A DNA stretch of 50,179 bases from Thermoplasmatales archaeon SW_10_69_26 (lineage in GTDB: Archaea > Thermoplasmatota > SW-10-69-26), in NCBI GenBank assembly GCA_003009755.1, contig PXUB01000012.1, forward strand, positions 6,770 to 56,948, given 5' to 3'. Within the stretch, counting starts at the first letter, position 1, and each line of letters starts with the position of its first letter. This document shows positions 1 through 50,179 of the stretch, in pieces. Under the pieces are notes generated by a model. That model did no database searches and was not told the DNA's origin. It saw nothing but the letters and a program-made list of their open reading frames with translations. The position numbers and the translations under genes are program-made.

Positions 1-883
1 CCACGCGGGGAGTTGCGGTGCTCGTTCCGCCGCCGCGTCTTGTTTCGTTGATCGAGTCGGTCTGGGCTACGGCTACACCGCTGGTCCCCAAAAGGTCGGC
101 GGGCACGTGGCAGGCTTGGCAAAACTGGCCGGTGGGGATCGGGTTCTCGTCGGCGTAGTGAAGGCCGACCGTCACCGACCACGGGGGACCTGTGTAGTCA
201 TGGGTGATCGTGGTCGGCCCGGCCCTCACGGGGTCGTTGCCGCCTCCTGCGAATAGGCTTCGACCGCTCTCGGTGAACTCGTGGGTCTGCATGGCGAACG
301 ATGGAAGACCGACCCCCGCTAGGGGCACCTTACTAAGGGACAGGATATCGATCCACGGTTGGTTGTTCACCCATGGAACTCCGTTCATGCCGGAGGTCAT
401 GACGATGGCGGAGTGGGGGGCGGTGCCGAGGGTGTTGCCGCTGCCGGCGCTGGCGACGAGTGTGCCATGCCCGTTGTGGTCGTAGTTGGGAGCCGGCGAT
501 TCCCGGAAGTCGATCTCTCCGTCGATCACGCCCACGATGCGGGTTCCGGGGATGTAGTAGAGTTGGTCGGTCTCCAAGCTGTTCCACACGTCCTGGTCGG
601 CCTGCCAGGCTTCGTCGAAGGTGTCGGCGTCGAGCGTGAGGTTGATGGGTTCGGCGCTTTGCGGGTAGCCGTCGATGTAGGTGGAGGGGTGGGCGGTCCA
701 GTTCGGCGCCCGGAACTCCTCGTGGTAGGGGTTGATGCCCATGTCATCGTAACCGATGACGAAGGGTTGGTTCGGGTTTTGCGCTTGATGGGTGTCCGCG
801 GTGCCGACGGTGGCAAGCAGAACGAGAGTGGTCGAGAGGACCAACAGGGCGAGCACCGTGGTTCGCAGACGGGATCCGGTCAT
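1..883 (-). CDS. S8 (subtilisin-like) secreted serine protease, copy A; runs off the left edge of the window
   Basis: Translated by hand; it is absent from the ORF track because there is no stop in the window. ATG at 883, then a signal peptide (MTGSRLRTTVLALLVLS), YDDMGINP (Asp), HNGHGTLVASAG (His), GGGN (oxyanion Asn) and GGGTSTATPRV (Ser) at the edge. Paralog of 907-2346. Confidence 0.85.
   Translation of the reverse strand, partial: MTGSRLRTTVLALLVLSTTLVLLATVGTADTHQAQNPNQPFVIGYDDMGINPYHEEFRAPNWTAHPSTYIDGYPQSAEPINLTLDADTFDEAWQADQDVWNSLETDQLYYIPGTRIVGVIDGEIDFRESPAPNYDHNGHGTLVASAGSGNTLGTAPHSAIVMTSGMNGVPWVNNQPWIDILSLSKVPLAGVGLPSFAMQTHEFTESGRSLFAGGGNDPVRAGPTTITHDYTGPPWSVTVGLHYADENPIPTGQFCQACHVPADLLGTSGVAVAQTDSINETRRGGGTSTATPRV
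663..739. repeat. 77-bp exact direct repeat shared by the two S8 genes (partner at 2144-2220)
   Basis: Base-by-base comparison of GGGTAGCCGTCG...GGTTGATGCC in both copies. Confidence 0.9.
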
Positions 884-906
884 CGTCTTGGTTCGGTTAT
901 GGAGGG

Positions 907-2346
907 TTAGCGGGTCGCGCGATCGAGGCCCCCACTCACGAGGGCCTGGGTCGAGGCCGCGAGGTCGAGCGTTGGATCGGTCCAGCAGTTGCCATTATAC
1001 GATCCGCGGAACTCGTCGTCTTGGCAGAGTGTGGTGGCCCAGTACGCGCTGCGGGTGTCCTGCCAGAACCGGTGCCAGCGGTCGTCGACAGGACGATCCG
1101 GCCAAGGTTCGTGGCCGAGCAGGATGTCGTGAGCGTGTTGGTTGGCGGTGAAGTTGTGCAGGCCGTAGCCTTGCCAGGTGTAGCGAGCCTCGGCAGGTTG
1201 GGGCTGGTTGTTCGGGAACGTTGTGGGGGAGAGTCCGAAGGTGAGGGTTTCGAGGGTGTGGTCGGGCATCGCCCAGGGGAGGGGGATGGCGGGTTGGCGG
1301 AGCAGTGATTCGAGTTCGGTGCGGTTGAACGAGCCATCGGCGAGCGGGCCCTGGCCGGGTAGGATGGTTTCGGGGGGTGCCTTGGCGTAGGCGGTTGCCG
1401 GGTTCGTGGGTGGGTGGCTTACATCGTTTAGTCGTTGGCGTGCGGTGTCGATGAGCTGGGCGGCGTGGCCGGCGACGCGGGGTGTCGCGGTGCTCGTGCC
1501 GCCTCCGATCGTCGTCCCGTTCATCGAGTCGGTCTCTGCGACGGGGACGCGCATGGTGCCGAGGACCTGGATCGGACGGTCGTAGTTGGCTGGGACATGC
1601 GTGCCGGGGGTGCCTCCCTGGGCGGAGGGGCGAGCGGCTCCGACCTGCACGATCCACGGCGGCCCTCGCTGATCGCCGTGCAGGTTTGTACCTGGGCTCG
1701 TAGCAGGACCATTCCCACCGCCGTTGAAGATGCTTCGTCCCTCCTCTACGATCGCGTGAGAGGTTCGGGCAGAGCCGAATCCGGGAACGCTGACGATTTT
1801 AGCCGTGCTGATCGAGATGACGTCGATCCAGGGCTGGCCTTCCATCCACGAGTACTTGATCCCACCGGAGGTCATGACGATCGCCGAGTGGGGGGCGGTG
1901 CCCAGTGTGTTCCCGCTACCGGCGCTGGCCACCAGGGTGCCATGGCCATGATCGTCGTGGTCGTACCCGGGCGCCGGCTCCTGTTCGAACTGGATCCGAT
2001 CGTCGATCATGCCGACGATCCGCGTGCCGGGGACGTAGTAGAGCTGGTCGGTTTCGGCCTTGCTCCACACGTCCCGGTCGGCTTCCCAGGCTTCGTCGAA
2101 GGTGTCGGCGTCGAGCGTGAGGTTCAACGGTTTGGCTGACTTGGGGTAGCCGTCGATGTAGGTGGAGGGGTGGGCGGTCCAGTTCGGCGCCCGGAACTCC
2201 TCGTGGTAGGGGTTGATGCCGGAGTCCGAGTATCCGATGACGGGGGGAGCCTCTGGAGAGGACCCGAGGGCCGGGACGCTGAGGATGACGAGCAAGCAAC
2301 TGACACATGCAAGCGCCATCCCGAAGCGTCCCGGCGTCCCCTCCAT
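907..2346 (-). CDS. S8 (subtilisin-like) secreted serine protease, copy B
   Basis: Signal peptide; DSGINP, HGHGTLVASAG, GGGNG and GTSTATPRVAG motifs. Confidence 0.88.
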   Translation of the reverse strand: MEGTPGRFGMALACVSCLLVILSVPALGSSPEAPPVIGYSDSGINPYHEEFRAPNWTAHPSTYIDGYPKSAKPLNLTLDADTFDEAWEADRDVWSKAETDQLYYVPGTRIVGMIDDRIQFEQEPAPGYDHDDHGHGTLVASAGSGNTLGTAPHSAIVMTSGGIKYSWMEGQPWIDVISISTAKIVSVPGFGSARTSHAIVEEGRSIFNGGGNGPATSPGTNLHGDQRGPPWIVQVGAARPSAQGGTPGTHVPANYDRPIQVLGTMRVPVAETDSMNGTTIGGGTSTATPRVAGHAAQLIDTARQRLNDVSHPPTNPATAYAKAPPETILPGQGPLADGSFNRTELESLLRQPAIPLPWAMPDHTLETLTFGLSPTTFPNNQPQPAEARYTWQGYGLHNFTANQHAHDILLGHEPWPDRPVDDRWHRFWQDTRSAYWATTLCQDDEFRGSYNGNCWTDPTLDLAASTQALVSGGLDRATR

Positions 2347-2362
2347 ACACGAACCATCCCGT

Positions 2363-2968
2363 TCAGGTCACCGTTGCGCAGGGGACCGGGTTCGAGAAGG
2401 TTACCGACCCGGTCGGTTGCTCGGCCGTCACCGTGGCATCGCAGGAGCCGAAGGTGACCCGAAGGAGCTCCTCGGCGGTTTTTGCGTCAGGGCGATCTAC
2501 GGATTGCTCGGAGATCGGCTGGATCGTTTCGCTGTCGGTCGCCGTCCCGAGAGGGATCGGACAGGAGGAGTCCACGTTCAACACGAGTTGATCGACATCT
2601 CCGTCACCTACGATCGTCGGGACCTGGCAGGTCACGAGGTAGACGGGTGGGACGCCCTCGATAACCAACTCATTGAATTCCGGAGTGACTTCGTCAACGG
2701 CGAGGAGCGTGTTCGTGCAGTCGCACTCGCCGATGTCGACATCCGCGTCCGCGGGCAGTCCTCCACCGCCTCCCCCGCCTCCCCCGCCTCCACCGCCGCA
2801 AATGCCGGACGAGGACGAAGTCGGCGGGGGGCCGATCACGTCGACGAGGCAGTCGATGGCGTCGAGCGGATCGCCGGTTTCGACGCTCGTGTCCGCGCTC
2901 GTGGTCGTCGCGGGCACGATCGCTGTCAACATCGCCAAGCCCAGGACAAGCGTGAGCCGTTTCCTCAT
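2363..2968 (-). CDS. Secreted acidic Cys-containing protein with a Gly13 linker, function unknown
   Basis: Start reassigned to ATG 2968 (MRKRLTLVLGLAMLTAIVPATTTSA signal peptide). Poly-Gly at 2759-2797. 16-bp gap to the S8 gene. Confidence 0.75.
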   Translation of the reverse strand: MRKRLTLVLGLAMLTAIVPATTTSADTSVETGDPLDAIDCLVDVIGPPPTSSSSGICGGGGGGGGGGGGGLPADADVDIGECDCTNTLLAVDEVTPEFNELVIEGVPPVYLVTCQVPTIVGDGDVDQLVLNVDSSCPIPLGTATDSETIQPISEQSVDRPDAKTAEELLRVTFGSCDATVTAEQPTGSVTFSNPVPCATVT

Positions 2969-3203
2969 GAGGCAATACCTCAACTGGGAAAAGAGAACCC
3001 ACCGATAAGAGGTTTCTTGTGGAAGTTTGACGGCCGAGTGGTGGACTGGGGAACGAGTTGGGAGGGATCGACGCTCGACGGCGCCGGGCTGGCCGACGAG
3101 GCCCGCGCGCCCGATTCCAAACCGCCCTCCCGGGGCAAGCGCCTCAGCGTTCGGAGCCTGGCGTCGGCGCCACGCTTTAACAGATGGCGAGGGATGGGTA
3201 TCC

Positions 3204-4655
3204 ATGCTCTCCCTCGAGGACAAGACCTTCGACCTCTTCATCGGCGGCGAGTTCACGGAGGCCGCCGGCGGGCAGACCGCCGAGACCACGAACCCGGGCA
3301 CCGGCGAGGTGATCGGCCACGTCGCCCAAGCCCAGCCCGCGGACGTGGACGAGGCCGTCGCCAGCGCTCACGCCACGTTCGAGGACGAGTGGGGCTCGAT
3401 GGACCCCTACAAGCGCGGCCGGGCGCTCGAAGACTGGGCGGAGATCCTCTGGGATCGGCGCGACCGGATCGCGAAGGTCGAGACCACCGACCAGGGCAAG
3501 ACCCTGCGCGAGGCCCAGGCCGACGTCGCGTTCGCGATCAAGACGATCGAGTACTACGCCGGGCTCACCGACAAGGTGCAAGGCGAAGAGATCCCCGTAC
3601 CGGGGTCGCGCCTGAACTTCACGCGCAAGGAACCGCTCGGCGTCACCGGGCACGTCAGCCCGTGGAACTACCCGTTCCAGCTGGCCGTGCGTTCGCTGGC
3701 GCCAGCGCTCGCCGCCGGCAACACGGCCGTGCTCAAACCCGCATCCTGGACGCCGTTGTCCAGCCTCGCGCTCGCCGAAACCGCCAGCCAGGCCCTGCCC
3801 GACGGCGCGCTCAACGTCGTCCCCGGCCGCGGCTCTCTCGCCGGCGATCGCCTGGTCGAGCACCCGGACGTGCGTGCGCTATCCTTCACCGGCTCCACCG
3901 ACACCGGGATCCAGATCGGGAAGAAAGCGATGGAGAAGTGCGTGCCCGCCACCCTCGAACTCGGCGGGAAGTGTCCCAACGTCGTGTTCGAGGACGCGGA
4001 ACTCGACAAGGCGACCAAGGGCGCGATCTTCGCCGGGTACATGAACGCCGGCCAGATGTGCTGGGCTGGCTCGCGCCTGCTCGTCCAAGAGTCGATCGCC
4101 GACGACGTTGTCGACAACCTCGCCCACGCGCTCGAGAACACGCCCGTCGGCCCCGGCACCGACGAGGCCTCCCAGATGGGTCCGCTCGTCAGCGAGCAGC
4201 GCAAACAGGAGGTCAAGGAGTACATCGAGATCGCCGAGAGCGAGGGACTCGACCTGGTGACCGGTGGGGGCGAACCCGACGACGTGCCCGAGGACGGCCA
4301 CTACCTCGAGCAGACTCTCTTCAAGGACGTGCCCCGCGACTCGCAGCTCGCTCGCGAGGAGGTCTTCGGCCCGGTCGTGACCGTGCACACCTTCGAGGAC
4401 GAGGAGGAGGCCGTCGAGATCGCGAACGACACCGAGTACGGGCTCTACGCCTACGCCTACACCTCCGACATGGGACGCGCGATGCGGCTCAGCGAGGAGC
4501 TCGAGGCCGGCGTCGTCTCGATCAACGAGTCGCCGATCACCTTCCCCCAATCCCCGTTCGGCGGCCACAAGGAGTCCGGTATCGGCCACGAGCAGGGCAA
4601 GGAAGCGATCGAGCACTACACGAAGCAGAAGACGGTGTTCTTCAAGCAGCCCTAG
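3204..4655 (+). CDS. NAD(P)-dependent aldehyde dehydrogenase
   Basis: PWNYP, FTGS, LELGGK, GQMC, EEVFGP and PFGGHKESGIG motifs. TATA-like CTTTAA at 3175-3180. Confidence 0.95.
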   Translation: MLSLEDKTFDLFIGGEFTEAAGGQTAETTNPGTGEVIGHVAQAQPADVDEAVASAHATFEDEWGSMDPYKRGRALEDWAEILWDRRDRIAKVETTDQGKTLREAQADVAFAIKTIEYYAGLTDKVQGEEIPVPGSRLNFTRKEPLGVTGHVSPWNYPFQLAVRSLAPALAAGNTAVLKPASWTPLSSLALAETASQALPDGALNVVPGRGSLAGDRLVEHPDVRALSFTGSTDTGIQIGKKAMEKCVPATLELGGKCPNVVFEDAELDKATKGAIFAGYMNAGQMCWAGSRLLVQESIADDVVDNLAHALENTPVGPGTDEASQMGPLVSEQRKQEVKEYIEIAESEGLDLVTGGGEPDDVPEDGHYLEQTLFKDVPRDSQLAREEVFGPVVTVHTFEDEEEAVEIANDTEYGLYAYAYTSDMGRAMRLSEELEAGVVSINESPITFPQSPFGGHKESGIGHEQGKEAIEHYTKQKTVFFKQP

Positions 4656-4848
4656 CTCGGTCCGCTCCCTCGTCGCCGACCTCTCCTCGCATCACCCCAT
4701 TGCCGTGAACCTCGCGGCTGGCAGGCCCCGTGGTCCAGGAGAGGGCCGCTCCCCAGCGAGGTCGACGATGCGGCCGAGCCTCCCCCGAGGGACCTCCGGT
4801 AAGCCGCCCGGAAAAAGAAAAATGACAGGCGGCCATGCGCGGTCCGCC

Positions 4849-5289
4849 GTGAGCGAGGACGAGGGCACCCGTCGGCACCGCATCCGGTTCGACATGGGCC
4901 TGTACTCGGACAACAAGTCCGCGATCAAGGCCCCGATCAAGGACCAGGACCTCACCTGGCAGTTCCTCGGCCGGGAGGAGGGCAACACGAAGGGTCGCTA
5001 CAGCGGCGACGACCTCGAGGTGTTCGCCCTCTACACCGACGAGCACGCCGACTTCACGTTGCAAGGCACCGACGACGACGCGATCGAGGCGATCTTGACG
5101 GCCTGGGACGAGTTCCCCCACGAGAAGGTCGACGAAGACGAGGAGGACATCGCCAGCCCCGCCGACGAAGAGGAGGAGCTGGAGGTGGCCGTCTGGAAAT
5201 TCAAGAAGCCCACGCGTCGGCCGGGGGAGCCCGAGCACTTCTACGAGCGCCGACTCGAGGACTGGAAGGCCGAGGATCCGCGATCATAG
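4849..5289 (+). CDS. Acidic hypothetical protein
   Basis: Strong host-like codon usage. GTG start follows an A-rich tract at 4811-4823; an alternative ATG lies at 4822. Confidence 0.7.
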   Translation: MSEDEGTRRHRIRFDMGLYSDNKSAIKAPIKDQDLTWQFLGREEGNTKGRYSGDDLEVFALYTDEHADFTLQGTDDDAIEAILTAWDEFPHEKVDEDEEDIASPADEEEELEVAVWKFKKPTRRPGEPEHFYERRLEDWKAEDPRS

Positions 5290-5298
5290 CCCTGGCGG

Positions 5299-7551
5299 TC
5301 AGGGCCGGGCGTCCAGCCACGGGTCGAAGCAGACCTCGGCCCCATCCGTGGAGATCGCTTGCCCCTCGCCGTCGGCCACGGTGCCGGTGCAGGCGTCGGC
5401 GACGTCCCCGCTGGGACCGGACGCGTGGCCCCACCAGTTCTCGCGAGCGTCGACGGGCTCGGCCAGGTCCTGGGCGTGCAGCCCCTCCTCGGTGTTCCCA
5501 GCGATCGCGTTGGCCGCCAGCGTCAGGTCCGCCGGCTGGCCGAGGAGCCCACCCTGCGCCCAGACGCCGACCGCGTTCGCCGTGACCTGGCTGTCGTGGA
5601 CGGCCACGTCCTCGTTGGCCCGGTAGAGCCCGAGGCCGCGATCGTAGCCGGACACCGTCGCGTCGGCCACATGGGCGTCCTCGGTGTCCCAGATCGCCAG
5701 CCCGGTGACCGCCTCGTCCTGGACCGCGTCGAGAGGGTGCGAGCTCGGTCCGGCGATGGCGGCCTGACGGACCGTCGCGTTGCGGGCCTCGATGACGCGC
5801 AGCCCGCCGCCGGCGTTGGCCGCCAGCTGGGCCGTCTCGACGTCGGTCTCGGTGCCGCGGACGTCGATCCCGAACCCGTCGTTGCCCGTGGCGTGGCTGT
5901 CGCGGACCTCGGCGTCGAGCGAGGAGCCGACGACGAGGCCGTGCAGAGCGTTGCGGTGGGCCTCGATGTCGCGAAGCTGGGCGTCGAGGGAGCCCCCGTA
6001 GACGCCGATCCCGAACCCCTCGTTGTCGGAGGCCTCGTTGCCGATCAGGCGGGTCCCCTCGGAGCCGGTGGCCGCGAGGCCGGCGGCGGCGAAGAGGCCG
6101 GCGTCGAACCCGCTGCCGGTCACGGTCGCGTTCCGGATCGTGGTGGATCGGGCATCCGTGACCACGATCCCGGACGAGGGCGCGGCGTCGTGCACGGCGG
6201 TGTCGGTGACGCGAGCGGCCTTCGTCCCGTCGAGCACGATCCCCGAGCGGGTGGCCTCGACCGTCGCCTCGGTGACGTGCACGCTGGTGCTGTCGACGGC
6301 GTGGATCCCGTAGGCCGCGTCCTGCACGTGCACGTCGTCGATCCGGACGCCGGCGGTGTCGACGAGCACGGCCTGGCCCACCGGTTCCTCGATCTGGAGG
6401 CCGCGGTCGGCGTGGTGGTAGACGAGCGGTTGCCCGTTCACCTGGTTGGCTTCGACGTCGTGGACGTAGTGCTCTTGGGTGTCGCCGGTGAGGGCCAGCC
6501 CGCCGCCCGTCATGGCGTTGCCCTGGATGCGGAGATCGGAGGCTTCGTCGACGTGGATCGCGAGGTTGTCCTGCACGCCGTCGACGCGGTTGTCGCGGAT
6601 CAGCGCGTCCTGGGAGAGCTGGACGCGGATCGCCTCGTAGGTGGCCTCGGTCACCTCGTTGCCGACCACGCGGGTGGCCTCGTCGGCGTCCAGGACCCAC
6701 AGCCCACGGTAGGCTTGCCCGACGCGGTTGTCGACGACGGCCACGTCGTCGGTCCCGGACGTGATCACGCCGCTGGACACGGTGAGAGCGACGGCGTTGT
6801 CCCGCACGGTCACGTCGTGGCCGTCGAGGACGACGACGCCGCCCATCGTGGCCGCCGCGACGTTGCTCTCGACGGTCGCGTTGCCGACCGCGTCGAGCAC
6901 GACCCCGCTTGCGCCCGGCGCGGACGGGGCCGAGGAGGCGCCAGTGCCGGTCACGACGTTGTCGCGGACGACCACGTGGGCCTGGGTGCCTTCGATGCGG
7001 ATCGCCTGGTTCGGGGCAGCGACGAGATCGTTGGGCACCTCCCCGCACCACCGCTCGACGCCGGGAACGATGATGCAGGTGGGGATCCCCTGGGAGTTGC
7101 CGGTCGCCTCGATGCACCAGCCCTCGATCACGTAGGGGTTGGCCTCGGTGCCGTCCCCGGCGACGACACCGCTGCCCGGCCGGTAGGTCGGCTCACCCGT
7201 CAGCGGGTCCTCGCCCAGGATGAAGCCCTGCGGGCCGACCTCCTCGGTGATCTCGATCGGCGGGTGCGGGCTGCAGGCGTCGAGATCCTCGGCCGTGATG
7301 CCCGCCTCCGGCACCGGTTCGAGGCCATCGGTGGGCATCGTGGGCATCGATCGGACACTGTCCAGACCCTCGAGCGCGAGGGACCGATCGACGTCTGCGT
7401 CGGCCAGGCCCGTGGCGAGGTTCGCGCTGTCGGCGATCGGCTCGCGGACAGGCGCGCTCGGCGAGGGAGCGGCGAGGGCGAGGCTAGAGAGGCCGACGAG
7501 CGCGAGCGCGGCGGCGAGCCAGGCGTGCCGGGAGGCGACCATGGGCGCCAC
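5299..7551 (-). CDS. Secreted right-handed parallel beta-helix (NosD/pectin-lyase-like) protein
   Basis: Signal peptide; N-cap GDGTEANPYVIEGW; repeated V-x-x-N-x-V beta-helix turns; C-cap DARENWWGHASGP...FDPWL. Confidence 0.85.
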   Translation of the reverse strand: MAPMVASRHAWLAAALALVGLSSLALAAPSPSAPVREPIADSANLATGLADADVDRSLALEGLDSVRSMPTMPTDGLEPVPEAGITAEDLDACSPHPPIEITEEVGPQGFILGEDPLTGEPTYRPGSGVVAGDGTEANPYVIEGWCIEATGNSQGIPTCIIVPGVERWCGEVPNDLVAAPNQAIRIEGTQAHVVVRDNVVTGTGASSAPSAPGASGVVLDAVGNATVESNVAAATMGGVVVLDGHDVTVRDNAVALTVSSGVITSGTDDVAVVDNRVGQAYRGLWVLDADEATRVVGNEVTEATYEAIRVQLSQDALIRDNRVDGVQDNLAIHVDEASDLRIQGNAMTGGGLALTGDTQEHYVHDVEANQVNGQPLVYHHADRGLQIEEPVGQAVLVDTAGVRIDDVHVQDAAYGIHAVDSTSVHVTEATVEATRSGIVLDGTKAARVTDTAVHDAAPSSGIVVTDARSTTIRNATVTGSGFDAGLFAAAGLAATGSEGTRLIGNEASDNEGFGIGVYGGSLDAQLRDIEAHRNALHGLVVGSSLDAEVRDSHATGNDGFGIDVRGTETDVETAQLAANAGGGLRVIEARNATVRQAAIAGPSSHPLDAVQDEAVTGLAIWDTEDAHVADATVSGYDRGLGLYRANEDVAVHDSQVTANAVGVWAQGGLLGQPADLTLAANAIAGNTEEGLHAQDLAEPVDARENWWGHASGPSGDVADACTGTVADGEGQAISTDGAEVCFDPWLDARP

Positions 7552-7609
7552 GCCGCCCAGCGCCCTCTTGGCTGTTCGGGTCCAGGCGCTAGGCGCTCGC
7601 GAACCGACG

Positions 7610-8446
7610 TCAAACGGGTTCGACGAGCATCGTCACGTCGGCGGCGGGCGCCGAGTGCGTCAACGAACCAAGCGAGACCCGGTCGACGTGGGGCGCGTGA
7701 TCCGCCACGGTGCCCAGCGTGATGCCGCCGCTGGCCTCGACGGTGAGGCTCGGTTCCAGGCGTTTCAGCAGCTCCACGAGGTCCCCCAGCCCCTCGGGGT
7801 CGACGTTGTCGAGCAGCACGCCGTCGGCGCTGGCGCGGGCGACGGCGCGGGCTTCGTCGGCGGTCTCGGCCTCGACGATCACCGTCTGGTCCCCCGCGTT
7901 CGATCGGGCGGCCTCGACGGCTTCGTCGACGGAGACGAACGCCAGGTGGTTCTCCTTGACGAGCACCGAGCCGGCGAGGTTGTCCCGGTGAGGCCGACCG
8001 CCGCCCAGGCGCACGGCCTCGTGCTCGCGCTCGCGCAGACCGGGCGTCGTCTTGCGGGTGGCCAGCACCTCGCACTCGGCATCGGTCTCGTCCACCCGGT
8101 CCACGATCTCGGCGGTGCGGGTCGCGATGCCGGACAGGTGGGCCAGCACGTTCAGCGCGGTGCGTTCCCGTGCCAACAACGGGTGGGCTGGACCGTGGGC
8201 CTCGGCCAGCAGCTCGCCGGCGTCGACCCGCTGGCCGTCCTCGACCTCGGGGTCGACGGTGACGCCGTCGGTCTCGAGCACCCGGCAGGCGGTGTCGAGC
8301 CCGGCGACGACGAGCGGTTGCTTTGTGCAGATCTCGGCCTCGGCCTCGGCGTCTTCGGGGATGAGGGACCGCGAGGTGACGTCCTCCTCGGCGCGGTCCT
8401 CGCTCAGCCACGGCCCGATCGGGTCCTCGCCCATCGAGGCGGGCAT
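7610..8446 (-). CDS. nadC: Nicotinate-nucleotide pyrophosphorylase (quinolinate phosphoribosyltransferase)
   Basis: ERTALN, TRKTTPGLR, HR, LLDN, EASGGIT and GSLTHSA motifs. Confidence 0.95.
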   Translation of the reverse strand: MPASMGEDPIGPWLSEDRAEEDVTSRSLIPEDAEAEAEICTKQPLVVAGLDTACRVLETDGVTVDPEVEDGQRVDAGELLAEAHGPAHPLLARERTALNVLAHLSGIATRTAEIVDRVDETDAECEVLATRKTTPGLREREHEAVRLGGGRPHRDNLAGSVLVKENHLAFVSVDEAVEAARSNAGDQTVIVEAETADEARAVARASADGVLLDNVDPEGLGDLVELLKRLEPSLTVEASGGITLGTVADHAPHVDRVSLGSLTHSAPAADVTMLVEPV

Positions 8447-8479
8447 GCGCCTGAGTGGGAAAACGGTTCGGTCCGGGCC

Positions 8480-8986
8480 TCAGCGGTGCTCGAGGGAGTA
8501 GCGTTCCTGGATCAACAGCCAGGCCATGCCGGTGACGGCGGCGATGGCGCCCGCGACGAGGGTCAGGTACCAGCCCCAGTCGGCGGCGGCCGAGAAGCTG
8601 GCCCCCGCAGCGGACGCCGACCCCCAGAAGGACAGATCCTCGGCCGGCCACGTGAGGACAGCCGTCAGGGGAGCCACCAGCAGGAACCCGCCGGAGGCCA
8701 TCCACAGCCAGCCCGCGGTGGACGCCATCTCGGTGTTCTCGCCCTGGAACCGGAGCACCAGCCCGCCGACGAGCCCCACGAAGGTGAGCACGCCGACGGC
8801 CACGACGGCGGCCCCGTTCACGACGGAATCGAGCGGTCCGGGATCGAAGGGCGAGACGCTGGCGGCGATCCCGCTCGACCCGGCGTCGGCCCTCAACGTC
8901 CACCAGGGGGCCACGAGCCCGATCGCGGCGACGATGAGGCTGAGGCCGGCCGCGAACGGCAGATGGCGGGGTGGGTCCCACCCCAT
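8480..8986 (-). CDS. Small membrane protein with about 4 TM helices
   Basis: Four hydrophobic segments and APWW / WGWYL motifs. The longer ORF call extends into the non-coding repeat array. Confidence 0.7.
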   Translation of the reverse strand: MGWDPPRHLPFAAGLSLIVAAIGLVAPWWTLRADAGSSGIAASVSPFDPGPLDSVVNGAAVVAVGVLTFVGLVGGLVLRFQGENTEMASTAGWLWMASGGFLLVAPLTAVLTWPAEDLSFWGSASAAGASFSAAADWGWYLTLVAGAIAAVTGMAWLLIQERYSLEHR

Positions 8987-9054
8987 ACGGGATAGCACGG
9001 GACCGGACGCAAGAGGCTTTCGAGTTCCATCGAAAATTTCCGTATCTGCGTGTC

Positions 9055-9429
9055 CGCGTCGGGCGGTTGGCGAGGAAATTTTCATCAAAACGGGGGGCAG
9101 CGGTATGCACGACGCCCCCCAAATCACGAACATATCGACACAGGCCGATGACGCGTCGTGCAGCTGGCGAGGAAATTTTCATCAAAACGGGGGGCAGCGG
9201 TATCCGCGACGCCCCCCAACCACGAACACACCGACGTAGGCCGATGACGCGTCGTGCAGCTGGCGAGGAAATCTCCCTCGAACGGGCAACGGTATCCGCG
9301 ACGCCCCCAACCACGAACACACCGACGTAGGCCGATGACGCGTTGGGCGGCTGACGAGGAAATCTCCCTCGAACGGGCAACGGTATCCGCGACGCCCCCA
9401 ACCACGAACACACCGACGTAGGCCGATGA
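9055..9429. repeat. Tandem array of four imperfect units (97, 96, 91, 91 bp)
   Basis: Units start at 9055, 9152, 9248 and 9339. Each has CGCGT...CGAGGAAAT...CGGTAT...CGACGCCCCC...CACGAACA...AGGCCGATGA. Confidence 0.95.
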
Positions 9430-9562
9430 CCTATCCTGCAAGCGACGGGGGACTCCATCGAGACGGGGTCAGCTGCGGGTGCGGCGGGCCCACCCGCGAG
9501 GCTCGTCGCCGGTCCGAGGCGCGCGGCAAACCTTCATGGCGAGGGGGTCCCTGCCCAGTGCG

Positions 9563-10315
9563 ATGCGTATCCGACTGATCGGGGCTGGCAACATCGGCTC
9601 CTCGCTGGCGAGGGAAGCCGAGGACCTCGGGCTGGCGATCGAGGTCGCCGACCGGGTCGACAAGCGCGCCGCGGCGTTGGCCGAGGAGGTCGACGGTCGC
9701 GTGGTAGCGGCCGAGGACCCCATCGACGACGTCGACCTCGCCGTCGAGGCCGCCAACCAGGACGTCGTGGCGGGGCCGATGTTGGCCGCGCTCGAGGCGG
9801 GCACCGACGCGCTCGTCATGACGACGGGCGCCTTCGCCGACCCCAACCTGCTGGACGCCGCCCGCGAGGCGATGGAGACGACCGGGGCCCGCTGCCACGT
9901 CCCCAGCGGAGGCATCTGCGGGCTCGACGGCGTGAAGGCGCTCGCGCTCGAACCGGGCGCCGACGTGACCCTGACGACGCGCAAGCCGCCCTCCAGCCTG
10001 GGCCCGGTGCCCGACGACGCCGAGGGCGAGGTCTTCCAGGGCACCGCCAAGCAGGCCGTCCAGGAGTTCCCGAAGAACGTGAACGTCGCCGCCAGCCTCG
10101 TGCTCGCCGGGCTCGTGCCCGAGGTGCGCATCGTGGCGGACCCCTCGTTGGACCGGAACACGCACGAGGTCCACGTCTCCAGTCCGAACGTCGAGATCCG
10201 GACCGAGGTCGCCTCCAAGCCCAGCCCGGACAACGCGGCCACGAGCCACATCGCGGTGCTGAGCGCGCAGGCTCGGCTGCGACGGATCGTCGAGCCGCTC
10301 GAGGTCGGGACATAG
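9563..10315 (+). CDS. nadX: L-aspartate dehydrogenase
   Basis: Rossmann motif IGAGNIG; VEAA, PSGGICGLD, RKPP, FPKNVNVAA, NTHE and PSPDNAATS motifs. Confidence 0.9.
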   Translation: MRIRLIGAGNIGSSLAREAEDLGLAIEVADRVDKRAAALAEEVDGRVVAAEDPIDDVDLAVEAANQDVVAGPMLAALEAGTDALVMTTGAFADPNLLDAAREAMETTGARCHVPSGGICGLDGVKALALEPGADVTLTTRKPPSSLGPVPDDAEGEVFQGTAKQAVQEFPKNVNVAASLVLAGLVPEVRIVADPSLDRNTHEVHVSSPNVEIRTEVASKPSPDNAATSHIAVLSAQARLRRIVEPLEVGT

Positions 10316-10413
10316 CCTGCCGGTCTTGGTTTGCTTGCGCTCTCGCGCCGGTCTGAGCGCTTTCACCGCCTGAGGCTGAGCGAGAGCTGAACCCAAGCAC
10401 AGCCGGCAGGCTA
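10313..10413. mobile_element. MITE-like palindromic element with GCCTGCCGG terminal inverted repeats flanked by TA
   Basis: TAGCCTGCCGG (10313-10323) and CCGGCAGGCTA (10403-10413) form a perfect inverted pair, with an internal GCTCTCGC/GCGAGAGC stem. 42/47 identical to 50082-50128. Confidence 0.65.
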
Positions 10414-10420
10414 GGCGGCC

Positions 10421-11767
10421 TCAGTCGTCGGCGGTGACAGCCTGGAAGGAGGCGGCCACCAGCACTTGCCCGCTGGCGTCGCGGACCTCCACCTCGGCGA
10501 GCGTGGTCGTGCCGGCCTGCTCGGTGACCTCGGCTTCGGCGACGACGTGGCCCTCCTCGACGAAGCCCTCGATCTGGACCTCGGAGGCCACGGTCGAGTG
10601 CTCGGCCTCGGGCGCCTCCGTCTCCATCGCGACCGCGGCCGCCAGCTCGGCCAGCGAGATCAGCAAGCCGGATTGCACGGCGCCGGTCGCATCGTGCAGG
10701 CGCTCGCTGGCATCCAGGGTGCACACCGCTCGGCCGGGCGCGACGTGCGTCAGCGTCGTGTTCAACGCCTCGTGCACGGGCGGCAGATCCGGTTCGCGGT
10801 CGGTGAGGCCGCGCAGCGACCGGCGGGCGTGCTCGGTCATCGCCAGGCCCTCGTCCTCGTCGTCGGCCTCCTCGGAGGCGTCGGTCGAGGATCGGCCGGT
10901 GTCGGGCGTGGCGTAGCCGTCCTCGCGGCTGTCCTCGGCTTCCTCCTCGCTCTCGTCGGCGGAGGCGTCGGGCGGATCCGGCCAGGGCGACAGCTCGTCC
11001 TCGCCCGAGGAGGCCGCGGACGTCCCCTCGTTGGCCTCTTCGTCGGCGGGTTCGGGGTCCTCGTCGGGGTCGCTCGGCTGGGGATCCTCGCGGGCGGGCT
11101 CGACCGGGCGCTGGGGCTGGAGGGTCTCGACGTCCGCCGTCGCCTCCTCGGCAGCCGAGGGCCCCGAGGTGGAGCCGCTGGCGGGCGCCTTGTGGCGGCT
11201 GCCAGCCGGCGTGGGTTGGGCCGTGGTCGAGGCGCGCCGGGTCACGTTGGGGGCGGTCTGGTTCCAGGCCTTCCGCGTGACGCCCAGCGACAGGCCCCAG
11301 ATGCCGTGCGCGGCGCCCAGGAAGGTCGGATCGAGGCCCTGGACCATGACCGGGTTCGCGTAGGGGAGAAAGCCCCACCAGGCGACGGCGAAGGTGGCCA
11401 GGCCGAACCCGAGCCCGAGCACGCCGTAGGCGGGGGTCTCGGCGATGCCGTCGAGGCCGGTCGCCTCGCGCAGGCGGGGGGCGAGAGCGGCGAACAGGCC
11501 GCCGACGACGACGGCGACGACGAGGTGCAGGCCCATGCCGAGCGCGATCTCGTTCATCGAGAACGTCAGCGTGCCGCCGGCCTGCATCGATCGCAGCACG
11601 GTCGCGGCGACGTAGCCGGGGAACGCCCACAGCCCGGCGCCGGCGACCCAGGTCGCCGCCATCTCGACCAGAGCCATCACCAAGCCGGCGAGCACGCTGG
11701 CCAACAGCACCAGCTCGTTGCGTCGCAGGGCGGCGGACAGCTTGGCGAAGGCCACGTCCACCCTCAC
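10421..11767 (-). CDS. Membrane protein fused through a long acidic linker to a C-terminal PaaI-like hotdog-fold domain
   Basis: N-terminal TM helices; D/E/P-rich linker; GAVQSGLLISLAELAAAVA and AEVEVRDASGQVLVAA hotdog pattern. TATA-like TTTAAG on the minus strand at about 11785-11790. Confidence 0.75.
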   Translation of the reverse strand: MRVDVAFAKLSAALRRNELVLLASVLAGLVMALVEMAATWVAGAGLWAFPGYVAATVLRSMQAGGTLTFSMNEIALGMGLHLVVAVVVGGLFAALAPRLREATGLDGIAETPAYGVLGLGFGLATFAVAWWGFLPYANPVMVQGLDPTFLGAAHGIWGLSLGVTRKAWNQTAPNVTRRASTTAQPTPAGSRHKAPASGSTSGPSAAEEATADVETLQPQRPVEPAREDPQPSDPDEDPEPADEEANEGTSAASSGEDELSPWPDPPDASADESEEEAEDSREDGYATPDTGRSSTDASEEADDEDEGLAMTEHARRSLRGLTDREPDLPPVHEALNTTLTHVAPGRAVCTLDASERLHDATGAVQSGLLISLAELAAAVAMETEAPEAEHSTVASEVQIEGFVEEGHVVAEAEVTEQAGTTTLAEVEVRDASGQVLVAASFQAVTADD

Positions 11768-11960
11768 CAGGCCGGTCCAAGGGGCTTAAATTCTGCCCGA
11801 AGGGGCCTGTCCCCGTCCGTCGCCCTGCCCCGGGCCACACGACCCGAGACAGGTCGTTTCGCGGGGATCGAGGCGGCCGCGGGGCAGCTATTTCTATCGA
11901 GTTGGTCTTATCCTTACAGGGACGACCGAAACGCCGACGTGGGGAACCCCCCTCGGGGAC

Positions 11961-12443
11961 GTGATCGCCGTGAGCCTCTTCGACGCCGTCCAGGTCCTCC
12001 ATGTCCTCTCCGCCGCGCTCGCCCTCGGCGGGCTGGCCGCGCTGCCGTTCGTCGCCGCCCGCGTCCACGGCGCCGGCGACTCACGGTTCGCCAGCTACGG
12101 CCTGTCGATCATGCGGACGATCGAGATGGGGCTCGTCTGGCCGGCGGCCGCCGGGATCGTGGGGCTGGGGTTGGCGATGGTCGAGGGCCCGATCGCTCGG
12201 TTCAGCTTCACCGCCGAGGGCAGCGGCTGGCTGCACGTCGGGACGACGCTGTGGACCGTGCTCGCCTTGGCGCTCTACGGGATGGCTCGCCTCCGCGGTG
12301 AGCTGGTCGCCGAAGCCGAGGACGGGGCCACGGGCGGCAATCCCGTCCGACGGCTGTGGCAAGGGTGGGCGGCGGCCTGGGCCCTCGCCATCCTGTGCGT
12401 GGCCGGCGGGGTCGCCGTGATGTCGCTGAGGCTAGGCGCCTAG
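11961..12443 (+). CDS. Four-TM membrane protein (DUF2269-like)
   Basis: LHVLSAALALGG N-terminus, four hydrophobic helices, and a GWL motif. Confidence 0.7.
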   Translation: MIAVSLFDAVQVLHVLSAALALGGLAALPFVAARVHGAGDSRFASYGLSIMRTIEMGLVWPAAAGIVGLGLAMVEGPIARFSFTAEGSGWLHVGTTLWTVLALALYGMARLRGELVAEAEDGATGGNPVRRLWQGWAAAWALAILCVAGGVAVMSLRLGA

Positions 12444-12490
12444 CCGAGAAGACGATCGATGTCAGCGACGAGGCGAACCGTCGGAGCCTG

Positions 12491-12509
12491 TCGTTCGCAA
12501 CGCTTTTGC
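12491..12509 (+). promoter_or_regulatory. Shared upstream motif TCGTTC-n-GCAA-n-TTTTGC (second copy at 12878-12897)
   Basis: The same motif lies about 30 nt before the ATG of each of the two small secreted peptide genes. Confidence 0.45.
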
Positions 12510-12535
12510 GGGCCATGTGTCCTCGGCCCGTGGTT

Positions 12536-12802
12536 ATGTTCGCCAAGAAGCCCATCACCGTCGCGCTCGCGGCGCTGTTCGTCGCAAGCTTCGCGTTCCC
12601 GACCGCCGCCGCCGAGCCCAAGGACCCCCGCGACATCGAGACCGGCAACGACACCGTCGACTGTATCATCCAGCACTTGTTCAGCGGCTGGTACGTCGGT
12701 AACTGCCTGGAGGCCCCCTCCAGCACGGGCGGCCCCGGTGAGACGCTCGACTGCGTCTACGAGCACCTCAAGGCCGGCTGGTTCGTCGGCAACTGCCTTT
12801 GA
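12536..12802 (+). CDS. Small secreted peptide with two internal Cys-motif repeats
   Basis: Signal peptide ending AAA; repeats DTVDCIIQHLFSGWYVGNCL and ETLDCVYEHLKAGWFVGNCL. Confidence 0.85.
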   Translation: MFAKKPITVALAALFVASFAFPTAAAEPKDPRDIETGNDTVDCIIQHLFSGWYVGNCLEAPSSTGGPGETLDCVYEHLKAGWFVGNCL

Positions 12803-12826
12803 TCCCCTGAGACCGCAGCTCGCTGG

Positions 12827-12862
12827 GCCGGAGGCCCTGCCTCCGGCGCTTTCCTTCTTCTC
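12827..12862 (+). terminator. Hairpin plus pyrimidine tract terminator
   Basis: GCCGGAGG/CCTCCGGC stem followed by CTTTCCTTCTTCTC. Confidence 0.55.
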
Positions 12863-12919
12863 GACCACGACCTCGTCTCGTTCCGTGCAAGTTTTGCCAC
12901 CGTGGGTCGTTCCGCGACC

Positions 12920-13219
12920 ATGGATCGCACGATCCTCGGCATCGTCGTAGCGAGCCTGCTAGCAACCACCGCTGTCCTGCCCGCGACGGCGAGCGCGATC
13001 GAAGACCAACCCGAGAGCGTCGACACGGACGACGAAGAGGTGCTGCTCGAGTGCATCCTCTACTACCGCGTCGCCGTCACGGACTGCCCGGACTACTACG
13101 AGCCGCCCGAGGAGACCGCCGGGATCCTCGACGAAGACAACGACGACAGCTTCTACGAGTGCATGAAGAACGGCGGGTTCGTCGGCTACTGCCTCGAGAA
13201 GACCGGCGTCCTGCCCTGA
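12920..13219 (+). CDS. Small secreted acidic Cys-motif peptide, related to 12536-12802
   Basis: Signal peptide ending ASA; four Cys; C-terminal ECMKNGGFVGYCL. Confidence 0.8.
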   Translation: MDRTILGIVVASLLATTAVLPATASAIEDQPESVDTDDEEVLLECILYYRVAVTDCPDYYEPPEETAGILDEDNDDSFYECMKNGGFVGYCLEKTGVLP

Positions 13220-13246
13220 TCTCTGCGACGTCGATCCGAACCTGAC

Positions 13247-13280
13247 GCCGGGACGACCCCGGCCGTCTTCTACTCTTCTC
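13247..13280 (+). terminator. Hairpin plus pyrimidine tract terminator
   Basis: GCCGGG/CCCGGC stem followed by TCTTCTACTCTTCTC. Confidence 0.5.
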
Positions 13281-13380
13281 CGCCGGGACACCCAGACCAT
13301 CAAAGCCGCGAAGCCGGCGGTGGATGACGGCGTGGCGAGGGCCCCGCAGCCATCGAACCGGCGATGAAGGTACCTAGCAG

Positions 13381-13703
13381 CGAGATCGAGACCTCATCGA
13401 TGGAGGCGGTCGGTCTCTCCCCTCGCCGTCCGCCAGCGTCGAGCCCGAGCGATAGCCGCCGGGCAAGCGACGCTGGCGATTCGGACGGCCTCACCGGTAT
13501 CTGCCGTCGGCCGTCCTCGCCCGAGAGATCGGTTCTCCGCCACCGCTATGGACGCAATCGGTCCCGATCTCTCGGGAACCGGAGGGTCGGCCTGGCGGCA
13601 GCGACCCTCCGGATCCGTACGAACCGAGCGGTGACGCCGGTTCGTACTCTCCCACGAGACAGAGACCTCAGCTATGGCCTCAGTCGGTCTCTGTCTCGTG
13701 GGA
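13381..13703. repeat. Array of consecutive inverted repeats containing displaced copies of the aspS 3' end
   Basis: Perfect stems at 13431-41/13468-78 (11 bp), 13520-32/13564-76 (13 bp), 13579-89/13602-12 (11 bp), 13617-26/13638-47 (10 bp) and 13650-67/13686-703 (18 bp). Minus strand 13546-13578 encodes [10 protein letters not shown]. Confidence 0.9.
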
Positions 13704-14994
13704 ACAGCACAGCTTCCCGGATGTTGTGCAGGTCGAGCATCTCCATCACGATGCGCTCGATGCCGAGGCCGAAGCCGCCGTGGGGCGGCATGCCGTACGT
13801 GAACGGCTTGAGGTAGTCCTCGAAGTCCTCGGTGTCGGCGCCCATCTCCTCGATCCGCTGGCGGAGCAGGTCGGGGTCGTGGACGCGTTGGGCCCCGCTG
13901 GTGACCTCCATGCCGGACTTGCCGAGGTCGAAGCTGCGCGACAGCTCCTCGCCCTCGGGCTGGGCGTAGAAGGGCTTGCACTCGTCGGGGTACTTCGTGA
14001 TGAAGTAGTACTCGTGGCCCTTCTCCTCCATGATGTCCCCGAGCGCGTACTCGGCCTCGGTCGACAGGTCCTCGCCCCAGGCGACCTCTTCCTCGACGTC
14101 GTCGGCCGTCCAGTCGAGCGCCTCGTCGTAGGTGACGCGCGGGAACGGCGTGTCGGGGACGGTGACCTCGTGATCGAGCAGCTCGAGCTCCTCGGTGCAG
14201 TTCTCGTCGACGAAGCTCGTGATGGCGTGCACGAGGTTCTCGAGCACCCACAGCACGTCGTCCTCGTCGTCGATGAAGGCGACCTCGCAGTCGAACGCGC
14301 TGGACTCGTTGAGGTGCCGGCGCGTGTTGTGGCTCTCGGCGCGGAAGTACTTCGCGATCTCGAAGACCTTGTCCAGCCCGGTCGCCATCATCATCTGCTT
14401 GTACAGCTGCGGGCTCTGGGACAGATAGGCGGTCTCCTCGAAGTACTGGACCTCGAAGATGTCGGTCCCGCCCTCGCTGGCGGCGCCGATGATGTTGGGC
14501 GAGGTGAACTCGGTGAAGCCCTCCTCTTGCAGCCACTGGCGGCCCCCCTCGACGGCGGCGGCGCGGACCGCGAAGATGGCCTGGACCTCGGGCTTGCGGA
14601 CGTCGAGGAACCGGTTCTCCAGGCGGGTGTCCACGTCCGTGTCGACGCGGTCGACGACGCCCATCGGGAGCGGCGTCTGGGCCTCGTTCAGCAGCTCGGC
14701 CTCGTCGGGCAGCACCTCGAAGCCGCCCGGCGCCTCGTCGGACTCCTGGACGGTGCCCGCGATGGCGGCCACGCTCTCGCGGTTGGCCTCGACGAGCGTG
14801 TCGACGGTGTCCTCGTCGACCTTGCCCTTCGGGAGCACGATCTGCCCGGTCTCGGTGCCCTGGCGCAGTTCGACGAACGCGATGCCGCCCAGATCCCGGA
14901 CCTCCTGGATCCAGCCCGCCACGACGACCTCGCGGCCGTCGTCGTCGGGACCCAGCTCGGGGATCGCGACGCGCTCGCTGAGGGGGATGCTCAT
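13672..14994 (-). CDS. aspS: Aspartyl-tRNA synthetase, archaeal non-discriminating type
   Basis: OB fold [12 protein letters not shown]; APGG (the Pro is typical of ND-AspRS); [11 protein letters not shown]; FRAE...RHLNE; [14 protein letters not shown]. Start reassigned to ATG 14994, downstream of a TATA-like TTCATAAA. Confidence 0.97.
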
Positions 14995-15199
14995 GGCCGA
15001 TGGAATGGGGACGTCCTTTATGAATGGGACGGGGCGGCCCGCGACCACGTCCGGGGCGGCGTCGAAGAGGTCCGGGGACAGGCTGGCGAACTCCAGCGTC
15101 GATCGATCGGAGTCCTCCTCCGCGCTCTCACCAGCCTCGCCCATCGCCCTCTCGTCCGGCCGGTCGGGGTTGCAGGCTTCGGACGAGTCTCCGGCGGCC

Positions 15200-16558
15200 T
15201 CACGCGAGGGCTTCGAGGCCCTGCTGGCTGACCTCGTCGAAGGCGGCCCACTGGTTGCTGGAGAGGTGCTCGCGCGGGTCGACGAGCTCGCCGTACAGGC
15301 ACGTGACGGCGGCGGTCACCGGGCTGACCAGGTAGGACTTGGATTCGACGTGGCCCATGCGGCCAGGGAAGTTCCGGTTGCTGGTGCTCACGCAGACCTC
15401 GCCCTCGTCGAGGACACCGCCCATGCCGCCGAAGCAGGCCCCGCAGCTGGACGGGTTGAACACGCCGCCGGCGTCGGTGACGACGTCGGCGATGCCCTCG
15501 GCCATCGCTTCGCGGTAGATGCGTTGGCTGGCCGGGTACACGAGAAGGCGCGTGCCGTCGGCCATCTCCTCGCCCTCGAGGATCTGGGCGACGACGCGCA
15601 GGTCCTCCAGGCGCGCGTTCGTGCACGAGCCGACGAACACCTGGTCGACCGGACCGGTATCGGTCTCGGCGACCGGGTAGACGTTGTCCGGCGACTGCGG
15701 GCGGGCGACGAGCGGCTCGAGCTGGTCGAGATCGACCTCGACGGTGCGCTCGAAGCTGGCGTCGGGATCGCTGGCCAAGTCCTCGTGCTCGCGGATCTCG
15801 TCGCGGCGGCCGTTCTTGATGTCGGGCAGACCCTCGAGGTACCCGATCGTCTCCCGATCGGGCTCGATCATGCCGGCCTTGGCGCCGAGCTCGGTCGTCA
15901 TGTTCGTGATCGTCAGGCGCTGGTACATCGGCATCGAGTCCAGGCCTGGGCCGCCGAACTCGATGCTCTTGTAGATGCCGCCGCGCGTGGTGAGCTCGCC
16001 GAGCAGGTGCAAGATCAGATCCTTGCTCATCACCGGGAACTCGTAGCCGCCGGTGAGCTCGACACGGATCGTCTCGGGCACCTTGAACCAGCACTCGCCG
16101 GTGGCGAACACGCTGGCCATCTCGGTGGGGCCGATCCCGCAGGCGAACGAGCCGACGGCGCCGGCCATGTTCGTGTGGCTGTCGGTGCCGACGACGATGT
16201 CGCCCGGCAGGCAGTGGCCCTCCTCGACGAGGATCTGGTGGCAGATCCCGTGGTTGCCGATGTCGTAGAAGTGTTGCAGGTCGTGGCGGTCGACGAAGTC
16301 CCGCACGATGCCGTGCAGGCGGGCCGAGGACTCGTCGGAGGCGGGGACCCAGTGGTCGATCGGGATCACGATCTTGTCGCGGTCCCAGACCTCGTCGGCC
16401 CCCATCTCGTTGAAGGGTTTGACGAGCTGGGCGCAGGCCTCGTGAGCCATCGCTACGTCGACGGGGACCTCGACGACCTCGCCAGGGGCCACCCGTGGAC
16501 GGTCGGCGTGGTCGGCGAGGATCTTCTCGGCCATCGTCTGGCCGCCGGAGGAGGGCAT
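15200..16558 (-). CDS. leuC: 3-isopropylmalate dehydratase / homoaconitase family large subunit
   Basis: EKIL, DHW, GICHQ, GTDSHT, GSCTN, CGACFG and STSNRNFPGRMG motifs. Substrate specificity cannot be resolved. Confidence 0.9.
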   Translation of the reverse strand: MPSSGGQTMAEKILADHADRPRVAPGEVVEVPVDVAMAHEACAQLVKPFNEMGADEVWDRDKIVIPIDHWVPASDESSARLHGIVRDFVDRHDLQHFYDIGNHGICHQILVEEGHCLPGDIVVGTDSHTNMAGAVGSFACGIGPTEMASVFATGECWFKVPETIRVELTGGYEFPVMSKDLILHLLGELTTRGGIYKSIEFGGPGLDSMPMYQRLTITNMTTELGAKAGMIEPDRETIGYLEGLPDIKNGRRDEIREHEDLASDPDASFERTVEVDLDQLEPLVARPQSPDNVYPVAETDTGPVDQVFVGSCTNARLEDLRVVAQILEGEEMADGTRLLVYPASQRIYREAMAEGIADVVTDAGGVFNPSSCGACFGGMGGVLDEGEVCVSTSNRNFPGRMGHVESKSYLVSPVTAAVTCLYGELVDPREHLSSNQWAAFDEVSQQGLEALA

Positions 16559-16767
16559 CGTAGCGTGTTGAATGGTCTCCCATGCTTAAGGGCTTGCTCG
16601 GGGGCTGGGACCCGGCTGTCTGGTTAAGCAGGGGCCGCGAAGGACACGAAGGATCGCCAAGGCCACGAAGGGCCTGTGACTCGCCGCCGGGCGGCGTTGT
16701 CACGGCAGCTGGACCGTCGGGACCGGGGGGCGACAGGTACTTGCCGGCGCGTTCGGTGGCGGACACG

Positions 16768-17253
16768 ATGCCCGAGGTCGAGCCCGTCGACGCTCCGATC
16801 CAGGACCTGCTCGAGCACGAGAACCCCTGCTTCGGTTGCGGCCCCCACAACCCCGAAGGCCTGCAGATCAAATCCTACCCCGACCCCGACGGCGACGGGC
16901 TCGTCGCCGAGTTCACCAGCTCGCCCCACCACGCCGGGTCCGGCGGCGTCCTCGGCGGAGGCGTGCAGGCCACGCTCGTCGACTGCCACGGCGTGTGGAC
17001 GGCCGTCTACCACGCCGCCGTGAACGGCGAGGACCCGGTCCCGCACTACGTGACGGCCGAGCTGGCGATGCAGTACAAGCGCCCGGCTCCGTTGGAGGCC
17101 CCCGTCGTGCTGGTCTCCACCGTGGACGAGGTCGACCCGCCACGCCTCTCCGTCGACGTCGAGGTGCGCAACGAGGAGGGCGAGGTCTGCAGCGAGGGCC
17201 GGGTCGTGTGTCACGCCCTCGACGAGGGCTGGGGCCCCAACCCGTACCTCTGA
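16768..17253 (+). CDS. PaaI-family thioesterase
   Basis: CFGCGPHNPEGL; GVLGGGVQATLVDCHG; VTAELAMQYKRPAP. Confidence 0.9.
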   Translation: MPEVEPVDAPIQDLLEHENPCFGCGPHNPEGLQIKSYPDPDGDGLVAEFTSSPHHAGSGGVLGGGVQATLVDCHGVWTAVYHAAVNGEDPVPHYVTAELAMQYKRPAPLEAPVVLVSTVDEVDPPRLSVDVEVRNEEGEVCSEGRVVCHALDEGWGPNPYL

Positions 17254-17351
17254 GCGGTCAGATGGGCCGTGGAAGATCTCGAGATCCGGGGGAAAAAGGC
17301 ACGATCGCGCTGAGACGGCCGACAGTCCATCGCGGCAAGCATCCTCGCCAG

Positions 17352-17599
17352 CGCCTCGAAGTGCCTGATCGGCACTCCGTCGGCTTGGCTCCTTGCTTTC
17401 GACCGCCTCAGCGCGCTGACCGCTCAGAGGGCGCGCGGACAGCGCGGCCACCGGCCGCTTTCTGCGCCGGTGGGCCACGCTCAGGCGGCTAACACCATGG
17501 TTGCCAAGCTGTGTCGCTGTCGGCTCGAAGTGGCCTCCGGCCACGTCGTCGCCTCGACTCCTTGCTTTCAGCCTCCTGAGCGCGGAGAGCGCTCACAGG
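17352..17599. repeat. Two ~79-bp imperfect direct repeats (17352-17430 and 17521-17599) with conserved hairpins
   Basis: Gap-free alignment at offset 169; CTCGAAGTG and CTCCTTGCTTTC are shared; stems show compensatory changes. Confidence 0.75.
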
Positions 17600-18039
17600 A
17601 GATGCAAGCCGAGCGTTCCTCACCCCGCCCATCGGCGGTGGAGGCCGACCGCCGCGAGCCCGGCGAGGAGCCCAAGCCTCCACAGCGTGCCTCGGTCGAG
17701 CAGCGGGTCGTCGGCGATCGGCTGGCGATCTGCGGGGCCTCGGCGCTCATTCACGCGCGCACCTCGTCGTAGCCGGCCAACCGCGGCTCGAGGTCCTCGC
17801 CGGCGTATCCTCACCAGCACTCGGCCTCGCCGTGGTAGCCCCAGGCGTGTCCGTCGGGATCCGCCGAGACCGCCAAGGCCCGCGATGGTGGTCTAAGGGG
17901 ACACGCTTAACCCTCAGGGGGCTATGAATAGGGATAGATGCCTTTCCAACCCACCGGTGGCGAGGCCGCAGAGCTCGAGGGCACCCCCGCCCCGGCTCAA
18001 GCCGTCGGCACCGGTTCCAATGGAAGGGGGAGCCAGGCC

Positions 18040-18762
18040 ATGCCAGAAGCGGATACCTTCTCTGAACGGATGACCTTCGCCGTCCTCATCGACGGGGACA
18101 ACGCCCAACCGGCCCTCATCAAGGAGATGCTGGAGGAGGTGGGTCGCCACGGCGTCCCCACGATCCGACGCGTTTACGGTGACTGGGGCAAGGACCACAT
18201 GGGAGGATGGAGCAAGGTCATTCACGAGTACGCTCTCCAGCCGATCCAGACGTCCAGCTTCGTCGCCGGCAAGAACAGCACCGACGCCTCGCTCATTATC
18301 GACGCGATGGACATCCTCTACAGCGGGAACGTGGAAGCCTTCTGCATCGTGTCGTCCGACAGCGACTACACGCATCTCGTGATGCGGCTGCGTGAAGCCG
18401 GGAAGTTCGTCATGGTCATCGGCAACAAGCAGCGCACCGCCAGCCCGCTGATCCGGTCGACGAACCTCTTCGTCGACCCCCGCAACCTGACCTCCGACGG
18501 CCAGGACGAGGCCACCGCCGAGGGGCTCGACAAGGCTCGCCAACTGCTCACCCGTGCCTACGAACTCACCGAAGGCGACGACGGATGGGCCGAGCTGGGT
18601 GCGCTCGGCGACATGCTGCGCCAGCTCGACTCCAGCTTCGATCTGCGCGAGTACGGGGCCGAGAAGCTGCTCGACCTGATCGAGGCCAACGACGATCTCT
18701 TCGAGATCCGCCGCGAGCGCGACTCCGGTCCCAGCCCGGTCTACATCCGCAAGCGCGACTGA
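18040..18762 (+). CDS. NYN (LabA/DUF88 PIN-like) domain protein with a C-terminal OST-HTH/LOTUS domain
   Basis: AVLIDGDN, RRVYGDW, GKNSTD...IIDAMD and SSDSDY motifs; C-terminal FDLREYG..KL.DL. An alternative start lies at 17938. Confidence 0.9.
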   Translation: MPEADTFSERMTFAVLIDGDNAQPALIKEMLEEVGRHGVPTIRRVYGDWGKDHMGGWSKVIHEYALQPIQTSSFVAGKNSTDASLIIDAMDILYSGNVEAFCIVSSDSDYTHLVMRLREAGKFVMVIGNKQRTASPLIRSTNLFVDPRNLTSDGQDEATAEGLDKARQLLTRAYELTEGDDGWAELGALGDMLRQLDSSFDLREYGAEKLLDLIEANDDLFEIRRERDSGPSPVYIRKRD

Positions 18763-18888
18763 TCGAAGGCGCCGACCGGCTCTCGGGCCGCCCACCGATC
18801 GGCGACGGTGGGCTCGCTGTCCCTCTTCTCATCTGCGAGGCTCTCCCAGCGCTTAAATACGGGCGGCCGGTCAATCCCACCTCGCGCG

Positions 18889-19677
18889 ATGCCAGACACC
18901 GAGGATTGGGAACAGATGGTGGAGGACGCCATGAAGAGCGTCCGCTACGACCCGAACCTCGAGCTGGCGGACCTCCGCAAGACCGAGGCCGAGGTCTTCG
19001 ACTACCCGACGATGAAGACCCTGTCCCAGCTGATCAACGACGACGTGATCGAGACGCTGGACTTCTGCATCTCGACCGGCAAGGAGGCCAACGTCTTCCA
19101 CGGCACCGCGCCCGATGGCACCTCGCTGGCCGTCAAGATCTACCGCGTCAACACGACGACGTTCCGCCAACACCTCGAGTACCTGTGGGGCGACCGACGG
19201 TTCGACCCCGGCGGCAAGTCCGAACGCGACGTCATCTCGCTGTGGGCCAGCAAGGAGTTCCGCAACCTCCGACGGTTGCGCAACGGGAACCTGCGCGTCC
19301 CCGAACCGGTCGCCGTCGAGAACAACATCATCGTGATGGAGTACATCGGCGAGGACGAGCGGGTCGCCCCCCTGCTGAAGGACGTCGACCTCGCGGAGCC
19401 CCGGGACGGCTACGACGCCTTGGTCGACTTCATCGAGACCGCCTGGGAGGAGGCCGACCTCGTCCACGGCGACCTCTCCGCCTACAACGTGCTCGTGCAC
19501 CCACCGCACCTGATCGTGATCGACGTGGCTCAAGCGATCGTCAGCGACCACCCCCGCGCCCGCGAGCTGCTGAAGCGCGACGTCGAGAACGTCGCCAAGC
19601 ACTTCCGCTCGCGCGGTGTCGACCCCGATCCCGACGCCGTCGTCGACCGCCTGGTTCCCGCCGAGGAGGTGGCCTGA
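18889..19677 (+). CDS. rio1: RIO1-type serine/threonine kinase
   Basis: ISTGKEANVF, AVKIYR, WASKEFRNL, LVHGDLSAYN and IDVAQA motifs. TATA CTTAAATA at 18852. Confidence 0.95.
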   Translation: MPDTEDWEQMVEDAMKSVRYDPNLELADLRKTEAEVFDYPTMKTLSQLINDDVIETLDFCISTGKEANVFHGTAPDGTSLAVKIYRVNTTTFRQHLEYLWGDRRFDPGGKSERDVISLWASKEFRNLRRLRNGNLRVPEPVAVENNIIVMEYIGEDERVAPLLKDVDLAEPRDGYDALVDFIETAWEEADLVHGDLSAYNVLVHPPHLIVIDVAQAIVSDHPRARELLKRDVENVAKHFRSRGVDPDPDAVVDRLVPAEEVA

Positions 19678-20228
19678 TGGTCGAGCTCCCGATGATCCGC
19701 ATCCCGGAGGACCGCATCGGCGCCCTGATCGGGCCCGGCGGCGAGACGAAGGAGGAGATCGAGGAGCGCTCGGGCGTGCGGCTGGACATCGACAGCGGCA
19801 CCGGCGAGGTGCTCGTCGACGACGAGAACTGCTACGACCCGATCTTGGCCCTCCAGGTGCAGGACGTCGTCAAGGCCATCGGCCGCGGCTTCTCGCCCGA
19901 GAAGGCGTTCCGCCTGTGGCAGATGGACGCCTTCTTCGACATGCTCGATCTGCGCGAGTACGTCGGCGACAAGAGGAACCAGATCCAGCGCGTCAAGGGC
20001 CGCATCATCGGCGAGGGCGGCCGCACGCGCGAGCACATCGAGGCGATGACCGACGTCCACCTCACCGTGTACGGGACGACGGTCGCCTTCATCGGCGAAC
20101 CGATGGAGACCCGCGTCGCTCGCGAGGCGGTCGTCCGCCTCATCGAGGGGGCCGAGCACTCGGCCGTCTACAAGTTCCTCGAGGACAAGCGCCGCGAGCT
20201 GCGGATGAAGGACCTGGGCCTCGAGTAA
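19677..20228 (+). CDS. KH-domain pre-rRNA processing protein (Dim2/Pno1-like)
   Basis: RIGALIGPGG, KAIGRGFSPEKA, KGRIIGEGG and GAEHSAVY motifs. TGATG overlap with rio1, the conserved archaeal gene pair. Confidence 0.93.
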   Translation: MVELPMIRIPEDRIGALIGPGGETKEEIEERSGVRLDIDSGTGEVLVDDENCYDPILALQVQDVVKAIGRGFSPEKAFRLWQMDAFFDMLDLREYVGDKRNQIQRVKGRIIGEGGRTREHIEAMTDVHLTVYGTTVAFIGEPMETRVAREAVVRLIEGAEHSAVYKFLEDKRRELRMKDLGLE

Positions 20229-20258
20229 GCCCCGCCAAGCACCATGCCTCCCTCGTCG

Positions 20259-20864
20259 ATGCCCGGCACGAGCGGCTCGCCATCCTCGCCATGATCCTGA
20301 TGACGCCCGTCCTCGCCGGGTGCGCCTCGCCCGCCGACGGCGACCCGCTCCAACGCGAGTTCCACGTCGAGACGACGGACGTCGACCCCGACCAGGAGCG
20401 CGGCGAGGACGAGTTCTGGATGATCTGGATCCGCGGCAACGAGACCGACGAACGCGCCAACCAAGCCGTCTGCTCGCGGCTGCCCCCGGACCCCCAGTCG
20501 ACCCCGTGAACCGATCGATCGTCTACGACATCAGGACCTACACCTTCGAGCCGGCCAACGTGACGACGATGCTGGCCTTCGACCACGCGGACACCAGCTC
20601 CTCCTGCCCGGAGGCCGAGCACCTCTTGCCGACCCCGACCCCGGCCACACCGACACCCTCGGCGGCTAGGGTCCCTTGAGCCTCACCGTGCGCGAGGAGG
20701 GGCTCCTCCTGCTCGACGACCGGGCCATCCCCCTCGGCGAGGCCGCCAACGTGACCTAGGAGGGCGTGCCCGAGGACCCCGACCAGCTGGGCGTCGACGG
20801 CTCCTTCCGCGCCGAGAACCTCGGCGCGTGGGATCAGGCCAACCTGACCGCCGGCGGACCGTGA
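20259..20864 (+). pseudogene. Disrupted lipoprotein, paralog of 20915-21511
   Basis: LAGC lipobox; VDPDQ..EDEFWMIWIRG, LAFDH and VDGSFRAENLGAW fall in different frames; in-frame TAGs at 20667 and 20757. Confidence 0.8.
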
Positions 20865-20914
20865 GGCGGCCGACCCCGCAGGCCTTTATGTGGCCAGCCT
20901 CCGTTCCTTCGCCC

Positions 20915-21511
20915 ATGCCGGGGCCGCGCCTGCTCGCCGCCCTCGTCCTCCTCTCCGTGCCTCTCACCGGCTGCATCGGACAAGCCGACGGCATCGAGCG
21001 CGAGCTCGAGGTCGTGGACGGCGATGTCGACCCCGACCAGGCCCGCGACGAGGACGAGTTCTGGATGGTCTGGATCCGCGGCAGCGAGCTCGACGTGCGC
21101 GACCCCCAGTTCGTGTGCTCCCGCATCCCGCCCGACTACCGCATCGATGCCGCCAACTGGACGCTCGTCTACGACAACCGCTCCTACAGCTTCACGCCCG
21201 GCGAGGTCGACGTGCTCCTCGCCTTCGACCACGAGGACCACAGCTCCGGCTGCGCCGCAGCCGAGCACCTCGTCGCCAACCCCGGGCTCGGCTACACCGA
21301 GACGACGGGCGCCTACGGCGAGCTGACCGTGACCGTCGAGGCCGACGGCACGCTCGTCGTCGACGGCCACCGGGTCCCGCTCGGCTCGATGCTCGAGGCC
21401 TCCTACGAGGGGGACCCGCCCGGCCCCCAGCGGGTGCGCGTGGACGGCAGCTTCCGCGTCGAGAACCTCGGCGCCTGGCCCCACCAACACCTGGAACGGG
21501 GGGATCCCTGA
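20915..21511 (+). CDS. Lipoprotein of unknown function
   Basis: Lipobox LTGC. TATA-like CTTTAT at 20884. Confidence 0.8.
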   Translation: MPGPRLLAALVLLSVPLTGCIGQADGIERELEVVDGDVDPDQARDEDEFWMVWIRGSELDVRDPQFVCSRIPPDYRIDAANWTLVYDNRSYSFTPGEVDVLLAFDHEDHSSGCAAAEHLVANPGLGYTETTGAYGELTVTVEADGTLVVDGHRVPLGSMLEASYEGDPPGPQRVRVDGSFRVENLGAWPHQHLERGDP

Positions 21512-21602
21512 CCCGCGAGCGGGTCGGGGGAGAACCGAAAGGCAGACGTATCGACGGCCCAACGTGAAAGCAAGTGCCCCTGCCGGACGCAAGGAGGATC
21601 CG

Positions 21603-22142
21603 ATGAAGCTGATCCGCCGGTTCCGCAAGTGGCTCTCCCGCCTCACCAGCGAGGGGTTGTACGCCCGCGTCAAGGGCCGCGAGCTGCTGGATCACGAGGC
21701 CCGCGAGGAGATCCTCTCCATGCTCAAGCGCGAGCCCGGCCTGTGCTTCCAGGAGATCCAGGACCGCATCGGGCTGGCCCCAGGCACCACGCGATGGCAT
21801 CTCGACAAGCTGGCGTCCTCGGACTTCGTCACCAGCGACGAGGACGGCCGCCACACCCGCTTCTTCCCGACCGGGCTCGACGCCGGCACGCGCAAGGCCG
21901 TCGTCGCGATGCGCGACGAGTCCCGCCTGGCGCTGGTCCGCATGATCGAACGCAACCCCGAGCTCAGCCAGTCCGACCTGGCCGAGGCCACCGGCCTGGC
22001 CCAGTCCACCGTCAGCCACCACCTGGGCCGCCTCGTCGAGGACGGCATCGTCGACAAGCACCGCGACGGACGCTCGGTGCGCTACGCGATCGAGGACGAG
22101 ATGACCAAACCCGTGCGCCAAGCCAAGCGCTACGTGCTGTGA
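21603..22142 (+). CDS. Tandem winged-helix (ArsR-like) transcriptional regulator
   Basis: Two HTH units: EPGLCFQEIQDRIGLAPGTTRWHL and NPELSQSDLAEATGLAQSTVSHHL. Confidence 0.88.
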   Translation: MKLIRRFRKWLSRLTSEGLYARVKGRELLDHEAREEILSMLKREPGLCFQEIQDRIGLAPGTTRWHLDKLASSDFVTSDEDGRHTRFFPTGLDAGTRKAVVAMRDESRLALVRMIERNPELSQSDLAEATGLAQSTVSHHLGRLVEDGIVDKHRDGRSVRYAIEDEMTKPVRQAKRYVL

Positions 22143-22206
22143 ACGGCCGCGGGCCGGCCGATAGCCAAGGCTTCATGACGGACGAGCGGTTGTGAAGGCT
22201 ACACTC

Positions 22207-22413
22207 ATGGGTGCTTCCCTCGCGGACCATGGTCAGGCCGACCCCGAGCTGACGCGAACCTGCCACATCTGCGGCGACCCCGTCGACAGCGACGTCTGGT
22301 ACGCCCGGACCGAGGCCGACGAGCAGGGGCCCCGCCGCGTGTATTGCTGCCCCGACTGCTACTTCGATCTGTCCGGCGAGGCACGGGACACCTACTACCG
22401 GGAGCGCGTCTGA
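22207..22413 (+). CDS. Small zinc-finger-like protein
   Basis: CHICG and YCCPDC motifs. Confidence 0.65.
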   Translation: MGASLADHGQADPELTRTCHICGDPVDSDVWYARTEADEQGPRRVYCCPDCYFDLSGEARDTYYRERV

Positions 22414-22464
22414 CCCTCCCCGTTCGACCCATCCTTTGATCCGTGGCGGTCCGTATATTCTCCC

Positions 22465-23556
22465 GTGGACGGGAGGCTGACCGCTCGAGCTCCGCTTCTC
22501 GCTGTGACGGCTATCCTTCTCCTCGCGGGCACGCAGGCCCCTAGCCTCAGCGCAGGCGTCGTCTCGCCTGCTCCGACCGAAAAGATTCCGGCCGCCGCTC
22601 CCGACAGCCTCGACGATCCGATCGCCGCCGAGGACGACACGCTCGTCGTCCGCAACGGCGACACCACCGATGTTCACCGCGCGACCGGGCCCCACGCCTG
22701 GGACCGAGAAGCTGAGATCTCCCCGCCCAGCGAGGCCTCCGAGTGGTTCGGCTGGTCGATCGACGTCGACGGGGATCGCATCGCCGTCGGCGACCCGGTG
22801 ACAGATGGATCCCGGGGCGCCGTCTTCGTCTACGAGCGAAGCGTCGGCGAAGGCTGGGTCCACACGCAGACGCTTCACCCCGACGACACCGAATACGCGT
22901 GGTTCGGAGAGACCGTCGTGGCCGAGGACGATCACATCGCGGTCGCCGCCCCCGACGACGGGACGGGGCCGGCCGCCTACAGGGGAGTCGTCTACGTCTT
23001 CGATTCCAGCGGGGACCGGCTCTCGCTCGAGGCCAAGCTGTCCGCGGAGGACAGCACGGGCGAGGATCTCGGCATGGACGCTGGCAACGTTGTCTTCGAG
23101 GGTAGCCATGACCTCTACGCGGCCGAGGATCTGGGATCCCAGGGATGGAGCCAGCCCCAGACGATCCCCGCCCCGGACGGCTTCCACGTCTCCTCGATCA
23201 TCGTCGAAGAGCAGACGATGGTCGTCGACACCGTCTGCCAGGCGTGCGGCACTTTCCCCGGAGCCAGCGGAGAGATGGCCTTCTACCAGTCGACCGAAGA
23301 CGGCTGGCAGATCGACGAGCGCCGACAGCATGACTACCCGATGGCTCTTCACGGAGCCGAGGCTCTCGTCGGAGCTTTGTTCACCCCCGAGCTGCACGAG
23401 CGTGGCCTCGATGGCGACTGGGAGCGGCAGCAGCATCTGGCCCCCTTCGCCTGGGGACCGAGCGAGCTCACCGACAGCCACGCCCTCATCCTCGACGAGG
23501 CGGACAACGCCACGTACTCGTTCGCGCTCGACCCCGTGCCGCAGCCGTCCCCCTGA
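22465..23556 (+). CDS. Secreted FG-GAP repeat (beta-propeller) protein
   Basis: Signal peptide; WFGWSIDVDGDRIAVGDP...GAVFVY and WFGETVV...IAVAAP...GVVYVF repeats. Confidence 0.75.
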   Translation: MDGRLTARAPLLAVTAILLLAGTQAPSLSAGVVSPAPTEKIPAAAPDSLDDPIAAEDDTLVVRNGDTTDVHRATGPHAWDREAEISPPSEASEWFGWSIDVDGDRIAVGDPVTDGSRGAVFVYERSVGEGWVHTQTLHPDDTEYAWFGETVVAEDDHIAVAAPDDGTGPAAYRGVVYVFDSSGDRLSLEAKLSAEDSTGEDLGMDAGNVVFEGSHDLYAAEDLGSQGWSQPQTIPAPDGFHVSSIIVEEQTMVVDTVCQACGTFPGASGEMAFYQSTEDGWQIDERRQHDYPMALHGAEALVGALFTPELHERGLDGDWERQQHLAPFAWGPSELTDSHALILDEADNATYSFALDPVPQPSP

Positions 23557-23621
23557 TCTGTCCACGGGCTCGGACGCCCCAGAACTAACTTAAGCGTCGA
23601 CCGGATAGACTCGCGTCCTCC

Positions 23622-26552
23622 ATGGCCCCCGACAGCGACGCGGACCCCGAGCAGGGGGAAGATCTGGATCTCGCCGCCGTCGAGGAGCGCGCCGCCGCCG
23701 CCTGGGACGAGCAGGGCCTCCACGAGGCCGAGCCCGAGCCCGGCACGGAGTCGTTCTTCGCCACCTACCCCTACTCGTACATGAACGCCGTGCCCCACAT
23801 CGGGCACGCCTACACGATGGCGCGCACGGACTTCATGGTCCGCTTCCAGCGGATGCTCGGCAAGAACACGCTGTTCCCCTTCGCCTACCACGTGACCGGG
23901 ACCCCGATCGTGGCGGCCGCCGAGCGCATCCAGGAAGGCGATGAAGACCAGATCGACCAGCTCGTCGACCAGGGCATCCCGGAGGACGAGGTCGAGGACT
24001 TCGACGATCCCGAGCACTGGATCGAGTCCTTCCCCAAGCTGTGGCAGCGCGACGCCGACGATCTCGGCCTGATGATCGACTGGCGGCGGGACTTCCACAC
24101 CACCGACCTCAACCCCTTCTACGACGCGTTCGTCCGCTGGCAGTTCCGCCAGCTCGAAGACGAGGGCCTCGTCCGCCGCGGGGAGCACCCGGTCGTCTGG
24201 GATCCCGTGGAGGGCTCGGTGCTCTCCGACCACGACCGACGCGAGGGCGAGGGCGTCTCCCCCGAGGAGTACACGCTCATCAAGCTGCACGACCCCGAGG
24301 GCGACCGGCACCTGCTGGCGGCCACCCTGCGACCCGAGACGATGTTCGGGCAGACCAACGTCTGGATCGATCCCGAGGAGACCTACGTCGAGCTCGAGCA
24401 CGAGGGCGAGCGGTGGGTCGTCGCCGAGCCGGTCGTCGACGCGTTCGGCTACCAGTTCGACCCGATCGAGGAGACCGGCCAGACGTGGACCGGCCGCGAG
24501 CTCGTCGGCCTGCGCGTCGAGGCGCCGGCCACCGACCGCCGGATCCCGGTGCTGCCGGGTTCGTTCGTCTCTGCCGAGGTCGGCACCGGCATCGTCACAA
24601 GCGTCCCCAGCGACGCCCCCGACGACTACCGCGCCCTGCTCGACCTCCAACAGGACCCCGACCGCATGGAGGCGTTCGGGCTCGATCCCGAGGAGATCCA
24701 AGCCATCGAACCGATCGCGATCATCGACACGCCCGGCATGGGCGACCTCCCCGCCGTCGACGTCGTCGCGGAGCGATCGATCGAGAGCCAGGCCGACCGC
24801 CAAGCCCTCGAGGAGGCCAAGGAGGAGGTCTACAAGCGCGGCTTCTACGAGGGCACGATGAAGCCCGAGCTCGCTCGGGTCGGCGGCGACCCCGTCCAGG
24901 AAGCCAAGGACACCGTGCAGGACTGGCTCGTCGCCGAGGGCGAGGCCGAGGTCTTCTACGAGCTCGCCGACGAGGTCGTCTCCCGCGGTGGCGCCGAAGG
25001 CGTCGTCAAGATCGTCGACGACCAGTGGTTCATGGCCTACGGCGACGAGGACTGGAAACACGAGGTCCACCGCGCCTTCGAGGAGACGATCGACTGCTTC
25101 CCCGAGGACGTCGAGCAGCAGTTCGACCACGTCGTCGACTGGCTGGACGACTGGGCCTGCACCCGCGCCACCGGGCTCGGCACCAAGCTTCCCTGGGACG
25201 ACCAGTGGATCATCGAGTCGCTGTCCGACTCGACGATCTACATGGCCTACTACACGATCGCCCACCTGCTCGAGGACACCGACGTCGAGGCCGACGACGT
25301 CTACGACAACGACGAGCTGTTCAGCTACGTCTTCCTCGGCGAGGGCGAGGCCGCCGACGCCACCAAGGGCAGCCTGACCGAGGACCGCATCGAACGGATG
25401 CGCGAGGAGTTCCTCCACTGGTACCCGGTCGACTTCCGCAACTCCGGCAAGGACCTCATCCAGAACCATCTCACGTTCATGGTGTTCAACCACGTGGCCC
25501 TGTTCGACCAGGAGCACTGGCCGCGTGGTCTCAGCGTCAACGGCTGGGTCACGATCGACGGCGAGAAGATGAGCAAATCGAAGGGCAACTTCATCACGCT
25601 GCGGGAAGCCCTCGACGAGTTCGGCGCCACCGCGACCCGGCTGGGCCTCGCCAACGCCGGCGAAGGCCTCGACGACGCGAACTTCGACCGCGAGTTCGCC
25701 AGCAACGTCGACCGCCGGCTGCGCCGCTGGCACGAGCAGGTCACCCGGCCGCCCGAGCACACGCGCTCGGGCGAGCTGACCTCCGCCGACCGCTGGCTTT
25801 TGGCCCGCCTGGCCGAGCTCACCGGCCAGGCCCGCCAGGCCTACGAGGACGCGATGTTCCGCTCGGCGCTGCAGTCGGCCTTCTTCGACGTGATGAGCGC
25901 CTGGAACCGCTACCGGCGCCGCGCGCTGGGCGAGATCCACGAGGACGTCTGGGAGACCTTCGCCGATCGGGCCATCCGGCTTCTCACCCCGATCGTGCCC
26001 CACCTGACCCGCCACGCCTGGCGGGAGGGCGGCCACGAGGGCCACGCGATCGACCAGGCCTTCCCCGAGCCCGAGCCGCCCGAGGACGCCCAAGCCGCCC
26101 GCGCCGCCGAAGAGCTGATCCAGCAGGTCATCGACGACACGCGCGACATCGAGCAGGCCACCGGCGAGACCCCGGACGAGGTGCGCGTGTTCACCGCGCC
26201 CGACTGGAAGCACGCGATCGTCGAGACGGCCGTCCAGCTCGAGGACAAAGGCGAGCTGAACCCCGGCTCGCTGACGGGCCGCGTCATGCAAAACGATGCG
26301 ATCAAGCAGCACGGCTCGGACGCCGCCGACTTCGCCCAGTCGACCGCCGAGAAGCTGTCCCGCGGCCCCGCGCCGTCCTTGGACGTCGACGAGCCGGCCG
26401 TGCTGGAGGAGGCCCGCACGTTCCTCGAGCAGGAGCTGGACTGCACCGTGCGCGTGTTCCGCGCCGGCGAGGCCGAGGACGTCGAGGACGGCGGCAAGGC
26501 CGACCGCGCCGAGCCCGGCCGACCCGGCATCTACGTCGAGGCGAGCGCATGA
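23622..26552 (+). CDS. leuS: Leucyl-tRNA synthetase, archaeal type
   Basis: YPYSYMN..PHIGH, ATLRPET, GTGIVTSVPSDAPDD, SGKDLIQNHL and KMSKS motifs. Confidence 0.97.
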   Translation: MAPDSDADPEQGEDLDLAAVEERAAAAWDEQGLHEAEPEPGTESFFATYPYSYMNAVPHIGHAYTMARTDFMVRFQRMLGKNTLFPFAYHVTGTPIVAAAERIQEGDEDQIDQLVDQGIPEDEVEDFDDPEHWIESFPKLWQRDADDLGLMIDWRRDFHTTDLNPFYDAFVRWQFRQLEDEGLVRRGEHPVVWDPVEGSVLSDHDRREGEGVSPEEYTLIKLHDPEGDRHLLAATLRPETMFGQTNVWIDPEETYVELEHEGERWVVAEPVVDAFGYQFDPIEETGQTWTGRELVGLRVEAPATDRRIPVLPGSFVSAEVGTGIVTSVPSDAPDDYRALLDLQQDPDRMEAFGLDPEEIQAIEPIAIIDTPGMGDLPAVDVVAERSIESQADRQALEEAKEEVYKRGFYEGTMKPELARVGGDPVQEAKDTVQDWLVAEGEAEVFYELADEVVSRGGAEGVVKIVDDQWFMAYGDEDWKHEVHRAFEETIDCFPEDVEQQFDHVVDWLDDWACTRATGLGTKLPWDDQWIIESLSDSTIYMAYYTIAHLLEDTDVEADDVYDNDELFSYVFLGEGEAADATKGSLTEDRIERMREEFLHWYPVDFRNSGKDLIQNHLTFMVFNHVALFDQEHWPRGLSVNGWVTIDGEKMSKSKGNFITLREALDEFGATATRLGLANAGEGLDDANFDREFASNVDRRLRRWHEQVTRPPEHTRSGELTSADRWLLARLAELTGQARQAYEDAMFRSALQSAFFDVMSAWNRYRRRALGEIHEDVWETFADRAIRLLTPIVPHLTRHAWREGGHEGHAIDQAFPEPEPPEDAQAARAAEELIQQVIDDTRDIEQATGETPDEVRVFTAPDWKHAIVETAVQLEDKGELNPGSLTGRVMQNDAIKQHGSDAADFAQSTAEKLSRGPAPSLDVDEPAVLEEARTFLEQELDCTVRVFRAGEAEDVEDGGKADRAEPGRPGIYVEASA

Positions 26553-27088
26553 GCGTCCCCCGCCCCGACTGGATGCTGGACCTCGCCCGCGAAGCCGAGG
26601 GCGGCTCGCCCTCGCAGCTGCTCGACCAGGCGATCGCCATCGCAACCGAGAGCGCCCGCCGCGGGCACGGCCCCTTCGGAGCCATCGTCGCCGACGCCGG
26701 GGGCGCGATCGTCGCCGCCGGGCACAACCGCGTGATCGCCGACCGCGATTCGACGATGCACGCCGAGATCCACGCGATCCGCGCCGCCGAGCACGAGCTC
26801 GCCAGCCACGACCTCGGCGCGGGCGAGCCGTTGACGATGTACGCCAGCTGCGAGCCCTGCGTGATGTGCTTCGGTGCGATCTACTGGAGCGGCCTGCAGC
26901 GCATCGCGGCCGCCGCGCCCGCCGAAGCTGCCGAAGCCCTGGGCTTTGAAGAGGGTCCCGTCACCGCCGCCATGTGGGCCACCGCCCGCGAGGACAAGGG
27001 CCTCGTCCGGACGGAGGGCGTCGAACCCACGCGGGATCCCCACCAACCATTTGCCGTCTATCGAGAGGGCAACGGCGAGATCTATTAG
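26549..27088 (+). CDS. Zn-dependent nucleoside/guanine deaminase (CDA superfamily)
   Basis: GPFGA, HAEIHAIR and SCEPCVMC motifs. ATGA overlap with leuS. Confidence 0.9.
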   Translation: MSVPRPDWMLDLAREAEGGSPSQLLDQAIAIATESARRGHGPFGAIVADAGGAIVAAGHNRVIADRDSTMHAEIHAIRAAEHELASHDLGAGEPLTMYASCEPCVMCFGAIYWSGLQRIAAAAPAEAAEALGFEEGPVTAAMWATAREDKGLVRTEGVEPTRDPHQPFAVYREGNGEIY

Positions 27089-27133
27089 CCGGGCCCCACG
27101 CCACTTTTCAACCACGATGGTGCTGGCCGCAGC

Positions 27134-28108
27134 GTGAAGGCCACCGCCCGCGCCCACCCGATCCAGGGCCTCATCAAGTACCACGGGCTCGCGGACTTCG
27201 AGACCCGTCAACCGCTGCACGACTCGATCAGCGTGTGCGTGGCCCCGTTGGCCACGACGACCACCGTCGAACCGGTCGACGGCGAGGACGAGATCGAGAT
27301 CGACGACGTGCAGGTCACGGGCCGCGCCAAGGAGCGCGCGGTCCAGGTGCTCGACGGCGTGCGGGCCCGCGCCGACACCGAGACCGGGTTCCGCGTCGTC
27401 TCCCGGTCGACCTTCCCCCAAGGTGTCGGGCTGGGCTCCTCGAGCAGCGGGTTCGCCGCGCTCGCGCACGCCGCCCAGGCCGCCCTCGGCCTCGATCTGC
27501 CCCGCACCGAGACGGCTCGCATCGCTCGCGTGGGCGCCGGCTCGGCCACGCGGGCCACCGCCGGCGGCGTCGCCGACTGGTTCATCGAGGACACCGACGA
27601 CGGCTACGACTCCACGGCCGAGATGATGGCCGGGCCCCAGGAGCTCGACTGGCCGGTCTTGATGGCCCTGGTGGACCACACCGAGGAGACCGAGAACGTC
27701 CACCGCGACGTGATGGCCTCCCCCTTGATCGAGGGTCGCCGCGACTACGTGGAAGGCGCCTTGGAGAACATGCGGGAGGCGGTGGACGCCGGCGACCGCG
27801 AGCGGATGTTCCGCCTGGCCGAGCGCGACACGCTGAGCCTGCACGCGGTCACGATGACCGGCGAACGCGGCCGGTTCACCTGGCAACCGGCGACCGTCGC
27901 CGTCGCGCGCGCCGTGTGGGAGCTGCGCGACGAGCACGACGTGCCCGCCTGGTTCTCGATCGACACCGGCGCCACGCCCTACATCAACACCCTGCCGGGC
28001 CACCAAGACGAGGTCGCCGAGAGCCTGGTCCAGATCGACGGCGTCGAGAAGGTGCTGCGCGGCTCGGTGGGCGGACCCGTGCGCCTCGTCGACGAGGACC
28101 TGTTGTGA
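27134..28108 (+). CDS. mvaD: Phosphomevalonate decarboxylase (haloarchaea-type GHMP-kinase family)
   Basis: N-terminus KATARAHPIQGLIKYHG; HDSISVC; GLGSSSSGFAAL; FSIDTGA. Confidence 0.85.
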   Translation: MKATARAHPIQGLIKYHGLADFETRQPLHDSISVCVAPLATTTTVEPVDGEDEIEIDDVQVTGRAKERAVQVLDGVRARADTETGFRVVSRSTFPQGVGLGSSSSGFAALAHAAQAALGLDLPRTETARIARVGAGSATRATAGGVADWFIEDTDDGYDSTAEMMAGPQELDWPVLMALVDHTEETENVHRDVMASPLIEGRRDYVEGALENMREAVDAGDRERMFRLAERDTLSLHAVTMTGERGRFTWQPATVAVARAVWELRDEHDVPAWFSIDTGATPYINTLPGHQDEVAESLVQIDGVEKVLRGSVGGPVRLVDEDLL

Positions 28109-28268
28109 CCATCCCGAGCCGCTCCTCGCAAGCGAGGGCCCGACGGAACCGCCAAGCCAGGCCGCCCCGATCGGCCACCCCATGGCCGCGCACCGGCTGC
28201 TCCCGCACTAGCGGGCCGAGGCCCACCAGCAGGCCCTCAACGACAACGAGGCCGACGCCGAGGCCGAC

Positions 28269-28478
28269 TTGAACCGGGAGGGGCCGCTGGCCAGGGAGGT
28301 GCGCGCCACGCTGGCCAACGTGCCCCGGTGGCTGGACGAGATCTTCGCCCTGCAAGCCGCCGGCCGGCTGGAAGCCGCCTGGCTGACCAGTCACCGCAGG
28401 AGCCTGAGCCAGGCGCCGGAGGCCTACCGCGTCTTCGACGAGCACGAGACCCTCAAGGTCGTGTTCGACGAGATCTGA
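28269..28478 (+). pseudogene. C-terminal remnant of a Zn-dependent MDR alcohol dehydrogenase
   Basis: LTSHRRSLSQAPEAYRVFDEHETLKVVF resembles an MDR C-terminus; no N-terminal part is present. Confidence 0.55.
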
Positions 28479-28488
28479 ACAGCGCAGA

Positions 28489-28986
28489 TCAAAGCCCGTC
28501 GCGGATCGCTTCGAGCACCTCGACCTGTCGATCGAGCACGCCGGTCTGGCGATCCAGCTCGGCCTCGATCACGTCGAGCTTGTCGAGCTTCGCCGAGCTC
28601 TCTTGCTGAAGATCCGCCTGCCTCTCCAGGAGGTCGTGGTTCGCCTGGAGAAGCTGGTGGTTCGCAGCCGTCGTTTCGTCGACGCTGCCCACCGTTTCCT
28701 CCACCTCGCCCATCGTATCGTCGACGCTACCCAGCGTTTCTTGGACGGCGTGCATCTGTCCACGCCCAGCCGTCAGCGACAGCGTCGAGAACGTGGCGAT
28801 GATGCCGAGCAGCGAACCGACCGTCATGCCGATCTCGCCGACGAGGTTCCACCATCCGAGGTACTCGCCGACCCCGGACACGATGGCGATGAGGAACCCC
28901 AGCGCTGCCGAGATCCAGCCGATGCGGATCACGGTCTCCGGGCCGGGCTCGAAGGGCACGCCCAACCATCCCTCGCGCGAAGGCAT
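28489..28986 (-). CDS. 2-TM membrane protein with a C-terminal coiled coil (paralog of 40852-41265)
   Basis: GEYLGWWNLVGE between the TM helices; tail KLDKLDVIEAELDRQTGVLDRQVEVLEAIRD. Confidence 0.78.
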   Translation of the reverse strand: MPSREGWLGVPFEPGPETVIRIGWISAALGFLIAIVSGVGEYLGWWNLVGEIGMTVGSLLGIIATFSTLSLTAGRGQMHAVQETLGSVDDTMGEVEETVGSVDETTAANHQLLQANHDLLERQADLQQESSAKLDKLDVIEAELDRQTGVLDRQVEVLEAIRDGL

Positions 28987-29098
28987 GTAGGTTGCGGTGG
29001 CGAGGGGGTGCCGGGTCAAGGTTCTCCGCGAGGCGCGTTCACCACGAGCGCGAAGGACCGAGGTTTGATGTAGCCTCGACCGGACCTGAGCCCGAGGC

Positions 29099-29863
29099 TT
29101 GGCTGTGCGGAGGCTGGCGATCGCCGCACTGACGGTGGCGATGCTCTCGGTTCTGGCAGTGAACGCCATCGCCAGCGAAGCGCCCACCGTCGATGCCCAC
29201 ACCGACGCTCATGTCGCCCTGCAGCCCCTGCCCAGCATCGTGATCGAGGGCGACGCGGCATTCGAGGGGCCGACGGTGATGAACGGTGTGCGCGGCGGCA
29301 ACGGCACCGCCGAGGATCCCTACCGCATCACGAACTGGACGATCGCATCCAATGGAGACGCTGGGATCCACCTGCAGGATACCAGCGCGCACGTGATCAT
29401 CGAAGACGTCTTCGTGCCCGGCACGCCGCCGGCCACGTACGGGATCCGGCTTACAGGGGCAGAGGTCCACGGAAACTCCTTCCCCGGCACGGCACCCAAG
29501 CCGACGGTCTTCGCTGAGGACGCGAACGCATCCCGGAACTGGTGGGGTGACGCCAGCGGCCCCTTGATCGAGGACGATCCCAGCTCCGGCGAAGGTCACC
29601 CTTTGAACATCGTATCGACGAACGTGACGTTCGCCCCGAACCTGACCAGCGAGCCCGAGACAGGCCCATCCGCGGTCAACTGTGGCGGGAACGAGGGCCC
29701 GATTGGCCTGCAAGCGAGGCCGGACCTGACGGCCGGCGCTCGCTTCGGGCTGGACGGTGGAGCCAGCCCCGGCGAGCCCGCCGGAACGGTCAGCCTGACC
29801 GCTCGGGCGCAAGCCGGGGCCGGGGTCCCCAAGCAGACACCGCCGCCGCTGAGCTGGGGCTGA
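29099..29863 (+). CDS. Short secreted beta-helix-family protein, possibly internally deleted
   Basis: Signal peptide; GNGTAEDPYRITNW N-cap and NASRNWWGDASGP C-cap with little sequence between them. Confidence 0.6.
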   Translation: MAVRRLAIAALTVAMLSVLAVNAIASEAPTVDAHTDAHVALQPLPSIVIEGDAAFEGPTVMNGVRGGNGTAEDPYRITNWTIASNGDAGIHLQDTSAHVIIEDVFVPGTPPATYGIRLTGAEVHGNSFPGTAPKPTVFAEDANASRNWWGDASGPLIEDDPSSGEGHPLNIVSTNVTFAPNLTSEPETGPSAVNCGGNEGPIGLQARPDLTAGARFGLDGGASPGEPAGTVSLTARAQAGAGVPKQTPPPLSWG

Positions 29864-29931
29864 GCCCGGACCCGCCGCTCTCTCTTCCCCGCCCTACCAT
29901 TAATAGCAACCGACCCGCTGGCTCCCCTTGC

Positions 29932-30840
29932 ATGAAGCTCCTCCGTGAGGGAAGCGTCAAGCGGGTCTACGAGACCGGCGAAGACGAGCTGGTCTTCGAC
30001 TTCAGCGACGGGATCAGCGTCTTCGATTGCATCCTCCCCAACGACGTGCCCCACAAGGGGGAGTCGCTTTGCCGCACCGGCGCCTACTGGTTCGAGCAGG
30101 TCGAGGAGGCCGGCATCTGCGACACGCACTACCTCGGCAGGCCCGAACCGACGCAGATGCGCGTCGAGCGCGTGCGCGTCATCGACGACTACGACCGGCT
30201 GGACGAGGACGTCACCGACGTCCTGATCCCGCTCGAGGTCGTCTGCCGCCACCACGCGGCCGGATCGTTCGTGGACCGCGTCGAGGCCGGCAAGATCGAG
30301 CCGACCGACGTCGGCTTCCCCGAAGGCTACGAGATCTCCGACGGCGAGAAGCTGCCCGAGCCCTACGTCGAGTTCACGACGAAGCTCGAGGAGGTCGACC
30401 GCAAGCTCACCGAGGACGAAGCCCAACGGATCGCCGGCCTCACCGACGCCGAGGTGCACGAGATCAAACAAGCCACGCTGGCGATCGACGAACTCATCGA
30501 GGACCAGGTCGAACCCAACGGGCTGCTGCACGCCGACGGCAAGAAGGAGTTCGCCTGGGACGAGGACCGCAACCTGATGGTCGTCGACTGCTTCGGCACC
30601 GGCGACGAGGATCGCTTCTGGGACAAACGGGCCTTCGAGGAGCGAGGCGAGCGCGTCGAGATGTGCAAGGAGTTCGTCCGCCAGCACTACCGCGAGACCG
30701 GGTTCCACGCCGACCTGATGGAGGCTCGCGAGGCCGGCGAGCCCGAACCCGAGATCCCGCCGATGCCGGACGACCTCGTGCAAGAGACCAGCCAGCGCTA
30801 CATCGACCTGTACGAACGCATCACCGGCGAAGCGTTCTGA
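29932..30840 (+). CDS. purC: Phosphoribosylaminoimidazole-succinocarboxamide (SAICAR) synthase
   Basis: GSVKRVY, FSDGISVFD, IPLEVV, FTTKLE, DGKKEF and DEDRFW motifs. TATA-like ATTAATA at 29899. Confidence 0.95.
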   Translation: MKLLREGSVKRVYETGEDELVFDFSDGISVFDCILPNDVPHKGESLCRTGAYWFEQVEEAGICDTHYLGRPEPTQMRVERVRVIDDYDRLDEDVTDVLIPLEVVCRHHAAGSFVDRVEAGKIEPTDVGFPEGYEISDGEKLPEPYVEFTTKLEEVDRKLTEDEAQRIAGLTDAEVHEIKQATLAIDELIEDQVEPNGLLHADGKKEFAWDEDRNLMVVDCFGTGDEDRFWDKRAFEERGERVEMCKEFVRQHYRETGFHADLMEAREAGEPEPEIPPMPDDLVQETSQRYIDLYERITGEAF

Positions 30841-30879
30841 GGCGACCCAGCGCTTGCCGCCCTCGCTCGGGCGTGCCGG

Positions 30880-31959
30880 TCAGGGGATGGCCGGCGAGCT
30901 GAAGTCGATGCCGACGCCGAACCAGATGATGTAGACGAGCACGCCGAGCAAGATCGCCCACAGCGATACGGCGATCGCCGTCGCGAACCGAGCCTTCTCG
31001 GCCTCCCAGTGCTGGGTCGGTCGCACGCCCTGGACGACGAACGTGAGCACGCCGGCCAGGTTGATGCAGATCACGTTGGAGAACACCAGCAGCCCGGACC
31101 GCCAGGCGAGATCGACGAAACCTGCGCCGACGAACATGCCGGCGGCCACCGCCGGGGGCAGCAAGGCGACGGCGACCATGACGCCGACGAGCGCCGTCGA
31201 GACACCGACCGTCAAAGACAAGACGGCTGCAGCGCCGGCGGCCAGCGCCAGCCCGATGTCCAGCACGTTGATCACGGTCTGCCCGGCCAGCGTCGAGACG
31301 GTCGGATCCACGGGCAACCAGTAGCCCATCAGGGTCGAGGCGGCCAACGCCGCTGCTAGGCCGACCATGGTGGTGACGGCGGACTTGGCGGCCAGACGAT
31401 CGTCGGCCAGCGTGGTCGCCATCGCCAGGCCGACGTTGGGACCGATGAGAGGGGCGATCACCATGGCGCCGATGATCGCGATGATGCTGTCGTTCAGGAG
31501 ACCGAAGGCGGCGACGATCGTGGACAGGACGACCAGGCCCACGTAGGAGTTCGTGAGCTCGCTCATCGTGAGCACGTCCTGGTAGAGCTCGGGCGTGGTG
31601 ACGCGGGCCTGCTTGGTCGCCGCTTCGGCGCCTTCGGCTCGCTTGCGCTCCTCCTCGGCCTGGTGAGGCGGTTTGCGGTCGGCGGCCTCCTCGGCCTCCG
31701 CCAGCTCCTCGTCCGGGCGGGGGATGGTGGCCTCGACCGGCATCATGATCACGCGCGCCCCCGCGATGTCGTCGACCCGCTCCTGCAACGCCTCGACGCC
31801 GCTCCCGATGGCTTCGCCGCCGAACAGGTAGGTCAGCCGGACCATGTCCTCGTCGAGCTCGACCCGCCAGTGCGCCAGCGTCGGATGGTCCTCCAGGGCG
31901 GCTTCGATGGCGCCCTGGCTGGCGCGCGGCACGAACACTTCGATCAAGCGCAGCGCCAT
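30880..31959 (-). CDS. TIGR00341 / DUF389 family membrane protein
   Basis: IIGAMVIAPLIGP and GVMVAVALLPPAV motifs. Confidence 0.9.
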   Translation of the reverse strand: MALRLIEVFVPRASQGAIEAALEDHPTLAHWRVELDEDMVRLTYLFGGEAIGSGVEALQERVDDIAGARVIMMPVEATIPRPDEELAEAEEAADRKPPHQAEEERKRAEGAEAATKQARVTTPELYQDVLTMSELTNSYVGLVVLSTIVAAFGLLNDSIIAIIGAMVIAPLIGPNVGLAMATTLADDRLAAKSAVTTMVGLAAALAASTLMGYWLPVDPTVSTLAGQTVINVLDIGLALAAGAAAVLSLTVGVSTALVGVMVAVALLPPAVAAGMFVGAGFVDLAWRSGLLVFSNVICINLAGVLTFVVQGVRPTQHWEAEKARFATAIAVSLWAILLGVLVYIIWFGVGIDFSSPAIP

Positions 31960-32029
31960 CGGGACCACCTATCCGGCTCGGGCGGCGTCCACGGGGGGGT
32001 CGAACAGCTGGGCCGCGGCGGGCCAGGCC

Positions 32030-32144
32030 AGGCCCTCGCGGGTGCCTCGTCGACGGTCCCGTCCTCGTCAGCGAGGACCGGACCGGAGACGTCGGGGTAG
32101 ACGTGATGGTCGTGGTCGAGGTGGACGTGAGCGTCGACCAGCAC
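32030..32144 (-). pseudogene. Possible N-terminal remnant of a TatD/amidohydrolase-type gene
   Basis: GTG start followed by LVDAHVHL (DxHxH); similarity is lost soon after. Confidence 0.25.
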
Positions 32145-32294
32145 GCCAACTTCAGCGGCGCTTGGCCTCTTCAGTCCCCGGGGTCCGCCGACGGGAACCG
32201 AGAGCTTGGTGACCCCAGGCCTCGCCGTGGCAGCGAACGCTCGGCTTCACATCGTCTTTGTCGAAGTGGCACCGTTGGCCGCCAGGTGAGCTCC

Positions 32295-32921
32295 ATGACG
32301 CACCAGCTGCCCGAACTCCCGTACGAGTACGACTCGCTGAAAGGCATCAGCGAAGAGGTCCTGCGGCTGCATCACGACAAGCACCACCAAGGCTACATCG
32401 ACGGTCGCAACTCGGCCGAGGACCGCCTGGAGGAGGCGCGCGAGAACGACGAGTGGTCCGACATCCGGCTGATCAAGGAGGACGAGTCCTTCAACCAGGC
32501 CGGCCAGGTCCTCCACAACATCTACTGGTCCAACATGGGCGGCCCCGGCGGCCGCCCCTCCGGCAAGGTGCTCGACAAGATCGAGGAGGACTTCGGGTCC
32601 TTCGAGACCTGGAAGGAGGAGATGGGCCAGATCTCTACGGCCTCGGGACGCAGCGGCTGGGCGCTCACCTTGTTCGACATGAGCGACGGCAAGCTCCACT
32701 CCGCGCTCGTCGACTTCCACAACCAGTTCGCCTGGTGGAACGTGGTCCCCGTCGTGGCGCTGGACTTCTGGGAGCACTCCTACTACAAGGACCAGGGCCC
32801 CGACCGCGGCACCTACGTGGACAACTTCTTCCAGAACCTCGACTGGGAGGATATCGAGGCCCGCCTCGAGGCTGCCGAGTCGGCCTACCAGAACCTCGAG
32901 GATCTCTACGGTCCCGAGTGA
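32295..32921 (+). CDS. sod: Fe/Mn superoxide dismutase
   Basis: LPELPY, HHDKHHQGY, LHNIYW, SGW and DFWEHSYY motifs. SD-like AGGTGA at 32284. Confidence 0.95.
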   Translation: MTHQLPELPYEYDSLKGISEEVLRLHHDKHHQGYIDGRNSAEDRLEEARENDEWSDIRLIKEDESFNQAGQVLHNIYWSNMGGPGGRPSGKVLDKIEEDFGSFETWKEEMGQISTASGRSGWALTLFDMSDGKLHSALVDFHNQFAWWNVVPVVALDFWEHSYYKDQGPDRGTYVDNFFQNLDWEDIEARLEAAESAYQNLEDLYGPE

Positions 32922-32955
32922 GGCCGGCCTCCCCCCGTTTTTCCTTTTCTTCTCG
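32922..32955 (+). terminator. T-rich terminator after sod
   Basis: GTTTTTCCTTTTCTTCTC pyrimidine tract. Confidence 0.55.
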
Positions 32956-33016
32956 CCTCCGCCGCAGCCGCTCGAAGCGACGAGAGGGAGGCAACAGTCA
33001 AACCCCCGACCGCGCG

Positions 33017-33600
33017 ATGACCCTGATCGGCACGTCGACGAACGTGCTGGCCTCCGGCATCGGCCAGGCGTTCGCGGGGATCGAGGCCTTCGACATGTTT
33101 TTCTTCACGAAGGTCGGCATCGTGGTGTTGCCGGTCGGTGAGCTGCACGCGTCCATCCGGTGGGACATCGTGTTCCTGCTGGCCGGCGTCATCCCCCCAC
33201 CGGCTTGGCCTTGGACCACACGGGAGCGGCTCAGGGCATCGCGACCTGGATCATCACGCAGACGATGGGCCGACCCCCACGGGCGATGCTGGGCATCTTC
33301 GACGCGCTGACGGTCGTGATGACCCAGATCCCCTCGAAGAACGCCAGCCTCGCCCTCGTGCTCCCGATCGTCGTCGACGGCCCAGCAGCTGTCCCTGAAC
33401 CCGTTCACGTTCGTGCTCGGCGTCACCTTCGCCGCCTCGATGGGGGTCCTCACCCCGATCGGCTACCAGTCGAACCTCATGGTGTACGGCCCGGCGAGCA
33501 CCGGTTCACCGACGTCTTCAAGGTCGGCCTGCCGCTGCTCGCCATCCTGGGCGTCGTCAACGCGTTCCTGCTGGACTGGTACTGGCCGCTGACCGGCTGA
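33017..33600 (+). pseudogene. Fragmented SLC13 / DASS di-/tricarboxylate permease
   Basis: TLIGTSTNVLASG, WDIVFLLAGVIP, TPIGYQSNLMVYGP and FKVGLPL occur in different frames; the N-terminus and central domains are missing. Confidence 0.8.
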
Positions 33601-33654
33601 GCCGATCACTGGCGCTTCGATAGCGCTCGACTGCGAGATGTTCGGCAGATCGAA

Positions 33655-33667
33655 TCCGGCAGTCTAG
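33655..33667 (-). mobile_element. Isolated terminus of the MITE-like family, overlapping the stop codon of the KaiC-kinase gene
   Basis: TCCGGCAGTCTAG is the exact reverse complement of CTAGACTGCCGGA at 50081-50093. Confidence 0.45.
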
Positions 33668-36177
33668 TGGGTCTCGAGGCCCGAGGCACTCGCATCCAGG
33701 AGCTCGATCGTGAATCGCGTGCCCTCGCCGACCTCGGTGTCCAGCTCGATCTTGGTCCCATGCCGTTCGGCGACCGTCGCGCAGATCGCCAACCCCAGGC
33801 CGGCGTGCTCTGAGTCCTCGGTGCCTCCCTCCAGCATCGCGGAGATCTGCTCACGCGTCTCGTCGGGGATGCCCGGACCGTCGTCGGCCACGCTGAACCG
33901 CCAGGTCGTCCCCGAGCGGTTCGCGGTGACCTGAACGTGAACCGGCTGGTCGGGATCCTTGTGCTCGATCGCGTTGACGACGAGGTTCTGCACGTACTGG
34001 CTGAGCATGGTGCGGTCCCCGTGCACGGTCGGCAGCTGCTCGCGACTCACCTCGACGTCCTCGTGCTGCAAGAGCAGTTCGACGTTCGACAGACCGTCCT
34101 CGACGACGCTGTCGAGGTCGACGGGTTCGAGCTCGGTATCGGCGTGGACCGCGCGGGTATAGTTACGGAGCGCATCGAGACGATCGGTCAGCCGGTCGGC
34201 TCCCGTCTTGACGATGTCGAAGAACTCCCGGGCATCGCCGTCCAGCTGGTCGCCTGCCTCCCGTTCCGTGAGATCGATGAAGGAACGGATCATCCGGATC
34301 GGTTCCTTCAGGTCGTGGCCGAGGACCGAGCCGAGGAAGGCGAGCCGACGGTGGAGGTCCTCGACCTTCCGCGGCTGTGTCCGATCCTCGACGGTGACCA
34401 GATGAACGCCCTCGTCGTGGGCCCCCGCGCTCAGGGTCCGCATCTGGCCCCACCTCAGCAACCCCTCCGGGGTTCGGAACTGGAGCATGGCATCGTCCTC
34501 GACCGCGGGCAGGCCCAGATCCTCGTCCACGAGCTGGCCGGGATCGCGGCCGAAGAACCGACGGGCCGCGGGGTTCGCCGCCAGGACCGTGCCCTCGTCG
34601 TCGAGGGCCAGGATCGGTGTGGGGACGCGCTGGACGAGATCGTCGATCCAGGCGTGACGGGCCTCGAGCTCGGGGTAGCGGGTGATCAGCTCCTCGATGA
34701 CGGTTCCCGTCTTCACGGCTCGTCCTCCCTCGAGGCTTCCTTGCAAGATCCCCCGGCCTTTCACCCGCGAGCCGAGGGCAAGCCCCTCGTCGCCGATCTC
34801 GATCTCGCGGACGGAGGGATCGTGGTCGCTGCCCCGCATCTTGAGGACGGTGAAGATGCGCTTGATCTCCTCCCCTGTCTCCAGGTACCGCAGGAGGAGG
34901 ATCGTGTCGGAGAGGGCGGACATGTGTCCCTTGTAGACGGAGACCGGAGGCTCGAAGACGGGTTCCATCATCCCGTACCAGGTGAGCAGCTCCTTGTCCT
35001 TGGTCAAGGCGTTGAGACCGATGAGGAACTCGCGGAAGCTGCGCTCTCCGGCGGTGTAGGCGAGCGAGGAGACGGTGTCGAGCACCAGGCGCTCGGGCTC
35101 GAAGGCCTCCACCTCGTCCTTGATGTCGAGAAGGTGTCCCCCCAGGCTCCGAGATTCGGGATACGTGGAGATCAGCCGAAGGAGCTCCCCCGTGTGGGGC
35201 GTCAGGTCGTGGCCGATCCCCGCCGCGTTCTCGAGCACTTGCTCGCGGCTCTCCTCGAACGTCAGGTACAGCGTCCGCTCGTTCTCCTCGACCCCTTCGT
35301 GGGCGAATTGGGTCATCATCAGCGTCATGCCGACGCCGGTCGCTCCCGAGATCAGGGTCGTGGATCCGCGGAACGGACCGCCCCCCAGCATCTCGTCCAG
35401 CCCCTCGGTTCCCGTGGATCCGCGAGAACTGAACCCGGCGTGGGTGAGCTTCGTGGCCGACAAGGGCAAAAGGATCGGGCCCTTCCCGGGTCGGATCGAG
35501 AGGGGGACCTCCCCCGCCTCGTGATCGCTGCCCCGGATCTTGAGCACCTCCAGGGTTCGGCGCCGGTTCTCCCCGTCGCTGCGGTTCCGCAGGACGATGA
35601 GCGCGTCGGCGACGAACTTCTCGACGCCCGGCCCGTGCAGCGAGCCTGGATCGGATTGCGTGGAGGCGTTGCTGGCGAGCATGGTGACGTTCTCCTCTCG
35701 AGCCACTTGGCTGAGAGACGCCATCGCGCGGCGCACCGCTTGGGGATCCCCGTAGCGCTCGAAGAGCACGTTCACGGCGTCGAGGAAGACCCTGTCGGCG
35801 TCCACCTGCTCGACGGCGTGCTTCGTGCGGGAGACCAGGCCCGCCAACTCGTAGTCGCCGATCGTCTGAGTCTTCGAGATCGTCTCCGGCCGGGCGTCGA
35901 CCAAGCAGAGATCGCCGCGGGCTCTAGCGCCGGGGAGATCCCAACCGAAGCCCGACAGGTGGCTCAGGAACGCCTCGGGGTCCTCCTCGAAGACGACGGC
36001 CACGCCCGGTTCACCGTCCTCGCACCCGGCGGCGAGGAACTGCCCGCCGAGCACCGTTTTCCCCGTGCCTGTCCCCCCGTGGACGAGCGTGATGCTTCGA
36101 GCCGGGATACCGCCCCGGGTCACCGTCTCGAGGCCTGCGATGCCGGTGGGGAGCCCCTCGGTCGGACCGTTGTTCAC
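33664..36177 (-). CDS. kaiC: Double-domain KaiC fused in frame to a PAS-histidine kinase (837 aa)
   Basis: CI GGTGTGKT, FEE and LKIRG; CII GATGVGMT, FEES, HMSALSDTILLLRY and LKMRG. Then a PAS domain, H-box GHDLKEP, NLVVNA, DDGPGI and GLGL. The GTG start overlaps the kaiB TGA and is preceded by GAGGGGGG. Confidence 0.88.
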   Translation of the reverse strand: MNNGPTEGLPTGIAGLETVTRGGIPARSITLVHGGTGTGKTVLGGQFLAAGCEDGEPGVAVVFEEDPEAFLSHLSGFGWDLPGARARGDLCLVDARPETISKTQTIGDYELAGLVSRTKHAVEQVDADRVFLDAVNVLFERYGDPQAVRRAMASLSQVAREENVTMLASNASTQSDPGSLHGPGVEKFVADALIVLRNRSDGENRRRTLEVLKIRGSDHEAGEVPLSIRPGKGPILLPLSATKLTHAGFSSRGSTGTEGLDEMLGGGPFRGSTTLISGATGVGMTLMMTQFAHEGVEENERTLYLTFEESREQVLENAAGIGHDLTPHTGELLRLISTYPESRSLGGHLLDIKDEVEAFEPERLVLDTVSSLAYTAGERSFREFLIGLNALTKDKELLTWYGMMEPVFEPPVSVYKGHMSALSDTILLLRYLETGEEIKRIFTVLKMRGSDHDPSVREIEIGDEGLALGSRVKGRGILQGSLEGGRAVKTGTVIEELITRYPELEARHAWIDDLVQRVPTPILALDDEGTVLAANPAARRFFGRDPGQLVDEDLGLPAVEDDAMLQFRTPEGLLRWGQMRTLSAGAHDEGVHLVTVEDRTQPRKVEDLHRRLAFLGSVLGHDLKEPIRMIRSFIDLTEREAGDQLDGDAREFFDIVKTGADRLTDRLDALRNYTRAVHADTELEPVDLDSVVEDGLSNVELLLQHEDVEVSREQLPTVHGDRTMLSQYVQNLVVNAIEHKDPDQPVHVQVTANRSGTTWRFSVADDGPGIPDETREQISAMLEGGTEDSEHAGLGLAICATVAERHGTKIELDTEVGEGTRFTIELLDASASGLETH

Positions 36178-36473
36178 GACGAGGCCCCCCTCGTCTCGCG
36201 GTCGAGAGGCGGCAGACCCAGCGCGCGGCGCACGACGCTCTCGTCGGTCAAGTCCCCGATCACCCGCACGGACGGGGAAGGCTCCTCCCGGATCAGGGCC
36301 GGGACGGCCAGGATCCGCGCCTCCTCTGCTCGTTCTGGCATTTCCAGGATGTCGATCACCTCGAGTGTTCCCTCGACCCCATCCGAGTCGAGCAGCGATC
36401 GCAGGGCCCTGATCGCCCTCGGACCCGGAGGATGGGCATCCGCCACGTAGAGGCTCAGACGAAGGGGTTCCAA
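36174..36473 (-). CDS. kaiB: KaiB-family protein
   Basis: LRLSLYVA...LEVIDILEMPERAEEARILAVPALIREEPSPSVRVIGDLTD follows the KaiB pattern (LKLYVAG...VIDV..NPQLAE..KILATPTL...P.R.IIGDLSD). TTG start with SD-like GAGGTGG. Confidence 0.9.
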   Translation of the reverse strand: MEPLRLSLYVADAHPPGPRAIRALRSLLDSDGVEGTLEVIDILEMPERAEEARILAVPALIREEPSPSVRVIGDLTDESVVRRALGLPPLDRETRGASS

Positions 36474-36771
36474 ACAGCCACCTCTCAGCTTCGAGAGCCA
36501 TGGCCGCCCGACGCTTAACGAAGGCCAAGAGGTCCCCCCCTCGCCTCAACGAGCGCTTGGCGGGGACCCGGTCGGACGAGCCGAGGAGGGGCCCTCGGCG
36601 GAGCCTGCGGCGTCCCGAGCGCGGTCGGCTGAGGCTCGAACGCATGGTCCGTCGCTGTCGGGGGGGAGATGGGGGGGCCAGCCTACGGTCAGCGCCCTTC
36701 CGATGCAGCGGGACGCCGTCAGGGCCTCGTCCAGACGGCCAGGCGAGGGAGAGCGTGAGGAGCCGAGGCCG

Positions 36772-38118
36772 TCATCCAACCACTTGCTCCCACTTGTTCA
36801 GCTCCAGCACCTCGCTCAACGACGAGCCCTCCTGGATCTCGGTGCGCAGGCGGTCCTCCTTCTCGCGGATCTCGACGGCGCGGTTGGCGATCTCGACGAG
36901 CTCCTCTTGGGGCACGACGACGACGCCGCAGTCGTCGGCGAGCACCCAGTCGCCGGTCCTGACGGGTTGGTCGCCGGCGGTGATCTCGACGCCGATCTCG
37001 CCGAAGCCCTTCGGGTCGCCGGCGTTGGGGACCTCGTGCCGGGCCCAGGCGGGGAACCCCATCTCGCGGATGTCGTCGACGTCGCGGATGGCGCCGTCGA
37101 CGACGACGGCGGGCACGTCGTTCTGCTCGCAGCTGTGGGAAGCCAGCTCGCCCCAGACCGCCTGATCGCCGCCTTGGGCGTCGACGACGAGGATGTGGCC
37201 GTCGTCGGCTTGCTCGATCGCCTCGACCGGCTTGGCCCAGTCGCCGTTTTTGGTGGAGACGGTGAGCACGGGGCCGGCGACCTTGTGGTCTTCGCCGACG
37301 GGGTCGAGGCCTTGGAGGACGCCGCCGCGGTGCCGGGCGTCGGAGAGGTTGGGGGTCGACACGGACAGCAGGGCCTCGCGGATCTCGGCCTCGTCGTAGC
37401 GTTTCGTGCCGTGGGACGCGACGGATTCGCCGGTCGCGATGGCTTGCTGGATGTCGCGGACGGCTTGGGGGATGTCGGGGGCTTTCGTGATGGCGCCGCC
37501 GACGACGACGATGTCGGTGCCGTGCGAGACGACCTCGGGCGCGGTCTCGCTCGTGATGCCGCCGGCGCACAGGATCGGGGTGTCGACGGCCTCGGCGACC
37601 TCGCGCACGAACGCGTAGTCGGGTTGGCCGCGCATCTGCTCGTCGATGCCGACGTGCAGGCTGACGTAGCTGGCCCCCATCTGTTCGGCTTCGCGCGCTC
37701 GCTGGACGACGTCCTCGACCCCGATCATGTCGACGACGACCTCGGCGCCGTACTTGCGTCCGGCGCGCACGGCCTCGGTGATCGTCTCGTCGCTGGCCGA
37801 GCCGAGGATCCCGACCATGCTGGCGCCGGCCTTGGCGGCGATCTCGCACTCGAGCTGGCCGGTGTCGGCGGTCTTCATGTCGGCGAAGATCGCCTGCTCG
37901 GGGAACCGCTGGCGCAGCTGGCGCACCGCTTCCAGGCCCTCGGACTTGATCAACGGCGTGCCGGCCTCGAGGATGTCGACGCCGCCCTCGACGGCCTGCT
38001 CGGCCATCTCGAGGGCGCGGTCGAGGTTCATCAGGTCCAAGGCGACCATCAGCTCGGCCGGTGCGGCCTGGGGTTGGGCGTCGTCGGTGTCCCCCTCGGG
38101 AGCGGTCGTCGGGGCCAT
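36772..38118 (-). CDS. hps: 3-hexulose-6-phosphate synthase fused to an RraA-like domain
   Basis: VALD, EAGTPLIK, ADMKTADTG, HVGIDEQ and VVGGAIT motifs; C-terminal AVWGELA...VVDGAIRD...GD.VLADD.GVVV. Confidence 0.9.
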   Translation of the reverse strand: MAPTTAPEGDTDDAQPQAAPAELMVALDLMNLDRALEMAEQAVEGGVDILEAGTPLIKSEGLEAVRQLRQRFPEQAIFADMKTADTGQLECEIAAKAGASMVGILGSASDETITEAVRAGRKYGAEVVVDMIGVEDVVQRAREAEQMGASYVSLHVGIDEQMRGQPDYAFVREVAEAVDTPILCAGGITSETAPEVVSHGTDIVVVGGAITKAPDIPQAVRDIQQAIATGESVASHGTKRYDEAEIREALLSVSTPNLSDARHRGGVLQGLDPVGEDHKVAGPVLTVSTKNGDWAKPVEAIEQADDGHILVVDAQGGDQAVWGELASHSCEQNDVPAVVVDGAIRDVDDIREMGFPAWARHEVPNAGDPKGFGEIGVEITAGDQPVRTGDWVLADDCGVVVVPQEELVEIANRAVEIREKEDRLRTEIQEGSSLSEVLELNKWEQVVG

Positions 38119-38197
38119 CGCCGCGAGCAGGCGCGAGCCCGGGGAAAAGCGTTCGGGCTCCCCCACGTCCAAACGGGAGCACGCCGTGGGGCCTTGC

Positions 38198-39214
38198 ATG
38201 TCCTTGCCCGTGGATCGGTTGCCGGCCGAGGACCTCGCCGTCGTGTGCCTGCCCGATCTGTTCCTCGACCACGTGATCGAGCTGCCGGAGATCGACGAGG
38301 CCGAGGAGACGATCGGCCGCATCCACAGCCAGGGCGGCGGCAAGGTGCTCGACGTCCCCCAGCAGGTCGTCCCCGGCGGCAACGCGGCCAACGCCGCGCA
38401 CGCGCTGGCTCGCCTGGGCCTGGAGGTCGACCTGGCGGGGCGGACGAGCCAGCGAGGCAAGGCGTTCTTCCAGTGCACGATCGCCCGCGACGGCGTCGGT
38501 CTGTCGCTGGTGCGCGAGGACGGCGAGCTGGCCGCCACCTCGGTGCTGGCCTACGGGCCCGAGGGCACCAACGTGATGCTCAACGATCCCGGCTCGGTCG
38601 AGGGCTACGGACCCGAGGATCTGCGCGAGGCCGACGAGCAGGCGATCCGGGCGGCGGACGCGGTGCTCGTCGGGAACTGGGCGAGCATGACCGAGCACGG
38701 GACCGAGCTGGTCCGCCACGTCGTCGACGTCGCCGATCGGGCCGACACGTGGACCTACCTGGATGCGGCCGATCCCTCCCGGCGCGAGGACGGCGAGCAG
38801 CTCGTGGCCGCGCTCGCGGACGTTCCGCTGGACGTGTGGGCGATGAACGACGCCGAGGTGGAGCTGTTCAGCGGTGAGGCGGGTCTCGAGGCCGGTGCCC
38901 GGGCGTTGGCCGAGCGGACGGGGGCTCGCGTGGACGTGCACAGCGGCGAGACGGCGGTCTCGGCCCGCTCGGGCGTGGTCGCCGAGGCCGAGACCTTCGA
39001 CGTCGAACCTCGCCACCTGACGGGGGCAGGGGACGCGTTCAACGCCGGCAACCTCGTCGGTGACCTGCTCGGCCTCGACCCGGGCGAGAGGCTGCGGCTT
39101 GCGCACGCGGTCGCGGCGGCCACGATCTCGCACCCGGACGCCCGCCCGCCGGATGCCGAGGCCTTGGCAGCGTTGGAGACCCAGGCCCAGGACCCGACGG
39201 CCCGACCGACGTGA
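38198..39214 (+). CDS. PfkB-family carbohydrate kinase
   Basis: PGGNAANAAHALARLG, N..E and TGAGDAFNAG motifs. Confidence 0.9.
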   Translation: MSLPVDRLPAEDLAVVCLPDLFLDHVIELPEIDEAEETIGRIHSQGGGKVLDVPQQVVPGGNAANAAHALARLGLEVDLAGRTSQRGKAFFQCTIARDGVGLSLVREDGELAATSVLAYGPEGTNVMLNDPGSVEGYGPEDLREADEQAIRAADAVLVGNWASMTEHGTELVRHVVDVADRADTWTYLDAADPSRREDGEQLVAALADVPLDVWAMNDAEVELFSGEAGLEAGARALAERTGARVDVHSGETAVSARSGVVAEAETFDVEPRHLTGAGDAFNAGNLVGDLLGLDPGERLRLAHAVAAATISHPDARPPDAEALAALETQAQDPTARPT

Positions 39215-39421
39215 GGCTCACCCGTCGGTCTCGTCGGTGACGGCTTGGGTAGGCGGTGTCCGTGACCGTCCAGGAGGCCGGGGCTCCGAGCAAGCCGACG
39301 GGGAAGCGTCTGGATGAGGACCACCGGGTCGTCGAGCCAGCGGGCGTGCTCGTCGACGGGTGAGGGCAGCCGGGCGCTGGCGTCTCGAGCCATCGGTGGT
39401 GAGGCCAGCGGGCTGGCGGCT

Positions 39422-40747
39422 TCAATCCCCGTCTGGTTCGTCGTAGCGGCCCTGCTTGGCGTACTCGCCGCGCTGTGCCATGATGGTGGGCGTGCGGCAG
39501 ACGCCGTCGGCGCCGGCGATCTGCGGGATCGTGCAGTTGTTGCAGCTCTCGCACAGGACCCGGGCGCCTGCCTCGTGCAGGATCCGGTGCGCGATGCGGG
39601 GCTCGGCGTAGAAGGGGCGAGCCATGCCGACGGCGTCGCAGGCGCCCTCGGCCAGCAGCTGATCCATCTGCGAGCGCTCGCGGATCCCGCCCTCGCACAG
39701 GACGGGGACGTCGACGGCCTCGCGCACGCGCTTGCAGAGGTCGGCGTTCCACGCGGGCTCGGGCTCGATCGCTTTCGCGGCCAGACGGTTGAGGCCGCGG
39801 ATCAGGCGTTTGCGCCAGGAGGAGCCGAACACGTCGTCGTAGTCGGACTGGAAGCGGTCGTCGTTCCAGGCGATGTCGGGGAACCGGCCGCGAGCGACGC
39901 TTTGATCGCGCGTGGCGCCGACGCGGACGGGCACCACGGCGTCGATGCCGGCCGCCTGGCAGGCCTTCGCGATCTGCACGGTGTCTTGCTCGTCCAACGC
40001 TTGGCGGGCAACCCCAGGCGCCTCGGATTCGCAGGGGATCTTGGTCGTGACCGGGAAGCCGGGTTCGGTGTGGTCCCGGATCGCGGTGACGACCTCGCGC
40101 AGGAACCGCGAGCGTTCGTCGATCGAGTCGCCCCCGTAGGCGTCGGATCGACCGTTGAAGACCGGGCTCCACAGCTGTTGGAAGATCGAGGCGTTGGCGC
40201 CGGCCAGGTGGATGCCATCGTAGCCGGCCTCGTACAGGCGGCCGGCGGCCTCGCCGAAGCGCTCGGCCAGGGTGGCGAGCCGGTGCTCGCTCATCACCTC
40301 GAGGTCGGGCCGGTGCAGGATCGGGGTGTGCCAGAGGGCTCGCAGCCACCACGGCGGATCGTCGATGGCGTACGTCGTCAGGTCGGGGTGGGCCTCACGG
40401 TAGCCGGTGTGCCACAGCTCCATCGACTGCAGCGCGCCGTGACCGATCTGGCAGAACAGCTGGGCCCCGTGGTCCTGGATCGCCTCGACGGCGGGTTCGA
40501 GCCCGGCGACGAAGCTGTCGTCGTGGACGCGGGTGAGCCCGGGCGCGGTGCGGCCGCCCTCGGCGGTGACCAGGCATGCGCCCTGGAAGATCAGGCCGGT
40601 GCCGGTGGCCGCGGCGGGTTCCAGATGCCGTTGGAGGATGTCGGCCGCGTCGGGGTCGTTGGCCGCGCACTCGAGCAACGGGGCTCGGTACAGCCGGTTG
40701 TCGAGGGCGACGGGACCGATCGAGATGGGGTCCTCGAGGGAGACCAC
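39422..40747 (-). CDS. Old yellow enzyme-family NADH:flavin oxidoreductase
   Basis: NRLYRAP, QIGHG, AGYDGIHL, N.RSDAYGG...RSRFLREV, GGIR and MARPFYAEP motifs; C-terminal CESCNNC. Start position approximate. Confidence 0.9.
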   Translation of the reverse strand: MVSLEDPISIGPVALDNRLYRAPLLECAANDPDAADILQRHLEPAAATGTGLIFQGACLVTAEGGRTAPGLTRVHDDSFVAGLEPAVEAIQDHGAQLFCQIGHGALQSMELWHTGYREAHPDLTTYAIDDPPWWLRALWHTPILHRPDLEVMSEHRLATLAERFGEAAGRLYEAGYDGIHLAGANASIFQQLWSPVFNGRSDAYGGDSIDERSRFLREVVTAIRDHTEPGFPVTTKIPCESEAPGVARQALDEQDTVQIAKACQAAGIDAVVPVRVGATRDQSVARGRFPDIAWNDDRFQSDYDDVFGSSWRKRLIRGLNRLAAKAIEPEPAWNADLCKRVREAVDVPVLCEGGIRERSQMDQLLAEGACDAVGMARPFYAEPRIAHRILHEAGARVLCESCNNCTIPQIAGADGVCRTPTIMAQRGEYAKQGRYDEPDGD

Positions 40748-40851
40748 GTGCTGGGACCTGGGTCGAGGGGCTTGAAGGTGCGGGGGATCGGCGCCGGAGG
40801 CCGCGCTTCGGCCGGACAAGTTTCATAAGTGCTTGCGTGCAAGGGCGACTC

Positions 40852-41265
40852 GTGAAGACCGAGAACGCCCTGCTGGTCTCGAAGACGCTCATGGTGGTCG
40901 GGATCCTCATGGTCGTCCTCGGCCTCGTCGGCGAGCTGTTGGGCTGGTGGAACGACGTGGGCGAGCTGTTGGTCCAGGTCGGCACCGGCGTCGGTGCGCT
41001 CGGCGGTCTCGCGACGGTGGTCGTGGGCTCGAGCAGCGAGGAGGTGCAGGCCGTCCACGAAGCCGTGGAGGACAACGGCGAGACGCTGGACAACGTGGAC
41101 AGCAAGTTGGACGGCGTCGACGCGAAGCTGGAGAGCATGGACACCAAGATGGACAACCTCGACAAGCTAGACGAGCTCGACGTGATCCAGGCCGAGCTCG
41201 ACGAGCAGACCGGTGCGCTGGATCGCCAGCTCCGCGTGCTCGGCGAGATCCGCGACCGGCTGTGA
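40852..41265 (+). CDS. 2-TM membrane protein with a C-terminal coiled coil (paralog of 28489-28986)
   Basis: GELLGWWNDVGE; tail LDELDVIQAELDEQTGALDRQLRVLGEIRD. TATA-like TTTCATAA at 40821. Confidence 0.8.
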   Translation: MKTENALLVSKTLMVVGILMVVLGLVGELLGWWNDVGELLVQVGTGVGALGGLATVVVGSSSEEVQAVHEAVEDNGETLDNVDSKLDGVDAKLESMDTKMDNLDKLDELDVIQAELDEQTGALDRQLRVLGEIRDRL

Positions 41266-41269
41266 GCCC

Positions 41270-41545
41270 TCACGGGCTCTGGCGTTGATCGCCGCCGGCG
41301 GGCTCCTCGGGCCGGTCGGGCGCGTACAGGCCGGCGATCGCCAAGACCAGGCCGACCGCCATGACGACGAGCCCGACCCACAGCAAGCCGCCGAACCCGA
41401 CGGACACGCTGCCCTCCGCGGTCCCGGAACCGCCGCTGGCGGAGCCGCCGACCTCGACGTCGGGGATGAAGGCGCCGCTGAGCGCGGCCAGGGCTCCGAT
41501 CACGACGAGCACGACGCCGACCGTGCGGACCGTGTCGGCTTGCAT
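41270..41545 (-). CDS. Small 2-TM membrane protein
   Basis: Two hydrophobic helices around a Gly/Ser loop. Confidence 0.6.
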   Translation of the reverse strand: MQADTVRTVGVVLVVIGALAALSGAFIPDVEVGGSASGGSGTAEGSVSVGFGGLLWVGLVVMAVGLVLAIAGLYAPDRPEEPAGGDQRQSP

Positions 41546-41642
41546 CGTTTCCACGAGGGCCCGATGGAGGTAAAAGCGTTCCGTTCGATCTCGGGCCTCG
41601 CCGGCCTGGAGGGCTTAGGCTCGCCCGGACCGACCGGAAGCC

Positions 41643-41960
41643 GTGGTCTCGTCGACGCTCGGGCACCGCCTGGCCGGGGTCCTCACCGTCGACGTGCCCG
41701 AGAGGCCAGGCCGGTTCCGGCTCGTGGGCCAGCTGTTGACGCTGCTCGCGGTGGGAGCCCTGCTCTTGTGCCTCGCCGCGGCCGCGGCGTTCATCCTGGG
41801 GTTCGTGATCGTCCCCGGCATCGGGATCCTCGGGGCCTGGGCCTGGAACCCGTTCACGCCCCGGAGCGTCTACGTCCCTTTCCAAGAGTGGACGACGTTG
41901 GCGACGCGGCAGGCCTTCGAGACGCGGACCGATCGGACCTTCGAGCCCGTCGAGCCGTGA
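41643..41960 (+). CDS. Small hydrophobic hypothetical protein
   Basis: Long hydrophobic stretch; ends directly against the purP stop; start uncertain. Confidence 0.4.
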   Translation: MVSSTLGHRLAGVLTVDVPERPGRFRLVGQLLTLLAVGALLLCLAAAAAFILGFVIVPGIGILGAWAWNPFTPRSVYVPFQEWTTLATRQAFETRTDRTFEPVEP

Positions 41961-43043
41961 TCAGGTCAGGACCGTCTCGAGCTGGTTCTGCTTCTCGGCG
42001 AGCTTGAGCTCCTGGGCGATGCGTTGCCCGGTCGAGAGGCCCGGTTCGACGAAGTCGCCGTAGGGGCTGGAGGTGATGAACGGGTTCGTGCCGGCGACGA
42101 TGCGGGCACTGATCTCGAAGACGGTGAACTCGAGGTCGTCGGTGACGACGGTCTCGAGGCAGAAGGGCCCCCACAGGCCGCCGAAGTTCTCGTACGCGTA
42201 TTTCACGGTCTCGGCCCCCATCTCGAGCACCTTGGGCAGAAGCGACTCGCGCAGCGTCATCGGGACGTTGCCGGTGACGACGAAGCTGGGCCGGATGCCC
42301 ATGTTCTCGAGCTCCTTGATCGAGCCCAGGCGGTGGGCTTCGTCGATCGTGGTCTCGTCGCGCCGGTCGACGCTGAGCATCTGGAGGTTCCCGTCGCCGA
42401 CCTGGTAGCCGTCGTCGGTCAGCGGCGAGTAGAAGTAGTGCATGTAGTAGCGGGTGCCGAGCGTGAACTCCTGGATGTGGGTGTCGTCGAGGTCGACGTC
42501 GTCTTCGATCTTCTGCAGGAACTCGGGGTAGCTGTTCGCGATGAAGAACCCGTCGCCGCCCTTGGCGCCGTGGTACTTCACCATGACCGGCTTCACGATG
42601 TCGCGGGGATCGTCGAGCACCGGCGGCGTGTCGAGGCCGGCTTCCTCGAGCCACTGGCGCTCCTTGTTGCGGTCGGACTCCCAGTCGAGGACGTGCCGGT
42701 TCCCGTACATCGGCACCTCCATCTCGGCGTAGTTCTCGGCGCCCATGTACTCGACGAAGGAGCCGTGGGGGACGATGACGGCGTTGCGTTCGCGCAGCTG
42801 GCCCGCCAGGTCCGCGAGCTCGGGCCACGTGTCCGCGACGAGGAACTCGTCGGGCTTGGCGCGCGGGAAGGCGTCGTAGTGCTTGGGCTCCTCCCCGACC
42901 GCGAGGCCGATCGTGTTCAGGCCCTCGCGGTGTGCCCCCTCGAAGATCTGCAGCGAGGTGTGGGAGCAAGCCGTGGCGACCGTCAAATCGCCTTGGTCGT
43001 AGTCGTCGAGGATGGCGGCAAGGTCGTGCGACACCGGGTCCAC
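41961..43043 (-). CDS. purP: Formate-dependent FAICAR synthetase (ATP-grasp)
   Basis: SHTSLQIF.GA..EG, VPHGSFVEY, WESDR, GAKGG.G.F, SFVVTGNVP..LRESLL, GPFCLE and EISARIVAGTN motifs. Start GTG at 43043 or 43034. Confidence 0.93.
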   Translation of the reverse strand: MDPVSHDLAAILDDYDQGDLTVATACSHTSLQIFEGAHREGLNTIGLAVGEEPKHYDAFPRAKPDEFLVADTWPELADLAGQLRERNAVIVPHGSFVEYMGAENYAEMEVPMYGNRHVLDWESDRNKERQWLEEAGLDTPPVLDDPRDIVKPVMVKYHGAKGGDGFFIANSYPEFLQKIEDDVDLDDTHIQEFTLGTRYYMHYFYSPLTDDGYQVGDGNLQMLSVDRRDETTIDEAHRLGSIKELENMGIRPSFVVTGNVPMTLRESLLPKVLEMGAETVKYAYENFGGLWGPFCLETVVTDDLEFTVFEISARIVAGTNPFITSSPYGDFVEPGLSTGQRIAQELKLAEKQNQLETVLT

Positions 43044-43519
43044 CTTGCCGTCGGCCAATCGACGGTCGCTATTTGAGTGTAGGGGTCCGGCGCCCGTGAA
43101 CGTCTCCCACGGGACACCACCATCTGGCACGAGCGTCGACTCCCTCCTTCTGCTCGCGCACCTCGCCGCCGGTGGGCCGTCGACCGTCGCGCGGAGGCGT
43201 CGAGCACTTCCACCGTCCCTCCGGCGGCTCCCTTACAACCACGCCGCCAGGATGGAGACCAACCATGACCCCGCCAGCAGCACCCACCGCTCCCCCGTCG
43301 GACCCCGAGCCCGTCGACCGGCTGGGCCCCCGACCGATCGCCCGCGCCCGCTCGGGGCCAGAGCGCTCCCCCACGTCGGCGCTTTCGCTGCGGTTGCGGT
43401 TCGCCGACGACCGCGAGGCCGAGCCCGGGATGGAGCTGCCCGAGGGCCAGCTGACGCCGGTCGAGGGCACCCGCGGTACCGAGGCCGCCCGCCACCGGCT
43501 CGTGCTCGACGCGGCGACG

Positions 43520-43585
43520 CGAGGCGGTGCTGTTGTCGATGCTGCTCGAGCAGGAGAAGCGGATCGTCGGGCTGGAGCAAGCCTG
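43520..43585 (+). pseudogene. Possible gene remnant (EAVLLSMLLEQEKRIVGLEQ)
   Basis: Short coding-like stretch that, from memory, resembles the C-terminus of a small conserved euryarchaeal protein; no intact ORF. Confidence 0.25.
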
Positions 43586-43646
43586 CGCCACCGACGAGGA
43601 GCAGGGGTCCCGGTCGGGATGACGTCCACTCTCCCACGCTTTATCA

Positions 43647-45539
43647 ATGGGGTACAGGCGAACGTCACCCTCGGGTGACCGATTGGCTCTGCTGCCCACG
43701 CTCGGATTGGCTGCGGTCGAGGGCGCCATCGTGGCGCTCGTCGGCCTGTTGCTGTTCCACGCCCACCGACGCGTAGGCATCATCCCCTTCATCGGGTTCT
43801 TCGCGCTGGTCGCGTTGCTCCTCCCGCTGACGGTCACCGACGCGAGCCTGGACCTGGCGGCACTGGGCACGGTCCCGCACGCGCAAGCCGCGCTGGTCCC
43901 CGTGCTCGTGTCCTTCGTCGTGCTCGTGCACCTCACGCGCGGCTGGCGGAACGCCCAGCTGGCGGCGCTCACGATCCTCGGCGCCGGCGGGTTCATCGGC
44001 CTGGCCTCCGTGCTCGAGACCTACCTGCCGATCATATTGGGCTCCTCGGCGGCGCCCTCGGAGGTGCTGGTGCCCGTCGCGGCCGGTGCCGCCGTGTGGG
44101 CGGCCGCCGGGCTGGCCTCGATCACGCTGGCCGGTATCGCCGAGTTCACGCGCAAGGTCCCGGCCCTGACCGGCCTGTTCCTCGTGACGTTCCTCGGCGT
44201 CGCCTTGGCCGGCACGATCCACCTGGCGTTCATGCGCGCCGGCTTCCCGTTGGGGAACGCGACCGGGTGGGCGCCCTTCGCGGGCCCGCTTTTGGCGGGC
44301 ATCCCGTCCGTCGTGATCTTGATCGGGTACGGCGCCAACCGCCTGTCCGGCATGTGGGAGGAGACCCGCCGGGCGCTGTTGTCCCGCGAGCCGCTGGGTA
44401 GCGACTCCCAGATCGAGAGGGCCCACGCCCTGCAGGGCGCCAAGCAGCAAGCCGAGGAGCAGACCCGCCGCGAGGTCGACGCCTACCGCCAGCTGATCGA
44501 GACCGACGACCGCGGCGCCTACGTCTGCAACCCCGAGGGGCGGATCACGTACGCCAACCAGGGCCTCAACCGCGTGCTCGAGCGCCCCGACGAGGAGCTG
44601 TCCGGCGAGAACATCCGTCACCTGATGGGCGACACCGACGAGCGCGGCCGCCCGCAGTTCGTCGACTACCCCGTCAAGCCCGGTCGCCATCGGGCGCGCG
44701 TGCGGCTACCGAACGGGCACCAGCGCTCGATCGAGGTCACCGTGCGCCCCACCGAGGACGGGAACCTCTACGGCCGCGTGCGCGACCGCACCGAGGACGT
44801 GCTGCGGCGCGAGCTGGAGGAGCAGAAGGAGCTGGCCGAGTTCTACGTCGACCTGTTGCGCCACGACATCGGCAACGACGTGACGACGCCGCTGAACTAC
44901 CTGGCCATGCTCGAGCACTCCGACAACCTCTCCGAGAAGGAGGAGCGCTACGTGCAGTCCAGCCGGGTGGCCGTCGAGAACATCGCCGATCTGCTGGACC
45001 GGGTGAACGTGCTGACCGGGCTGCAGGACGTGGATCCGGAACCGACTGACGCCGGCCGCATCATGGAGGACGTCGTCGAGCAGTTCCGCGAGAAGCACCC
45101 CGAGCAAGTGTCGATCGCGTGGGATCTGCCCGACGAACCCGTGTACGTCGCCGGGCTCCCGCTGCTCGAGACGGCGTTCATCAACCTCGTCGGCAACGCG
45201 ATCCGACACGCCGGCTCCGATGCCGAGGTCGCGTTGGGCGCCCGCCGCAAGGAGAACACCTGGGAGGTGGTCGTCGAGGACAACGGGCCCGGCATCCCCG
45301 ACGAGGACAAGGACGCGATCTTCGAGCGCGGCGACCGCGACGAAGCCAAGGGCGGCCAGGGCCTGGGCCTGTACATCGTGAAGACGATCGTGAGCGCGCT
45401 CGGCGGCAAGGTCTGGGTCGAGGATCGCATCGAGGGCAAGCCCGAGGCCGGCGCCAGCTTCCGCGTGCGCCTGCCGGCCACGAGCTCGCAGGCCGACCAG
45501 CTGGGCAGCCAGTCCAGCGTGCCGGTCCAGGACGAGTGA
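43647..45539 (+). CDS. Membrane-bound PAS-domain sensor histidine kinase
   Basis: About 7 TM helices; PAS (EGRITYAN); H-box LRHDIGN; NLVGNA, EDNGPGIP, IFERG and GLGL. The start may be TTG 43683. Confidence 0.9.
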   Translation: MGYRRTSPSGDRLALLPTLGLAAVEGAIVALVGLLLFHAHRRVGIIPFIGFFALVALLLPLTVTDASLDLAALGTVPHAQAALVPVLVSFVVLVHLTRGWRNAQLAALTILGAGGFIGLASVLETYLPIILGSSAAPSEVLVPVAAGAAVWAAAGLASITLAGIAEFTRKVPALTGLFLVTFLGVALAGTIHLAFMRAGFPLGNATGWAPFAGPLLAGIPSVVILIGYGANRLSGMWEETRRALLSREPLGSDSQIERAHALQGAKQQAEEQTRREVDAYRQLIETDDRGAYVCNPEGRITYANQGLNRVLERPDEELSGENIRHLMGDTDERGRPQFVDYPVKPGRHRARVRLPNGHQRSIEVTVRPTEDGNLYGRVRDRTEDVLRRELEEQKELAEFYVDLLRHDIGNDVTTPLNYLAMLEHSDNLSEKEERYVQSSRVAVENIADLLDRVNVLTGLQDVDPEPTDAGRIMEDVVEQFREKHPEQVSIAWDLPDEPVYVAGLPLLETAFINLVGNAIRHAGSDAEVALGARRKENTWEVVVEDNGPGIPDEDKDAIFERGDRDEAKGGQGLGLYIVKTIVSALGGKVWVEDRIEGKPEAGASFRVRLPATSSQADQLGSQSSVPVQDE

Positions 45540-45815
45540 GGGAGGACACCTCGCCCGGCGGAGGCCGCGGGAAAACCATGGCGTCGTGAAGGCCGGGTCG
45601 AGAGAGATTCGGCCGGAGGGAGGGACGACCGAGACCCGCGGAAGTTCCACTCCTCTCCTGCCTGTGGGTTTGACCCTCCCGACGAGCAACGGGTGCTGGT
45701 ACGCGGGTCCGGGTTTCGACCTTGCCAACCCGCCATTCGAGATCCCCAGTTACCGAGGCGCGAGGAACCCAAAATTCTATTTATCCGTGCCAGGACCGTA
45801 CCCCCGGAGGCACCG

Positions 45816-48800
45816 ATGGAGGCACCCACGAACCCACTGGCCCGTTCGTTGGCCCTGGCGGTTGTGGCCGGCGTTTGCTGTGCGCTCGCCGTCGCCGCGC
45901 CGGCTCATGCGGGCGAGACGCTCGTCGTGGACGACGACAGGAAAGACTGCCCCGACGCAGAGACCACCTCGATCCAGGCGGCGGTCGACAACGCTAGCGA
46001 AGGCGACCGCGTCGAGGTCTGCCCCGGGAACTACCCCGAGTCGATCACCGTGGACACCGACGCCGTCGAACTCGTCGGCGACCAGGCGACCGTGGTCGAC
46101 CCCGGGGGTAGTGAGGTCGGCGTGGGCGTGCGCGCGGAGAACGTCACCGTCTCTGGCCTCGCTGTCGAGGGACACGACACGGGGCTGCTCGTGGTCGGGA
46201 ACGAGTCCCGCATCGTGGAGAACGAGATCCGGGCCAGCGACCACGGCCTGCTGTTGGCAACCGTCTACGATCCGACCGACAACGTCCAGGTGTCGTCCTC
46301 GCTGCGCACCACGGTCGCCGACAACATGTTCCGTCACCCGGGCCACCCTGACGAGCGGGGTCAGATGGGGATCGGGGACTTCGACATCGGGATCTCGACG
46401 ACGGCCGACGAGTTGCTCGTCGACCTCGTCGAGTCGCTCGAGTCGGGTGAGATCGAGAACGCGACCAATCCCGAGGACGCCGTGCGACCGCTGCAGAATC
46501 GGATCGAGAATAACACCGTCGAGGGGTATCATCGGGCGCTGGCTCTCTTTGGAGCCCGCGAAGACCGAATCGAGAACAACACCCTGCGGCCCGCGGGCGA
46601 AGCCGCGTTCCCCGTCTTCGGGGATCCCCCGACGGGCCTCTTCGCCGAGCGATCCTCGGGCAACCGGCTCGTGGCGAACGAGATCGTGGGTCCCAACGGG
46701 ACTGGAATCCACTTGGACCACTCTACCGGATTCCGGCTCGAAGACAACGAGATCCACGACCGCCCGACGGGTCTACGAATCGACGGCGACAAGGACGCGG
46801 TCAATCACTACGACCACCAGATCACCCCCACGAACACCGTCGCAGGGGACCCGGTCGTCTTCTTCAACGGAGCGGAGAACCGGCGGGTAGAGGTCGGCGA
46901 CGTGGCCTTCGTGGGACTCGTAAACACGGCGAACGTGACCGTTGCCGACGCCGACGTGCACAGCCAGATCCTGATGGCCGCGGCCGAGGACAGCACGGTG
47001 CAAAACGCTACCGTCAGCGGCGAACAGCCGGCCGTGATTCGAGCCGGTAGCCACGGGAGCTCGATCGAAGGACTCTGGGCGGGAGCCGAGCTCCGCGAAG
47101 CCTTGGAGGTGGCCTACAGCGACGACGTGACAGTTCAAAACGCCACCCTTCGGGCCGTGGACGATTACAACGGCATCGATTCCCTCAACCTGTGGAGCCC
47201 CACCAACCTCACGGTCCGCGACAGTCGGCTGGGTGAAACCAACCTCCGCGGCGACTACGACGGCATCGCGTTCGTGAACAACACCGTCGACGGCGTCCTC
47301 ACCCCCGGCCGTGACACCCTTTCGATCTACCGCTGCGAGTACGCCGGGAACCCACTCTGCTCGGAACCCGGAGATCCGGTCCTCCTTCGAGACAACCGGT
47401 TCGTGTCCGACCCGTGGCGTGTCACCGACCAAGGGATCCCCGGAGAGCCGTTCTCTCCGGCGGTTTGGTCCCGGAACACCCCAATCGTAGTGGAAGACAA
47501 CACCGTCGAGGGCGCGAAGACCGCCTTCGACCTCGAGGGGGGCGACGAGGACCCGGAAGACGTCTACGAGATCGAGGCCCGCAACAACTCGTTCCAGTTC
47601 GTGCGAACCGCCCTCGACGTGAACCTCGCACAGGGCGCCATCGTGACAGGTAACGAGGTCCGGAACTCGGACGTCGGAATCCGGCTGCGTCCCGTGCTGG
47701 AGGACCCGCGGGTCGCCGACAACCGGTTTCGGAACGTTGCCAAGGTAGCGTTGCTCGTGTCGGCCGAGAACGCCACGCTGGTCGACAACGAGGTGCGAGA
47801 TTCCGGTGGAGCCATCGGGATCTCGACCTCGCAAGCCGAGGACGCCCGGATCTGGAACACCACGATCCAAGACACGGACACCTCGCTGAGCCTCGGAGCC
47901 TTCGTGGGAAATCTCGAGTCCTACGAGCACGAGATCCCGCGGAACAACACCGTCGACGGGAAGCCCATCATCTACGAGGTGGGCGCCCGAGACCGCGTCG
48001 TCGAGCCCCCCGAGGACCCCGGCTACGTAGGCTTCGTGCGGTCCAACAACGTGACCGTCCGTAACGTATCGCTCTCGAACGCCGGGGAGGGAGTGCTGCT
48101 CGTCGACAGCACCGACGTCCACGTCAAGGACGTTCGGGCCCGCGACAACGGCAACGGGATCGAGGTCGTTCAAAGCGACGACGTCGTGGTCGAGGACACC
48201 ACAGTTACCGACAGCGACGGCTTCGGTGTCGTCGTCCACTCGGCAGAGGACGAGGCGCGCTCCAACGATGTCGAGATCCGGGACAACCGGGTCGACCACA
48301 GCAGCCGCGCCGGGATCCGCGTCGACGAGGCCCGAGACGTGACCGTCGCCGACAATCGACTCTCGCGGAACTTCGACGACGAGGATTTCCGCAGGAACGA
48401 GCCCGGGATCCGTGTCCGGGACGTGGAGGACGTGAGACTGCAGGCCAACCGCCTGTACGACAGTCGGCAGGGGATCCGGGTCGGCAACCTCCCCGACGAT
48501 CCCTCGGGACCCGTCCGCGTCACCGACAACCTCGTCGAGGACAGCCTCAAGGCCGGCCTGACCGTGGAGAGCGGCGCCGACCCCGACCACGTCGTCGTCC
48601 GCGACAACGCGTTCGTGGACAACGAGATCGGCGTGGAACTCGACGCCGCCGGAATCCTCGACGCTCGCAACAACTCGTGGGGTGCCGCCGACGGTCCCAG
48701 CGGGCGCGCGGAGGACCCCAAGACGGGGGCTGTAGCGGACGGGAGCGGGGACAAGGTGGACGAGAACGTTCGCTTTGACCCCTGGAGAGAAGACCTGCCA

Positions 48801-50021
48801 CCGCGCATCGACCTCCCCGACCCCAACCCCGTGCGCGAGGGGGAGACGCTCGTCGTCGACGTGACCGCGTGGGATCCCGAGGGCGACGCGATCGACCTCT
48901 CGGTCCCCACCACGCCCGACGGGGCCACGTTCACCGACCGCGGCGACGGAACCGCCAGGCTCACGTGGACGCCTGGGCACGGGGACCGGGGCAGCCACGA
49001 CTTCGTGGTCCGAGCCGAGGCCGACGGCCTGTCGGCCCAGGCGGCGGCCACGATCGAGGTCCGGCCGGGGCTGGATGCGCCCGACGTGACGGTTCTCGAT
49101 CCCGTCATCGAGGCCGACCACCCCGTGACCGCGCTTTTGCCCGGCCAGGATCTCGTTCTGAGAGCCGACGCCGACGACGCCGACGGTGAGGTCGAACAGG
49201 TCACCCTTGGAACGGGCGAGGATCCCTCCACGCTGCGCGACGCCGAGCGCCGATCGGGGACGTGGGTGACCGGCCCCGTCTCCTTCGAGACCCCGGGCAC
49301 ATACGAGATCCACGCGAAAGCCGTGGACGACGACGGGCTCACCGGCGAGGCGCAGGCCACGATCGAGATCCGCGCCAACCGGCCCCCCGAGATCCGGCTG
49401 CGCTCGGAGCCGCTGGCGGTCGACGAGGTCCAACCCGAGGTCCGGATCGACGCCTCCCCCAGCCGGGATCCCGACGGCCACCACGTTCGGTCCCTCCTCG
49501 AGTTGCCCGACGGTCGCGAGGTCGAGTCCTCGTCCCCGATGGCCAGCCCCGAGCCCGTCAACTGGACGCCGCCGGGGGCCGGGGTCTACGAGGCCACCGT
49601 CACGCTCGAGGACCCTCGCGATGCGAGAACGACGTCGGCCGCGACAATCGAGGTGGACGACGCGATTACGGTTCCCGACTTGCGGGTCGTTCCCCGGGGT
49701 CCCAACCAACGCACCCACGTCGTCGGCCTCGTATTGAACGAGTCCGGCTCGGGGGTCGCGAACGCCGGCGTTGAGCTGACCGTGGACGTGCCGGGCAGTC
49801 CTCGTCCCACGACGGTGACGACGGTCGCCAACGACCAGGGCCTGTTCAGTCAGGCCCTACCCTTCGACGTGGGGGTCGGCGTCACGGGCCTGAACCTGGT
49901 CGGCGAGCACGGGCTGACCGTGCGGGCGGAGGCCGCAAACCAGTACGCGCTCGCCGGGGACGACGGGCAGGGCCCCGAGGTGGCGACGGTTCAGACGACC
50001 TATCACGTCGAGGCGACGTGA
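45816..50021 (+). CDS. Large secreted NosD-like beta-helix protein with C-terminal Ig/PKD-like domains
   Basis: SD GGAGG and a signal peptide; TSIQAAVDNA..GD.V.V.PG.Y.E; many beta-helix turns; DARNNSWGAADGP...FDPW; DPEGD, D.DG and S.DPDG Ig-like repeats. Confidence 0.88.
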   Translation: MEAPTNPLARSLALAVVAGVCCALAVAAPAHAGETLVVDDDRKDCPDAETTSIQAAVDNASEGDRVEVCPGNYPESITVDTDAVELVGDQATVVDPGGSEVGVGVRAENVTVSGLAVEGHDTGLLVVGNESRIVENEIRASDHGLLLATVYDPTDNVQVSSSLRTTVADNMFRHPGHPDERGQMGIGDFDIGISTTADELLVDLVESLESGEIENATNPEDAVRPLQNRIENNTVEGYHRALALFGAREDRIENNTLRPAGEAAFPVFGDPPTGLFAERSSGNRLVANEIVGPNGTGIHLDHSTGFRLEDNEIHDRPTGLRIDGDKDAVNHYDHQITPTNTVAGDPVVFFNGAENRRVEVGDVAFVGLVNTANVTVADADVHSQILMAAAEDSTVQNATVSGEQPAVIRAGSHGSSIEGLWAGAELREALEVAYSDDVTVQNATLRAVDDYNGIDSLNLWSPTNLTVRDSRLGETNLRGDYDGIAFVNNTVDGVLTPGRDTLSIYRCEYAGNPLCSEPGDPVLLRDNRFVSDPWRVTDQGIPGEPFSPAVWSRNTPIVVEDNTVEGAKTAFDLEGGDEDPEDVYEIEARNNSFQFVRTALDVNLAQGAIVTGNEVRNSDVGIRLRPVLEDPRVADNRFRNVAKVALLVSAENATLVDNEVRDSGGAIGISTSQAEDARIWNTTIQDTDTSLSLGAFVGNLESYEHEIPRNNTVDGKPIIYEVGARDRVVEPPEDPGYVGFVRSNNVTVRNVSLSNAGEGVLLVDSTDVHVKDVRARDNGNGIEVVQSDDVVVEDTTVTDSDGFGVVVHSAEDEARSNDVEIRDNRVDHSSRAGIRVDEARDVTVADNRLSRNFDDEDFRRNEPGIRVRDVEDVRLQANRLYDSRQGIRVGNLPDDPSGPVRVTDNLVEDSLKAGLTVESGADPDHVVVRDNAFVDNEIGVELDAAGILDARNNSWGAADGPSGRAEDPKTGAVADGSGDKVDENVRFDPWREDLPPRIDLPDPNPVREGETLVVDVTAWDPEGDAIDLSVPTTPDGATFTDRGDGTARLTWTPGHGDRGSHDFVVRAEADGLSAQAAATIEVRPGLDAPDVTVLDPVIEADHPVTALLPGQDLVLRADADDADGEVEQVTLGTGEDPSTLRDAERRSGTWVTGPVSFETPGTYEIHAKAVDDDGLTGEAQATIEIRANRPPEIRLRSEPLAVDEVQPEVRIDASPSRDPDGHHVRSLLELPDGREVESSSPMASPEPVNWTPPGAGVYEATVTLEDPRDARTTSAATIEVDDAITVPDLRVVPRGPNQRTHVVGLVLNESGSGVANAGVELTVDVPGSPRPTTVTTVANDQGLFSQALPFDVGVGVTGLNLVGEHGLTVRAEAANQYALAGDDGQGPEVATVQTTYHVEAT

Positions 50022-50081
50022 GGACGGGCGGTCGACCACCACGTCCGGGATTCGGCTCGCGCGCCGAAGCGCGGCGGGGAC

Positions 50082-50128
50082 TAGACTGCCGGACGTGTTT
50101 TGCTTACGCTCTCGCGCCGGTCTGAGCG
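50082..50128 (+). mobile_element. Second copy (left part) of the MITE-like element
   Basis: 42/47 identity to 10313-10359; begins (C)TAGACTGCCGG; no right end is visible before the window edge. Confidence 0.6.
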
Positions 50129-50179
50129 AGGCAAGGTCGCGGAGCCCGAGGAAGGAAACCCCGAAAATTTCCGACCCTC

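Follow-up and report, generated by a model that had tools for sequence, protein, structure and literature searches.

A probable KaiA-less kaiB-kaiC-PAS-kinase operon in a halite archaeon, with a KaiC-kinase junction private to one assembly

In the cyanobacterial KaiABC clock, output runs through SasA and CikA, and the state of KaiC is read by a histidine kinase. Outside the cyanobacteria, kaiC-kaiB-PAS/histidine kinase operons have been described in Rhodopseudomonas palustris and Rhodobacter (PMC4794148), and the systems described for purple and other non-cyanobacterial bacteria such as R. palustris and Rhodobacter sphaeroides (PMC4794148, PMC5520375) are KaiA-less, like the locus analyzed here. 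Pseudomonas KaiC is described as co-precipitating with the kinase encoded beside it, the PAS domain being sufficient (bioRxiv 10.1101/2022.01.26.477890). For archaea, an earlier survey reports KaiB in only four genera (PMC5520375). Our literature search found no KaiC-kinase fusion on point, including in the accessible text of PMC5520375, PMC6627678, and PMC4794148 (Makarova et al. 2017, on archaeal KaiC hubs, lay outside the search); the KaiC combinations mentioned in the accessible part of PMC5847659 are KaiC-REC and HalOD1 only, and nothing relevant was found on KaiC together with halite.

We analyzed a 50,179-nucleotide stretch of DNA (the window) from the assembly of Thermoplasmatales archaeon SW_10_69_26. 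It contains kaiB (36174..36473, minus strand; 99 aa, TTG start), whose product exceeds the Pfam KaiB threshold (PF07689; 3.1e-18, 65.7 bits, cut-off 27), has cyanobacterial KaiB as its best solved relatives (2e-12), and scores below the cut-offs of the NCBIfam circadian KaiB equivalogs (52.6 versus 110; 52.0 versus 145.3). The TGA stop of kaiB lies on the GTG with which the next frame begins (a GTGA overlap, ...TCG TCG TGA / GTG AAC, read directly from the sequence), and that frame runs without a stop for 837 codons, from 36177 to 33664 on the minus strand, through KaiC CI and CII, PAS, HisKA, and HATPase_c. KaiC proper occupies residues 1-480 (34738..36177, minus strand), on the evidence of Pfam, NCBIfam, and the alignment of relatives. 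Pfam KaiC (PF06745) is found twice (282.5 bits versus 26.6; best stretch 10-233, second P-loop region 270-381) and NCBIfam PRK09302 reaches 439.2 bits (cut-off 408), so that two RecA-like KaiC domains above curated family thresholds identify a full-length, two-domain KaiC. Solved KaiC chains match it with values down to 1e-115, and its score for the cyanobacterial circadian equivalog TIGR02655 circ_KaiC falls short of the cut-off (339.4 versus 546.25 bits).

The remainder of the frame is a PAS-HisKA-HATPase_c histidine kinase (33664..34716, minus strand; Pfam) of 350 aa, running from its own GTG (V488, 34714-34716) to a TAG stop. Its PAS region spans about residues 500-610 (Pfam PAS at 514-562, 24.5 bits versus 22.6), followed by HisKA at 618-676 (26.0 bits, slightly below the cut-off of 26.9) and HATPase_c at 720-826 (79.1 bits versus 26.4). 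All the boxes of a HisKA-type sensor kinase are present: the H-box GHDLKEP (H621), N-box NAIEH (735), G1 DDGPGI (765), and G2 GLGLAI (793). Two stand-alone homologues, P0141 (390 aa, 43% identity) and P0146 (370 aa, 38-39%), begin at about V488, and H621 is invariant across all three kinases. An earlier note, made from the letters of the window, had described a kaiB overlapping a double-domain kaiC by GTGA and a kaiC frame continuing without a stop into the kinase domains as 487 + 350 aa; we confirm both as readings of this assembly, the 487 + 350 split holding when the kinase is counted from V488. The junction-spanning peptide GSLEGGRAVKTG corresponds to residues 480-491. The three coding regions are adjacent, on one strand, and minimally spaced, as in a kaiB/kaiC/PAS-kinase operon.

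The source genome is archaeal (SSU_rRNA_archaea, 1497.8 bits), and the KaiA family (PF07688) has no match anywhere in it at 95% completeness. Receiver domains match 17 times in the genome, always on contigs other than that of the window. As the earlier note had stated, then, neither kaiA nor a response regulator lies in the window, and its description of a KaiA-less archaeal kaiB-kaiC system agrees with the Pfam and NCBIfam matches, the archaeal SSU rRNA, and the genome-wide KaiA search. The class to which this genome belongs has 21 species in the collection, 6 of which have KaiB; a small class of halophilic archaea thus harbors systems in which full-length KaiC is accompanied by KaiB and a dedicated kinase, in halite, a habitat of extreme day-night cycles.

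In the bacterial operons (as described in PMC4794148 and PMC5520375) and in the window alike, the genes for a full-length, two-domain KaiC, for KaiB, and for a PAS-HisKA-HATPase kinase are tightly clustered. The window differs from the bacterial kaiC-kaiB-PAS/histidine kinase operons in its archaeal host, its order kaiB-kaiC-kinase, and a Met at the CII Walker-A lysine. Compared with Rhodobacter KaiC, window KaiC has no long C-terminal extension, and by sequence it stands closer to cyanobacterial-type solved chains, with about 320-390 bits, than to the solved KaiC of Rhodobacter, with about 220 bits. The Pseudomonas kaiC adjoins a PAS-containing kinase gene, as in the window, but that system, as described, has no KaiB and has a single-domain response regulator nearby (bioRxiv 10.1101/2022.01.26.477890), whereas the window has KaiB and no receiver nearby. 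Cyanobacterial KaiB and KaiC are homologous to those of the window, whose genome lacks KaiA; and whereas cyanobacterial KaiC carries an A-loop and KaiA-binding tail, KaiC of this lineage has none and ends about 10 residues past GILxG. Both KaiA and the KaiA-binding C-terminal tail of a KaiABC oscillator are therefore missing. The kinase also differs from the cyanobacterial output kinase: Pfam matches PAS in it and finds no KaiB-like N-terminal domain, the thioredoxin-fold feature by which SasA-type kinases bind KaiC CI. Adjacency of kaiC and a kinase gene recurs in bacterial loci (L001, L004, L009, and L083). Because the same neighborhood recurs in bacteria and in 5/5 in-class archaeal kai clusters, the PAS-histidine kinase is very likely the signaling partner of KaiC, a prediction from gene neighborhood. 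A complex prediction for KaiC 1-485 and the 125-residue PAS region, from alignments of 43 and 3 rows, gave a score of 0.00 (mark 0.32), a value that speaks neither for nor against contact.

KaiC of this lineage is unusual in its second half. The CI Walker A, GGTGTGKT (36055..36078, minus strand), is intact, its lysine (K40) being K in 43/43 aligned KaiC sequences. The CII Walker A reads GATGVGMT (35323..35346, minus strand), with M284 (ATG, 35326-35328) in the alignment column of K294, the Walker-A lysine of the C-terminal KaiC domain (PMC3823767). Among the 43 aligned sequences that column holds K 40 times, R once, and M twice, M being limited to the window and its 93% identical relative; among retrieved KaiC-like proteins, a regex count gave K 225, V 2, R 1, and M 1. 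Alignment to solved KaiC places the phosphosite equivalents at 34915..34920 (minus strand), where S420 (S431-equivalent) is kept and cyanobacterial T432 is replaced by Ala (A421); among the 43 sequences the first site is S in 39, and the second is T in 30, S in 8, A in 3, and V in 2. The Lys-to-Met and Thr-to-Ala changes are common to the window and its independent 93% relative. Catalytic glutamates (E64/E65, E308/E309) and arginine fingers (R215, R448) are conserved in both halves. CII of window KaiC is probably "dead", although unusual residues in Walker A are tolerated by some P-loop NTPases. Because CII has no Walker-A lysine and only one of the two phosphosites, window KaiC probably does not go through the phosphorylation cycle of cyanobacteria, and these residues argue against a canonical phosphorylation clock. 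The earlier note had proposed a KaiA-less timer or switch; its KaiA-less part stands, and the Lys-to-Met change in CII weakens the timer. The lineage is a natural experiment on the capabilities of a KaiC that has only CI to work with.

An evolved KaiC-kinase protein, as a hard-wired clock output, would have been striking. Up to GIL(Q/R)G, however, residues 1-480 of window KaiC match stand-alone KaiC either fully or at 93% identity. Its closest relative, P0003, is a stand-alone 490-aa KaiC (444/480 identical, 93%) that ends in IASPNDSGPP, 10 residues past GILRG. The listed KaiC matches (120) are all 486-545 aa long, with HisKA or HATPase_c in 0/120 precomputed Pfam lists, and a fused form of this lineage was found neither among the listed KaiC and kinase relatives nor among 40 related genomes. 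Elsewhere kaiC and the sensor kinase are separate neighbors (fused in 0/9 genome loci and 0/10 metagenome loci, and separate in 5/5 in-class clusters), with gaps of 6-13 bases in L001, L004, L006, and L083. The apparent linker of the window, SLEGGRA (residues 481-487; 34717..34737, minus strand), is the translated kaiC-kinase intergenic spacer, with GGAGG 7 bases before the kinase GTG. At its upstream edge, 34738, the window is a net 32 bases shorter than all other available versions; a stop at 34737-34739 is lacking in this assembly alone and in none of the independent sequences alignable there.

We compared the junction with four public halite runs (X1-X4) as Logan contigs, which drop rare variants. 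Every contig that bridges the junction (3/3, from X2, X3, and X4) exceeds the window by a net 32 bases. Those of X3 and X4 have 33 letters where the window has base 34738, and this insert translates exactly to the 10-residue KaiC tail found in P0003 plus a TGA stop; that of X2 has 41 letters where the window has 9, the insert letters not being printed. In X1, one contig with 0 differences over 34739-36600 continues into a tail-like 34-letter extension without counterpart in the window (30/34 letters shown, these 30 being one base shorter than the X3/X4 insert) that may reach the TGA in frame. Another X1 contig stops at 34737, 0/8 X1 records (all those listed) bridge the junction, and no X1 contig covers base 34738, where zero cover fits the bin mean of 9.23. 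Among strains, this spot shows three or more distinct versions of the tail, and the strain variants share one layout: the tail of 10 codons ends in a TGA stop and is followed by a 21-base spacer, which the window lacks as such, and by a separate GTG start. The fused junction itself is present in 0/4 runs, a count that, given the variants Logan drops, does not show absence. We conclude that the frame runs through the spacer into the kinase because a net 32 bases, the KaiC tail and most of its stop, are missing, and that the fusion stems either from a private deletion or from faulty assembly, not from an evolved or conserved design. The earlier note had named an indel near the junction restoring a kaiC stop as evidence against its reading; relatives and variants hold one in substance, as a net 32 bases, and its view of the kinase as hard-wired by design does not survive a junction seen in 0/4 runs and an unfused closest relative. 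We therefore assign a probability of roughly 65% to the locus being a member of the known KaiA-less kaiB/kaiC/PAS-kinase operon type, natively three genes in a halophilic archaeon of halite, with a junction gap that is not conserved.

The odds are about even between two origins of the junction, a genuine deletion that arose very recently in some cells and a mistake of assembly. That it is purely an artefact of assembly or binning, at a hypervariable spot containing a G-run in an organism with three separate genes, has a chance slightly short of even. The tail versions vary among strains at exactly this spot, the contigs of the best-matching public run break there and leave 34738 uncovered, and the 24-letter tail motif has 0 matches at <=3 mismatches elsewhere in the assembly, which means that no alternative allele was kept. 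Against this, we found no repeat flanking the missing 32 bases, De Bruijn assemblers normally require reads with the junction, and long intact genes fill the rest of the window. An assembler will seldom create a 32-base deletion that no reads contain, and no repeat flanks this one, so a real fused allele is quite possible. It is more doubtful that the deletion is real and segregating in one halite population, with split and fused KaiC-kinase in the same strain. If so, a gene fusion would have been caught at birth, independently repeating an event fixed long ago in an unrelated clade of archaeal KaiC, and with the CII P-loop already dead its signaling would have only the CI ATPase and KaiB to rely on.

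Improbable is a real fusion maintained by selection, in which KaiC and its output kinase form one polypeptide, each hexamer would bear six kinase modules on its CII face, and KaiC state would couple directly to autophosphorylation. In its favor, the frame is open, every kinase motif is intact, the deletion leaves the kinase in frame and takes away only the short, variable KaiC tail, and the X1 contigs break exactly at 34737/34739, as a mixed population would also produce. Such proteins are also viable elsewhere: the domain-architecture search proposed in the earlier note showed that the KaiC-PAS-kinase architecture is not unique to the window, with genuine KaiC-(PAS)-HisKA-HATPase fusions in at least 14 of the 120 protein clusters listed, in a different archaeal KaiC clade. 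These proteins of uncultivated archaea (P0157, P0168, P0171, P0271-P0279, P0281, and P0283) have the domain order of the window, KaiC(x2)-PAS/GAF-HisKA-HATPase_c, but are only 27-28% identical to it, and their fusion recurs in many clusters whereas that of the window is private to one assembly. In the KaiC tree the window lies across a starred branch (99) from 7 fused rows, which group with Thermoplasmata and Woesearchaeota rows; the window shares neither the KaiC descent of the P0168 group nor a fusion conserved in relatives. Added to the missing junction in the four runs, the tail on the same-strain X1 contig, and the unfused relatives and related genomes, the linker is untouched spacer, and its retained ribosome-binding motif and start codon indicate that there has been no time for adaptation. 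The repeated fusion in the other clade provides Rosetta-stone support for these neighbors working as a complex.

A decaying kai locus, with loss of the CII P-loop and phosphosite, the gene-end deletion, and a frameshifted neighbor as steps of pseudogenisation, is also improbable: the CII substitutions, the long stem branch (0.74) of the window and P0003 pair in the KaiC tree, an X2 contig (depth 5.3) with a 1-base deletion at 35984 within kaiC, the frameshifted permease remnant next door (33017-33600), and 17 residue-changing against 16 silent changes in the 33 printed coding differences (of 146) would fit it, but in strains about 5-7% apart in DNA the reading frames of kaiB, kaiC, and the kinase are still open and the remaining catalytic motifs are all preserved, and 17:16, in a partial sample of differences, departs strongly from the ratio of roughly 3:1 that an absence of selection would give.

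Returning to the three-gene operon, we propose that in its native order kaiC would end with TGA about 10 codons past GIL(Q/R)G, followed by the 21-base GGAGG spacer and the kinase GTG; even the fused allele could yield free kinase from its intact GGAGG-GTG. KaiC would form a hexamer with an intact CI ATPase, and, by analogy with homologues, KaiB would bind on the CI side and the kinase would contact KaiC through its PAS domain, after the Pseudomonas KaiC model. The kinase may then toggle between autokinase states and hand phosphate to a receiver encoded elsewhere in the genome, so that the system would act as an ATP/ADP- or KaiB-gated switch or hourglass rather than a self-sustained clock. For the junction, the evidence favors an ordinary operon with a private or spurious join, and the lesson is that gene fusions from a single metagenome-bin assembly need confirmation at read level. 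GC3 is 0.80 for kaiB, 0.885 for kaiC, and 0.872 for the kinase, compared with 0.895 +/- 0.045 for 26 window ORFs, and on this composition we rejected a recent horizontal transfer of the kai locus.

On the reverse strand of the window, kaiB (36174-36473, 99 aa, TTG start) ends TCG TCG TGA, and its stop overlaps, as GTGA, the GTG start of the following frame, which runs open for 837 codons from 36177 to a TAG stop at 33664. The kaiB product matched Pfam KaiB at 65.7 bits, and the long frame carries two KaiC domains (together 282.5 bits), a partial PAS domain (residues 514-562; 24.5 bits against a cut-off of 22.6), HisKA (residues 618-676; 26.0 bits, slightly below the cut-off of 26.9), and HATPase_c (residues 720-826; 79.1 bits). 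Against NCBIfam, the frame scored 439.2 with the KaiC model PRK09302 (cut-off 408) and fell below the cut-off of the cyanobacterial equivalog TIGR02655 (339 versus 546). Given these matches, the open frame, and the overlap, the earlier note was correct, for the window sequence, that kaiB overlaps a kaiC frame continuing without a stop into PAS, HisKA, and HATPase_c domains. We conclude that this is a true operon, an ordinary representative of a known type found in an unusual host, and that the KaiC-kinase fusion, confined to a single assembly, is unconfirmed.

The closest KaiC relative, P0003, is a stand-alone KaiC of 490 aa and was the top match in two independent protein searches. It is identical to the window at 444 of residues 1-480, after which P0003 ends IASPNDSGPP and the window reads SLEGGRAVKTG. 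The 120 KaiC matches listed were 486 to 545 aa long, and none was annotated with HisKA or HATPase_c. We checked the junction using Logan contigs from four public halite sequencing runs (X1-X4) placed on window positions 33600-36600. X3 and X4 each gave one junction-bridging contig in which 33 letters replace base 34738; on the coding strand, the insert reads G-IASPNDSGPP-TGA, exactly the end of P0003, so that a net 32 bases restore both the kaiC tail and its stop, in substance what the earlier note, which spoke of a 1-nt indel restoring a kaiC stop, had named as evidence against its fusion. The X2 bridging contig had 41 letters replacing 9, again net 32 (a count only, the letters not being printed). 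X1, which contained 0.93 of the sampled words, is likely the source sample of the window or a sister sample. One X1 contig, with no differences over 34739-36600, runs on into 34 letters absent from the window; the 30 shown resemble the X3/X4 insert and would give IDSSTTTDP..., but they are one base shorter, so this variant may not keep its frame to the stop. Another X1 contig stops precisely at 34737, none of all 8 X1 records bridged the junction, and the X1 bin mean of 9.23 is compatible with zero cover at 34738; this clean break on both sides would also fit a mixed population. The proposed fusion stands as an open frame in the window, but the fused junction was seen in none of the four runs (as Logan contigs, which drop rare variants), and all three bridging contigs were longer by a net 32 bases.

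After the TGA, the longer versions have 21 bases (AGC...GCC) with GGAGG 7 bases before the GTG at 34714-34716, the kinase's own start (V488); in the window, this spacer is translated as SLEGGRA. Two stand-alone kinase homologues, P0141 (390 aa, 43% identity) and P0146 (370 aa, 38-39%), have their starts near V488. The spacer and these starts together indicate that the ancestral arrangement is kaiC-stop-spacer-kinase. Compared with these versions, the window is missing the final 10 codons of kaiC together with two bases of its stop. No repeat was found flanking the missing piece, and the kaiC tail motif does not occur elsewhere in the host assembly.

None of nine genome loci with a match reaching at least residue 810 had KaiC and kinase in one open frame, and four had the kinase directly 3' of kaiC; the fusion was likewise found in none of 10 metagenome loci checked. 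The kaiC stop lies 6 to 13 bases from the next start in L001, L004, L006, and L083, and among 41 related genomes a match over residues 1-837 occurred in the window's own genome only. KaiB is present in 6 of the 21 species genomes of the host's class in the collection searched, and a PAS- or GAF-sensor kinase is a separate neighboring gene in all five in-class kai clusters (three cut by the locus end). In L001 (3812-3823, a Roseiarcus MAG) and L083 (1913-1930, a metagenome contig), a PAS-kinase ORF follows in frame after the kaiC stop, with its ATG 6 or 12 bases beyond it, and one change in that stop would join the two. In metagenome contig L093, the gene after kaiC (7388-8425) opens, from translation only, with a KaiB-like stretch (…LYVAG…DVLEDP…LATP…), which suggests a SasA-like KaiB-domain protein. 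In-class relatives G005:C193 and G016:C102 (loci L168, L179, and L184) have two kaiB copies per kai cluster, in differing gene orders (kinase-kaiB-kaiC-kaiB; kaiC-kaiB-kaiB-kinase).

The search for similar fusions proposed in the earlier note did find them, but in a clade other than the window's. Among 18 proteins chosen from 150 listed matches for a domain scan, P0157 (1120 aa), P0168 (818 aa), and P0171 (995 aa) read KaiC x2-(PAS/GAF)-HisKA-HATPase_c, and eight others read KaiC x2-PAS(n), with kinase domains absent. In a P0168 search, 14 of the 120 matches listed combined the KaiC, HisKA, and HATPase_c families; the named neighbors among those listed were Thermoplasmatota and DPANN archaea, the fused proteins' own hosts not being among the names. 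We built a quick LG+G4 KaiC tree of 77 rows, taking, of 100 loci whose HSP spanned 400 aa or more, those up to L080, adding five loci of relatives, and leaving out four own-genome copies, L081, L181, L183, L185, and other metagenome loci. The seven fused rows fell among rows from Thermoplasmata and Woesearchaeota; the window and P0003 paired across a 99* branch from them, among bacterial and in-class rows, on a long stem (0.74). An unstarred link (93) joins this pair to P0123 and a same-family row, where, by the tool's warning, long branches meet. Fusions elsewhere and tree position thus indicate that the KaiC-PAS-kinase architecture is not new and that the window's fusion is independent of the P0168-type family.

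The CI sites are intact (K40, E64/E65, R215). The CII Walker-A motif reads GATGVGMT (35323-35346, reverse strand), with methionine in place of lysine; PMC3823767 identifies the Walker-A lysine of KaiC's C-terminal domain as K294. This column holds K 40, R 1, and M 2 in 43 aligned sequences, and among the KaiC homologues examined the change is common only to the window and its 93% identical relative, P0003. The S431 equivalent is retained (S420), and the T432 equivalent is Ala (column T 30, S 8, A 3, V 2). Solved-structure matches were cyanobacterial-type KaiC chains at 320 to 390 bits and Rhodobacter KaiC at ∼220. Of 146 coding differences, 33 were printed (16 silent, 17 not), and the pattern suggests relaxed yet present constraint. 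An X2 contig (depth 5.3) is one base short within kaiC at 35984 (∼codon 65), which may be a broken frame in a variant or a contig error.

The host genome (2.82 Mb in 49 contigs; 95% complete) is archaeal by its full-length SSU rRNA (1497.8 bits), and the window carries PurP-type domains (DUF1246/DUF1297), a RIO kinase, and archaeal-type AspRS and LeuRS. The host's proteins are acidic (D+E 10-21%, K+R 4-15% in 27 ORFs), and the window DNA is present in halite metagenomes. As the earlier note had stated, the window contains no kaiA or response regulator: KaiA had no match in the host genome, whose 17 receiver-domain matches are confined to contigs other than the window's. The cluster resembles the kaiC-kaiB-PAS/HK operons of purple bacteria described in PMC4794148 and the Pseudomonas pairs in which, according to bioRxiv 10.1101/2022.01.26.477890, KaiC coprecipitates with a kinase via the kinase's PAS domain. 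A KaiC hexamer would be powered by the CI ATPase, with KaiB as a state-dependent partner and the PAS kinase as output, passing its signal to an orphan receiver. Such a system is unlikely to run a canonical phosphorylation cycle.

Immediately upstream of kaiB, and also on the reverse strand, a 588-aa frame (36772-38538) joins OMPdecase/HUMPS-type and RraA-like aldolase domains. Directly downstream of the kinase gene and convergent to it, a membrane permease C terminus (33017-33600, forward strand) is legible only with at least three switches between two frames and looks like a frameshifted pseudogene; its longest piece had no Pfam match. The window also holds a second PAS-HATPase_c kinase (43623-45539, forward), 7 kb from the kai cluster, and two very large NosD/beta-helix proteins (5299-7632, reverse; 45540-50021, forward), the larger a 1493-aa open frame.
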